Assembly: GCA_000182565.2 (NCBI GenBank)
Contig: KQ257462.1
DNA from: Spizellomyces punctatus DAOM BR117
Taxonomy: Eukaryota
Reading direction: 5' to 3' (one strand)
Length of the DNA: 64,000 nt
The position numbers were made by a program, and so were the translations under genes. Below, piece after piece: positions 1 to 64,000 of this stretch (position 1 is its first letter; the number at the start of each line of letters is the position of its first letter). The notes beneath the pieces are model-generated. The model was not told where the DNA came from, searched no databases, and was given only the letters and a program-made list of their open reading frames with translations.

Positions 1-2707
1 AAACTTTGCAACAGGGGAGTCGACTGTCTCGGACAATGTAACACCCAGGCGAAGTGTGCATGGTATAGGAATGGCCCTTATTTGGGGCGTTGTCTTCCCC
101 TTTGGAGTGTTTTGGTCCAGATATTTTAGGTATGTGCATGTTTGCATACCTGCTTCGCTGTTACGTTTATTCATTTAAAAATATACAGGCATCTTCCTGG
201 GTGGATGCTCGTTCACATCCTACTTCAAAGCATTGGTTGCATCGCCGTCATTTTCTTGGCAGCTATTCCGCTTATCGATCCGCAAAACATGGGGATTACG
301 ACCAATGCACCGCATTCGTACATTGGGATTATCCTCCTCGTTTTAGTCATCATTCAGTTGTTATTGGGAGGATTCAATCGACAGGTGAGCGCCAAGGCTA
401 ATCAGATCTCGTATAGCAGGTAACGAGCATGTTTACTTATCATTCTCTTGCAGCGTCTTCGATGGGAGAAGCTGCGTGATGCCTCTCACTACATTAGGGT
501 AGCCCACCATTGGGTCGGGCGTGGTATGATTTTGCTGGGACTTGCAAATATCGGATTTGGGCTTCGGCGCATCTATCCCAACAAAGACCCGTCGGATGGT
601 ATCTGGTTGGTATACTATGTGGTCTTGGTATTTTGGGCTGCTCTCTTTGCCGCTCTCGAGGTAGGTAGCGCCTTTGTACCTATTAAATCACAACCACGGT
701 CTCATGGTTCGCTCTATCCTCTACAGGTGTTCTTCCGCTTCAAGGTCCGCGCAACCCGCCCTGATGGACCGCAAATGCCTGTGCCTATTATGCAGCTCGA
801 TGAGAATGGAAAAGACGGCACTCTTACTGTGATTCCCACTGTAACCCCCGTCATGGCCGCCATGTCTGCGCCGGTGCCGATGAAAAGGGACCCAAAAGAT
901 CTCGAAAAGCAGCCACTCTTGAGAAGTTTCACGTGGAAGGATATTGACGACGCCGTCATTGGAGGGTATGCTACTGATATTTTTTCCCAGAATTTAGATG
1001 GATGTAGTCACTAACGACTTGCGCATTATTTTCGCAGCGAGCATTTGGTAGTCGGAAATGGACGCTGGGTATATGATATCCGACCCTGGCTCGCCCATCA
1101 CCCTGGTGGCCGACTAATTTTGGATACTGTGAATGGAACCGACATTACGATTGATTTCTTTAATGAATCAGACTTTGATGGTAACCTGGGACTGCAAGCA
1201 ACAAGCGGTAGATCAAACGACCAAGAGAAAGAATTTAGGGTGCTTCCCAATGCATTGGTACGGAACGGTACACCAAACGGGGATCATGAAGCATATGACG
1301 AAAGTGACTCGGTCATCAAAGTGAATCCTTTATTGCACAAACCATTTACGACATCTGGACCTATCGTTCACCATGAACTTTCTGTGGAAACCTTGAGAAC
1401 GAACAGCGAGGAAAAATCTGAAGAAGAGAGCGAACATTGGATTCCGCCGCCGGATATCAAAGCAGATGAATGGAAGGCAGTTCGAAGAGCTCGATGGACG
1501 CATGCCCACAGCAAATACGCCGCTGAAAAGCTCATTGGATTCATTATCGGCGAGATTTCATGCCCAAAAGTTCCATCAAAGTTTTATGATTCGGCGGATG
1601 GGTCACGATCTTTTGATCCATACGAGTACCGTCGATATGCAATGGTCCATAAACAGCTAGTGACTTCCAAATCAGCCAAACGTGCAGTTTACCGTGTCAA
1701 ATTCGCGCTGTTATATCCTTTCCAAGGGTTGCGTGAGAATGAGCCAACAAGTTTTCTTCCGGGGCAGTGCGTAGAAATTGCCGATCGCATCCAAGGACAG
1801 ATTGTCACACGGTTTTATACGCCTGTCTCTGGCAGTCCTAGTTGCTTTGAAGTGTTGATCAAAGTCTATCCGGAAGGATTGATGGGACAGCATATCCACA
1901 AGCGCAAACCAGGCGACCGGCAGCTTAAGGTTCGTGGTCCATTTGCCGAGCCTTTGATCAACCCTCACCCGCCATTGAGAGGATTGCATGCGGGATGCTG
2001 GCAAACTTTGGTCCTAGTGTGTGGAGGCGCTGGGATTTCACCTGGGTTGCAATTTGTCAAGGAGTACTTGTTACCTGTTGGCAAGACCTTGGTTGCGCGT
2101 GAAAGATACGTACCCTGTATGGAGGATGAAATTGCTTTGGAATTGGGAGACCGCGTCAGAATTATGCAGTATGGTGTGGATGGGTGGGCAACCGGGCTGG
2201 TAGGTGTTCTTGTACTTTTTCTTTTTTTGGTTGGAATTGCGCAAGATTGACGTTGGCAACTCTTAGAACCTAAATACTGAAGAAGAGGGTTTGTTACCAT
2301 TGTCGCTCATGACTCCACCCGCAGGCGTATCATCGCGAATACTTCTCCTCAATTGCGCCAGCACGCTCGGCGACATTACCAGTCGCGAAACACTCCAACC
2401 CGCTGCCCTTGCCTACCCCGACATCCTTCACATCCACAATTTTGTCTCCGACTCGTCAAATCTTAATGTTGACGCCCACGCAATTGTAGGCAATGTCCAT
2501 TTTGGACGCCTGACGGAACAAAGTGTGCGTCAGCTTGTTGGACCCGTGTGGGCAGGAGCTGATGAGCAGAGTCGCAAGGTGGTTATTTGTGGTCCGCCGA
2601 GCTTGGAAGGAATGGCATATGATGCATTATTGGAAGGATTGGATATCGATAGGGACGATATTGTCGTGTTACCCCCCGATTCTTACCACATGGGTGTCCA
2701 GCAATAG
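1..2707 (+). CDS. Multidomain transmembrane oxidoreductase: cytochrome b561 + cytochrome b5 + FAD-binding + NAD(P)-binding domain with inserted SH3 (5' end lies outside window)
   Basis: Spliced reading (introns ~130-189, ~384-453, 661-726, 966-1037, 2200-2266): b561 His motifs HGIGMALIWGVVFPFGVFWSRYFR, WMLVHILLQ, PHSYIG, AHHWVGR; b5 motif VYDIRPWLAHHPGG...GTDIT and HSKYA; FAD motif PGQ...RFYTPVS...IKVYPEGLMG...VRGP; NAD motif CGGAGISPGLQ and ICGPP; SH3 ARERYVPCMEDEIALELGDRV...DGWATGLNLNTEEEGLLP. Confidence 0.85.
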
Positions 2708-3538
2708 CATGGCGTGTGTGGTAGATTGACATTTTCTTTTTATGTATCATGAGTGGTTTTTTTGTTTTGGTTTGATGTAATATATCTTGAGCATACAGTT
2801 TTGAAAAAAAAGTTTGGAATGACACAAAAAGAGCATGCAATCGGACATTTTCATTGTGAGATATGGGAGACTGTCGACCGTGGTCTTTTGATTTTGAACC
2901 AATGTGGTATATATTGACGGAAAAAAAAAAATGGGTTATAGTTCCAAAGTTTCTGTTGGTCATCATCATGACGGGAACTATTGGTGAAAGCTCAGATCTA
3001 TTTACCAAATTGTTAAACCTTTGAATGATCCCCCAGGTAAATAAATTCAAAGGAACACGGAACGCCCCTCGGATTCAACCTTTTTTTTATTACACATTGT
3101 CAGTCTTTGGATACTATTTTAAGTTTTCAAATGCTCATTATCCCCCAAAGAAAAGGATATTTGGGTTCCGCTTAAGTATTCTTTTTTCGGAGGTTATCGG
3201 CGCCATGAAACATTGGATCTTCAACCAAACACACAGCAAAATGCAAGTTTGTTTATCATGTGGGTTAAGCGAATATAATTGATTCCGTGCCTGTCAACCT
3301 TTTTTTTGTTTACTTTTGTATTATTTTGAACATACGAACAATGGACCCAAATCAAGATTTTCATTTAAACATTCCTACCATAGTATTTTTGTATATTTCA
3401 GGTATTGAACATTCTGTACTTTTAAAGGACCAGGTTTTTATGATTTTTTGAAAGGGCATTTAATGTGTGTGTGTGTTCCCTCTTGCCATCTTTTTTGTCC
3501 AACGCCCTATCGGTTAGACTAAAAAAAAAAAAAAAACG

Positions 3539-6500
3539 ATGAAATCCCATTATGTCTTGAGAGATTTTCGTACGCTGCTTTTTGTAGTTGCGCTTTGGAT
3601 ACCATGGACTGTTGTCGGTGCGACGTGTGTTATCAAGGATAAGGTTTCTCTTCAGCTTAATTGGTTATGGCAGGCCCAATTTGCTGGATTTCAGGCCGTA
3701 TGCGAAAGGTTTCGGTTATCGTATGAGACAAAAGAGCTTATGAATCTGAATTTGGCTCTTTTTTTTCTTAGGCATCTTCGTTGGGGTATTTTGATGAAGA
3801 GTGCCTTAGCGTGCAAATACGGCAGGGCGAGGCGACTTTTGATGGATTGTCGGAAGTTAGTGAAGGGTAGGATTCGTGTTCATGATTTTGTTTAAAAGAC
3901 TCGACTTTAGCTTTTTCGTATTTGCTTTTTTAGACGTGCCGTCTTTGGAAATGCGTGGACTAGTGGGGTATGATGAAAATCACCCTATACATCAGAACAA
4001 CTAGTCCAAAACTTTAAGACATGTATATTCATCTAGGTAGCCACGACTCATTCCGCGGGAACGAATCTGACTGTCATCATGCAGCAGTTTCAGCGGTCCG
4101 GTATGAGGATCGTTTCACGGTTGCGACCTGATATCCAGACATTTCAAGATTTGGATAATAAGACGTAAGAAAGTCATTCTTTCTTATGCTTTTTTTTTTT
4201 TTTTTGGTGAATAACGTTTTTACTCGGTTGGTGCAAAAGGTTTAGTGGGTGGATGGTCAATTTACTTGATGTTTCACCTAGGGCTGCATTCACTAAACAT
4301 AACATGACCAATGTGAATCTGGTATGTTCGACATATGTTTTCTTGTAACGAAAGCAAGTGAGATGGTCTAACCGTGTCGTCCTTACCCATTGCCTATCAC
4401 ATTTCACAGGTTCCTCAAAGCTTCACGCCTTTCAAGCTTTTCGCGACGGACGGTACAGCCGTCGATGCGGTGAGCGTTATGGTTTGTAAGTGTTTCCCCC
4501 ATGGCAAGGGCATAGATTTGTGGGGGCTTTGTTGGTTGACGCACACCTCATTTTTATAAAGACAACGAGTTGGCTCAGATTTTTGAAGTCCGCAACCCGC
4601 AAACTGGGATGTTGTATCAACCAGATGAATTGAAAATCTTTGATTTAAATACTCTCGGGGCAGGTTTGTTAAAAGAAAAAACTTTTGTTAAACTCTGCAA
4701 AACTGTTTGCTGTGATTGACTTTAATGACTGTTTGTCTTTAGGTATGCTAGAAGACAATGTCTTTGTCCGCTCCGATTGGCTAGAAGACGAGGAAAACAA
4801 AAACATTACCAGACGGTTTTTGAGAGCCACTGCGAAAGGGTGGATATATTGCAGGGATAACGAGGAAGCTTGTAAGAGTATGTTGTACGATCATGGTCCT
4901 CATCAGGTAAAAATGCTACGTTGCTGTGCTTTTTGAAATGCTTTATAAGGTTGTCCTCAACATCTTGTTTAACAACCCAGGAATGGATGATGAGAGAAGT
5001 CAATCGTTTGATATGGCCAAGGTGTGACGTATTTGGATACTTTCAGGTTAAACCTTTTTCTGATACAGCTCGCATGGAATAGTCCTCTGGGCGTTGGCTT
5101 CATGGATCCGGGCTTGTTGAATACCACTCTCAACATGCTCAACATTACGGGACACTTGCACCATACCAGCAGTCCATATCCTCTCTCTGATTCTTCATAC
5201 ATGCGATGGGCGCTAGATTCGCTTGAAAGTCAGGGATACGATGTGCGTGGGCAGAATTGGTCAAAATCTCAGTTGCATTTCTGTATGAATTCTGGAGAGG
5301 TATGTTGTCGTATCTTTTTGAACTCTGCAAAAACGTGTGCTCATCTTGTCCATGGTCCCCTTTTTATATATATAGACAGCATTCCACGTATGCGACGACA
5401 TTGAAGCGACTATCTGTCCTGCTGGTTATTCAGCCATTGCAGCCAACCAATGTGTGCCGTGCCCGCCAGGTTCATTTGCTCCTCATAACGGAACGGGTAA
5501 TTCCTGTCAGGCATGTCCCCCTGGCACTTTTTCATCCCAAAATGGAGGCCTCAAGGACCCAAATGACTACCTGGATGAACCTGGCGGTGTGCTTTGTTCA
5601 GGCTGTCCGTCCGGAACGCGGGTGGGAGCTGATGGTAGAGTTATTTGCGGAAAAGTGGGATTTGGTATGTTTGTTTGTTAATGTGCAGAGGTTCTCTCAC
5701 TGTTGTTCATATTCCTGATAATCTGTTGCATTTGACGAATTTGCAGAGGACTCTCTCGTCCATCTCATTGTGGCAAACAAAGCGCTGGTTGGGGCATGGG
5801 CGGGCGCCATGGGTCTAGCGGGATTCTTATTCTTTTACATCAAGCGAACGGAACCCACTGCCGATGCAGTTATCATGCCGTCGGCGGTAGCATCCATATT
5901 GGAAACGGTTAGGAAATGCCTGTTTTTCACGTAAATGCGTCTACCATTCTGGCTCACACCAAAATTATCAACTCTTTTCAGATTTTGGATGCAGTTTTCC
6001 TGAACCTACTCGTTCAACAGGGCAGAATGAACTACTTTGCGATTGCCGTCACTGGATTTGGCGGTCATTTTCTGTTGAACATCCTAATCGTTGGCGTCTT
6101 TATACACCATGAGTTTCGGTTGGGAAGCGTTCGACGCTGGACAGAACAGCATGTAAATGCTCTTCCTCCCGTTGTTATGCTGAGTGTGATGAACCCTGAG
6201 CTTTTGGGAATACTGTCAAGTAAAGTTCGAGGTTGGAAGTGGACTCAGGTAATATGAAGCATTGTCAGTGGTCAAAACAAATGATATAAAGTGCACTGAC
6301 AAGTATGGAATCATTTCTTGGCTTTTAGGCTCCGTTTTCACCCAAAGGACTCGCTGCACTCAGGTTTGTACTGCAAGGAGGTATATTACTTCAAGTACCC
6401 ATTGTATTTAAACTATCTTGGACTAGGTTTTCCACATTTGCGGCATTTGTAGCAGGCAAAATTCCCCAAGTTTGCGTTGAGATTCTCATCTTGCAGCGAG

Positions 6501-6928
6501 ACGGTTGGCATCTCGATCCATTTCTTGCTGCCGTTACAACCCTCGCCCTCCTCACAAAGGGTGTCATCCACTACTTTGTTCTCAACATTTTGATTCTTTA
6601 TAAAAAGCGACGTGGAAATATGAGCTCTAAAGGCTCACAGAATGGCAGCAGCCTGTCAAACATTGGGCATGTGGAAGCTGGTAGGAAAGTATCTCGATCT
6701 TGCAATTTGGATCCGGGACGCCTAAGAGATGAGCTTGTGTTGGCTAAAAGACGGGTAAAAGAGTTGGAAGAGCTATTGAGGGCGCATGGGGATGTAGAGA
6801 ATGCTTCTTTTCCGCCTGTGCTTGCAACTGGCAAGCTAGATGACCATTCTCCGAGCCCTCTTTCACAAGGATTGAGAGATGTTACTAATAAGCCCAATGG
6901 TGGATCAGAAGCCGGTCTGGAGGTGTAG
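3539..6928 (+). CDS. Signal peptide + NMT1/THI5-like (PBP type 2) solute-binding domain + Cys-rich (GCC2/GCC3-like) repeats + multi-pass membrane domain + C-terminal coiled coil; receptor-like membrane protein
   Basis: Many short introns; spliced motifs SLQLNWLWQAQFAGFQAASSLGYFDEECLSV, QQFQRSG, VMVYNELAQIFE, GMLEDNVFVRSDWL, RFLRATAKGWIYCRDN; CxxCPPGxF repeats at ~5415-5650; hydrophobic helices at 5780-6600; DELVLAKRRVKELEELL coiled coil. Confidence 0.75.
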
Positions 6929-8038
6929 TTGAGCAGGAGCTGTATCATATATCATATTTATTAGAGTTATCTGCTTTTCTTTTCGTGCAGATGATATGCT
7001 TTTATGTTGAATCCTGTGCCTTGTTTGATGAACACTCTGAGCTTTAGACAGATGCTAAACGCTTTGAATTTGGCCATTTCCAAGTGCTCGTTGGCCTTCT
7101 CTGCGCCCATCAATTGAGCACTGTTAAACTGTTATACTTGAGGTACCTCTTTGTGCCATCCGTTGCAATGCAGTTTAGGGCATGCCACATTGTGTACAAG
7201 CAAGGTCAGTTGTCCGAGTGCCCAATTCATTTTATGTTACTTACATCTTGCTAAATCATGGTACTGGAGATTTTCTCATTCCTCAATCATCTGGCCTTTG
7301 ATGAAAACATACAAAGTTTGAATTTTGTTCGAACTTTATGCCCGCAGAAACGAGATTGAGCTTGAACGTCTCATGGTATAGGACAAGAGCGTCTCATATC
7401 AGAGATCTCAGCACTAGTTTCAACATTCCCAAGCATTGCGGGATCAAGAGAGCAATCGACGATTCACAAAACCCTCTCTGCAGTTTGTGTGTGTGCCCAA
7501 CTGGCAATATGAGACTGTGACTCGCATACCACTCTTGATGGCCGAAATGCTGAGCACCTTCTTTTTTTTTGTCCAGAGAACCAAAATGAAAGAAATAAAA
7601 AAGAAAAACAAAAAAAAAAAAAACTTTAGGGTCCTTCAGTTTGTTAGGTTGCCTTACCCGTTGTTGGCCCTCCACAACTTCCGATGTTTTGATGTTTTGC
7701 TTTTACGACCACACACTACGGGACATAACATGGAGATGGGGCACTAGCAGGTAAAAGAGATTTGCGCATCACTACTAGCCCATTGCCTTGGCCTTTTCAT
7801 TCTGCGAATAACAAGAGTTGTCCTCCAAAGATGATGGAGCAAGGGCTTGTATGCGTCAAAAATGAATTAAATCGGCGATAGGGGTTTCGTTTGTTGCCAA
7901 TATCCGGGGGTCATTTCACACAACTTGCCCACGTTTCACTCTGTCATTCTTTCTTCCACATCTGATCGTGATGCAGAACATCAAAGCTCGGAGTGGCCAG
8001 CGGCCCGCACCAAAGCGACATTTGCAGCTACAAAGAAG

Positions 8039-8700
8039 ATGGGCGCCGGTCGAACCGTCCGTCAACGTCTCTCAGAGGTCAGGAAAACAGGCGTGCTGGA
8101 CCTGCGAGGACTAAACCTTGGAAATATCCCGGTAGACGCTGAAAAGTTGCAGAACCTCTCTGCATTGCTGCTGTAGGTACAGCCTGTTGGGCTTCAACAG
8201 AGAGTTTGACTGACTAGTTGGCTGTTGTTACAGTGGGGAAAACCGCCTTACGTCCATTCCTGCGGACCTCCCGTCCATCTTTCCTCGTCTCACTACTTGG
8301 ACCTTTCATTCAACAAGATTCAGAGCATACCGAATGTGCTAGTTAACTTGCAAGATTTGGAAGTTTTGGATTTAGAAGGCAACCAGGATATCCCATCACA
8401 ACTTCCGACTGCGTTTAGAGAAGGGGAAGCTAGCGGTACTTCGTGGTGAGCCAGACTTTTCGCCCACGGACGTGCTAAATGAGGAGAGCTCTGCTGCAGA
8501 GAGTGAGGCAGTGGACGGAGAATCCGAATGGCCCGTTGAGGCCATTGTGGCAGAAAGAACCTATAAGGGAAAAAGAGAGTACCTTGTCAAATGATTAGGC
8601 CGACGGGAAAGTCCTCTTAGAAGATACCCGCTGTGTGGAGGCCGTTGCCGTGGTCGAAAGGTTACAGCTTGATCAACTGTAGCAGAATAGGCAATTCGAA
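8039..8700 (+). pseudogene. Disrupted leucine-rich-repeat + chromodomain gene
   Basis: LRR units LDLRGLNLGNIP, L-GENRLTSIP, LDLSFNKIQSIP, LDLEGNQ with a frame change near 8295 and near 8415; chromodomain EWPVEAIVAERTYKGKREYLVK*LG with TGA at 8592-8594 where Trp is expected. Confidence 0.7.
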
Positions 8701-9306
8701 GTACTTAGAGAAGCCGAAGAGCTTAGATAGACCTTAGAGTCTGACATTGTACTGGTAGTGCGCAGCTGGCTGAGGTCAAATGCATTAGTAAATGGCGCTA
8801 TGAAAGGAAAGCGCTGCCCACAATGTGGGAATAAGGCCAGTTACTGGAGTTACCAGTCTGGTATAGCCTGTGTGGCATAAGCAGAGGAAAGGGAAAGCGT
8901 CTACGACGCCGCGGATGCTGAGAATCATCCGGAAGTGTCTGAACGATGGACAAACTAAGAAACGAAGCAGAGAGTGCAAGAGAACAGCGATATATTCAAA
9001 GATTACTGCCAAACACGATACATTCACTACAGAAAGTTTTCACTGGCATGAAAGTTCGCTGCTCGAATCGGTCCGCCCCATATGTTACGAATCGCGTTCA
9101 TCCACAGGTTAGCCACCGCTCCTGTAATTTGAGCACCAATGGTAGAGTGAAACCGGATGTGAATCGAAGCAATAGGTACATTGGGAAACATGGTTTTGAG
9201 TGCAATCCATATTGGTACCTGTCCAGCGCCGGCAACAAAAACCTCCAAGGCTACATGGACCCCCAATTCTACTACGGCTGGATATACAATCAAAGGAAAC
9301 ATACTG

Positions 9307-10333
9307 TCATTCAACTCGCCAAGATAGATTCCCATGAGGCTTGTTAAGGTTGGCGGAATTGAATGATGGCCAGCGTAGCTTGGAAGTTCCGAGGCCCTGC
9401 AGTGAAACGTAAAACCAGATGAGATAGTTGGGCATACCTGCTATGGTCACGAGGAGCGCGTTCAGGTGGATGACCGAGGGAGATGGAATTGTAGGCCAGT
9501 GTGGTAAAACGAGCTTCGTGATCGTAGCCATGCCGTATGTAATCCATCGCGTCATCTGTTGGATTGGGCCTGTGCGAATGCTGAAGGATGGGAACTCCAG
9601 AGTGGAAAGAGCCGTCGCGGGGTACATGGTATTGGGCGCACCCACGTTCATATCGGCTGGCACCTCGGCTAAAACGCGCATATCAACTATGAAATGCGTG
9701 AACAATTGAAAAATATACCTTAGTGATGCCGCACGATAGCTCGAGGGCGTAAAACCACAATCATTGAACCTGGCGCCGATCGGGTGGAACCTGCTCGCCA
9801 TGATTATCGCATCGGAAGGGGAGTTGTGATTGTCTGTCATCAGGTAGAAAGAACGAAGGCTAACCCGCCGATGCGTATTCTCCCGATCAATTGTCGATAC
9901 GCCAGGTGGTAATGGAGGAACGTATCCCAGTGGACGAGGCGATAAGACGTTTATCCCGTAATTCCTTTGGATTCTCTCGATTATGTCCTTGATAAGGTGT
10001 GCCGAATCTGTCCCAGGCGGTAACGGCATGACCAACGAAACTAGAAATTCTGTGTTCCACGCACGGAAAATTGTCGTGTCCTTGATGGGCGATACTTCCG
10101 CATACCTATTGATCTCAGATGGGTCAGCTAAACGATGGATCGTGGCATGGACTTGTATCTCTTCCCGCCAGAACCGTCCACGATCCAAAGACGGCCCGAC
10201 AGGTCTTGCTGCGACTTAACCCAGAGAATATGAGCTCGCCAATGGACACTAGTGAATTCTTTTGTTCCTCCAGAGGAGGCTGTTCGTTAATGGCCAGGAG
10301 AAGCTCGTTAGGGAGAGAAGACAACATTGCCAT
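9307..10333 (-). pseudogene. F-box-like protein, apparently frameshifted near 10190
   Basis: N-terminal LSSLPNELLLAI F-box motif (ORF 10124..10333) overlapping, in a different frame, a 293-aa intronless ORF (9307..10188); no clear splice signals reconcile the frames. Confidence 0.45.
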
Positions 10334-10713
10334 ATTGGTTGGTGATGAGCTCGTCTTTTGACGCTAACACACAAAGAGAAAGGTTTTCAATGCTTTAGAT
10401 GAGCGATGCTGCCTACCAGATTGATAACTACGACAAAGCTAGACAAGCTCCGACCGCCAAAAGGTGATAGCCTTCCGAATAGAACGTAACCTTCCCAACT
10501 GCGATCCATCATGTATTTCATCTATTGGTAGACTTGCTCATTGACATTGTAATTTTGACCTTGCAATCACTAGTCCTTCTTGTCTGCCTCAATTTGCTGA
10601 GTACTAATTGGGAACAATCGTTCAAGAAATATCAGATTTTCAATATTAATTTCACAAGGGAATTTAAATCAATTGTTACAAGACTAAGAACTAATCCAGT
10701 TCGCTGGTGAATA

Positions 10714-12365
10714 TCAGAGCAATGCAACAACCCCGGCTTTACCCTCAGTATTGCTAACGCCCGTTGCTGATGCTGGTATGTCGCTGGAAGTCGGTGAATG
10801 TACGCTTCCACGTGCACCGGCTTTGGCTGTATCACTACGGACAGGTGTCTTTGCTTCCAAATCCTCAGAGCGAAGAAAAAGTTTCTTTATAAGCCAGAAC
10901 ATTGCGTTTTGGTAAATGCTTTCTGGAACGGGACGCTGTGATGCAGTCTCTGGATCCACCAGGTGAGCATCTGGCTGCGCGAACTTCCGATGGGATGTAC
11001 CAGGACTCGGTACAGTAGTAATTGACTGCGTTTCCAGACACTTGTATTTTAGGTAGTGAGTTTGGACCAAGTGCTTGCGGAGGGATTTCCGTGCGTGCTC
11101 AACGGTCGGGTCCAAAAGAAGAAAAACGGTAGCGTTCATTGTGCCCTGTGTGTTTAAAGGTGTTCATTAGGATTTTTTAATGATTGATAACTGTGTTTTG
11201 CGGAACAGTTACCTGTAATGAGGCAAAAATGCAAGCCAAGTAAGCCATCCAGACTGAAGTAAATGTCCCATAGTTCCCCCCAAGAAGCAAATAAATATCC
11301 AAAATGATGTTCCAGGATTGGGCAAGCAAGGGTACAACGCAGTACCAACTGATACGGGAAACAGCTCTGTTAACGAGCTGCTCCTTCTTACGTGATTTCT
11401 TGCTTTTTTTAGCACTTGCGAGTGTGGATGTGATACGGTTGGGTAGCTCGAGCATCTGCTTTTGATTCTGGTACAGCACGTACCAAAACAGAAAAGTAGC
11501 GATGGAGCATAGGACGCAAACTAAGCTGATCCAGAAGTACAAGAAGCCCCTGGTCATTGAACCAACTATATGAGATTTGTGTGCGATACATGCGTATTAG
11601 AACTTACCATTCAGAGCCAAATGCGTTCGTTAAATCATCAGGCGGTCCTTTAAACCAGCACTCTTCACCGTTGAAACCTAATCTTTTTGTAGCTACGCCA
11701 ATGATCGGTAGCAAGATGGCAACGGACGCTGATCCAATGTAATACATTCTTTCGTAAATAGGAGTTACACCGAATTTGACAACAAACACCTATTAGACCA
11801 CATAACGATAATAGAATACAGATATTAGCCAGGTAAATTAACCAGTTTACACTGCACACACCTACCAAGAATATATTCAGCGCTATCGCCGCAGACATGA
11901 AGACCGATGCCAAATTGCCGGCAACAACAAAGTACATCACCGAGATACATTCAGCACCGTCAGCGAATGTCGAAAAATTCGAGCCGATCCATGCACATTC
12001 ATAAACGATATCTGCGATCGCGATAAATGCCACCAAACGAAGTGACACGCGATTTGACTATCGTTCACAAAGGAATGTAAATGCTTTTGTTACAGTTTCG
12101 TCTGCTTGCGCAATGCTTACCAGGGTTGGGAGGTAGCGCCGCATTAGAGCAAAGACAAGAAGGGTTGCAAGGGACATTGCGATTGAAAATGCCGCCTAAT
12201 GTCACATTAGCTTATGCAAAACCACCGTGGAAGAAGGTCATCACTCACTAGGGCCGTGGAGACAGGTGGCAACTTGTCCCAATCTGACGCATATGGATCA
12301 TCCTCCCACGTGTAGTCACCTCCTCCAGTGCCGTCTGTAATGTTTGTATCAGTACTGTCGTCCAT
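10714..12365 (-). CDS. cAMP-receptor-like / Git3-type 7TM G-protein-coupled receptor
   Basis: Seven hydrophobic helices over spliced exons; motifs RVSLRLVAFIAIADI, C..MYFVVAGNLASVFMSAAIALN, GEECWF, RISWYCVVP, LQGTMNATVF..DP typical of the CRL/Git3 class. Confidence 0.85.
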
Positions 12366-13533
12366 TCTGTGCCAGGCACTAGAAAACACCGGAGGAGGCA
12401 ATTTTTATAAAGAGATTTTATATGTTGGACTAACTATTACATTAGACGGAGGTAAGTGGCGAATTGGAAAACAATACCTTGTCGAAATCGGGATACGACA
12501 TGGAAAAATAAGGGCGTGTGCGTAAGGTGAGCATATGCAAAGAATAGTTACAAGAATAACTAGTGTCCCCCATCGCAACAAATCAAAGCATGGATCGCTA
12601 TTGTAGAAACCTCTGGAATTGACGAAACTCCGTGGATTTTTATTCCATAAGGGTGTGCAAGGAGACAACCCTAATATTGTTTGTCAGCATAGAAGCTTTA
12701 GCGAGGTATTTGGTTCAACATACGGGTTTGATCCCCCGCCTAGTACAAACCGTTTGGGATCTGCAAACTGCACAGTAAGCCACAGTAAAGTCGAACAGCG
12801 ATGCTAGATTGCTAAGTTCCGTCCTTAATTTTCTATAAGGAAGCGGTCTTACGACCAGGTTGAAGAGTGTATTATCCGAGAGTGACACCAGTTTTGGCGA
12901 TTACTTGGATAGATATGTGGTTGCCCTGATTTGGAGTTCCTTTATGCAATATTCTTCAATTCATTGGCAAGATGACATCCGTCCAGTGAAGGAGATTGAT
13001 GCAAAGAACCGTAGACAAAACTATTATCAAATACACGTTGTCCACCAACTTTCTCCCTTACACTTTGTGGCGCTTTGTAATCGGTGTTTGTGTTGAAACC
13101 TTGGCACACATTAATATAGATCTACTGACACTCGATATTTACATGATCTCTATGTCCCACGATAGTTTGGATTACATGAACTATTTGGGGGCCGTACTGA
13201 GCACGTAAGCTGAGTTACAGCTCGGATCCAACGGCGGGAGAATAATAATTGTATTTCTCAGTTTACAGGATCTGAATCCAACCCCACTTTTTACCAATGA
13301 AATCCCCTGATTCGTCGTGGCCTACCGAGGATTCCCCAATTGAGTTGAATGTCCTGTTAATATCCCACCAGAACTGATACGCTGAGTTGCCGTCGTTAAC
13401 GGGGATGTCCACCAGAAAATATGCTTCGAGGGGGAGACTTGATATTTCGTATGAATGCTGCTTTCCAGTCAAAACTTTGCGAGGATGGATTGACGTCCTA
13501 TTGCCGTCTTTATGGCTACTTCCAGCCGTTAGA

Positions 13534-13535
<2 letters not shown>

Positions 13536-13564
<29 letters not shown>
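13536..13564. repeat. (GT)n microsatellite
   Basis: Uninterrupted gtgtgt... run in the intergenic region between the GPCR and SFP1 genes. Confidence 0.9.
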
Positions 13565-13568
<4 letters not shown>

Positions 13569-14786
13569 GAGAGAGCTTATCCATTGACCGTTTGTGATGT
13601 GCAAAATGCGGTCGACAAATGGAACAGGGGAACATAGTAAACGGATTTGCAACGCCCAACGGTTTCTGTGGTGAATAAAACATTGTCCTGTTCAAAAAGG
13701 GCAGTTGGGGAAGCCCCGAAACGCATCAATAAGAACAGAACGATAAGCCATGGTCCATGTGCCTTTACCCCTCTTTTTGACCGCACGGCAAAAGTGCCAA
13801 GCGGCTCGGATTCTTGAGCGGCTATCCCCAAATGGACTGTCCCAAATGGACTGTCCTTGTCATTCAAAATGCCGCTAAAGGAAAACCGCCAGAAAAAAAT
13901 GGGTGCCTCTCTTTTACGCAAAAGGAGGCGGAACAGCCCCCCATATATCAACATTTTTACTGGAAATGGATAATATACGGCATTTTGGGCACACTTTCAA
14001 CACTTGAACACTAACACATTGCTTGTAAACAAACCCTGTAGTAAACTTACCCAGTACTAAATCCCCCCCCCCATTGAGGAATGCGGAGAGTAAAATGTCC
14101 GCAATAACAAAAAAAGAAAAAAAAGAAATCCCCCTCCCATAGGAAATTGAAACGCTGGGTGTTGTTTTACAGTTGCTTTTGAAAATGTCACACTTTGTAA
14201 GAGTCGCGTTTCACACTTTCAACTCTTTTTCAACGTGCAACTTGCAACATTCCTTCTTCTTCTTGTTGCCCTTCCTTCCTTCCCTTGCCCTTCCTTGTTA
14301 ACATACTCACAATAAAAGAGTAATAAAATTGAAACTTTTCACCCTTGTTTGACCGTTCGGACACAACGCAAGAGATAAATCCCCCTGTGATGAGTGACCG
14401 TGTTTCTCATTAGGCAATGGGACTCTTTTGTTGGTTTGTAGGCTTGTCTCCTTCTTTTGCATTCTTTAACGCTCAGCACATCTTACTTTCCACTCTTGTT
14501 CTGGGACAGCTGCAACGATTAGGTCGTGACTCCCTTCTGCTGTTTCTTTGGACAAGCTGCTTTTGTAACAGCGTAAAGAGGCAATCTCACACTCGAGTCA
14601 TTCTGCCACACTTTTTTTTTTTTTTTTCCTTTTGGACTCTCTCTCAACATAAACTTGTCACTCTACCGTCACTCTTTTTTTCCGCGCTTTCGACTTTTTA
14701 CCGTATATACGCTGTCTTGTCTGTTCGGTGTGTGTGTGTGTGTCGTAACGCACACAAACTAGACGACTCTATTTTCAGAGGGACAC

Positions 14787-16812
14787 ATGGTTGCCCTCAC
14801 AGACATGGCATCTCTCCAACATGGACTCTTGAGTTCGACAGAACATGCATCTCCTCCTTCTCAACAACAACAACAACAAGATTCGCAGGGCGAGGCTGAG
14901 AGCGACTTGTCCCACGGACGTGGCCGAAGAAACTCGCTGTCAAATCCGCTTCCCTACAACCCAGATCTCTTGGATGTTTTCAACTTTCATGGCGCATTGA
15001 GACCACGGCGACCCTCCTTCTCTGGCACACTGTCCTTGGGGGGAATCGACCTCATCCCTCCCTCGAGCATGAGTGAAGGTGACTCTATTCTCAACCTAGA
15101 GTCTCAATTCTGCAAGGACTTTGAGTGCTGCGGTAACCAGTTCCCGAGTCTGCATGAGCTGTTGGCCCACTATGAGACAGCTCACGTGCACGTCAAGGAC
15201 TTTGGAGGGAGCGAGCTGCTACCCGGGACCCACACGACAGGACCCTACGGTGGACTGGTTGGCGTCGGAAAGCTTGAGCCGATCCGAGAGGAAGATAGCG
15301 ACTCGTCTAGTGGTGGTGCATCGTCGGTCATGATGAAAATTGATGAATCCACAGGGTCCCTTTCAACATCCACATCACCGTCACCGGCTCCTGCTTCTTG
15401 TACCTCAGATGCGTTTCCGTCACCAGCTCCATCCCATGGATCCCTATCAACAATTGTAGACGGAGGAGTTGGACACATTCAGGAAGGCATCCGACACTTG
15501 CACCTCGACCACGACCCTTACTTTTCCCAATACACCCGTGTCGCCAATTTGCACCAGCAACACCTGGAGCACCAACAAGGTGTATTTCTCACTCCAGCAG
15601 CAAAGCGAGCTCGTGCACCGTCACTTGTCGCCGCGAATCCACCTGACGACAGCAAAAAAGTTCGTGGAATGGCGCAGTATACGGACATGGATAAAGCATC
15701 TTCGACTGCAAATTCCGTCAACCCGTCTGCGGGCAGTCTGGTTGATGGTGCAAATAGCAGTGTCGACAGCAAGAATGCACCACTTCACGACTACGTGAAT
15801 GGAATACACATGCCAGTGACACCGCCGATGGAATTCTCGGCACAGTCGATCCACTCACGCCAAGGACAATCGGAACAGACGTCAACTCACCAGCACCCTC
15901 AAAACTCTCCTCCGATGCAACACATATCACCACACATGTCACCAGCGCTCCTTCATGCACAGCTTCAATATGATCCGTCGCAGCAACAAGGCACTCACCA
16001 TCAGGCCATGTCTCCTCATGTGGCGTTTCTAGAGTCTGCTGCCGCACAACATCATACGCACTCACCCATACCCCAATCACCTCAACCGAACCTTCCGCCC
16101 CACATCCGTACGTTTATTCGCCAAAACTCACCCGGCCCCGGTCAAATGACCTACCGCGCCAGTACACCCGGCATGCTCCCACCTGAGCATCCGCATTTCT
16201 CTGTTCCTACTCCACCGCCGCGCCCATCGAGCACGCCAGCCATGTTGCCCGTTGGAATCTATCCTGTCCAGGGACCACCGGGATATGTAGACAGCGACGG
16301 CGGCTCACCAGGCATTCTGGATGACTTTGGCGGTGTGTCCGGCCAAGGAGGTAGTAAGAGGTACAAGTGTCCCAAACCTTTTTGTAGCAAGGTAAGCTAA
16401 ACAATGACTTTTATGTTTTTTTTACGGCTGCTGACCCCGTCATTAGGTATACAAAAACTCTAATGGCCTCAAGTACCACTTGGAACATGGCAACTGCGAG
16501 CTTGACTATGCATCCGCAGACATGGACGGTCGTATTGCACCCGCGCAACCGCAAGAAGCAATGTCCTATCACGCTCCTACCGGCTATCCCTACTACAGCC
16601 TCCCTCTCATGGGCTACAGCATGAACATGCAAATGGTGAATGGACTACCCATGACAGATATCAAGATTGCCCTACGGCCCTACTGGTGCCGCGTACCTGG
16701 ATGCGGCAAAAAGTACAAGAATCTGAATGGACTAAAGTACCATGCCAAAGTAACGCACCCCGACATGGATTTCAAGAATGAGGTCAAGGGACATACGAGC
16801 ATGAGTTTGTGA
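14787..16812 (+). CDS. SFP1: Sfp1-like C2H2 zinc-finger transcription factor
   Basis: N-terminal FCKDFECCGNQFPSLHELLAHYETAH finger; split C-terminal fingers YKCPKPFCSKVYKNSNGLKYHLEHG (intron 16392-16446) and PYWCRVPGCGKKYKNLNGLKYH, the Sfp1 signature. Confidence 0.85.
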
Positions 16813-16866
16813 AGGGGTTGGTCGACATACGAGCATGAGTTTGTGAAGGGGTTGGTCGACATACGA
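16790..16866. repeat. 34-bp tandem duplication (~2.3 copies) spanning the SFP1 stop codon
   Basis: Unit acatacgagcatgagtttgtgaaggggttggtcg at 16791-16824 and 16825-16858, identical, plus partial third copy. Confidence 0.95.
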
Positions 16867-17398
16867 CTTGATGATTGCATAATTTGTACGAGACGAAACA
16901 AAAGCCGATTGTCTCGATTTTCCTTTTTTTTTTTTTTTCTTTGCTCCTTTCGGGATTCCCCTCCTCCTTTCTTCTTGTTGTTTTTCCCCCCACAAATGGT
17001 ACGTTCAAGAACGTGATAGAAAGGGTTAAAAGTAGAATTTACGAACCGTGTATTTTGCCATAGAAAAACAGTTTTGCTCTGTATTTTACAGCGGGCAAAG
17101 CTGGCATATAGTTTTCTTTTTTTGTTTTATGTTTTTTCCTCCCCTCTCTCTACCGTAGACAACGTATAGTTATAGTTTTGCCTTGTTTTTTTCTGTTTCT
17201 GGTCCTTTATGTAGTATTATTTTCGTTTGTTTAAAACTTTCTACTAAATACATACATTTTCTTTACTATCCGCTATTCTATTCCATTTGCAAAAAAACGG
17301 GGCACTGATCAACATGCACAAATAATACACTTCTACTACGCTATACTATGACTGCAAACAAAAAAAAAAAAATAAAACTGGTCTTGTCTAAAAAGAAA

Positions 17399-17706
17399 TT
17401 ACATGACTACACACTCATCACATACTCCACCACCTTTACTCGACCCCCACAGATCCTCTTTTTCTTTACGGGCTGCTACGTGATGGGGAAGGAATGGGTC
17501 GGGTGTACTTGTCGTAAAATAGACGAGACTAGAGTAATAATGGGAAATGAATACATCCAAAGCATTACGAGATTTTTGTTATGTTGAAAGTGGATACCAT
17601 ACCTTTGAGAAGCCTCAGAAACGGGAATACGATGCAAAGAAAGTTGAGATTTAAGTTGACTCGTCTGTGCGAGGAGTTTTGCGAGTTTCTTTTCAGAGGG
17701 TGTCAT
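17399..17706 (-). CDS. Heterotrimeric G-protein gamma subunit (77 aa)
   Basis: Exons 17706-17603 and 17528-17399 (GT-AG intron 17602-17529) give MTPSEKKLAKLLAQTSQLKSQLSLHRIPVSEASQSLVYFTTSTPDPFLP...GGVCDECVVM*: GGL motifs RIPVSEAS and DPFLP plus CaaX box CVVM. Confidence 0.9.
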
Positions 17707-17750
17707 GATTCTCGTTCCGTTGTTTTTCGAGTGTCCAATTTCAATATTGG

Positions 17751-17777
17751 TATATATATATATATATATATATATAT
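17751..17777. repeat. (TA)n microsatellite just upstream of the G-gamma start codon
   Basis: Perfect tatata run. Confidence 0.9.
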
Positions 17778-18535
17778 AAGCGTATGTATTTGTTGCGTGT
17801 GTGGGCTCGGCGTTGTTCCTACTCCAGTGTTTTTGGATCCCGCCCAAAACAATACCAAATCAACTGTTTTTCGACCAAACAAAATGTTTGAAATGCCAGT
17901 GTCCAACGGATGGGGAATCGAATCTCTTTCCAACAGTACCGCCAACCAGTCCAAACTGAAATGTCAAACGAATAGTTTTTATCAACCTATATGTTGATGC
18001 AATGCGTTAATAAAAATGAATGGAAAGGGTTTAAACAACTCTTGTAGACTGCTAGACTAGACCGATACACACAACACCATCCTGCATGGCCAAAACAAAA
18101 CTCACACACACATCTCACCTTTATCAAAAAACACCATCACTCGTTCAAGCCAACACACACACAAAACGCAACAATCAACAAGTTCAACAATCCTCGCTTG
18201 CAGTTTTACACAACCCCCACGCAAACAACAAAGTAGAACTGGCTCAACCAGGTGAGGTTGCAAAAAGGATCACAAAAAGCGGCCCGCGAGTGACTCATTG
18301 CTGTAATGAGTTACATAATCGAGGTGCCGATCGACTATGGCGTATGTGGCGCATGTGGCGCGTGTTGACAGCATATACTTTTTGTCAATTAATACGGGCT
18401 TATAAAATGGGTTTCCTCTTGCTAATACCCAGATTCAACTTGGTCGAGGCGGTATCTTGCAAATGCAACACGACGGCTGTTGTTTTTAAAATCTTTAATA
18501 TTCAACCATGGAACCGTGAAGGGAAATTCAGCTTT

Positions 18536-20107
18536 CTAGAGCAGTCCACCCAACAAAGCCTCAAACCATTCCGCATTTTTGATAGTATCCTTGAATGGCA
18601 CCCCACTCTCATCCTCACCCACCCCTGGACACCCCTTCTTTTTCCAAGCCACCAAAACTTTTTTACACTCTGACTCTTTATCTGCCCATGACAAGACAAT
18701 GGCCAACCGTAGCAAGACAGGTCCAATGACTTGGTTGTCATCACAAAGCGTGATGGTTCGTCTGTAGTACTTTTCGGCGTTTAATGCGAGTGTGATTTGG
18801 TCTTTTGGGATGTACAGTGGGATTCGAATCAAATGGGTGTCGCCCAGGGTTTTGGCGATATTGGCGTTGGTTGGGGTAATGGTATATGCGTCAGTGTAGG
18901 CTGTTGTAGCGGCGGCATAGAGTGTCCGCATTTGAGTGAGAGCGTCATTTGCAGGTGTTGGTAATGACGATCCAGAAGCGGAACTTGTTGCCGATGCCAA
19001 AGAGGAGAGCATGTTTTCTGAACCGTTCATCGTCTTGATGGCATCTGACCATGATACCAGTACATCTCCTTTACAACATAACGCCTCAACATTCTTTTTA
19101 TCGGTTGACAGTACCCCATCCAGTTTCTTGAGCGCCTCTTCATAACAAGATGTTTCCAGTCGCCGATACTGTTCTAAAACACTATCCGCTCGGGCGGCAA
19201 AGATTTCTGCACCGCGGATACCAAATTCGGCCGTATATGCAGATACATCCTTGACATCAATAGTCGAAGCGTATTTAGATAAGAGAGTCTGACCATGCGA
19301 GAGTTTTTCCAATGATTTTTCGTAATAAGCAGTTGATTCCGGATCCGATAGTTCTTTGAATAGTAACGTAAGAGTTTGGATGTGAGCATTTAATGTATCC
19401 AAAAGAGTGCTTAATGTCGTTGAATCCACTTTAGTAACCATCTCGTAGTCGTCTTCTCCTTGTCGTTCCTCGTGCTTTTCCTCTTGATCCTCTTCAACCG
19501 TACTCTCCTCATGAGAATGCGCAGTACACACTTGACCCTCTAATTCTACTTCCTTTTCCTTTCCTTTCTCATCACCCCCCTCCCTACTCCTTTCCCACTC
19601 ACCAACCTGCGTACAAAACACCTTATCCAAAACACAATCAGCTTCCACCAACCCCCGTACACCCTCTGACACATCCCCAACACCTTCCTCAAGAACAACC
19701 TCAGCAAATCCTCGTAAGGCCTGTGAGAGATTAAACAAACAATCCACATTCCCATCTTGGGCGCCTTGCCGCAGTTTTTCTATGGATTCTTGTAAGAGAT
19801 TTTTGCGGTCCTCGGGTACCGGTGCCGGATCCGTGAATTCAGATAAAAGTAGTAATATTCTACCCCAATTGTAAAGGACTTGCATATCACTAGGAACAAG
19901 TCGGTGGGCTTGTGCGTACATTTCCGTTGCACGGGTATAAAAGCGGTGGGCTTTAATCCCAGAGACATAGCGGTCGCCTTTATCTTCAAGAGACAGAGCT
20001 TCGTCTAGGAATTCTTCAAATGTGCTTGGCTCCGGTGGAGGTTTGGCTGCCTTTGTCTTTTTTGGAAAACGATGAGCAGCCTTTGAATCCTTTTTTGCAG
20101 GCGCCAT
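18536..20107 (-). CDS. TPR-like helical-repeat protein (resembles fungal UPF0656-type hypothetical proteins)
   Basis: Intronless 523-aa ORF; helical repeats RFYTRATEMYAQAHRLVPSDMQVLYNWGRIL, VEALCCKGDVL, AYTITPTNANIAKTLGDTH; basic N-terminus, acidic central linker. Confidence 0.7.
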   Translation of the reverse strand: MAPAKKDSKAAHRFPKKTKAAKPPPEPSTFEEFLDEALSLEDKGDRYVSGIKAHRFYTRATEMYAQAHRLVPSDMQVLYNWGRILLLLSEFTDPAPVPEDRKNLLQESIEKLRQGAQDGNVDCLFNLSQALRGFAEVVLEEGVGDVSEGVRGLVEADCVLDKVFCTQVGEWERSREGGDEKGKEKEVELEGQVCTAHSHEESTVEEDQEEKHEERQGEDDYEMVTKVDSTTLSTLLDTLNAHIQTLTLLFKELSDPESTAYYEKSLEKLSHGQTLLSKYASTIDVKDVSAYTAEFGIRGAEIFAARADSVLEQYRRLETSCYEEALKKLDGVLSTDKKNVEALCCKGDVLVSWSDAIKTMNGSENMLSSLASATSSASGSSLPTPANDALTQMRTLYAAATTAYTDAYTITPTNANIAKTLGDTHLIRIPLYIPKDQITLALNAEKYYRRTITLCDDNQVIGPVLLRLAIVLSWADKESECKKVLVAWKKKGCPGVGEDESGVPFKDTIKNAEWFEALLGGLL

Positions 20108-20573
20108 CTTCTTTGGAACTAGAATTGTTTAAAAACACTTTTGGTTGTCGTCGTCGCAGTGTTCTTTTTTCGTCTCAAACCGACTAAGCACGACTAAGCA
20201 CGCCGATCGTGTAATCGTCGGGCCCCAAGCTCGTTATCGAGTTTATTACAAGTATTTTGGATTCAATAGCTTTAAGCACACACAAAATAATGATATCTAC
20301 AAGTGCTGTTGCTTCTCATTAAACAAAAAACTCTACAATAAATCACAAAAAGAAAAAAAAATAAAACCAAATTCACCAAACAGGATGTTTCCGTCCGTAC
20401 TCTATAAAAAACTGTAGGCGTCAATCCTATCTTCTATCTGATCACATCCATCCTCTCTGAGCCAGCTCAGGAAGCTAAAAAAGAGAGAGACAAAAAAAAA
20501 AAATATATAACTTAGATATATCACGCAAAAAAAGGGGAGATCTATGTTTTCTTGAATGGGGGCTTCATGACCG

Positions 20574-22613
20574 TCAGAATGGAAAGGGACTCTGTGTTTG
20601 ATTTTGATGCTGGTGGAGATCATAGATTGTTACATCTGTACAATGAAAGAAATAATAAATCAGCAATGTTCCAGGTTCTGAACTCTTTGAAAGCTGCATT
20701 TACCCACCTTCGCCAAAGGGCACGGGATTCTTCATTACACCATCACTCGATACTTTCCACATGGGCTGCACGTCGCTGATCGGTTGGTACTCTGTTTCAT
20801 CAGGTAAAATGGGAAGCTCAGGTGGGTACATTGACGGTTGAGATAGCGTCGTTGGCCCAGTAGTAGCAGAGTAAGGTGTGGGTGATTGGAGCGACAAATT
20901 CGGTCTAGTCAGTCTAGAATCAGAAATACTCCTAGGGCGAATGACAGAAACAGTCGACGGAGTGGTTGGTGGAGGAGGCGTGTTTGGCGTCATGACTGTA
21001 GAGTTTGGCGATGATAACGGGGGTGGTGACATGAGTTTGGTGGCCGAATCATCCGGAATAGATGGAGGCATGGGATGATGGCCAATCAGTCCTCCCAAAG
21101 ATTGCGGTTTCGAAAGGTCGATACCCATCATGCTCTGATGAAACATTTGCAGTTGCCGTAATTGCATCATTTGACGCACTTGATGGTAAAGCGGGTGGCG
21201 AGGATCATCTTCGGGCTTCAGCTTGCCTTCCTTGCGCATCCCTATCAACTTGATTTCGTCCTGCAGTCTCTGAACGAGAACCGCTTTTTTGCCTGACGAA
21301 GGAAGACCACGCTCTCTAAGCATGTCTTTGAGCTCAGCAACCGTGATATCGTCAAAATCAGTGCTGAGAAGGGCAGCATCAAGTTTAGCATACTGCTGCT
21401 GTTGAGTAAGCTGGTTCTGATCCTTTCGAGGATGGGCGGGAGGAATAGGAATAAGCAGCGTAGGGCTGGATTTTGCTTTGGGAGGAAAGCTCCCCGTCGA
21501 AGGGGATGCTATGGCTGCCGGTGGTGCGACATTGGACATTGCGGGGCTCGATGATGCAAAGTGAAGTGGTTGCGGGGACGGGCACAATGGGGAAGTAACC
21601 AGGCCGCCAATGAGAGGTTTCGGGGACGCACTCCGGTTCACAGGAGAGTGTAATGCGGTGCTGATCGCAACGGGAGAATGCGAGTTACCCTTGCCTCGGA
21701 ATCCAGCCATGTCCCGATTGGACATTCTGGCCGCCATAGAATGTGGTGATTTTAGTGTGTACGGTGCATGATGCTCATGTCGTTTAGGAACATTGATGCC
21801 GAGCGCTGCGGGCTTCTTGTTGATTACCGGAGACCGCGTCATGTTTGTGGGAGATGAAAAAGGTGCTCGTAGTCCTGATGAGTGCCTTGGCTCCTTTCCT
21901 CCAAGGTCGTGCATGTGTGGCTGGCCCCATGATCCTGGAATAGTATTGGCACGCGGCCTCCGTCCAGCAGGCATTGTCCCAGATGGTGGCGGTACTGCCA
22001 TCATTCCAGTTGCCGAGTCGTCCATCGACGTGCCAGACATATGGGCAGGGACAAAGCAGTGGTTCACTGGCGGGCTGCGGAGTCCAGAAGCCATAGACGA
22101 CGAAGCTGCAAAGTGCTCGGCCATGTTGTAAGGAGAGGTAAGAGTCAATCGCTGAGGAGGTGCCTGTGCTGGGTGTGCACCCATTGATATTGATCGGTTA
22201 CGGACGTGTTGGACTTGAGGGGATGACGGCCGCATAAGATGCATATCATCCATTGAAAGCTGTGCGGTGGCAGTTCCAAGGGCCTCCATGCTGCAAGGAG
22301 CTCCACCCATGTTTCCAGATACTCCCCAGTTGGGAGCCAGGTGAGGATGGCTATTCTGATGGTGCGGCCTGACCAACGTGTCGTCCGTCTGCTGAGTAAC
22401 CATAGCTGCCCACTCTGCGTCAGACATGATCAAAAGGTCCGAGACCGACATGTTGTTTTGATCGGACATGTTGGACGATATCGACCCAACCGATACCGAA
22501 TGCAAGTCTGTCATTGAGGTTGTCGCCGACTCGCCGTCGTTGCCCAGAGGTGTCGGTCGAAAACAACCCATCGCTGGATGGTTGTCCGTAGCGTAAAGAG
22601 CCGAGTGTTCCAT
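20574..22613 (-). CDS. SAP-domain protein, otherwise low-complexity Ser/Pro/Met-rich
   Basis: SAP motif DFDDITVAELKDMLRERGLPSSGKKAVLVQRLQD; probable terminal intron 20707-20636 adding DVTIYDLHQHQNQTQSPFPF*. Confidence 0.8.
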
Positions 22614-23100
22614 CGTCAGGATACGTTAAGAACCTCTACGAGAACCCCAACTGAGCGAGAACGTGGGGGACTTTTTTGAAAAAGGGTATGAGTGGGCCGC
22701 TTTGGGTGAAAAGATGTTGCTGGGGAACAGGCGAGCGCGGGATAAACGTCCGGATAGAGGAATTAAAAAAAAAAAAAGAAAGGGGGGCCCCAGCAGAATC
22801 GGTTCAGGGCACTATTTTCAGGGCAACAAATCCAGGCTATAAAACAAGGTCACTAACTAGAGCGCATTAAAGGCACGAGGAAGATCCTACGCACACACAC
22901 ACGTACACACACACACAGCAACAACAAGACGAGGCAAGAGCACCGAGGAGGGAGGAAGGCGAGCAGGAGCTGGGGAAGGATGGAGCTGGGCGGGTTGCTC
23001 TTTCTGTCTTTTTTCCTGTAGTTTTCCTTGTAGGTTTTTTTTTCCAAAAAGTCGCCTGGCCCTTTTCCCTTTTCACACTTTTCACACTTGAGAAGCTGTC

Positions 23101-23121
23101 GGGGGGGGGGGGGGGGGGGGG
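23101..23121. repeat. Poly-G tract (21 G)
   Basis: Homopolymer ~490 bp upstream of the SAP gene start. Confidence 0.85.
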
Positions 23122-24571
23122 CGATCGTCGCGCGATTGTTTTGAAGTTTCCACATTATCCACATTCGAATGGTTAATATTCCATTGCTGTGATTGGTGCA
23201 ATCTAGTTTAAAGTGAACAGCAGCACAGAACTCCACGCTTTGTCATCAAATTCATAGATTGGAAGAAGCGTCACACTTCTGTGGGCTTTTTTCTGGGTCT
23301 TACCAACACAGCTTTATTTATTTTATGTTTAAAACACAGTCCAACATGAGGACATCATTGAGCGGAACATCTTGAAAGCAAAGGAGCAACTTGCAAGAGC
23401 TAGAAGTGCGATGGTCTATTTTTTCAACTCGAACTTGCGATGCCTAAATCTCGTGGCGTTTGGACGATTCCTTTTTGTGTAGGAGCTGTCGACAATTCGC
23501 CCAGAACGGAAAGTATCCTTGCCTGAACAGATGCGGGGAACAAAAAAAGAAAAACACTTGCGTGTGCTACCTGAAAAGCCTCGGGAACTTGCCGCCAGGC
23601 CAGGGCCTCGCGACTGAAAAGCCTCCCCCCCAACTTCCAAGGAATGATTAAAAGAACTCCAACAAAAGCTCCCCAAATATGCAGCCGACTTTTCCCGCTA
23701 CCTCACTTTTGGTAGTAGTCAAATGGCAACTTGACACTTGAGTGACACGTTGACTGCACCAGTTATTGTCCTATACGTCCCAACATTTACAACCCAACTA
23801 CTACGTTTTAGTCCCCCATGAAACTTCTTTGCAACCGTCCCATGACCATGGACTAGAAAGACAAAAAACAACAAGATTTCAAGATGCGTTAATCTTTTTA
23901 TACATTGGCTTTTTTATCATTCCAACAGCACCTTCATGTCCCCCGTGATTGACGCCCAAAAAGGTCTTTTGTGGTTCAACAAGATGTGATCGTACTAGCT
24001 AGGTGCAAAAAGTTCCTTTGATCAGTTGAATATCCTGAAATTAGGGTATTGACTGCCATGTGGAATTAACAAAACTGGCGCATGGGACAATCATACCACC
24101 CTGAACAAGTTGAGCTTATTTAACGCATTAGCGCCATAAAACGACCTAAAATCTAATATTGATACCCTTCCGTTTCTTCTATCATTGTCCATTATCACTT
24201 TTGGTTTAAAGTTAGGGAATACCCAAGTTTCACATTGTAAACCCTTCCCCCATCCTTCTTGTATCTGTACCAAAACTCAGCGGTGCCCACAAAGCATTTG
24301 GGTTTTGGGACATTGCTGACCACATGTTGCCAGTCCAGCCGATTCGATCCGCCATTAGGTTGGCTATTAAACAGACTGGTTTGAAACCTGCTTCACTTGC
24401 CTTTCACAAGTTTCAATTGTTTAGCTTCCGCTTTGCTTCCATCCTCGATGAGATAAAATGTGTCAACTTTATTTTAGCCCGAGGAGATGGTGAGTTTAAA
24501 GGTTGTGAGCCATCAAAATTCAAGTGATTTCAGAAAGCCCACCCAACTTCTCCTCAATGCCCCATTGGGTA

Positions 24572-26487
24572 TTATGTCCGCGCGAAATCCTCCTTGACTC
24601 TCCCCCGCAGCTCTGAATCAACTACACATTGATAGCCCACGAGAGCCAGCGCCTTTGCGCACCTCAACGTAGCTATATGGGCACTCTCAGCTGCAGCTTG
24701 CCGCTCAAATTCTTTTGTGTGAATATCAAACTTCCCTACTGCCCCCACAATGTCAAATAGCGGGTGAATTCCTAGCGAAAAAGTGCGTCAGGACATGTAC
24801 TTTCCGCGTCCACACGCAAATGTCCAAACTCACCAGGGATCACTTGAGTCACATTGCCCATATCTGCACCAACGGTGTTATCCAATGGTCGATTTGCAAG
24901 GTACGACCGAACCTCACCTGTACTACCCCTTGGAATCTTTTCCAGCACTGCAATATCTCCGAAATCAGCATCCATTTTCATCATCTCTTCCTCAAACAGT
25001 TTGGCAAGGACAGAGTTGTTCTTCAAATCGGCATAGGCAGGACATTCTGTCACTTTAAAGGTGCATCCTGTGGCAGTAGCCGCACCTTGAAAGCATGCCG
25101 TAATGCGATCTTTCAGCGTGCGCAAATCAGCGATTTTGGCAGAGCGGATGTAATATTCCAGTCTCGTATAATCCGGAATAACTGAATTACGCTGAATTAG
25201 TACACCCTGCTGAAAGCAACGGGTCCACTGACGCTTACTATTGGCTGCAGCTCCACCATGAGTTATTATTCCATGAACCCTGTGTAGGAGCAGTATATAG
25301 CAGTGAGTCTTCTATGCAGAGTTTTACACTAGGAGAAAGAGTGAATTTCTTACCGATCAGTCGGAAGAATCTGCTGTCTTGAGTGTTTGCAATGGTTAGC
25401 CGCGAATCGTTACGTCCATGGAACCTCCCACCAACCTCATTGCGGATACTGAATTGTAGGCCATCACGGCTGCGTCCAGAGCGTTAATGCCTAAGCTTCC
25501 CCACAAGCGGTCAATGCCATGCGACATCTTTGCATGTATGGTAGACCGTAATTACCCGCCCAAGGTTCAGCGGCAGCATGAGCTGGTTTTCCAAAGAATT
25601 CTACGACCAGTTCCTGCATCGCCATAAAGAACGGTCGAGCGACATTAACGTTGCCAGGATGTGCCATAATGGCAATGTCGACGCCATTAAAGAGGTTCGC
25701 GTTCAAGAGGTCCAATTTACCGCCTCGAGTCTCTTCAGCGGGTGTTCCAAACAGCTTGATAGTGGTTCGAAACGGTGGACGTGTGACTTCCAAACTTGCT
25801 TTGCAGGCTATGCGTTATGTGAGCCTTCAGATCTAAGATGCATCGGGGTATGATCGTTCTACACCCACCCAAAGCCGCAGCGACACCTGATATGGCGATC
25901 CTTCATGAATGAGACGTATGCGATGAGCGTTAACAGCTACGACATTCTTATTTACAAAAGCTGGAATCTTACAAATTGTGCCCGCAAGCGTGGCTGGTTT
26001 CGCATCATGCAAAAGGAACAAAAACAGATCTCAAAACGTTTTTCTATTGGAGGATCTTCAAGTCAAGGAACTGACCCTATGTCTGGCAATGCATCATATC
26101 TGTAGATAACGAAGATTCATGAGTATTTCCGTTAACAAGAGTCCCAAGAATGCGTGTCCAGTTCGCACTCACTCTGAAAGGAAAGCAATCGTGACAGGTT
26201 CCCCATTCCCGTCTCCACCAACCTCCCATTCCGCAATAAACGCAGTCTCCACTCCACCGGCATGCTTTGTCACTGTGAAGCCCTTTCTGTCCAGAAACTT
26301 TGTTAGCACGTCATGTGCATGGTGTTCTTCGTAGCCCAGTTCTGGATGTGAATGTATCTGGCGGGCATTGTTCAGATGAGCGAACTCATTAAAGTGACCG
26401 TGGATTATATACCTCGAGACTCAATCGCCGCAAGTCGTCCGAGTGTTGGTCAATAGCGGTCGAGATTCGATCGCTTGATCTCGACAT
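24572..26487 (-). CDS. M20 family peptidase/amidohydrolase (PM20D2/ACY1L2-like)
   Basis: Spliced motifs IHSHPELGYEEHHAH, SEYDALP, HACGHN, GTPAEETRGGK, MAHPG, GKPAHAAAEPWAG-NALDA, GST-DMGNV; multiple introns. Confidence 0.9.
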
Positions 26488-26696
26488 GGCCACAATCGAT
26501 GGAAGAGATGCTGTTGAACACTTGGAGGCGTGCAATGAAGAACACAGCCACCTGCCCAAAACCCCGATCATTAAATTGCCTGGCTTTTGAAATTCCTTGT
26601 TAAACCTAGATACTTCCTTGGTAGACCATTTCAGGAGTTCTTCTATCTTTATTTCTAAGTTTCTACTATGTACATGTGAACAACTGAAAAAGCCCT

Positions 26697-28428
26697 CTAC
26701 AGATGTGCCTGCTGCACTGATCGAACAGGTTGATCATCCGTTGCCAAGTGGTCTACTCGCAAACTGCTGTGCTTTTCCTTCAAAACCTCAAAATGCTTCC
26801 GCAAGCCATATTCCAGGTCATGGGTGTAAACGGGTAGTCCAATCACGGCAAATATGAAACCCAAGTTTACCAAAGTCCGAACATCACTAGAATTGACGTA
26901 CATGCTGATCACGACCGCAATGTAAAAGGGACTGAGTAGGACTGTGAACATGAATGATACGGGTGTAGAGGTCAATGGGGATGTCAGTGCAACAGCAGCC
27001 ATGACTATGTAGTTCAAACTCATGCCGTCCATTGTTTTTTGTGGCTCGTACGTGTTGCGGAATATCAAAAGGTGCAACCCCGTTATGAGAGTTGCTTGGA
27101 GAAGGACAATCACTTGCGCGATGAGGGGGCGTCTACGAAATACATGAAGGAGAAGAACTGTGACGGCCGTCACCGATGATACCCAAATCATCTATGTGAA
27201 GGAGGGTTAAGACATTGACAATAGCTGATCAACAGAGATCTCGATAGATACCATTAGCGTCAAGTGACCTTGAGAGACTTTTGTGATAGAGGATACACTA
27301 CTGTTATCTTGATGCATCAGCACCGCTCCAATGGTGGTTGACAGTGCATTTCCAATTAATTCCGTCGTAAAGGAAGTCAGGAATTTTCGTGTGCGATATA
27401 GCTGGAACTCGGCTTCCACATCTCGTGCCATAAATCTTGGCATGATATGGCGCAACAAACCGCTTGTACTGATGTGCCATCCGTGTGACTCTTTCCCCGT
27501 TTGTCCAGCACTCTGATCCTCAGAGCCTCTACTTGTTACCGATGAACGATCGGTCGCCAAAATGTTTTCCAGCCACATTCTTCGCATAATTCTCTCACGA
27601 TCGTACGCCATTTCTCTTCCACTTCTGATCATGGCAAAGGTTGATATCAACGACGCTGCATAGTACAGACTTGCGGATTCATCATGGGCAACCGCCATGA
27701 AGATAATAATTTGCATCAAAACGAGAACAGAGGCACATCCGAAGCAGTATCGGAAGGGGAGTGGTATTGTCGCAAAGCCGCAGCAGATGGTTAGAATTGT
27801 GCCAATTACGTTTGGTAGAGCGTGAATAATATCTATGGGACTAACGAGGGGTGTGGGGAGGGTGATGCCCAAGTCCGTGGTTGAAAAAAGGAGGTCTGAA
27901 CATGGTACGAACACGATTCCGTTAAAGTACCAATGGAACAAAAGGATACGAAGGCAAATTGGTCGGAATCGGTGGAGGGATTTAAAGGTATACGAGCAGA
28001 GAACAGAGAATGTTCTGTATGTTGATGAAGAAGATCAATGCCATATCACGCCGTGCGGAGAGCATGTTTACTCACAGAAGTAGCCCAATGCCCGTACATG
28101 TGTTTCGAACCATCAAAAAGCCCGGCGGCCATCCTATCCTGGTGGCTGCGCTAGTGTCGGTCACCAACCCAACAATGTAAAACCCAAAAAGCATGAACAT
28201 AGATATATAGGTGTGTCTTCCCATGGCAGCTATGTAAACTTCACGAAAAGCTGCTTCGTCCCCCGGACTTGGGAAATCCATGGACTGTCGGACATACCGC
28301 TTTTTGGTATGGTCGCAAATACGACGAAACAGTGAAGAACTTTTTGGTGTGGGTATCGAGTGCAGATTAGATGACGATTTGGCTCCTCGCATGATATTTG
28401 AAGGAACGCACGGAGGTATACTTGACAT
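26697..28428 (-). CDS. Polytopic membrane protein of two 6TM halves resembling class III adenylyl-cyclase membrane anchors; no catalytic domain
   Basis: Introns 28075-28015 and 27251-27192 give ~536 aa with 12 hydrophobic segments; each half preceded by F-x4/5-E-x-x-F (FPSPGDEAAF; FMARDVEAEF) and followed by E-x3-R-x2-aromatic (ERIMRRMW; EYGLRKHF). Confidence 0.6.
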
Positions 28429-28821
28429 TCAGCAAGGTTATCTATCCCAGGGATGCTTCATCCTGTTCTTAACTCTGTGAAGAACCCAACAGACAAACTT
28501 GTTTATAGCTTGATCACGATAGGGTTTTGAGAATCAATTTATCCAGACAGGGTTGGATTTGGGAGGCCACGACGTTACTATTCATAGATGTTTACCTGTA
28601 AATATGCATATGCCATTCTTTGTAACTTTGACTCCCAGGCCCCTCGTTGGATTTAAGGGCGGAGACTCTGTCGATCAAGGGCGGACTTATTTACGTCAGC
28701 GGTGGTTCAAATGCATGGAAATGGTTTCATTGAAAGAGTTCCAGCGAGCCCACGCCAGAGGCCACAGAATTTGCAAATCATGATACATCCGCCTTCCCCA
28801 AAGTAAGGACCGAACGTTGCC

Positions 28822-30031
28822 ATGTCAGCTGAGGAAAAGAAACGCCCGCGGAAAGCATCGCTTCAACCCACAGCGTCACCGCCTCCCAAGAAGCAGAAGC
28901 CTACCATACCAATAACCCGCGGCAAATTCAAAAACAGGTTTCTGCGAAAGCATTCAAGCTTGTTACATAACTGCAAGTCAGAGGGCCTTGAACGCCCTAG
29001 GGGCTTGATTATTACTTGTCCAGTAGGATCTGAAACGCGAGCCTTGGTGTGTTGTTGAGTGAGGTTTATGCTCAGCTGCTCTATTCTGGCGATAGCGTCT
29101 GTATTGTTAACAGTTAGGTTTTTTGGTAGGGCCAAATCCGCACATTCCTGGATAGATATCTTCCTATCCTTTTCCCAGAGCACAAGACAGTTTGGACATC
29201 ACGCCCGCATGAATTGGACATTGATCTCAAGATCGTGGGTGCATCTGATTCCGAATTGGGTGGTGCACCACAGGATACTGGTGGAGATGGCGATGACAGT
29301 GCGGATGAGATGAATGAGACGAGGGAGGAAAGTGCAGACTCAAAGAATGATCGGAAATTTCAGGCCGTTGATGCCGCATGCGGTGGCGTACTGTTCATCA
29401 GGTTTCGAGTAGATACAGATCCTGTGGACTTTGTCGTTAAATTATTCGGTACGGTAGTTGTATCCGGGCAGCGCGATCAACTTGTAAAAGCTAATGGCAG
29501 CCTTGTGGATAGAATACATGAACACACTTTCACTATCGGAGCAAAATTCTCTCAAAAAAAGTATTAGTCACTGCTCAGTAAGTTTCTACATGCCCCTGTT
29601 GACTTTTCTTCATGTGTCCTAATGTTTCATATCAGCGCATCCTGCCAATCACCCACACAATGCCATCCACACTACCAGACATCCAATCTCACTTGGAGCC
29701 AGTTATCCCGCGCATGCTCACTCCACATCTTGATACATTAACCACTCAGCCACCAACTTTAGCCTGCATTACTGAAGTTCGCAACAGAGAGGGGTTAAAG
29801 AAGGAGAGTGTTAGGGATGCTGTCTTAAAATGTGTGCCGGGATTGGGTTCAGTGCAAACATCCGATAGTTCACCTCAGGTAGATGCCAAACTCGTATGTT
29901 GGTCGGTCAATTTAAAGGAACCCACTGTCGTCCTATTTACGACTGTATTCAAAAGTGTCTGTGGGTTTTCTGTCTTACCCAGATATTACGAGTACAAGAA
30001 ATACAATGTGCAAATGATTGGGGTCCCATAG
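28822..30031 (+). CDS. TAN1: THUMP-domain protein (Tan1/THUMPD1, tRNA ac4C adaptor)
   Basis: GLIITC..GSETRAL, RKFQAVD...GVLFIRF, QRILPI, EVRN, SVNLKEP...TVFKSVCGFSVLPRYYEYKKYNV. Confidence 0.8.
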
Positions 30032-30582
30032 TACTCCATGTGACAGATTTTTTGATGTATTATTCAGCATTAAAATTCAGTACATCCCAGTACTGCGTCC
30101 TCCTGTCAATCCGACGGAAAGTCTCCTCGGCACGGAGCATATTCCGCTCCGATTATTTTATCTAATCTTGTTGGGTTTGCGTTTTTATTCTGCTACCTCG
30201 TCATTACAAATCCAAAGTCGGCTTCCGTCCGGGACTTTACCCGCTTTTTTAGTTGACTTTTGTCCGTCCCACCTTGTTGACCACCCATGTTGACCGCGTT
30301 CGCAGTGCGTTGCACGTTGACCCGCCCCAAAAGTGTTCTGATGTTTGAATTTGGAGCTCAGCGACCTTTTGGCACAACAGTTGCACACTTCATTGCCAAT
30401 GTGTTCCCCGTCAAGGGCATACAAAGAGTCCCCCCTTGACCACCACACACCCTAAGCTCAAAGGAGGGCGTTTTTGGCCACATCATTCTGCATTACTCAT
30501 CCAAAAATCAGGATTATATAAAGTGCATTCACGTCTCATCGTTCTTCTCATCTCACAATTAAAGCATCAAACAAATACAAGC

Positions 30583-32507
30583 ATGTCTAGAAAAAGTTGG
30601 GTGGATTTGTGGGCTCCTGCCCCCGAGCCGCCGACAAAATTGGGTTACTATCGACTTCTCAGTCCGTCGGCTAGTGTTCGCGTATCCCCGCTTTGCCTTG
30701 GTGCCATGGTATGTGCTTACCGGCAAGCATGGAGTGTTTTCAATCGTGCCCTTGCGGGTTGCGATTTGATCATCTGTGCTGATTCGTATTTGTCTGATAT
30801 TTTGGCCGTTCTACACCTCTAGAACATTGGTACGGCATGGGGTGATTTTTTGGGACCAGTGACGCAAGAAGACGCTTTCAAATTGCTGGATTACTTTTAC
30901 GAATCTGGAGGAAATTTCATTGATACCGGTACGTTGTCAGCATTCAAATGATGCATGGTCATGGTGAATAACATATTAACTTGGTTTGTGCTCTCCTTAG
31001 CAAACAACTACCAGGATGAGCAATCTGAGCAGTGGATAGGCGATTGGATGAAGAAGCGCCAAAACCGGGCTGAAATGGTCATTGCCACAAAATTCACTTC
31101 TCCCTACAAAAGCTACAAGGTACGTTATCGCGATGACTGGTTGATACATTCAGTTACTAATACCGTAGACGTTTTTCGTTTAGCGTGATCAAACCATACA
31201 GACCAATTACGTGGGAAACAGTAGAAAGCATCTCATTGTCTCTCTCGAGGATTCTTTGCGAAAACTTCAAACAGATTATATCGATGTCCTCTACGTTCAC
31301 TGGTGTACGTGAATGCTCCTTCCTTGCGTCTGCATGTCGAAATATCCATTCATTTGTCGTTTACCATAGGGGACTTTACGATGTCCGTCGAAGAGATGAT
31401 GCGTTCCCTCAACTACCTGGTGCAATCAGGCAAAGTCCTCTACTTGGGCGTGTCAGATACACCTGCATGGGTCGTAAGCAAAGCCAACCAATGTGAGTAG
31501 AATAAATCTATATAATCGTGATGAGTCCCTAGCCGACTGATTGCAAATGATCTTTCCTATAGATGCCCGTGACCATGGTTTAGCTCCGTTTGTCGTTTAT
31601 CAAGGAAAATGGAGTGTCGTCGATCGGTATGCGATGATCATGTTTCCGTGAACATGTAGTTAAGAGGGCTTACACTACTATTTTCAAGCGATTTTGAACG
31701 CGAGATCATCCCCATGTGTCGGGATGAGAATATGGGAATTGCACCTTGGTGTGTAGCTTGAACGTCTCTCTAACACTTTCCTGCGCATTCTTCTAATGTC
31801 GTGTCGACTTTGCTATTTATCAGGGGTGCCCTGGGAAGCGGCTATCTGAAGACCGAAGCCCAGCTCAAAGAAATGGAAGCAAAGAATGAAAAGGGGCGCC
31901 AGGTTTTCGGTGGAATTACACAGAAACATAGAGACTTGACTGCAATCTTGGAGAAGATTGGCAACAAGTACGGTGTTGGTGTTACTGGTGTTGCACTTTC
32001 CTATGTCATGCACAAGGTAAGCCTACTACCGTTAAGATGGGTGCGCATGTGAACTTGACTGATATATCGTAAACGACAATCAGGCCCCATACGTTTACCC
32101 GATTGTGGGTGGAAGAAAGATTGAACACCGTATGTCATTCTCACAAGTCCGCGGCATATAGCGTCATGCACCCTATTGATGATTCCGTACAGTTAAAGGC
32201 AATATCGAAGCCCTTGAAAAGGTCCGCCTAACGGAAGAAGATATCAAGACTATCGAAGATGCGTCGCCAATCGACCTTGGGTTCCCACACAACATGCTTG
32301 GGTACGTGCATGCTATAAAGTTATTGATACTTTTTTTTATTCACTTGTGCCTTTATTCGTTATTTGCAAAGTGGTAACGGTGGGCACCCGTCCGGCAACC
32401 CATTATTGGGCAACGCCTCGAGGCATGAGTTCCAAGCGTATCCCACATCAATCGATGCGGTCAAGTCAGAGAGAGCGGGCACCGTCGGAAAAGCTACCCA
32501 AGCTTAA
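30583..32507 (+). CDS. Aldo-keto reductase, aryl-alcohol dehydrogenase (AAD/norsolorinic acid reductase-like) subfamily
   Basis: [72 protein letters not shown]; ~10 introns. Confidence 0.92.
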
Positions 32508-33934
32508 ATAAACATTGTTGTACATAGTATCGTGTTCACATTTGGTCCAATGCAAAGTTCATGAATATATCCTTGAAGCTTTCGTGCGCGTGAACGCAAG
32601 AGCGAGTGGTTGTGCATAGTGTGATGACCATTTGTTTGGCCTGGACTGTGAGCTCTGCCAGCCAGCTGTTGTTGCTACTGTTGTTTTGTAAAGCCCATCC
32701 GGCATGTCGGGTACGTTACTTGCATCTATGAGTTTATTCATGTATTTGGTATTGCACTCATTCAGCCTACAACGCTTTATCATTGGGGAGTTTGCTAGTG
32801 CGTATCCGACATACAAATGTTTCTTTTCGGTAGGATAAACAAAACCTTCACGGTGATCAGCCATTGCTAAATGCGGTTAAAATAAATAAACAAATGCCAT
32901 TTTGAGACGAATACATGAACACTCTGTGCTGTCCAAGAACAATTGCGTGTCAATTTGGTCGAAAAAGAATATGAAAAAGTCAATACCTGCAGGAAACTAT
33001 CCGTATAACAATTGCAAAAAACAGTTGATTTTGACTTTGTGGGGATAGCTTATGGGGTAATGGTTCGTTCTCAGTTGCCGGAAGGCGCTGAGTTCGATCT
33101 CCACATTGCGCGGGAGCCATTTGTGCGGACCCGCGACAGAACGCGAGGGATTGACGTAAGTTCAACCCGATCGTATGTGCCCCCCAGTCTGTTCTTGGGA
33201 AGTAGGGCCCCTTCTCAAGACGGCTGGTCACGTTTTTGCTACATAATCCATAACCCTGCCAGTTATTCGACAACCAACCTTTTGCATAAAGTTCCAGGGC
33301 AACCTCACAAGAATCTGGAATTTGGCAAAAAAGGTCCTCCCACCCAGCTTCGTTATTGATGTGCGCATCTGATGCACCACCGGTTGGCATTACCCAGCGA
33401 TTGATGTTGGACTGTTGCGCTTGCGAATACAGATCCCATCCTAGTGCTATTGCCAAGAGCTTGTCTATCTTTACACAGTCAATATGCATGCATCGCGTTG
33501 AACTTTCCGGCCATACAAGGTTTGTATTCTTTTCAAGCGACCAACGCGCTGGGCTGCAACACAAGTCATGTATTCAATGCATTTCCTAAATGAAATCTTC
33601 TGAAAAACATATTGGTCGCGGTTCGTCGTCAGGCGTCCAATCTCAGCCTGACTCGATGGGGATGACATTGGAAGAAAGATACAGTCTGAACGTTCTTCTT
33701 CCAATCATATGCCCACGTACCTCGCCTTCCATTCCTACTCTCGTTCATCAGAAGGGACTTTAAAAAAACCTTTGGCCGAACTTTGGTCATAATTGGGGTT
33801 GGAATTTGGATAAGCCACATTGGATCCTCGCTTCAACTTGCAACCGGAAGGAGAGAGTCATTCTAAATAAGAAGCGACCCCAGCAGGCCAGCCCCGAAGG
33901 TTACGAGCAACCTCCAGCGCAAACCTCACAAGTT

Positions 33935-34550
33935 ATGACTGCCGACCACCCAGCAAAACCATTCTCGCGCCGCTTTCATTTGGCGATGGACGAAACACCA
34001 GCGTCAGTCAACGCTCTCAAATATTGTTTTTCAAACCTGCTCCAGGACGGGGATTTCTTGGATGTTATCACTGCAGTTTTGGACCCAGTAGATCAGAACG
34101 CTGTGAATCAGCAAAATGTGCAATGTCAAGATGATGGACGATCGCATCTTTACCGAGACCATCCGGTAATATTTAATATAGATGTAAATGTTCCTTGACC
34201 GAGTCTCATCTGCCCTTATCATTTAGATTGTTAAGCGAATGCAGACGTTGATCAATGTCATTCGGGAGGGGTATCCAAACAAGCACATTACAGTATCCTT
34301 ACACGCCGTGTGTGGTGAACCAGGGCATGTCATTGTTGAGCAGGCAGAGAAGCAATTTGCAAGTACCTTAGTGCTAGGTACAACTCCTAGATCCCATTAC
34401 CTAATGCCAACTGGGATGAGTCTTGCCACTGCCATGTGCTATGGCACTGTGTCTGGGTACGTTGTCGAACATCTACCGCCTGAAATTAACGTAGTACTAG
34501 TGAGATATGTAGAACCAAAGCGAGATGACTTGGAAAGTGGTGACCAGTAG
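33935..34550 (+). CDS. Universal stress protein (USP) domain protein
   Basis: LAMDETPASVNALKY, GEPGHVIVEQAEK...LVLGT, GTVSGYVVEH; one intron ending 34226 (donor 34166 or 34103, both phase 0). Confidence 0.8.
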
Positions 34551-35015
34551 GCGATCTTGTTTTAGTATAGTATATTCTAGTTGTTTGTAATAATATGTAT
34601 CATATCGCACATTACGAGTATGCGAGATTACTTCGGCAGTCTCTATCTTGCTTGCCAGTGTGAGGTCATCAGCTTGAGGCTGTTGACACGGCAGATCGAC
34701 CCAGTTCCGCTTAGAGTTCGGAACCGCGGGAAAGGGTATATGATGCAAAGATCCCAGGAAATTACGTTGCAAGCTTATTTTTGCGTTTTGCGATGCGTAC
34801 TACTTGTAGTAGATTGGGGTTCTTGAATGTGAATCATGTGGAGGAATTCACAAGCCTCCAAGTTTCTGTTGACAAAAAGCGTTACGGGAAAGATTTAGCG
34901 AATAACAATTCTATGAGATCAGTTCACTTCTTTTGTTAACTTTAGATTTAAGAACAAGTTTACAATTGCCGCTAGCCTTACATAGGTCGCACACCGATAT
35001 CAATAAAATTGCAAA

Positions 35016-36369
35016 ATGTCTAACAGGGTTTGGAGAATCGCCAAGCACGAGGGCATCGAGAACTTGCGGTATGAACATGCGTTTTCCACAATGTGACGTC
35101 TTGTAGAGAGAGGTTCATGGATCTGCTTCTGTTTAAAGTCTCACCACAGAGGACGTTCCTAAACCTGGACCAGGTCAGGTTCTTTTGCGTGTCAGGGCCG
35201 TCGCTCTTAACTATCGCGATTGGGCAGTATTGAATGGGTAAAGTCTGATGTGCTCGGCTCTTTGCAAGGAACTAGCCGTGAATTTCCGTTTTCCGTCAAA
35301 TTTCAATAGATTCTACCCCCGTCCATACGCCGAGGAAGGTCGCCTTATTCCATGCTCCGACGCTGCCGGGGACATTGTCGAAATTGGTGAAGAAGTCACA
35401 AAGGTCAAGAAGGGTCAACGGGTCTGTTCCTTATTCTTCCAGACGTGGTTTAAGGGAGAACTGGAGGAAGAAGATATGCTGCAGACATTGGGGGCTCCCA
35501 TTCACGGAGTCTTGGCCCAGTATGTAGTATTAAATCAGGTTCGAAACCGCCATTGGCTACACAGCATTTCCTGGCATGAGCTCAACCTTCATTTTAGGAT
35601 GGAGTTATCCAGTTTCCAGACTTTCTTTCGTACGAGGAGGCAGCTACACTTCCATGTGCCGCATTAACAGCCTGGCAAGCAACCTACGTTACTACTCGTC
35701 ATGTCGGGTGCGTTCAATCCAATAGTACTGCGTAAGTGTATTTGCTAATGATTAGCTGCATAGGCCGCACTGCACTACACTTACGCAAGGCACGGGAGGG
35801 GTTTCGATCTTTGCACTCCAGTTCGCCCACCTAGGTGGGAACCGCGTTATCATCACCTCCTCTTCTGATGAAAAGCTGGCCAAAGCAAAGGAGCTTGGTG
35901 CTGATGACTTCATCAATTATCGCAAAACTCCGGAATGGCACCAAGAAGCACGTAAAATCAACGATGGACGTGGAATTGACAACGTCATTGAGATTGGTGG
36001 TCCCGGAACTATAAACAAATCTTTGCTGGCGGCCAAAAAATACGGGGATGTGCAAGCAATCGGTTTCCGTACTGAAGGAACAGATACAAATGTCGCAACG
36101 GCGATGGTCTACAACTGTAGCCAAGTCCATGGAATTTTTGTTGGGAACAAGAAGATGTTTGAAGACATGAACAGGCAAGTAATGAATCACAAGTTATCTA
36201 TAACCTTTTCATAAACTGCCATGGTTAAGCTATATTATTACTCAGGGCAATCCACAGGCACAAAGTGAAGCCAGTGATTGACAAGGTATATCCGTTCGAC
36301 GAAGCTCGTGAAGCTTACAAACACCTTCACAAAGGTGCTTTTGGCAAAGTAGTTATCAAAGTTGACTGA
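35016..36369 (+). CDS. MDR-family zinc-type alcohol dehydrogenase-like / NADPH:quinone oxidoreductase
   Basis: PKPGPGQVLLRVRAVALNYRD, IPCSDAAG, EEAATLPCAALTAW, QGTGGVSIFALQFA, KPVIDKVYPF, GKVVI. Confidence 0.9.
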
Positions 36370-36887
36370 GTCGGAACGATAGGTAGCCTTTCGTAGTTGC
36401 TTCTTGCAGATGGCTGTATTTCTATCATCATTTTTGCCGTATAAATATCATCTTACCCTCTAACCATGCTGCATCCATGGTTAGATTGGGCACATTTCAA
36501 AATCGGGGACAGATGTACATCGAGTGCTTTGGTTGTTAGAAATTCCGCACGGGTCTCCACTGTAGCTGAGGGCTGCGAGGATAGGACGCGTGACGGCTCT
36601 GAAGGGTGAAGGGGGCTCTAGACGACTGCTTGCGATGAGTCCCGCCGTCATGCAACTTCCAAGGGTTGCGAAAGCTATGACACGCAATGTGCATCAGCGG
36701 GAAAGCATGGAAGCTTGGCATAAAGGAGCTTGCAAAGCAAACGTGCTCTGGTACTCTTTTCATCGTTGGACTTTCAGAGCTCACAACTATCGTGTTTGCA
36801 TACTGTTTTTGGCACCACAGCAGTCTCTGAAAAAAAGCGATAACCACTCCAACTCAGTAGTTCTCACCCACGCCAACAATAGGAAAC

Positions 36888-37527
36888 ATGCTGTTTAAGT
36901 CCATTCTCGCGGTCCTCGTTTCTCTGGCCACCTTGATCATTGGCCTTCCTACGCCGATCCTGCCTCCGAACCTAATGAGAGAAGGCCAACTCGGCTACTG
37001 CTCTGATGTACCAGCTGGTATTCTTTCTATCACCAACGTCAGCGTCACTCCGTATCCACTTCGCCCTGGGCAAAATGCGACATTGTCCGCGTCAGGAGCC
37101 TTATCCGAACCCATCAACCAAGGAGCGAAAGTGAGGGTAACTGTTGCGTTACCAGGAAATTTTACAGTATATGATCAGCAAGTGGATCTCTGTCAGGCCG
37201 TTCGCTTGGTATGAGCAAATTTACAATTATATCCGTCAATTGACGATCCTAATATCTATCTTGGTTCAAAGCTCAATCATTCGTGTCCCATCAACCCTGG
37301 TCCGCTGAACGTTACTGTCACGGAGACTATTCCCAGTCAGCTTCCAGCGGTATGTTTCCGTTGCTAGTGCATGCTTATTTCATCTCGATGCGTCATAGTT
37401 TAAAACATTGGTTATTGCCTATCATGATGTTTTACAGGTAAACTATACGGTTCGCGTGAATGCAACAAACGCTGATGGGAAGCCCATCATATGCTTCGAG
37501 GGTCCCATGCAAGTTAGCTCCTCCTGA
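36888..37527 (+). CDS. ML-domain (NPC2 / PG-PI transfer protein-like) secreted lipid-binding protein
   Basis: Signal peptide; YC...ITNVSVTPYPLRPGQNATLSASG, DLC...CPINPGP, YTVRVNA...PIICFEG; two introns. Confidence 0.85.
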
Positions 37528-38380
37528 GTGGAAGTAAGCGACCCTTACGCTTGTGGATCCTGTCGCGGAAACAGAGCTTTGCATGGACATGCGATACTTT
37601 GGAAACATTTGCATGTCAACCAATTGAGAGAGCCAGATTGTTCTGTAGTTTGTGCATATATGTGCTTAGGTTGCATGTGTTGTCTGTAGGTTGGCTGTAT
37701 TTTGACTGTAACTAGCCAGCGGTATATTTGGAATTGTTTCTATTGCTTGAAGTCTTGAATCAAAGCACTATTGCAAGGTACTGTGGTCTCAACCTCATGT
37801 TACGTAATCATTGAGAAAGCAAACTCCGATGCCATACATGAGGACCACGAATATTCTTGGTATGCATGCAACACGGGCATCAGATACCAGTATGTAGGGA
37901 GCATATGGAAAGCATACGCTAACGACAAGAGCGCATTCCCAGAGGCGCTCAATGCACAAGATGACATCAGAATTGCCACGTCTTCTCGATCATGGCAGTC
38001 GATTTTGGGATCCATTATGCCCGGCTCGGGGCTAGGGATCTTGGAAATGCGACTTCTTTCACATGTAGGATTTCCATACCAGTGTCTCTTCATCGATGAG
38101 CTTGCAGCACCTTACGAACGTGCCCAATACTTGCTTGGCGTACGCCATTATGACGATTGCATCATTGGCCCTATTGTTTGGCATGAATGTTCGGTTTTCC
38201 TAGCATTTCAGATGTGATGACGTCGTTTGTAGAAAAATATCCTGTCTGCTGGAGTCGACTGGGCGGATACATAAAGGCGGAAAGGTCTCTTCGTCCTGTT
38301 CCATTCAAGCTCTGCAGCGACTCAACAGCGACGCATTTGAAAGCCAGATTCCTTTTGCCCTCCTCACATTAGTAACAATC

Positions 38381-39190
38381 ATGAAGACTAGCCTCCTCTT
38401 TTTGGCTTTTGCAGTCCTCTTTGTCTCGTCGAATGCCGCTCCGGCGGTTGTTCGCCGTCAAGCAAATGCCAGCGTCGTTGCCACCCAACAGATTGAACAA
38501 CCAGTGACCAGTCAAGTGGTTGTGTTAGTATCGAACATTCACCATTACGGTTTACTCTAGGTTGCTGACTCACAAGTGCTTTCTGCCTTTTAGTCAAACT
38601 GTAGTGCCACAAGTCCAATCCGTAGTTATCACCAAAGAAGTCCTAACACCAACTGCGATCACCAGGACAGTCGCTACACCAACCTCGACCATCACTTACT
38701 TCACCGCTACTGTGACTGTGACACGTCCTGGTCCTAGATTCCAAACATCTACAATGCTCGAGACTGTCGTCTGGGGATCTCAGACTCAATTGAAGCCAAC
38801 TGTCATTCCCACCGTTGTCACTCAGGTATGCATCCAATGTCTCTGATGCTCTTTAGCAATCGGACCCTGAACTCATCAACATTTTTACAGTATATTACCA
38901 CTCAAGTTCCCGTGGTTGTTCAGACTACCCAAACTCTTGCCTATCCCAGCATGTACCCTGTAACGCCCAACTTGGTCTTTGCTAGTGACGAAGTGGTGAG
39001 TGCTTTGCACGGATCTTTGTATCTAGCATGCAAGGAATGGAGTCTAATACTCGATTTTTTTCATTAGCGCTCTACCTTTGTCGCTGCCACCGCTCAGGTA
39101 CCAGAAGTTGTTGAAACCCAAGTACCTGTGCAGGTCGTTACAGTTGCACCTGCGAACAACTCCCCCGCTGCTCCTACGCCAACTGCATAG
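38381..39190 (+). CDS. Small secreted Thr/Val/Pro/Gln-rich protein (cell-wall/mucin-like)
   Basis: Signal peptide MKTSLLFLAFAVLFVSSNAAP, Kex2-like RR, T/V-rich spliced exons ending ...APTPTA*; three introns. Confidence 0.65.
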
Positions 39191-39719
39191 GGCCCTCCGC
39201 TACGGATGGCGTTTTAAATGCATCGATGAACGAGTCCTGTGTTGCAGGAATATTTCATCTCTTTTTGACTTTTTTTTTGTACAAGTCTCTCTTTGTAAAC
39301 TGCCGTCTTGAACGTCCACTTTGGCCTTCATGTAAACCACTGTTGAAATACACAAAAGTCTATTCATCGCTATCATGATCATTTGCAAATCCATCTCTCA
39401 AGCACAGGCACAACCACTATCGTGTGCGATCTTTTATCCCATCTTGCATTTACTTTTTCATACTGATCAGGCACCATTTAACACTCTGGATCTGTCACAT
39501 GGTGGTAAAGAGTGGGGTAACGTGATACTTGCACACGTGGATAGCCGGGCAAATCTTGGCTTCCGGCGGCCTTTCCGATGTCCTTTCCCTTAAAGTTGGC
39601 TTGGTCATTGCAACCCATCTGACACTTGCATCCCACCTTGAAACCAACGATTTAGAATCCCCTGGCACTTGAAAACCCAGTCAGGTCCGCATAAAGTCGT
39701 TACTCGTCAACAAGCAAGC

Positions 39720-42700
39720 ATGATCTCGCGTTTGGAAAAGAAATGGAACCTCTTTAATGACTTGAATTTGGTCTCCGGCATGCTGCCGGAAGTCGCAAAG
39801 TATGGCCAAACGGTTGCCGACGAGATCTATAGCGATTTGTTTTTTTCTTATTATGCTGCACCTTGATAGAGTCGTATATTGGTCAAAAACCAAAACTGGG
39901 AACATTGTGGACATCTTTGTAAAACACTCTGCTCGGTAAGCAAGGAACCTCCGCTTTCGAATAAACAATAAAGTGTGTGCAGAAACTAGAAGAGTCTCAA
40001 TATCATGGGGAAGGGGTTTGGGCTATCCGCATGATTGAACGCTTGTGTCACACGCGTTTTCGATCATATCGGTTCAATGTCGGCGTGGACTCACATATGT
40101 TTTCCGGCTACAGCTGGCCAAACAAGGAGTGCATTATTATGGGCGATGAAAGTCTCACATTTAAACAGGTTGATGAAGGTAAGTACTGTATATATTTATT
40201 CCCGTAGTGGAAACTTGAGTACTCAATACGTACTCAATACCACCAGTGTCCAACCGCATGGTAGGTTCGACCGAAAGCATGTATTTCATATCATTCAACC
40301 AGCTAAACAGAAATAATGCTTGCATGAATAGGCGCATTGGCTTCTTGAGCAAGGAGTTAAGCCAAAAGGTGTGCATAGAGTACTTTGTATTGGATCTTTC
40401 GGTTCCCTTAACAACTTCAAATCTTAGATGTTGTGGCAATGGTGCTGGAAAACTCGCCAGGTACGCACGATTATACAGCCAAGTACTACACCGCAAATCA
40501 TTCGACAATATTAATGGAAATTTTCAAGAATTCATATATACATGGCTGGCGATTAACAAGTTAGGCGCCGTTGCTGCATTTATCAACACCAATCTGCAAA
40601 GTAAGAGGCGTGTGATCCGTTGGATAACGAGTGGAATGTTTTCTCAACCATTAGTCTTCCATCAGACCAAGCTCTTGCTCACTGCCTAAGGATTTGTAAC
40701 TGCGTTATGGTCATTTATCACTCGTCTCTTGCCTCCGCGGTGACAAAGGTTGCCCCCGATGTGGTCAACAATGGAGTTCAGCCACGTCTGTTCAGCTTTG
40801 CGGATGGAACTGGGCCTTCCGATGTCAACCGTGAGATCCTGAAATCATACAGTCCGCAACCAACGCCTCCAGAGCTAAAAGCTCAAGTCTGCATCGATGA
40901 TCCAGCTGTGCTGATATACACAAGGTTGACCCGTGCTCAAAGTCTTGGAGTAAATGTACACGCATTAATGCAATGGTCTCATGCAGCGGTACTACAGGAA
41001 TGCCAAAAGCAGCAGTTGTGTCGCACGGCCGTCACTATCGTACGTTGCAGAGGGCTCGTGCGGTTACCTTTTGAACGGCATTTACTGATACGAGCGATTT
41101 CAGTGGGAGGAAGCGTATTCGCTACTGCATACCATGTGAAGAATACGGATCGAATTTATTGCTGTCTTCCGCTTTACCATAGTTCGGCGGGTAAGAAGCA
41201 CCTGCTGTTTGTCTCATTACCACTGGTTAAAATAGACCCTTTTATCAAGCTGTTATCGTGATGGGAATGTCGTTTCGCACCGGAGCGACCGTCATTCTCG
41301 CCAAAAAGTTCTCTGCAAGTACCTTTTGGGATGATTGCAGGCGTCATAATGCCACGGCTTTCCAATACATCGGTGAGCTGTGCCGGTATCTCTTGAACCA
41401 GCCGCCAAAGGACAACGATAAAAAACACAACGTGCGATTGGCAATTGGAAATGGACTGCGTCCTGACATATGGATGGCGTTTCGGGAGCGGTTCGGCATC
41501 AAGGAAATTGGAGAATTTTATGCCAGCACAGAAGGTGCGTAGTAGCCGACATTGTTGACTTACTGCTTGACGTGTGACCGTCTTTTTGCTCGTCTTAGGG
41601 AACACGACCCTATTCAATTGGAATCATGGTCCTGACGGTGCTGGAGCTGTAGGTCATGCCGGTCCCTTGATGCGACTTCTGATGACCCTGCGGTTGGTGA
41701 AACTCGACATTGAAACCGAAGAGCCTCTTCGCACCCCTGATGGGTTCTGCGTCAAGGTACGGCCCTTGAATACGACGATGGAAATTTGCTAGCCAGGCTA
41801 ATTAGCGCAACGTTTGTTGAAGGCTGGCTTTGACGAACCAGGAGAGCTTATTGGAGAGATCATTCCTGGCGACCCTAGACGAGATTTCAAAGGATATCAT
41901 GGTGACAAGAAGGCAACCGAAAAGAAGGTGATGCGCAACGTCTTCAAGCAAGGAGACATGTGGTTTCGTACTGGGGATGTGCTGCGAATGGACGAGAATG
42001 GGTATGCTTTCGCGTCTTGCATCCGGTTTCATTACTGCATGTCTGATTTCTCATCTGTGTCGCTGATACCTCACTCAGTTATTACTACTTTATGGACCGT
42101 AAGTGTTTGTGCAGTCGTCGTGAAAGTCGCATCGCAATAGTATAATAAATCAAATCTGTGTATGTTATTACAGGTCTGGGAGACACATTCAGTAAGATGG
42201 AGGCTAAGCATATTGATTCTATTGCAGTGGACTAACTCTATGAACCCAATAGGATGGAAAGGAGAAAATGTGTCTACAACCGAAGTTCAAGAGGCAATAC
42301 TGACGTATCCAGGTGTAAAGGAAGCTAATGTTTACGGGGTACCAATTCCCGGTAGGTGCTTTTTCGTTACAAGACGTTCATGTGTGGGCAATGCAGCTGA
42401 GCCGCCACCATGGCTTATTTAGGACAAGATGGTAAGGCTGGAATGGGGTCTCTTGTCGTGGACGACTCGTTCGACATCAAAGGCCTCGCTGCATATCTCG
42501 GGAAAACTCTGCCAAAATATGCTATACCGATCTTTTTGAGAATTCAAGAGAGGTGAGATTGCATGATCAGTTACTGATCTTCACCACCATTGATGTCTTT
42601 CTACCGGAATTTAGCATTACCGTCACCGCAACTTTCAAGCACCTGAAGACCACTCTCCGCCAGGAAGGCTACAATCCCAATGTGGTCAAAGAGCCCTTAT

Positions 42701-42813
42701 TTTACCAGCCTCAAGCTCTTAACTTACCAGTGGCGGACTCGAACGGCTATGCTCCGTTTGGCAAGAGTGAATTTGAGAAACTCATTGCTGGTTCGACTAA
42801 GGCAAAGTTGTGA
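39720..42813 (+). CDS. FAT1: Very-long-chain acyl-CoA synthetase / fatty acid transport protein (FATP/Fat1)
   Basis: [74 protein letters not shown]; ends in PTS1-like AKL. Confidence 0.9.
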
Positions 42814-43214
42814 GTCCGTTAAAGGGGCTCTATATAGGGGCTATAGTGTATATACCTCTTTTTCATACACACGTATGCCGAAAGCACATTAATATAGATT
42901 TATGAAAGACTCTGAATAATAATCCTGGGCAAGTCACTGGCAACAACATTTATTGACCCATTTACAAACACAAAAACACCGTCGATTAAATTAGGATGCA
43001 TTATAAATAATTAAGGGATGTTTCCCGGCTCGTATCTATACTTCAGTTCCAGTCGCAACTTCATGTGCATACCGTAGTTTTCCTAGTCGGTTCGCCAGAA
43101 GTGCGACTTCTATATATAAATGCGCGAGAGAGAGCTGCTTGTATGTACAAAATCGCAGGCAAGTTGAAGAACGTTCTTTATCTTTTCAATCACGCTTAAT
43201 TTAGATCCTTTGGT

Positions 43215-44639
43215 TCACGCTTGTGTTTCAGTCACTTCCTCACGTTCGCTGTCCTTTGGTGCATAGACTTTATTGTAGTCCATCATCATGAGGGGCATAT
43301 TAAAGTCTGATTCCGCAGCAGGAGCAGACTCATCCGTAAATAGCGGACGGTTGCCTTCAAATGCGAGAGCGATACCAGCCATGCCACCAGCCATGGGTGG
43401 AGGACTAACGGTCGCAGCGTTGAGGAGGGTACGAAGGACGTGTGCGACATTGGAGGAACGTGATTTTTCGGCTGTTGCATCGGTTTCTTGGTCTTTGCTG
43501 AGTTTCTCAGAGTCAGAAGACGTGTGCTCTTCCTCCATCTGATCCGCATCAGCATTTTCGGCCTTGTTGCGCTTTTGTGATTTCTCAGCATCGACAATGA
43601 GATCATCAAAATCGACTGTGTCCGTGAGAGATCGTTTCCTTCCCGCGGAGAGGCTCATGACGAGGTCTCTAAACTTTTGATTTTCCTTACTACTCGCTTC
43701 AAGCTCTCTCACTAATGTATTAGCAACCGTAACAGCTTCATCCCGCTCCCTCCACCATAGCTCTCTCTCTCGCATCCAGCTCTCCCGATCTGCTGCAAGC
43801 CGTTCGGCAATGCATTGTATTTCAGCTAGCCGACTTTCAGCGTCCGCAAGACGGACTTCGAGAGCGTCGGCTTGAGCGGCTTTGACTTCCAGATCTTTAA
43901 CGTAGCGCTGGCGTCGTTCGCGGAACGCGCGTTGAGCGGTCCGGTTTTGTTCCGCTCTTCGCGCTGTTGTTTTGCGCTCGCCTGCAGATGAGCTTGGTGA
44001 GCGGCGGGATTTGGTTGATGAGTTTTTCCTTGCGCGGGTAAGTTCTGTGAGTGCATCTGGGGAGGACTGATCGTCAGCGGACGAACCGGCGTAAGAAGCA
44101 GCTGCGGCAGCTGCAACAGAAGTGCCAGCAAGCTTTGCTGCGGCGCGCATCATGCGCGTTTTGACGCTTTGAGCAGTGTTACTGCCTGCTGACTGGTGGT
44201 CGGAAAGACCCAATCCGCTAGGGAATGCATTTGAAAGATAGCCTTTTGATCGAACGGGGCTTTGGTGACCAGATGTAGCGTTACTGTGTTCAGAACTTGG
44301 GGACCCAGAATCCATGGATATAGGACTGAGACGCATTTGCATCCCGTCGTCGTGATGGTCAATCTCGTCAGCAGTAAAAGCTGGATGCATCAAAGGCGCA
44401 TGGTGAAGAGCATTACGGGTATATAGATGTTGATGGTATAGTTCAAACACGTTCATGGGATGGGATGCGTGATGGTGGATGTGGTGATGCGCATTGCCTG
44501 CAAGATCAGGTTCCGCTGCTGGCGCTCCTGCTGGTGGATACAGGCAAAAAGGGTTCCGAGGCATGTGGCGATCTCCGGGAACGGATGAAGGTGGGTGTTG
44601 GTCATGGTCATTGGGGAATCCTAGGTCCGGGGCTGCCAT
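43215..44639 (-). CDS. bZIP transcription factor (Yap/AP-1-like basic region)
   Basis: RRAEQNRTAQRAFRERRQRYVKDLE followed by heptad repeats and extended coiled coil; intronless 474-aa ORF. Confidence 0.85.
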   Translation of the reverse strand: MAAPDLGFPNDHDQHPPSSVPGDRHMPRNPFCLYPPAGAPAAEPDLAGNAHHHIHHHASHPMNVFELYHQHLYTRNALHHAPLMHPAFTADEIDHHDDGMQMRLSPISMDSGSPSSEHSNATSGHQSPVRSKGYLSNAFPSGLGLSDHQSAGSNTAQSVKTRMMRAAAKLAGTSVAAAAAASYAGSSADDQSSPDALTELTRARKNSSTKSRRSPSSSAGERKTTARRAEQNRTAQRAFRERRQRYVKDLEVKAAQADALEVRLADAESRLAEIQCIAERLAADRESWMRERELWWRERDEAVTVANTLVRELEASSKENQKFRDLVMSLSAGRKRSLTDTVDFDDLIVDAEKSQKRNKAENADADQMEEEHTSSDSEKLSKDQETDATAEKSRSSNVAHVLRTLLNAATVSPPPMAGGMAGIALAFEGNRPLFTDESAPAAESDFNMPLMMMDYNKVYAPKDSEREEVTETQA

Positions 44640-45863
44640 GGCTGTGGGTAAAGCTAGACTGCTGTATTATTGGGAAAAGAAACAGAAATTAAATCACGTA
44701 TAAGCCAAAAGCCTCTTGACAAGACGCTTGATGCTAGAGCATAAGTATATTTAAAATGGCACACGAACCTTTAATGTTCACTCGAATGGAATGCTGTCTG
44801 TGAACCAGCAGTTTATGTCTCAAACGTAACTGTAGAGCGACAAGAGACTTTATGCGCGGTCGTTGTGGGGACTCGAGAGACAGACGCGCTATTTGAGCTT
44901 CGCGTGCTATGCATCAGAATACCAATAGAGCCTCTATTCAGAACAATGCATGTACCGAAGGCCCCTCAGACACAGTTTCCGTATGCTTCTACCGCTTCTC
45001 GCTATGACGATACTGAACGAGGGGCGACCTTAGTGGGAGCTGAGCGACTAAACATGGAATGGTAGGAATCTCATCATAAACTGACCATGGGTAAGGGTCG
45101 GTAGTTGAGTGATATGGGTCCCATGACCTCTGAAGAATGGGTGGTTAAGTGTTTATGGTGCTTCCATATGGGCGGGGTATTCTTTCAGTTCTAATTAATT
45201 CTTTGAAAAGTGCGCGCGCTTGTTTTTATCATTCAAACTCCGCTATTGACGCGACTTCGAACGAAAGCACATCTTGGACGGAGGCGTCACGAGATGCTTT
45301 AACAAACGGTGCAAATACCTACTTGGACTAAAAGTTTGGGCAGCAGCAAATGTGTCTATACCACCGCTCACCTGCCGAGGAGGTAAACATTACCCCGTCT
45401 GTCCATCGCCTTGAGACCCTCAGCGCAGCAAAGACCAACAAAGCCGCGCGGAGCGCCGGAGTTTGATAAGCAAGTGTTACATGGTCCAAATATAGTTTAA
45501 TGAGAGAGTCACATGATGTACTCTCCAGCGCCCGAGCTTTGGACCTTTGGAAAGCCAAACAAGGTGGCTGTCGATCCCAAGAAAAATCAAACAGACTCCA
45601 TCAACAAAAGCACCCTCGCTTGGAGAAATGTGAAAGGTTAGTGACGGAATTTGATATGGCTGCCATTGTCGGGTTGTAACGAGCATCTCATCTCATCTTT
45701 GCCCCCCTCCACGCGAAGGAGGATAGTGGAGTCTTCACACCTCCACAATTTATGCGTCTGGGATTGTAATCATACTTTATACGGTACCGAAATTTAGTAC
45801 TGGCTTATTGTGGCTACCAACTTGTGGAAACTGCAGTAAATGCGGGTTCCGATGCTTGACCAA

Positions 45864-48562
45864 ATGTCTCTTCCCAAGAACGCACCACCTCAGACCACAT
45901 CTCAATTTGCGACGAGGACCCAGCTAAAGGCATATCGTGACTTTACAGACCTCATCAAAAAGGAGCCAGGCCTGTTTGATACCTGGCCAGAGTTTGATGG
46001 TAACAGCTAATATCACCGAGTCTCTTTGCACGTCTTACTGATAGAGGAAGTAATTAGATGCAGAAGTGCGAAAATCTGTGACACGGGCTGACGCAACTGC
46101 AAGCGAAAGCAATTTTAGAAATGGGGGGAAAGGGCCCAATCATCCGCCCAACATGGTCCACCCCGCTCCTTTGACGTACAAGCGCGTCCAGGACCGCAAA
46201 ACGAGGCAGGGACGATTACTCTTGGTATCCTTATTGGAGAATTTCTGCACTCTGTACGATGAATCCCCGGAACGAAACAGAAGACTATTTTATGTTATAT
46301 GCAAGCAGCTTCATAGTATGGGGGTAATTGACTCGGAGGACTTTCTAGAGGAACTACATGCTGTTCGAGGAAGTTACAAACGTGCATTTCGAGACTTGGT
46401 CGTACGAGCAATGGAGGCAATTCGGGAACAAGACGATCATCGGGTCTTGGATTTCACTCCTCCGTCGCCTGAACCGGACGTGCTGCGATCGTCCGTTGTT
46501 GAGCACAGATCATCTCTGTATCGCCCAGGAAGTTCGGAGGCCCTTTCACGCAGTACCAGTTTCATTTCTTCCCGGTTGGCAAGAACAGGAGAAACATTCG
46601 CATCTGTTTGGGACATGCGCTCATCCCGTTATAGCGAAGATTTCAATGAATTGCATGTCCTTGGAAAAGGGGCTTTTGGCCAGGTGTGGAAGGTCAGAAA
46701 CCGGTTGGACAATGTTGAATACGCCGTGAAGAAGATTCCATTGAAGATGGGGATGGGAAACTTAGAGCGAATATTACGAGAAGTAAAATTTCACGCCCGG
46801 CTATCGCATACGAACGTTGTTAGATACTTTTCTGCGTGGGTAGAGGACATTCCTGTTGCTAGAAGTGCCAACCGAGGGAATCCCCCGTCCATCATTAAGG
46901 ATGACGAAGGTGATTACATTCATACTACAACGGAAACGGCGCCCAATTGTCACCAGAAAAGCACCCATAGTCCAAGATGGGAGCAAGGGCGAATTACCGA
47001 AGTGGCTACTGATATGGAAGATGCAGCTATTGAGCAAGAATATGACGATAGCATGGAGGACAGTGTGGGTCTTGTATTTGCAGAGGACGATACGGCCGAA
47101 AAAAGTCCTACGCGCCATGACGAGCAGATAGTCCCGCGGTACTCTCAACGTCAACGTCCCAGGCGCTCGTTACCGTCGCCCGAACCGGATCCGTCGGACG
47201 AAGAAAGCACCCCGAAGGGTTTCTTTCAAACCAATAGCGCCTTTTACGCTAATATCAACGAACCAGAATCGTCAGATGATGATGAGGGCGCAGACAGTTC
47301 TCTGTACATGCGAGACTCTCAAGTCGCTGCCTCTACAAACGCCCGCCCCCAGCCTGTGGCTCATCCTACTTTGCCATCCCAAGCTAGTCTTCCCGATGAC
47401 GTGGAATTGACCCTGTTTATCCAAATGGAGCTGTGTGGACAGACGTTAAGAGACTATCTCAGAGAACGTAATAGACGCGTGTCTGAGGGCAGTACTGGGG
47501 TGAGTGTATATGAATGCCGCAGGATATTTCGAGATTTAGTGGAGGGTTTAGTATATTTGCATGGATTTGGCATCATTCATCGTGATGTCAAGCCAAAGAA
47601 TGTCTATTGGAAACCCGACGACGATGCGTCAGGTAAAGGAAGTTGGAAAATTGGAGATTTTGGACTGGTAACTGCCACAGATCTAGAATGTGGGGATTTT
47701 GTTGAAGTTAATGCGCATGAATGCGAGGATGGTGCGGTTGACGGACCGGAGTACGAAAAGGGGCCAGACGCAACACCCGTACATCCAGAGTCTGGTACTC
47801 GTAATTTCGGCCGATTAGGAAACCGGAAACCTCGTCGTCAATCCGAATCTCAGTCTCAATCTCAGTCTGATCGAACTGCTGGCGTCGGAACTGTTACGGT
47901 AAATGAGCTTTCTAGCCTGATTACATTCCAGCTTTTTGCCCTTTTTCCTTCTGACCAAGTCTTCTACTATTTCAAAGTATGCATCTCCAGAACAACTCCG
48001 TCCATCTCTATCTACTCCATACACCCCTGCTTCAGATATTTATTCGCTGGGGATAATTCTCTTTGAGCTCCTCCACCCTTTCGCCACTAATATGGAACGT
48101 GCCCGAAGCTTACAAGCGCTTCGCGAGGGGGCGATGCCTGAGAAGTTTATCGAAGAATATCCTGAAGAAGCGGGATGGATCTTTTGCATGATGCGAATGG
48201 ACCCTACATCGAGGCCTGGAGCTGGTGAGATTTTAGAATGGCTTGATGAGGAAGCGTATCTTGGACGACGGCGGTCGCGTGCTACTTATAGATCTCAGAG
48301 TCAATTAAGCTTACTCGGAAGCGGGCTGGTGTCAGTGGATGGGGGAGTAGACTGCGACTCAGACACGAGCAGAAGCTCTCCCCAAAGCAGCCCTCCAAAT
48401 TCTCTGGGTGCCGAAGTACCCGTAACACCTAATGTGTCACCCTCGAAACCTTCAGTTCTTTCAGAAGCAATGTCAGACAATCTTGTATCTCAAAATGAAA
48501 TACTGAAGGCTCGAGTCGAAGAACTTGAGCGACGATTAAGGGACATGGGTGTCGCGTTTTAG
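45864..48562 (+). CDS. eIF2-alpha kinase, HRI (EIF2AK1/Hri1-2)-like
   Basis: HRI-type N-terminal LLLVSLLENFC...LFYVICKQL; SRYSEDF..LGKGAFG, YAVKKI, LSHTNVVRYFSAW, long kinase insert, LFIQMELC, HRDVKPKN, KIGDFG, GTVT|YASPEQ (intron 47899-47977), PFATNMER; first intron 46000-46057. Confidence 0.9.
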
Positions 48563-49199
48563 AGAGAGACTTTCTCTGACGCAGGGACTAGCGGATGTAA
48601 TGAAAATGTATGCTAAAATGTACTTCTTTTGCAAATGTATATAAGAATTGACGATATTGAGAAAATCTATGCTCCATCCACGATTTGCTTAACTGGGGTC
48701 GGAGTTTTTGTCCCGACGCTTTCATTGCCCCCAACGTTTGTGGCTGAGAAAGAACACGGTGGTACGAGTGGTCTGGCATGTTCTGGCTTCAGCGTCTGGG
48801 AGGCACATGGATGAGGATGGGGAGACACATGGGACCTTCGACATCCATTCAGACACTTGTTTGCATGAACGAGGATAAATTACGAGGGTCGATCCCATCT
48901 CTCCTTCGGGTCTGGGAGAGCATACGATTCCCATGTTGAAAAGCATTGTTCTAATTGAGCAGCAAACGGTGGCGGGGTGCTTTGAGAGTATATCTTTAGA
49001 ATGAGGGACATTCAACTAGTCCCGACCAGCGTCGATATCTCCCCGCATCTGTGTCCATTTCTTATAAAAGGGACAAATCCTCCCCGGATTTCTCTCCTTA
49101 CCAATACCGCCTCAAAGCCTGCGCGCTTTACCAAAACTTGATATATCCTCATTTATTACATATCCGTGACCGATACCACGAGAAATCAAGCTGGTAGCA

Positions 49200-51534
49200 A
49201 TGTCGGCGCAAATTGTTGAAATCCCTATGGATATGCAATCCTCTCAGCCCGAAAAGCTAACGGGCAAACAGCAAGGCCAAATTGGCAGGCGCGAAATATT
49301 GGAAGAGGTCGAGCGGGCCAGTAAATGGCTCAGTGAGGCCGTTGCAAGGGACCGAAATGCCAAGGAAGCAAAGATGTTGGCGCAGAGGCGTCTCGTACAT
49401 TTCCACGAGGAAGAGGGTATGGAGTTTCTGAATTGCGTTACTCTGTAACGAAGTGTACTTAATTCTTCTTTTTTACCTCAGCCAATATATTCGAGGCCAA
49501 TCTGAAAGAAGCCCGTCAGCTCTACGAATCGCAGCTCGTTGAGCAACGTCTTGTCGAATGGCGGCAAAAGGACGCCGCGGATGACCTCCTCAAGGACGAG
49601 GAGCGCAAAACTGAACTAGTCAAGTTTGTGAACAAAATGGCTGCTCTCAAGATCAAGCTCAGACTGCAAGACGAGGCTCGAGAGCGAGAGGTTGCATTCA
49701 GGGAGAAAATCAAGATGAAGCGGGACGCACATCAGGCCCGAGTCAAGAAATTGGAAGAGCGACAAAAGAAGGAGAGAGACGAACTTTTATCAACGCAAGC
49801 CAGGATTGCAAAGGTATGATTTTACCATTGCTTTGGTGTGGCATCGTCTCTGGTGTGCTCATTCAGTTATCATTTCCTTAGAACCTGAAATTAATACAAT
49901 CTCTTGAAGTCCGAGGTATAGACGAGGCAAAGAAACGTCGTCTCCTCCGCGAGTTTGAAATCCAGTCACAACAACTTGCCATGAAGCAGCAAAAAGAAGC
50001 GGAACAGCTCCGCGAGATCCAACTTTTGAAGATTCGACACATGTCGGAGGCCGTTCAAATGGAGTTCGGCAACATGACCGAAATGGAGGAAGTCGCAGCT
50101 GAGCAGCGGTTGAAAGAGATTGAGCTGGATGCAGACAACCGACTTGCACTTCAGATGGAAGAAGAAAAGCTTGAACGTCAGCAAGCGAAGCTAAAGGCTT
50201 TACAACTCAAAGAAGAGCAAAAGATCCAGCGCAACCATTTGAAGCAAGGACAAAGGAAGCAGAGCAAGCTCCTGGAAAGGCAGCAGCGTCACGCTGCAAA
50301 GCTCCGTGAAAAGATGATGATGGCAGAAAGCGCTGCAATCCTCGGCGGCGACATGGCGATTGGTTCCGGTAACAGCGATGCCGACGGTTCAGACTCCTAC
50401 ACCGGTGACAGTGCTTCGATTGGTTCCTCTGAAGCATCCCGCTCCGAACTCGGCGCGGGTGACGACAGCGAAAACGAAATGGATGCCGAAACGCGGGCCG
50501 TGACCGAAAGCAATGCCGCAGCCGACGCCGAGGCCCGCCGCAAACGAAGCGCACGAAATGACGCCGAAAGCGAGTTAAACGAGGCGTTGAACAAAGGTCG
50601 TGAGCGTGTCAAGAATATGATCGCCCACCAGCGCAAAATGATTGAAGACCTCAAAGTCTATCACAAGGAAGTTCGAGACCAAAAGGCCCGCGAGCACAAG
50701 CGCAAGACTGCCGAAATGAACAAGGATCACGAAGACGAAATGCGCAACGTTAAGACGGAGCAAGCGCAGGAGATGGAAGAGCTTCTTGAGACCATCAGCA
50801 ACCAAGACCTTATTGCTGCCCAACAGTCATCGTTTGATAAACAAATGGACACAGTCGTGTCTAACCAGTTATTAGGAAATATGCTTCCCCGTCATGTGGC
50901 AGAGGAACTTAAAGCCGGTCGGACACCCGAGCCCGCCGCATTCGAGAACGTGGCACTCTTCTTCACCGACATTTACGGATTCAAGGAACTCGCCAACCGA
51001 TCGTCACCGCGCCAGATTGTCGCGCTCCTTAACAGGATGTACATTGCCTTTGATGAAGTGATTGCCAGGTTCCCTGATCTCTACAAGGTAGAGACCGTCA
51101 TGGATAGCTTCATGGTTTGTTCTGGATTAAGCGGAAATACCCAAAAATCTCGCCAAGACTGCATTCGTGATGCAACCATCGCCGCCGAATGCGCAATACA
51201 GCTGCTCGATGCTGTTGAAGCTATAGACATGTCTGACCAACTTGTTGAAAAGCTCAACCTCCGTATCGGTATCCAATGTGGACCGGTTCTAGCTGGTGTC
51301 ATCGGAACCAAGATGCCACATTACTGTTTGTTTGGTGATACTGTCAATACGGCCTCGCGAATGTGCTCTACCAACCAGGCCCTTAGGATTCAAGTCTCGG
51401 AGGCCATGTATGATTTGTTGAAGAATGAATACATTTTGGAGGAGCGGGGCACGATCGCTGTTAAGGGGAAGGGAGATATGAAAACCTTCTTTTTGCTTGG
51501 GCGGAAGGATAAGGTTAGTGAGCCCAACCATTGA
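49200..51534 (+). CDS. Soluble coiled-coil class III nucleotide cyclase, guanylyl-cyclase signature (paralog A)
   Basis: Introns 49417-49481, 49814-49881; long charged coiled coil; CTE LLGNMLPRHVA; FTDIYGF, YKVETVMDSF, MPHYCLFGDTVNTASRM. Confidence 0.9.
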
Positions 51535-51989
51535 TGGGAATGCTATTGGGCAGTTTAGTAAAGAGATTGAGCTCGTGGAGGTTGCGGGGTGGATTATGCA
51601 TCTATTGTTCTCGTTTTTTTTATATTCATCTCCAACAAAATATCAAAAATCCCAATTGGTCATTTGCAAATGTTTGCAATTGGGTGAAATTCTTTCGGTC
51701 TTATTCATTTTTCGATTCCCCATTGCGAAAGGAAATTCACAACAAAGGCAGACCAGGTTGATGTTAAGCTTTGGCTGACAATACGCATCCCTCAAGCAGC
51801 ACAAACGATCTTGGATCACGCATCCACTTAACCAAATAGTTCTAAAGCCGACATATGAGGCATTGTCTCCTCTACAGATGCGCGAATATGACCTGACAAA
51901 CAGCGATACAAACGGAGCAATACGGAGAGGTCACGGTTTGGTTGGCGTTAACCAAACTGGGTGTATTTATCAGGACATTTTTACGAAGA

Positions 51990-52225
51990 TAATGAGACCA
52001 TAGACCATATTTGTGCCAAGACCGATTGCCGATTACACTCTACCTCTCTGTTTCGAAGATTTCCAAGCAATAGCGCCGCCTGATAGCTTAGAAGGCATCC
52101 TGGAGTAGGCTTCTTATTTGAGAGGTCTTCTCCCCAATCTGCATCGGAATACGCTTCAAGATCGTCGCTGTTCCAGTGTGCAGTTCTTCTCAGGTACCTA
52201 AATATCCTCTTCACGCTAGTTCAGT
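51990..52225 (-). mobile_element. Degenerate Ty1/copia LTR-retrotransposon fragment (RT C-terminus / RNase H)
   Basis: KRIFRYLRRT...LEAYSDADWGEDLSNKKPTPG then, after a frameshift, SGGAIAWKSSKQR: copia RNase H motifs YxDADW and GGAIxWxSKKQ. Confidence 0.85.
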
Positions 52226-52689
52226 TGGTGTTTCCAAGAGCACCTCACAATTCTCAGCAAGTACTTTCTAGTAAGGTACAAGCTCATTAGGTAGGACTAG
52301 GTCTGGACCTTGGGTGTCCGGGGAAGGTGATTCCGCTAGAAACCAGGTTTTCTGCGTCGTCTCCTTCTTGCTATTGATGCCATCGGTCACTTTCCCAACC
52401 TTCTGATCGGGTTGTTCCCACTCCCAATCAATAGAAAAAACCCGCAATTCGGAGCACAAGCTAGCGAAATCACATATTCCTATATTTTGGAATGGGTCCA
52501 TGTCCATGAACGGAAACAAATGGGTTGAAAAGTCTTGGTATATTCAAAAACAATCGTACCCACGCACGCAGAACATGAAGACAGAAAAGCACAAAAAAAT
52601 ATACGAAGGATCTTTTACAATGCAACCCCTTCACAGCCAAGCATGTTTTTCCTATCTCAAAGGTCATCAAACTTTTACCCTGCCAGCTC

Positions 52690-54921
52690 TCACTCTACAC
52701 TTTCCAACACCCAAAACCCATCCCCCCCGTCATTTTTCTGGAACTTGAACCGGTCCCCAACCAGACTCTCTACTTCATTCGAAACCAGGATTCCACCCTT
52801 CTGGGCCCCAGCACACAACCGAGAAGCTTTGTCCACCGTGTCGCCCAACACGCGAAAATGGGGGACACGAAAGCCCACAAAGCCGGCTTTAACTTTACCA
52901 CAGTGGATACCGATCTTAAGGTTAATGGATTCTTGGATTCCCAGATCGGATCTAGAGAGGGTTGCCGTTGCTTGTGTGAGTTGTTGGGCGCAGGTGATAG
53001 CTGTGGAAATTGCCTCGGTGATTTGCGAAGGGGATGGAGGGGTATCGGTTAAGCCAACGCACAGGATATAGCCATCTGCAACACTTTCAACCTGGTAGAC
53101 TCCTTCGCATTTGGCGATAATGTCGTCAAAGATGGCGTAGAGTCTTTGGAGAAGCTGGATCATTTGTTTGGCAGTGTATTGGGTAGGTCCTGCGAGGGCG
53201 GTTCGGATGGTTACGGCGTTATCGTAGGTGGTTGGGGCGGGTGTCTGGCCGGCTTTGAGAAGAGAGGCAAAGTGAGGAGGCATGGTGTTTCCTGCAAGTT
53301 TCATGGTGGATATCTCGGGCTCGGCTTTATGTGCATTGATGAGCGCGGTTTGCTCAGCGTGGAGCTCCTGGTACTTTTTAATCATGTCAAACAGTTCTTC
53401 CATATCGGTTGCTTGTTCTGCTCGAATGGTTTGAACTTCTTCTTCTTGCTCTTTTAGAAGGCTTGCTTGTTTGCGTTTGAGCTCGCGAACTTTTTGGTCC
53501 CGTTGGTCCTTATGTTGCAATTTGAGGGATTCGTAGAGCTCCTTGTGGTGCGCTTCGAGTTTTGTGAGTCTTTCCTGGCCTTTTTGGAGGGCCTCAAGAA
53601 GCTCGGTGGCAGCGTCTTTGTTTGAACGCTGTTTTCGTTTGCGGTCGGCTTCGGATCCCTGGACAATGGCCTGGATTTCGGATTCGTCTAGTTCGTGTTC
53701 CATGTGCTCCACGTTACCACCGTCCGTGGAGGAGACTACGTCGGACGTATCTACCTCTGAGGTACCCGCAAAGGAGGATTGGTTGTCCACATCTCGTTCT
53801 TGCTTTTGATGGAAACTGTTGCCGACTTCGGCCATCATGGCTGATGTCTCATCAATGACTGCTCGCTCCCGGATTCTCGCACTCGCCTTTTGATTCCGGT
53901 CGAGCCCCCTCCGCTGCCGATTCTGATAAGAAAGCAATTGGGCTTGAGCGGTTTTTTGCTCTTCTTTGAGTTGGAGAGCTTTGAGCTGGGCCTGTTGGCG
54001 GTCAAGTTTGGCGGCTTCGCTGCTGCGTTCAAGGGTTTGATTCGCGACCAGGGCGTTTTCTCTGAGGGTTTGCTCGGCGAGAAGGTCTTCGAGGTCGCTG
54101 GAAGAAAGGAGATCGAGTTCCATTTGCTCAGACATGTGCCGGAGTTTGATGAGCTACGATATGAGTTTCATTTATAATGAGGCTCTGTGTACCGGAGCGA
54201 AAAGAGAAGCTTTAACTAACCTGCAACTCTCTCAACTGTTCCGCTTCCTTTTGCTGCCTCATAGCCAATTGCTGATATTGCAACTCATATTCCTGAGCCC
54301 GACCCCGTAACTCCATCTCCCCTAACCCCCTCATTTCGAGGGCGTGAATCATTTTCAAGTTTCTCGCAACACGCTCCTGGGTTTTGATCAACTCGCTCCT
54401 TTCCGTTACTTGCGATACTTGGATGGTCTTGGTACGCTTCTCGAATGCTTCGCGTTTCTGTTTCTGTTTGGCACGGAAATCGAGCTCGCGTTCCCTTGCC
54501 TGGTCTTGCTGGGTAGCGTGTGCTTTGAAGGCGGCGATTTTCGATACCATGGCGATGAGTTCTCTTTTGCGAGTTTCGCAGGAGATGAGATCTGCGGCGG
54601 CTTCCCGTTGTCGGTCTTGCACCAGGCGTTGTTCGATAAGTTGTTGTTCATACAGCTGTCGGGCTTCTTTAAGGTTGCCTTCAAAAATGCTTACTGTGGG
54701 ATGTGTAATGTTAATAATGTACAAAACGAAATGTTTTTGGTAAAATATTGCAAATTTCTGTACTGACCTTCTTCCTCTTGGAAGGCTCCCATCCGCCTTT
54801 GAGCGGCAAGCTTTTGCTCCTTGATCTCACGATCGCGACGTAGAGTCGTCACAACAAACTTGTTGTGCGCTTCAACAGCAGACAGCTGCGTAGGCTGCTG
54901 GGGCAAGACATCTGTAGACAT
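52690..54921 (-). CDS. Soluble coiled-coil class III cyclase paralog B, catalytically degenerate (pseudo-cyclase)
   Basis: Introns 54767-54694, 54220-54154; coiled coil alignable to paralog A (IFEGNLKEARQLYEQQL, QQKEAEQLRELQL); cyclase fold with TIRTALAG (no first Asp), YQVESVADGY, HFRVLGDTVDKASRL. Confidence 0.85.
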
Positions 54922-56259
54922 GATGATTCTTTTGGACAAATGTTGCAAACGAGTATTTAGGTATGATATCCAACAGTTTCAAATAGACAAATCCAGATGG
55001 ATATAGCCAAAGGTGTGCTTTTATGGAGAAACCCTAGTTCAAGAAAATGGCGGCACTAGGAACTAGTTCACTTGTTGCAAAAACCCCAAACTCGAATATT
55101 TCACATCAACATAGGCATAAAAACAGGGGAGAAACCGCCTCCCATTGTACAATTGTATACAGACCAAACAGAATGTGAAGAGCCTCGAGGGGACCTACGC
55201 CCCCACCAGAACCTCACCGTGAAAAGCCTCGCCCAGCAAAACCTGAACGTTGTTGAGCAGCAGTAGCAAAGCGAACAATACCATTTACCAGCTTAAAAGC
55301 TGGAGTATTTGGCAAATGTCTTGCATCCCTTAAGGGCTGCTTTGAGCGTCGTCACACGGGTGTACGCCATAGGCAACATTGTTGTTTGTCATGATGAGGA
55401 TTTTGAGTGCGCGATATGCAATGTGCCCTGGTATTGTTTCCTCGGCAGGCTTATTCAGCGTTTGTTTGCATTTTGTAAGGCCAAGAACCCGAGCCACGTT
55501 CTCCGGCATAACTAGTGTCAACAAACTCACAACAACAGTACCTGCCGACCTCACTGTTAATTTTCAGTGTCTTTTTGTTGCGTCGTCGAGGCCTTGCATG
55601 TCCTCTTTTCAAAGCGTATTGTCTCCCATGAAAGATATGCCGGAGATACCTAGACATCATCTCAAAGGAACATTTAACAAAGCGACTCGAAGACAATCCA
55701 TCAATCCATCCAGTGTAGCGCCTCCTCTTTGACAGCCGTTGAATGGATACCCTATTCAAACCTTTGAGATGCGAGTCTTTGGTCCAACACCCAGAGACAT
55801 TTCGCGCCCGTGCCGAAGCACCCTCAGGGTGAAATCCAGTGGGGGACACATTACCAAATCAAAACACAATGGGAATGGGAGACATGGCGGGTTGTTCAAC
55901 GTCGCAGGTATAACTCACATACAGGGGCAGTCAACAATGGGTTTTGTCAAAGGTCCAGGCTTTTGTAGGAGGCGAGTGTGTTGCATTCAGCATCTCTTAT
56001 TGTGTCTAGATTTCGTGAGTGTGGAACGGTTCTTGAAGTGTGCAGTGGGGGTGGGGCTTTGCCTCTGTTCTACTGCAAATTTCTAGAGTTTTCAGTGATA
56101 TCTCAAGCTTTGAGAAGTATAAATCCTCCCCTGACGGGATTTCGCTTTCTTTGCTGATTTTGGAGCTTTCTCTTGGAGGAGCTCATTATATTGTCCCAAT
56201 TTTTCCTCCAACTCAAGGACAAGTATCACATCTCCCTCTGCAAGTTTATTATTGCAGCA

Positions 56260-58653
56260 ATGTCAACAGCAACCGACATGATCGTCCCTACGGCCGGTGG
56301 AGCCCTGGCAGCCCAATCCAGCGGCCACGCCGGCACAGGCGCTGTAACGCACACGCACCAAACAGACCATGAACTCGAACGCATCTTGACACTCATGAAG
56401 GTGGAAGACCAAGCCCTGGCTCTCGCTCTCGAAAAAGAGCGCGCAAGCATGGAATCCACCATGGAACGGATTCACCGTTTAAACAATTTCCGGATTGACG
56501 AAGCTCACATTCGGGAGTCGAATATTGCTGAGAGTCGGTTCTTGGTTGATGCGCAAGATGCTGAGCGTAAGGCACTAACTGTTCGTGAGGCTGAGGAAGC
56601 TGCATCGTTGAAAGAAGAAGAGGAGGACAAGCGCATGTTGGAGATGCTGTTGAGGGAGTTGAGGACACTTAAATTGGGTGTGAGGCAAAAAGCAGAAGCT
56701 TCTGAAAAAGTGATGGCGGTTAAGAAACGATTAGCTGAGAGGCGGACCGCGAATCAGTTGAGGCTGGTAGGAGTAGAGGTCAGACAGGAGAGAGAGAGAA
56801 AGGCGTTGCAAGATAGCCATGTCAGGATTATCAAGGTTTGCATTTTTTTGTTTTGTTTATGGCCATCCATGGGTATTTAACAATGTTCTCGTTATGAAAC
56901 TTAGAACATGAACATGTTCCGCACTCTCCTCTTACAAGATATTGAAGACGCAGCTCTCGACAACCTCATCGCAAACGGCAGTATGTCAGATGATGGAACA
57001 GTTTCCCAAAAAGGAACTGACAGAGCTGACGCCGACAAGCTGCACCAAACCAAAATGCTCCAACTCAAGCTCCGGATGCAGAAAGAAGTTGAACAACTCC
57101 GAGAAGAGCACCTCATGAAACTTAAGCACATGATGAAAGTGTGTGAACTCGAATTGGAACAAACGGAAGAAATTGAAACCTTGATGGCCGAGCAAAAAAT
57201 TCAGGAAATGGAAGTCGAGACGGAACAAAGAAAGGAAATTGAGAATGAAGAGGACCAAATTGCTCAACAGCGAGCGAGTTTAAAGGCGTTTCACACGCAG
57301 CGAGCGCTTCAAGCCAAAGCATCCCGGACGCTCGCTCATCAACGGTACGAAGCAAGACAATTGGCCCGTCAACAAAAAATTGCTGCCAAACAACGCGAGC
57401 GGCAGTTTTTCGCATCCGAGGAGGCTCTCCGCGAAAGCATGCGAGCAATGTCTCAAGAGGAACAGGAAGAAGACGAAGCGAGCTCCCAAGTCTCTGGTCA
57501 TATTAAATCAAGCAAACCCGGCTCAGCCCGTCATTCTGTCGCAGGATTATCCGAAATCAGTTCAACAGACCAGAGCGAAATATCTGACATTACAACTGAC
57601 TCGCACGCCGATACGGCCATTGGTGACGACGCAGAAGCATCCGAAAGCGCCCAAGCGGTCGAAAGCGTCGAACTTGAAGAACAAATTCGCAAAGAACGCT
57701 CTAGGATTGAGGAACTGACTAAACGACACTATGCAGCCATGGAGGCTCTCCGCATCCAACAGCGCGAACTTCGCGAAATCACCAAACGAGAGCATGCTAC
57801 TCAAATGAACCGCCTCCTGGGCGAACAAGAAGATGAATACAAACAACTCAAAATTCAACACCACCATGAAACAGAAGCATTATTGAGCACCCAAAGCGCT
57901 GCAAATGCCCTCGAAGAAGACAATAAAGGCGCTAATGAATTGCTGTATGGAATGCTCCCCCGTTACGTGGCGGATGCAATGAAGATGGGCCACGAGATCC
58001 CACCCAAAGATTTCGAAACAGTAACGATTCTCTATAGCGATATCGTCCAATTCACAAACCTAACCGCGAAATCGTCGCCAAACCAAATCGTCAACCTCCT
58101 CAACAGATTGTATACGGCTTTTGATTCCGCGTTGGATGACTATGCGGATTTATATAAAACAGAGACCATTGGGGATGCATACCAGATCGTTGCGGGGTTG
58201 AATCAAGAATCAGAACAAGGAGGACGTGAAGCCGTTATTCGACGAAATGCAATGGATACCATTGACTGTGCGCTCAGATTCTTGACAGAAATCCGGAACC
58301 TCGACATGACGGACCAAGTCATGCGTGATTTGCATATCCGCATTGGAATCCATTCTGGGCCGTGTGTGGGCGGTGTTGCTGGAGTGACGATGCCAAAGTT
58401 TGCGATTTTTGGGGATACGGTGAATATCGCGAATCAGATGGAACAAAAGTCGAAGCCGAATCGTATTCATATCAGTCAGGCTACTTACGACTTGGTAAAG
58501 GACGCGCCGTTTGTGTTTGAAAAAGTGGAGGGTGCAGTTGTGTTGGAAGGTGGAGTTACTTGCCAGACGTATTGGGTGACGGGACGCAAGGATAGTGCTG
58601 CAAAAGTGGCTACTGCGGGTGGAAAAAAGAAGGCGAGGGTGGTGCTTCAGTAA
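56260..58653 (+). CDS. Soluble coiled-coil class III cyclase paralog C
   Basis: Intron 56836-56904; coiled coil (MQKEVEQLREEHLMKLKHM); CTE LLYGMLPRYVA; YSDIVQF, YKTETIGDAY, MPKFAIFGDTVNIANQM. Confidence 0.9.
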
Positions 58654-58883
58654 GAAAACTTCCCATACAAACTTTGTTGGGGATAAAGGATCGTGGGAAC
58701 TCTATCGAAATTTACACATCTTCAGTCTTCTGGTGTTGCTTAAAACGTTCAAAGTGAGTCAAGGTGCAATACCTTGGCATCATGCCCAAAGTTCACATAA
58801 AACAAACAAAAATGTTATTCTCCAAAAGCCCATCTCATGTATTAAAAAGTCCGATAATACAGTCCCGCTCATCAACAACAAAA

Positions 58884-58976
58884 CTAGACAAACCCAACCA
58901 AATCCCAAATCATCGTCTCACTCAAATCCCCAAACATAGCTTGCAAGAACTGGTCCTCATGTGATGGTGCAGGCCC

Positions 58977-59012
<36 letters not shown>

Positions 59013-61666
59013 TTGTTGCTGTTGTTGTTGCTGATGTTGCTGATGTTGATGTAGTTGTTGCTGAGGTGGGGGTGCATGATGTAATCCATGCACGGTTTGT
59101 TGAGTAAGGTTCGGTGGTGGCACATTATATGGAGGATTAAGGAGAGGTTGGTTATTGTACATGACTGGAATGTGTGGTACAGATGGGGGCATCATCTGGA
59201 TATAGTTGACTGGTGGTGGACGGGCAGTGGTGATGCGAAGGGGTGCGGTAGACAGCGGGGGGCCTGGTATGGAAGAAGAGATGGGTAAAGGAACAGGGTC
59301 TGGTCGTTTCACGTCATCAACATCTTGCGCCCACTGTCGGCGCTTTTCCACAGCCCAGGGACGGAGACGGGATTGTATGCCGCGGGCTTCGAGGGTTTCC
59401 GCCATGACGCCGATAAAGCCTTTCATGATGGGGTGTCTAACGGCAAGGTGTTCCAAGAGGCCGTGCATGCGTTCCATGCGTTCGTGAGCGACCATGTCGC
59501 CGGTCATGACGTCGGATAGGAGTGCATCCCAGGCTGTCGTGAATGCTGTGGGGATATTGACAAAGAGAAAGGAGACGCCGCCAATAGAGAGAGATCGGCC
59601 GTCGGTCGTACTGGATATAGGTGGTGTGATGGGAGAGGATGAACAAGTCGAGTCGAGCTCCTCGCCGGTTGACGCGAGGGTTTCCAGAATTTCAACGAGG
59701 GCGGCGCTCGAGCGACGGGACTCGGCGTCGTAGCGGCCCAAGAGAGCTCGGCGCGACGAGAGGACAATGAGGTGCCATGTCACATGAAGGGATTCGCGCC
59801 GGGTGAATTTGCGTCCTGTGGTGCCTCCACCAGCTCCAGCGCCGTTTTTGGGTAATCGGAGTAGAGGGGGTAGACCCTCTCTCCACAATTCGAGACGGGT
59901 TTGAATTTCTTCAACAAGTTCTTTACCGCCTTCGGCTCGATTAACGCGGCCCTTTTTCCAGGTAGCTCGCGCCGAATTGGCGCGTTTCATGACGAGGCCA
60001 GCGATTTCCATGAGGGATGTGTGGTGCCGGAGGTACTCTGCGTCTGCACGCTCTTCTTCCACTTCGGAAAATCCTTGTGGCCACGGAGTGTCCCTGTTTT
60101 TGTTCTGCGCCTTAGCTTGCCTGTAGTTACAAGTGCACCAACATGGACCTACCAGTCGTCATCCGCCACCATCATGGGCCTTCCGGTAGCCATACTAGCA
60201 TATCTCTCGAGAATGTACGCTCCAAACCAGGTTCTTCGTCGCGTTTCTTCGGTCGCTGTGGGATCATTTAATCGAATGGGACGCCGAATATCTTGCAAAT
60301 TCCGATGCAAGCCCAATTCCTGAGCGGCACGGACACCCGCCCCAGTCAACCGCCACCGATTGATGAACGCATTTCCCTTTCCCGATCCGCAAAGTGACAA
60401 GACAAGGTACGCCTGTGTGATCCACACATGCGGCGCTTCGTACTCTAACGTAACTTCTCGTGCTCTGTCTGTCAATTCTTCTACATCGTTTGCAGACAGT
60501 CCACAGCGTTCTGAGTTTGGCATGTGGTGTACTACGACCACAAGGACTGCGTACAAGAGGGCACGAAATGGGAGCGAGTCCGGTCCCTCGGCCAGAGTCC
60601 GAAAGTAGCTGGCGCGGTCAATGATGGGAAGAAAGGGGTGTACGAGTTGAAAGTAGGTTGTCGACAGACGCATAATTTGGTCATAGGAAAAGGGAAGGTG
60701 CTTACTGAGGGCAGTAGGTTGGTAGGGTGACGAGGGCGTGTTAGCTTGGGAGGGTATATTGAATGGGAGGGTGATCAGACCGTCCCTATATCGCGGAGAT
60801 TGATTCAAGTATGTTGCAGCTTGAAAGATTGAAAGGAAATGCGTTCAGGATAAAGGAAGGTCAATGTCAGACACACTTAATCACTCACATCGCCCATAAT
60901 ACATTAGAAAACTCCCACTGAGGTCCATGCACAATAAATTTCCACTGGGTATCAGTCGAGGTCTCCTCCATGGCGGTTCTTCAGCGGTTTCGGATGCTTC
61001 GGCTGACGCGCCCTCCCAGGGCCGTGTTGAAGAGGCACCTTGTATATCTGAACCGTCTGCCGAGGTCGTTGGGTCGGTGGATGGGTCGCCTTGACTCCCT
61101 GGAGGTATGCCTGCTGCGAGCAGTGATTCCATCATTTTGAGTCTGAAGAATACTAAGTGTTAACTTTCCGTGGCTTCCCCACACGCATCTGCATAGAGTT
61201 GTTCGCACCTATTCTCCAGGGTTTTTATGGTATTCTTTCTGATGGGACCTCTCTTTTTGGTAGTGTCACTGTAGTGGCAAACAAACCCAAATGCCCTGCA
61301 GCCGGAACAAGGGTACTCTCCAGAGCACTTTGTTCGCTTTTTTCTACATGTATCGCAAGCCTTTGACGCGCGTGTTCTCTTTGGCTGATTGTGATGCAGT
61401 AGCTGCTGTTGGTGGTTCTGTTGCTGATCCTGTTGCTGTTGTTGCAGTTGTTGTTGTTGCTGAGCATGCTGCTGCTGCATTTCGTTGGCGAAATTGTTGT
61501 AGCTGTGGTGGTTGTGGTGACCACTACCGTGAGCCGACGGAGAGGGAGAAGCTGGAGACTCCATTGGCGGACCGTTTGGAGTTGTGAGAGGGGGCGGGGA
61601 TGTCTCTGACTGGGAGTCATATCCTTGTGAAGCCGCGAGGTTTTGTTGTCGTTGTTGTTGCTCCAT
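58884..61666 (-). CDS. Zn(II)2Cys6 fungal transcription factor with fungal-specific middle homology domain and polyQ tracts
   Basis: ACDTCRKKRTKCSGEYPCSGCRAFGFVCHY; YFQLVHPFLPIIDR, AQELGLHR, EETRRRTWF..YILERYASMATGRP; several introns. Confidence 0.92.
58978..59062. repeat. (CAA/CAG/CAT)n trinucleotide repeat encoding polyQ in the Zn2Cys6 TF C-terminus
   Basis: ttg/ctg/atg triplet run on + strand; second polyQ run near 61400-61480. Confidence 0.85.
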
Positions 61667-64000
61667 AGCGACGAGGGGACTGCGTGTGGTTGACAGACTC
61701 GAGATTCCGTCGAGCTTTGCACACGAGCACACAAGAACGAGTGCGAGTGCCAAAAAGATATCCACGCAGTCACAAACACACACACAGGCACACCCCGAGA
61801 GCGAGAGCGACGACAACGCGACAGGAGGAGAATGTCACGCAAAACCTTTTCCGCACTGTTCTAACCAACGACTACAAGAGCCATGTACACAGTAACACTA
61901 GTAATAGTAATATCAACGACAGCGATAGAGTATATCACGCATGCAACAAATGACCAAAGATTGAAAATGTTGAAATGTCCCAAGTGCCAAATCGTCGAAG
62001 GTGTTCTGCAGGGAACACAAAAACACGACCTGGTCTCTGGGTCAAAGGAATTATTTTGATTAGGTGATTTCTTACCCAATTCCTTTTTTTCTTGGTTTTT
62101 TAATTATTTTATTTCGGTTTTGGTATTTCCGATATGGACTTCCGACGGTATTTTTGCAGAGCATCGCACACAGCGATATGGAGGGGGCAGGATAAGGGTG
62201 TGTTTGTGTGATTCAGTATGAGCTATATCCAAGGCAATGGATACGTGGAAGTGTTCTGAATGCGTTCTTTGAAAGACTCGATATAGTATTATCATGACCC
62301 CTTCCTTCAGAACCAATATCCGTATAAACCTTAGGTTTTAAACGGTCTAGAGTCCAGGATAAGAGTCCAGGGTGGAATTAGGCGGAGGGAGGGGGACGCA
62401 ACACTGGGCACATCCTTGCGGACGAATGCACTCACGGGCAGAGACAAGCAGGAGCAGCTGGACAGCGCTGCAGGCTACCGAATCTTGTTCATTTCTCCGT
62501 CAATCTTCAAATATCTCGAAACATATAAACACAATGCAATTCGGAACGCACTAGTTCTCATACACATGGATGTCCTCTTCAGTCTCACTCGCTGTTGCTC
62601 ACAAATGTTTTAAAAACACAAATGTATTGGGGGACACCGACCACACTACACTGTTGCACACTCTTGCACACGCAAACACATTCGAAAAGCATTTGGGAAT
62701 ATCGCTTGCTCTTTTTTTTTGTCGCTCTGACACTTGCACTCTTTCCTTACCCGCTTCTCGTTATTTTACAGCCAGAATTCAAGTTTGTTGGTGCTGGAGG
62801 CAGTGCAGCGCTTGTCGCTCCTTTTCCGTCCCATGATTCTCGACATTCCTACTCACATATGGATAACTATGTTCATTATGACCCGTCGGTATGGCATCAT
62901 CAGTATCCATTACTCGTCAGTGGGCATTTTGTGAAAAGCATAACTCACCAGTCGATGGACGACCGCCCTGACTGCTCTTTGGGCTTCGGATTCACAGGAC
63001 CAGCGTCAATGTACCTGCACATTCATATCGTGCTGCAGAATGAGCTTTGCGTACAATTGTTTGCTCTAATGGATGGCGTCCTTACATGCTCCTCGGACTC
63101 GTGTCGTTCATGCTGTCTCGAAAGGCTGCTGGGTACAGGTCTGCGTTTTTGTCGGCTGGTAGAGATTTGCTCATCATTTTATTTTGTTTTATGATATTTG
63201 AACAAAAAGTTTTGAGATACAGGCAATAATGGCCCTTTGCGACTGACTGGATAGCGTTTCTGGGTTATGGCTTGCGTTTACCTTTCGCTGCAGATGTCAC
63301 ATGCTTTTAACCATTATGACGTCCGGATCAGGGCTGACCCGACGCACACAGCAGGGTCGTTGCTGAGGGTTACCCAGTTGCCCACAATCAGGAATTCAGG
63401 GTCAACAAGACCAAGGTATGCTATTCAATGGAGAGGCGCACACGTTGGCATCAAGAAAATCGGGCTTTGGGGTTACCCGTCATGTTACAGCGATAGTTGG
63501 TCCTCATCCACTTTCATATATAACATGGTATTTGGTGATAGCAGATTAGAGTCCGCTCAGACAATACTATGTATGCTCGAGAGCCACGCAAAGGGATATT
63601 CATCACTTGACCTTCATGATGGCTATTCGGCAAACTCGGTTATCTCCAGTGGCTGGTATCTCTGCCAGGGATTCATTATTTCAAGGCCCTTACATCTACT
63701 AGTCGCATTGCAATATGCCCTACCACATTGCATACACAAACAGCGTCGGCTCAGCAATATTACAATAATGATATTTAAAATTTCGATTATCCTACAAGAT
63801 GCCTGCCTTTGCATTGGCAGTTATCATTCCGTTTGCACTATTCAATTTGCGTACGTCGACAGCCGTACACGAAGATGCAAGCTTGTATTAGGTTGTTCCC
63901 CTTGACCACCCGCAGCAGGAGGCGTGATTATCGTCTGATTCTTGCCTGGTGACCTTTTCACCACTACGTGCTTTCCGCCGTTGCCGGGTCAAGACCCCAA

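What the first reader, a model, noticed from the sequence alone, without database searches (positions are those of the whole stretch)
49200..58653. Tandem trio of soluble coiled-coil guanylyl-cyclase paralogs with complementary catalytic losses (candidate heteromeric cGMP system)
Seen: three adjacent genes (+, -, +) share one architecture: ~450-550 aa charged coiled coil with an acidic Ser-rich hinge, a cyclase-transducer element and one class III domain, with no TM, HNOX, PAS, kinase or rhodopsin domain. Established: class III active sites form at a dimer interface, one protomer giving two metal-binding Asp, the other giving the specificity residues (Glu+Cys in guanylyl cyclases) and the transition-state Asn/Arg; animal sGC splits these between alpha and beta. 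Seen: A (49200-51534) has E (KVE), C (YCLFGD), N and R (VNTASR) and both Asp but the second in an atypical VMDSF context, i.e. beta-like; C (56260-58653) has canonical SDI and IGDAY but FAIFGD (Cys->Ala) and VNIANQ (Arg->Gln), i.e. alpha-like; B (52690-54921) lacks the first Asp (TIRTALAG) and the Asn (TVDKASR), i.e. a pseudo-cyclase. Inference: an obligate heterodimeric A:C guanylyl cyclase assembled via the coiled coils, with B as a regulatory/decoy partner, arisen independently of animal sGC.
Basis: partly seen in the sequence, partly recalled or inferred. Interest (0 to 1): 0.85.

Follow-up and report, generated by a model that had tools for sequence, protein, structure and literature searches.

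The report
Three coiled-coil guanylyl cyclase paralogs, one complete
A soil chytrid fungus carries three neighbouring genes for sensor-less cGMP-making enzymes, of which one looks complete, one keeps only the metal-binding half of the active site (like the alpha subunit of the animal nitric-oxide receptor) and one looks catalytically dead, so they probably work as mixed pairs.

Summary
The window is Spizellomyces punctatus; genes A (SPPG_06831, 733 aa), B (696 aa) and C (SPPG_06833, 774 aa) lie at the stated coordinates. Each has about 500 aa of charged helix with an acidic Ser-rich break, then one class III cyclase domain. Pfam finds no other domain, and there is no membrane segment.

Scored on the eight catalytic positions tabulated for sGC and AC, the losses are not complementary:
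- A keeps all eight, in 11 of 11 close orthologs, so it is not beta-like.
- C keeps the four alpha/C1-type residues in 21 of 21 orthologs. No ortholog has the base Cys, phosphate Arg or phosphate Lys. C is the ortholog of Blastocladiella BeGC2, so this alpha-like state predates the Blastocladiomycota-Chytridiomycota split and arose apart from animal sGC alpha.
- B is a fast-evolving duplicate of A, found only in Spizellomycetales-type species. It is defective on both half-sites, but its helical part is as conserved as A's.

Best reading: A is a self-sufficient cyclase, C must borrow a partner's half-site (most likely A's), and B is a non-catalytic coiled-coil partner. Heterodimerisation itself is not shown; the complex prediction gave only weak support. 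This is a new variant of a known principle and can be tested directly.

The parts
49200..51534 (+). Gene A (SPPG_06831), 733 aa. Exons 49200-49416, 49482-49813 and 49882-51534. Introns 49417-49481 and 49814-49881.
   Evidence: The spliced translation is identical to P0001. GT..AG introns of 65 and 68 nt. RNA-library contigs lie on it in runs X1 and X2.
50938..51498 (+). Class III cyclase domain of A, with all eight catalytic positions intact: D546, E587, D591, R644, C665, N672, R676, K711.
   Evidence: PF00211 at E 9.3e-55. Aligned to NPR1 chains at E 7.7e-51. Residue table; codon coordinates.
50326..50505 (+). Acidic Ser/Thr/Gly-rich break in the helical region of A (residues 332-391).
   Evidence: It is the richest S/T/D/E/G 60-aa window, 38 of 60 residues. 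Composition by 50-aa blocks.
52690..54921 (-). Gene B, 696 aa. Exons 54921-54768, 54693-54221 and 54153-52690. Introns 54694-54767 and 54154-54220.
   Evidence: Model. Collinear with P0121 of S. 'palustris'. Both introns are seen as joints in RNA-library contigs: 54153/54221 in X1 and X2, and 54693/54768 in X2.
52732..53181 (-). Degenerate cyclase-like domain of B: A528, E565, D569, K622, R643, D650, R654, and no equivalent of the phosphate Lys.
   Evidence: PF00211 at E 6.1e-25, a partial match to profile positions 25-165 of 183. Residues.
53677..53856 (-). Acidic Ser/Thr-rich break in the helical region of B (residues 309-368).
   Evidence: It is the richest S/T/D/E/G 60-aa window, 33 of 60 residues.
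56260..58653 (+). Gene C (SPPG_06833), 774 aa, ortholog of Blastocladiella emersonii BeGC2. Exons 56260-56835 and 56905-58653. Intron 56836-56904.
   Evidence: The spliced translation is identical to P0127. P0142 = H9P43_007348 sits in the same clade with 100 support. That gene is named BeGC2 in PMC9730499 (passages).
58003..58581 (+). Alpha-like cyclase domain of C. It keeps D571, E612, D616, R671 and N699. It has lost the Cys (A692), the phosphate Arg (Q703) and the phosphate Lys (E740).
   Evidence: PF00211 at E 6.9e-48. Residues. The fold is modelled at residues 560-753.
57454..57666 (+). Disordered acidic Ser-rich break of C (residues 376-446).
   Evidence: AlphaFold2 pLDDT is below 50 at 376-398 and 400-446. 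The richest S/T/D/E/G window is at residues 375-434.
54922..56259 (.). Spacer of 1338 bp between the divergently transcribed genes B and C. It may be a shared promoter region (inference only).
   Evidence: Gene models. An RNA-library contig of C starts at 56204 (X1 record 5).
51535..52689 (.). Spacer of 1155 bp between the convergent 3' ends of A and B. It holds their 3' UTRs.
   Evidence: In run X12, sense reads pile up at 51238-51905 (+) and 52574-52907 (-).

Best explanation
The locus encodes three soluble members of a coiled-coil guanylyl cyclase family found in flagellated opisthokonts. The family has no recognisable sensor domain.

A is a complete class III guanylyl cyclase and should be active as a homodimer.

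C belongs to the BeGC2 orthogroup and is a half-enzyme. It can supply the two metal-binding Asp and the phosphate Arg. It cannot supply the Cys, the transition-state/phosphate Arg or the phosphate Lys. It can therefore make cGMP only in a head-to-tail dimer with a protomer that supplies those residues. The complete paralog A is the obvious candidate. Such a dimer would have one working site and one degenerate site, as in animal sGC alpha/beta and in mammalian AC C1/C2.

B is a later duplicate of A that cannot complete a site from either side. Selection has kept its helical part, so B most likely joins A or C through the coiled coil as a non-catalytic partner that titrates or scaffolds them.

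The cGMP made would feed the BeCNG1-type channel that S. punctatus retains although it lacks the rhodopsin cyclase.

Shown here: gene structures, residue states, their conservation, the phylogeny, and transcription and splicing of B. Inferred: who pairs with whom, activity, and the downstream target.
For: 1. Roles of the eight positions come from Table 1 and text of PMC6005667 (passages). Alpha/C1 gives Metal1, Metal3 and Phosphate4. Beta/C2 gives Base2, Base5, Ribose6, Phosphate7 and Phosphate8.

2. C clade, 21 sequences from Spizellomycetales-type species, Rhizophlyctidales, Cladochytrium, Blastocladiella and Allomyces:
- Metal1 is D in 21/21, Base2 is E in 21/21, Metal3 is D in 21/21, Phosphate4 is R in 21/21.
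- Base5 is never Cys (A 20, S 1).
- Phosphate7 is never Arg (Q 16, L 3, I 1, V 1).
- Phosphate8 is never Lys (E 20, D 1).
- Ribose6 is N in only 9/21.
Invariant metal residues beside a lost opposite half are what a subunit that works only in trans would show. The two sGC alpha-2 rows in the same alignment show the same kind of pattern (N->T, R->K, K->P).

3. A keeps all eight positions in 11/11 Spizellomycetales/Rhizophlyctidales orthologs.

4. Every species label with a C-type protein in the listings also had an A-clade protein. The exceptions are P. arcticum, S. 'palustris', Cladochytrium tenue, Allomyces javanicus and A. macrogynus, where none was listed. The listings are capped.

5. B (9 sequences, 8 species labels): Metal1 is never Asp, Phosphate4 is R in 1/9, Base5 is never Cys, Ribose6 is N in 1/9, Phosphate8 is absent in 9/9.

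6. Identity of S. punctatus B to four orthologs is 53-56% in the helical part but 34-37% in the cyclase part. The same figures are 49-70% and 73-80% for A, and 62-65% and 67-72% for C.

7. Trees. The C clade has 100 support. The A superclade has 99-100. B (100) joins the Spizellomycetales/Rhizophlyctidales A group at 85 on the domain tree and 93 on the full-length tree.

8. B is transcribed and spliced. All three genes carry RNA-library contigs.

9. The complex prediction of A 440-733 with C 470-774 gave weak support: ipSAE 0.53 against a best control of 0.00.
- Calibration of the mark: it was reached by 51 of 78 solved complexes and 2 of 108 mismatched pairs. At 0.60 or under it was reached by only 5 of those 78 and by all 4 mismatches that passed (of 180).
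- This run: the runs agree in at least 91% of contacts, and the partner's pLDDT is at least 78. The alignments were not used.

10. S. punctatus has the BeCNG1 channel but no CyclOp (PMC9616733, passages).

11. Other members of the family show further one-sided losses:
- beta-like: P0262 SEDQCNRK, P0038 GEDCSNRK, P0041 KEDRCNRK;
- alpha-like: P0278 DEDRCTQH.
Against: No result here shows that A and C bind each other, or that either is active.

The complex prediction is only 'weak support'. Class III cyclase dimers are solved, so the score may reflect likeness to those structures. It cannot tell A:C from A:A or C:C.

A keeps its own metal residues, so it does not need C. Chytridiales species have A-like proteins with full residue sets and no listed C-clade member, so A-type enzymes evidently work without C.

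The three genes are not linked in most relatives. Only S. 'palustris' (g01123/g01124) and P. arcticum show B and C on one contig.

In A, the residue two before the Cys is His, where canonical guanylyl cyclases have Arg (11/11 in its clade). GTP specificity of A is therefore inferred, not certain.

Run X12 shows reads antisense to the body of C. I cannot explain them.
Confidence: 0.55

Rival explanations
1. There are no heteromers. Each paralog forms only homodimers. A is the sole enzyme. C and B are pseudoenzymes that have taken on a non-catalytic role, such as scaffold or nucleotide-binding sensor, through their helical regions.
For: C lacks three and B lacks five of the eight catalytic positions. 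The long helical parts of C and B are well conserved: C-clade mean column identity is 54%, and the B helical part is 53-56% identical to orthologs. A is self-sufficient on sequence. Binding of A to C has only weak computed support.
Against: A pure scaffold has no reason to keep both metal Asp, the Glu and the phosphate Arg in 21 of 21 sequences across two phyla while losing exactly the opposite half-site. B shows what relaxed constraint on these positions looks like.
Confidence: 0.2
2. A and C are mutually obligate, like sGC beta and alpha. A is inactive alone because its second metal Asp sits in a Met-Asp context and the Arg next to the Cys is His.
For: The Gly before the second metal Asp is replaced in A (Met). 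The Arg two before the Cys is His in 11/11 close A orthologs. C keeps the canonical Gly-Asp in 21/21.
Against: All eight catalytic positions of A are intact in 11/11 orthologs. The residue before the Asp varies freely across the A superclade (M, G, L, Q, S, A). That includes Chytridiales species for which no C-clade protein was listed, so it is not a marker of dependence on C. Truly beta-like members of the family look different: they have lost Metal1 and/or Phosphate4 (P0262, P0038, P0041).
Confidence: 0.1
3. C is a heterodimer subunit, but its partner is a cyclase encoded elsewhere in the genome and not A. The adjacency of A and C is incidental.
For: A, B and C are on different contigs in several relatives (contig lengths). 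In B. emersonii the A-like gene H9P43_007205 and BeGC2 H9P43_007348 are about 140 locus tags apart. The rest of the S. punctatus cyclase repertoire could not be examined.
Against: A is the closest complete paralog. It shares the same helical architecture, with conserved blocks that align in register with C. Partners from other cyclase families would lack a matching coiled coil.
Confidence: 0.1
4. B and C are decaying gene copies (neutral loss) with no function.
For: Catalytic residues are missing. B has long branches (stem 1.3, 0.76).
Against: Reading frames are intact across introns. B is spliced in RNA. C is 62-67% identical across Spizellomycetales and 43-46% identical to Blastocladiomycota orthologs, with the same substitutions throughout. 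B is kept in 8 species labels with a conserved helical part.
Confidence: 0.02

Closest known systems
Animal NO-sensitive soluble guanylyl cyclase (alpha/beta heterodimer)
   Same: Both are soluble proteins in which a coiled coil leads into one class III domain per chain. One subunit type keeps the metal Asp pair and the phosphate Arg but has lost the ribose/phosphate residues of the other half-site. C behaves like alpha. Two sGC alpha-2 rows in my alignment show N->T, R->K and K->P. Residue roles are from PMC6005667.
   Different: No H-NOX, PAS or HNOBA domain is present; Pfam finds only PF00211. The candidate partner A is not beta-like, since it keeps Metal1 and Phosphate4. C has lost the Cys, which sGC alpha keeps. 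The C clade is separate from the sGC rows in the tree, so the asymmetry arose independently.
BeGC2 of Blastocladiella emersonii (H9P43_007348)
   Same: It is the ortholog of C: 46% identity, E 1.4e-132, in the same clade with 100 support. It has the same residue pattern, D E D R A N Q E.
   Different: In print it is listed simply as a predicted guanylyl cyclase, on the basis of the YKVET and MPRYCL motifs (PMC9730499, passages). That text does not contain the word 'heterodimer' (0 occurrences). I did not see the original 2009 description by Vieira et al.; I know it only through this citation.
Chytrid rhodopsin-guanylyl cyclase heterodimers (RGC1/2 with NeoR)
   Same: These are class III guanylyl cyclases of zoosporic fungi, joined by a coiled-coil linker, that work only as heterodimers. 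The isolated NeoR cyclase domain is inactive and the RGC1 domain is active (PMC7655827, passages; PMC10622942, section 9).
   Different: Those proteins carry a membrane rhodopsin sensor. A, B and C have no TM segment. According to that paper the cyclase domains of all RGCs, NeoR included, are highly conserved. I saw no catalytic half-site loss described in the passages I read. S. punctatus is reported to lack this system (PMC9616733).
Mammalian membrane adenylyl cyclase C1/C2 pseudo-heterodimer
   Same: The eight catalytic positions are divided between two homologous domains in the same way, leaving one active and one degenerate site (Table 1 of PMC6005667).
   Different: There the two halves are fused in one membrane protein and specify ATP (Lys/Asp). 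Here they are separate soluble gene products with Glu at the base position.

Membership tests
Class III nucleotidyl cyclase (Pfam PF00211) | Significant match to the catalytic domain profile | tested here: met
   A scores 185.5 bits, C 163.1 bits and B 88.3 bits (partial, profile positions 25-165). The curated cut-off is 21.9 bits.
Class III nucleotidyl cyclase (Pfam PF00211) | Full set of eight catalytic residues: two metal Asp, two base residues, ribose Asn, and phosphate Arg, Arg and Lys | tested here: inconclusive
   A has 8 of 8, C has 5 of 8 and B has 3 of 8. The feature is met for A only. C and B are members by fold and descent, not as complete enzymes.
Guanylyl (not adenylyl) cyclase specificity | Glu at Base2 and Cys at Base5 | tested here: inconclusive
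   A has Glu587 and Cys665, so the feature is met. C has Glu with Ala. B has Glu with Arg. The Arg two before the Cys in canonical GCs is His in A and B and Lys in C. The role of that third residue is recalled from the literature, not from a call. No activity assay was done.
Animal-type heterodimeric sGC | H-NOX and HNOBA/PAS sensor domains | tested here: not met
   Neither PF07700 nor PF07701 was found in any exon, even at E<=1. Animal sGC hits do carry them.
Animal-type heterodimeric sGC | Alpha-type subunit: keeps Metal1, Metal3 and Phosphate4; has lost Ribose6, Phosphate7 and Phosphate8 | tested here: met
   For C, Phosphate7 and Phosphate8 are lost in 21/21, Ribose6 is lost in 12/21, and the alpha-type residues are kept in 21/21. 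This is a functional likeness only. The tree puts C apart from sGC alpha.
Animal-type heterodimeric sGC | Beta-type subunit: has lost Metal1 and Phosphate4; keeps Base5, Ribose6, Phosphate7 and Phosphate8 | tested here: not met
   A keeps Metal1 (D546) and Phosphate4 (R644) in 11/11 orthologs. B has lost them but has also lost Base5, Ribose6 and Phosphate8.
Rhodopsin-guanylyl cyclase (CyclOp / RGC / NeoR) | N-terminal seven-helix rhodopsin domain | tested here: not met
   There is no Pfam rhodopsin match. The maximum hydropathy over 19 residues is 1.17 or less and lies in the cyclase core.
BeGC2 orthogroup | Monophyly with H9P43_007348 and collinear full-length architecture | tested here: met
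   C groups with P0142 at 100 support on both trees. The alignment covers 89% of the 582-aa query.
Physical A:C heterodimer | The two chains bind each other | tested here: inconclusive
   Complex prediction gave weak support, 0.53 against a best control of 0.00. Solved class III dimers exist, so the score may come from likeness to them. No experiment was possible.

The most novel reading that the evidence does not exclude
The sensor-less coiled-coil guanylyl cyclases of flagellated opisthokonts may be a combinatorial system. On this reading, complete, alpha-like, beta-like and dead subunits have evolved repeatedly, and they assemble through a conserved, register-matched coiled coil into dimers with two, one or no active sites. 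In Spizellomyces the mix of A2, A:C and B-containing dimers would set cGMP output to the BeCNG1 channel of the zoospore, replacing the lost rhodopsin cyclase. The degenerate site of A:C would serve as an allosteric nucleotide site, as in sGC. The alpha-like BeGC2 lineage would then be a second, independent and equally ancient invention of the sGC principle.
Probability: 0.3. Interest if true: 0.7.

Novelty: new variant of a known kind. Interest (0 to 1): 0.55.

Why it matters
Asymmetric class III cyclase dimers, with one working site and one degenerate regulatory site, are central to animal NO signalling and to hormone-regulated cAMP synthesis. An independent and ancient case in early-diverging fungi, with separate genes for a complete, a half and a dead subunit, would show that this design is a recurrent outcome of duplicating a homodimeric cyclase.

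It would also give a simple soluble system for studying how the half-sites and the coiled coil decide partner choice.

In addition, it offers a concrete source of cGMP for the zoospore cGMP-gated channel in chytrids that lack the rhodopsin cyclase. And it cautions that BeGC2-type genes, counted as guanylyl cyclases in genome surveys, are unlikely to be active on their own.

Tried and rejected
**Unavailable or failed calls**
- The listing of cluster members, to find the S. 'palustris' copy of A and the S. punctatus record of B, was unavailable.
- The genome search 'own', to list all cyclases of the genome, failed because no genome is held.
- As a result, synteny beyond contig lengths and locus tags, the full cyclase repertoire and dN/dS could not be done.

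**Searches that found nothing useful**
- Pfam at E<=1 on the helical parts found nothing, apart from a 12-bit chance match.
- The ESM Atlas search on C residues 1-520 gave a top score of 0.81, which is noise level by the tool's own calibration, with generic coiled-coil clusters.
- The word-index search with B returned only 8 proteins. Its 8000 scored candidates were evidently mostly unrelated charged helices, so the range of B may be wider than seen.

**RNA reads**
- Only about 6 in 100 reads of raw-read run X12 were read, and 467 were laid.
- No joint was listed for the introns of A or C, so their splicing rests on identity with the database proteins.
- Depths are too low and too 3'-biased to compare expression of the three genes.

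**Ideas rejected**
- That the trio arose by recent tandem triplication. The A/C split predates the divergence of Blastocladiomycota and Chytridiomycota.
- That A's Met-Asp context marks it as beta-like. That position varies throughout the A superclade.

I obtained the coordinates from residue numbers and alignment columns instead.

Full report
**What is there**

The window is from Spizellomyces punctatus DAOM BR117. The spliced product of the first gene is identical to SPPG_06831 (P0001, 733 aa). That of the third gene is identical to SPPG_06833 (P0127, 774 aa).

The gene models use canonical GT..AG introns of 65-74 nt:
- A (+): 49200-49416, 49482-49813, 49882-51534.
- B (-): 54921-54768, 54693-54221, 54153-52690.
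- C (+): 56260-56835, 56905-58653.

B (696 aa) did not come back as an S. punctatus record. It is collinear with the annotated 695-aa protein of Spizellomyces 'palustris' (P0121; 91%; alignment). Both its introns appear as joints in contigs of RNA libraries: 54153/54221 in runs X1 and X2, and 54693/54768 in X2. All three genes carry contigs from those libraries. X1's RNA label is the tool's guess, and X2 is a root metatranscriptome.

A and B converge, with a 1155-bp spacer. B and C diverge, with a 1338-bp spacer.

**Architecture**

Pfam finds one family in each gene, PF00211. It finds nothing in the N-terminal parts even at E<=1. No stretch is hydrophobic enough for a membrane helix (maximum 1.17, inside the cyclase core).

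The first ~500 residues are 40-60% E/K/R/D/Q with almost no Pro or Gly. They are broken once by an S/T/D/E/G-rich stretch. AlphaFold2 of C, using a 19-sequence alignment (mean pLDDT 68.9), gives three long helices (37-205, 230-379, 443-542). It also gives a disordered stretch at 376-446 and a short helix at 545-552, followed by the cyclase fold at 560-753. Whether the helices form a dimeric coiled coil was not tested. The model is of a single chain.

The three proteins align over their whole length: A-B 42%, A-C 32%, B-C 26%. They share intron positions. A intron 1 and B intron 1 are at the same place and phase. A intron 2 and C intron 1 are at the same place and phase.

**Catalytic residues**

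I scored the eight positions that Table 1 of PMC6005667 lists for AC C1/C2 and sGC alpha/beta (passages). The alpha/C1 side gives Metal1, Metal3 and Phosphate4. The beta/C2 side gives Base2, Base5, Ribose6, Phosphate7 and Phosphate8.

| Position | A | C | B |
|---|---|---|---|
| Metal1 | D546 | D571 | A528 |
| Base2 | E587 | E612 | E565 |
| Metal3 | D591 | D616 | D569 |
| Phosphate4 | R644 | R671 | K622 |
| Base5 | C665 | A692 | R643 |
| Ribose6 | N672 | N699 | D650 |
| Phosphate7 | R676 | Q703 | R654 |
| Phosphate8 | K711 | E740 | no counterpart |

Its summary does not. A is complete, not beta-like. C has lost only beta-type residues. B is defective on both sides.

**Are the losses conserved?**

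I searched with each last exon and with a profile of the C clade against 1.84 billion representatives.

In the 21 sequences of the C clade:
- The four residues Metal1, Base2, Metal3 and Phosphate4 are invariant (21/21 each).
- Base5 is never Cys (A 20, S 1).
- Phosphate7 is never Arg (Q 16, L 3, I 1, V 1).
- Phosphate8 is never Lys (E 20, D 1).
- Ribose6 is Asn in 9/21.

The clade holds Spizellomycetales, Rhizophlyctidales (two paralogs each in Rhizophlyctis rosea and Borealophlyctis), Cladochytrium tenue, Blastocladiella emersonii and three Allomyces species. Orders were checked for five species; the rest are recalled.

The B. emersonii member, H9P43_007348 (P0142), is the gene named BeGC2 in PMC9730499 (passages). 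That paper counts it as a predicted guanylyl cyclase from the YKVET and MPRYCL motifs. Its text does not contain the word 'heterodimer'.

The close orthologs of A keep all eight residues (11/11). The 28 Chytridiales A-like sequences almost all do so as well (26-28 of 28 per position).

The 9 B-type sequences come from 8 species labels. All are Spizellomycetales, apart from Phlyctochytrium arcticum. NCBI files P. arcticum under Chytridiales, but its proteins sit among the Spizellomycetales proteins in both trees. At nearly every catalytic position the B sequences vary among themselves.

**Phylogeny**

On the cyclase part (85 rows, quick IQ-TREE, SH-aLRT only):
- The C clade has 100 support, with a stem of 0.75.
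- The A superclade has 100 support. It holds a Blastocladiomycota group, a Chytridiales group and a Spizellomycetales/Rhizophlyctidales group.
- The B clade (100, stem 1.3) joins the last of these at 85.

The tool warned of long branches meeting at B. I therefore rebuilt the tree on full-length proteins (34 rows, 725 columns). There B (100) is sister to the Spizellomycetales/Rhizophlyctidales A group at 93, inside the A superclade (99). C (100) lies outside it.

Both the A and the C clades hold Blastocladiomycota and Chytridiomycota. The A/C duplication therefore predates their split, and B is a later duplicate of A.

Three sequences from EukProt sets labelled Opistho-2 and Colp12 share the full architecture and root the fungal clades. 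From recall, these are unicellular holozoans. The animal sGC alpha rows lie elsewhere in the tree, so the alpha-like state of C is an independent invention.

**Where selection acts on B**

Identity of the S. punctatus protein to four orthologs was compared by region:

| Protein | Helical part | Cyclase part |
|---|---|---|
| A | 49-70% | 73-80% |
| B | 53-56% | 34-37% |
| C | 62-65% | 67-72% |

B is thus constrained mainly in its helices, which fits a partner or scaffold role and not an enzyme.

**Mechanism**

Class III sites form at the interface of a head-to-tail dimer, with each protomer giving one half (PMC6005667). A subunit that keeps its metal and phosphate-4 residues invariant for this long, while never having the opposite half, makes sense only if it completes a site with a partner that has that half. 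In this genome region, and in the family, A is that partner.

An A:C dimer would have one competent site: C's Asp571, Asp616 and Arg671 with A's Glu, Cys, Asn, Arg and Lys. Its other site would be degenerate. A2 would have two competent sites. No dimer containing B would gain a full site from B. These steps are inference.

The one complex prediction allowed (A 440-733 with C 470-774) returned 'weak support':
- The score was 0.53 against a best control of 0.00.
- In the tool's calibration the mark was reached by 51 of 78 solved complexes and 2 of 108 mismatches. At 0.60 or under it was reached by only 5 of those 78 and by all 4 mismatches that passed (of 180).
- In this run, contacts agree in at least 91% between runs, and the partner's pLDDT is at least 78. 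My alignments were not used.

Class III dimers are solved, so this shows likeness at most. It cannot rank A:C against A:A or C:C.

**Wider pattern**

The representative search turned up further one-sided forms in the same coiled-coil family.
- Beta-like:
  - P0262, S-E-D-Q-C-N-R-K; its nearest named relative is A, at 34%.
  - P0038 of Blastocladiella britannica, G-E-D-C-S-N-R-K.
  - P0041 (Colp12), K-E-D-R-C-N-R-K.
- Alpha-like, arising within the Chytridiales A-like group: P0278, D-E-D-R-C-T-Q-H, 65% identical to an Irineochytrium protein.
- Several heavily degenerate forms.

This suggests that asymmetric dimers are a habit of the family.

**Context**

PMC9616733 (passages) reports that S. 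punctatus has the BeCNG1 channel but not the rhodopsin-cyclase fusion. PMC4046227 (passages) links cGMP, guanylyl cyclase activity and BeCNG1 to zoospore biogenesis and swimming in Blastocladiella. A non-rhodopsin cyclase such as A or A:C is therefore a reasonable cGMP source for the channel. This is inference.

Heterodimeric cyclases are already known in chytrids, namely RGC1/2 with NeoR. I read passages of PMC7655827 and section 9 of PMC10622942. I saw PMC12264004 and PMC8815786 only as search listings. Those proteins are membrane rhodopsin fusions. The paper describes their cyclase domains as highly conserved.

No paper in the searched library names SPPG_06831, SPPG_06832 or SPPG_06833 (0 papers). 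'BeGC2' or 'BeGC3' occurs in one paper. A search for guanylyl cyclase, chytrid, coiled-coil, zoospore and cGMP gave 15 papers, 14 of them listed. By title and abstract, most of them concern rhodopsin cyclases or genome surveys. Supplements of these papers were not read and may hold alignments that bear on this.

**Limits**

- Linkage is not conserved. Only S. 'palustris' (tags g01123 and g01124) and P. arcticum show B and C together.
- The search listings are capped and word-indexed, so absence of a clade from a species is weak evidence.
- The trees are quick searches without bootstraps.
- No activity, binding or expression level was measured.

**Verdict**

The solid new point is that the BeGC2/C lineage is an ancient, conserved, alpha-like half-cyclase. 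It sits beside a complete paralog and a dead one. This is a new variant of the sGC and AC C1/C2 principle in a sensor-less fungal family.

Noticed in passing
window 56582-58251 (- strand reads over gene C): In raw-read RNA run X12, first mates lie in sense on the 3' ends of A, B and the downstream (-) gene. Over the body of C they lie on the - strand (depth 1.8-4.5), that is, antisense to C. This could be read-through from the downstream (-) gene or a separate antisense transcript. Only 467 reads were laid.
   Followed up: no
window 46066-48562 (+): The upstream neighbour is an eIF2-alpha kinase of the heme-regulated (HRI) type. It matches PF22949 (HRI helical domain) at E 2.5e-28, plus a protein kinase domain split over two reading frames, so it holds at least one intron.
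   Followed up: partly
window 58884-60808 (-): The downstream neighbour has a fungal-specific transcription factor domain (PF04082, E 5.8e-22) and a long Gln-rich tail. Poly-T loose ends at 58815 and 58818 in run X12 mark its poly(A) site, about 160 nt beyond the stop codon of C on the opposite strand, so the two 3' ends overlap or abut.
   Followed up: partly
proteins P0262, P0038, P0041, P0294, P0278: Other members of the coiled-coil cyclase family show further one-sided losses. Beta-like forms lack Metal1 and/or Phosphate4. A second, independently derived alpha-like form lies inside the Chytridiales A-like group. Most of these are unnamed representatives, so their species and partners are unknown.
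   Followed up: partly
A His663 / B His641 / C Lys690 (two residues before the Base5 position): The Arg of the canonical MPRYCLFG motif is His in all 11 Spizellomycetales/Rhizophlyctidales A orthologs and in one Blastocladiella paralog. It is Lys in most C orthologs, and Arg in the Blastocladiomycota C orthologs. From recall, this Arg belongs to the guanine-specifying triad, so nucleotide specificity may differ from textbook guanylyl cyclases.
   Followed up: no
Phlyctochytrium arcticum proteins P0031 and P0129: NCBI files this species under Chytridiales. Its B-type and C-type proteins nevertheless sit among the Spizellomycetales proteins in both trees. C is 67% identical to the S. punctatus protein. 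The taxonomic filing looks outdated.
   Followed up: partly
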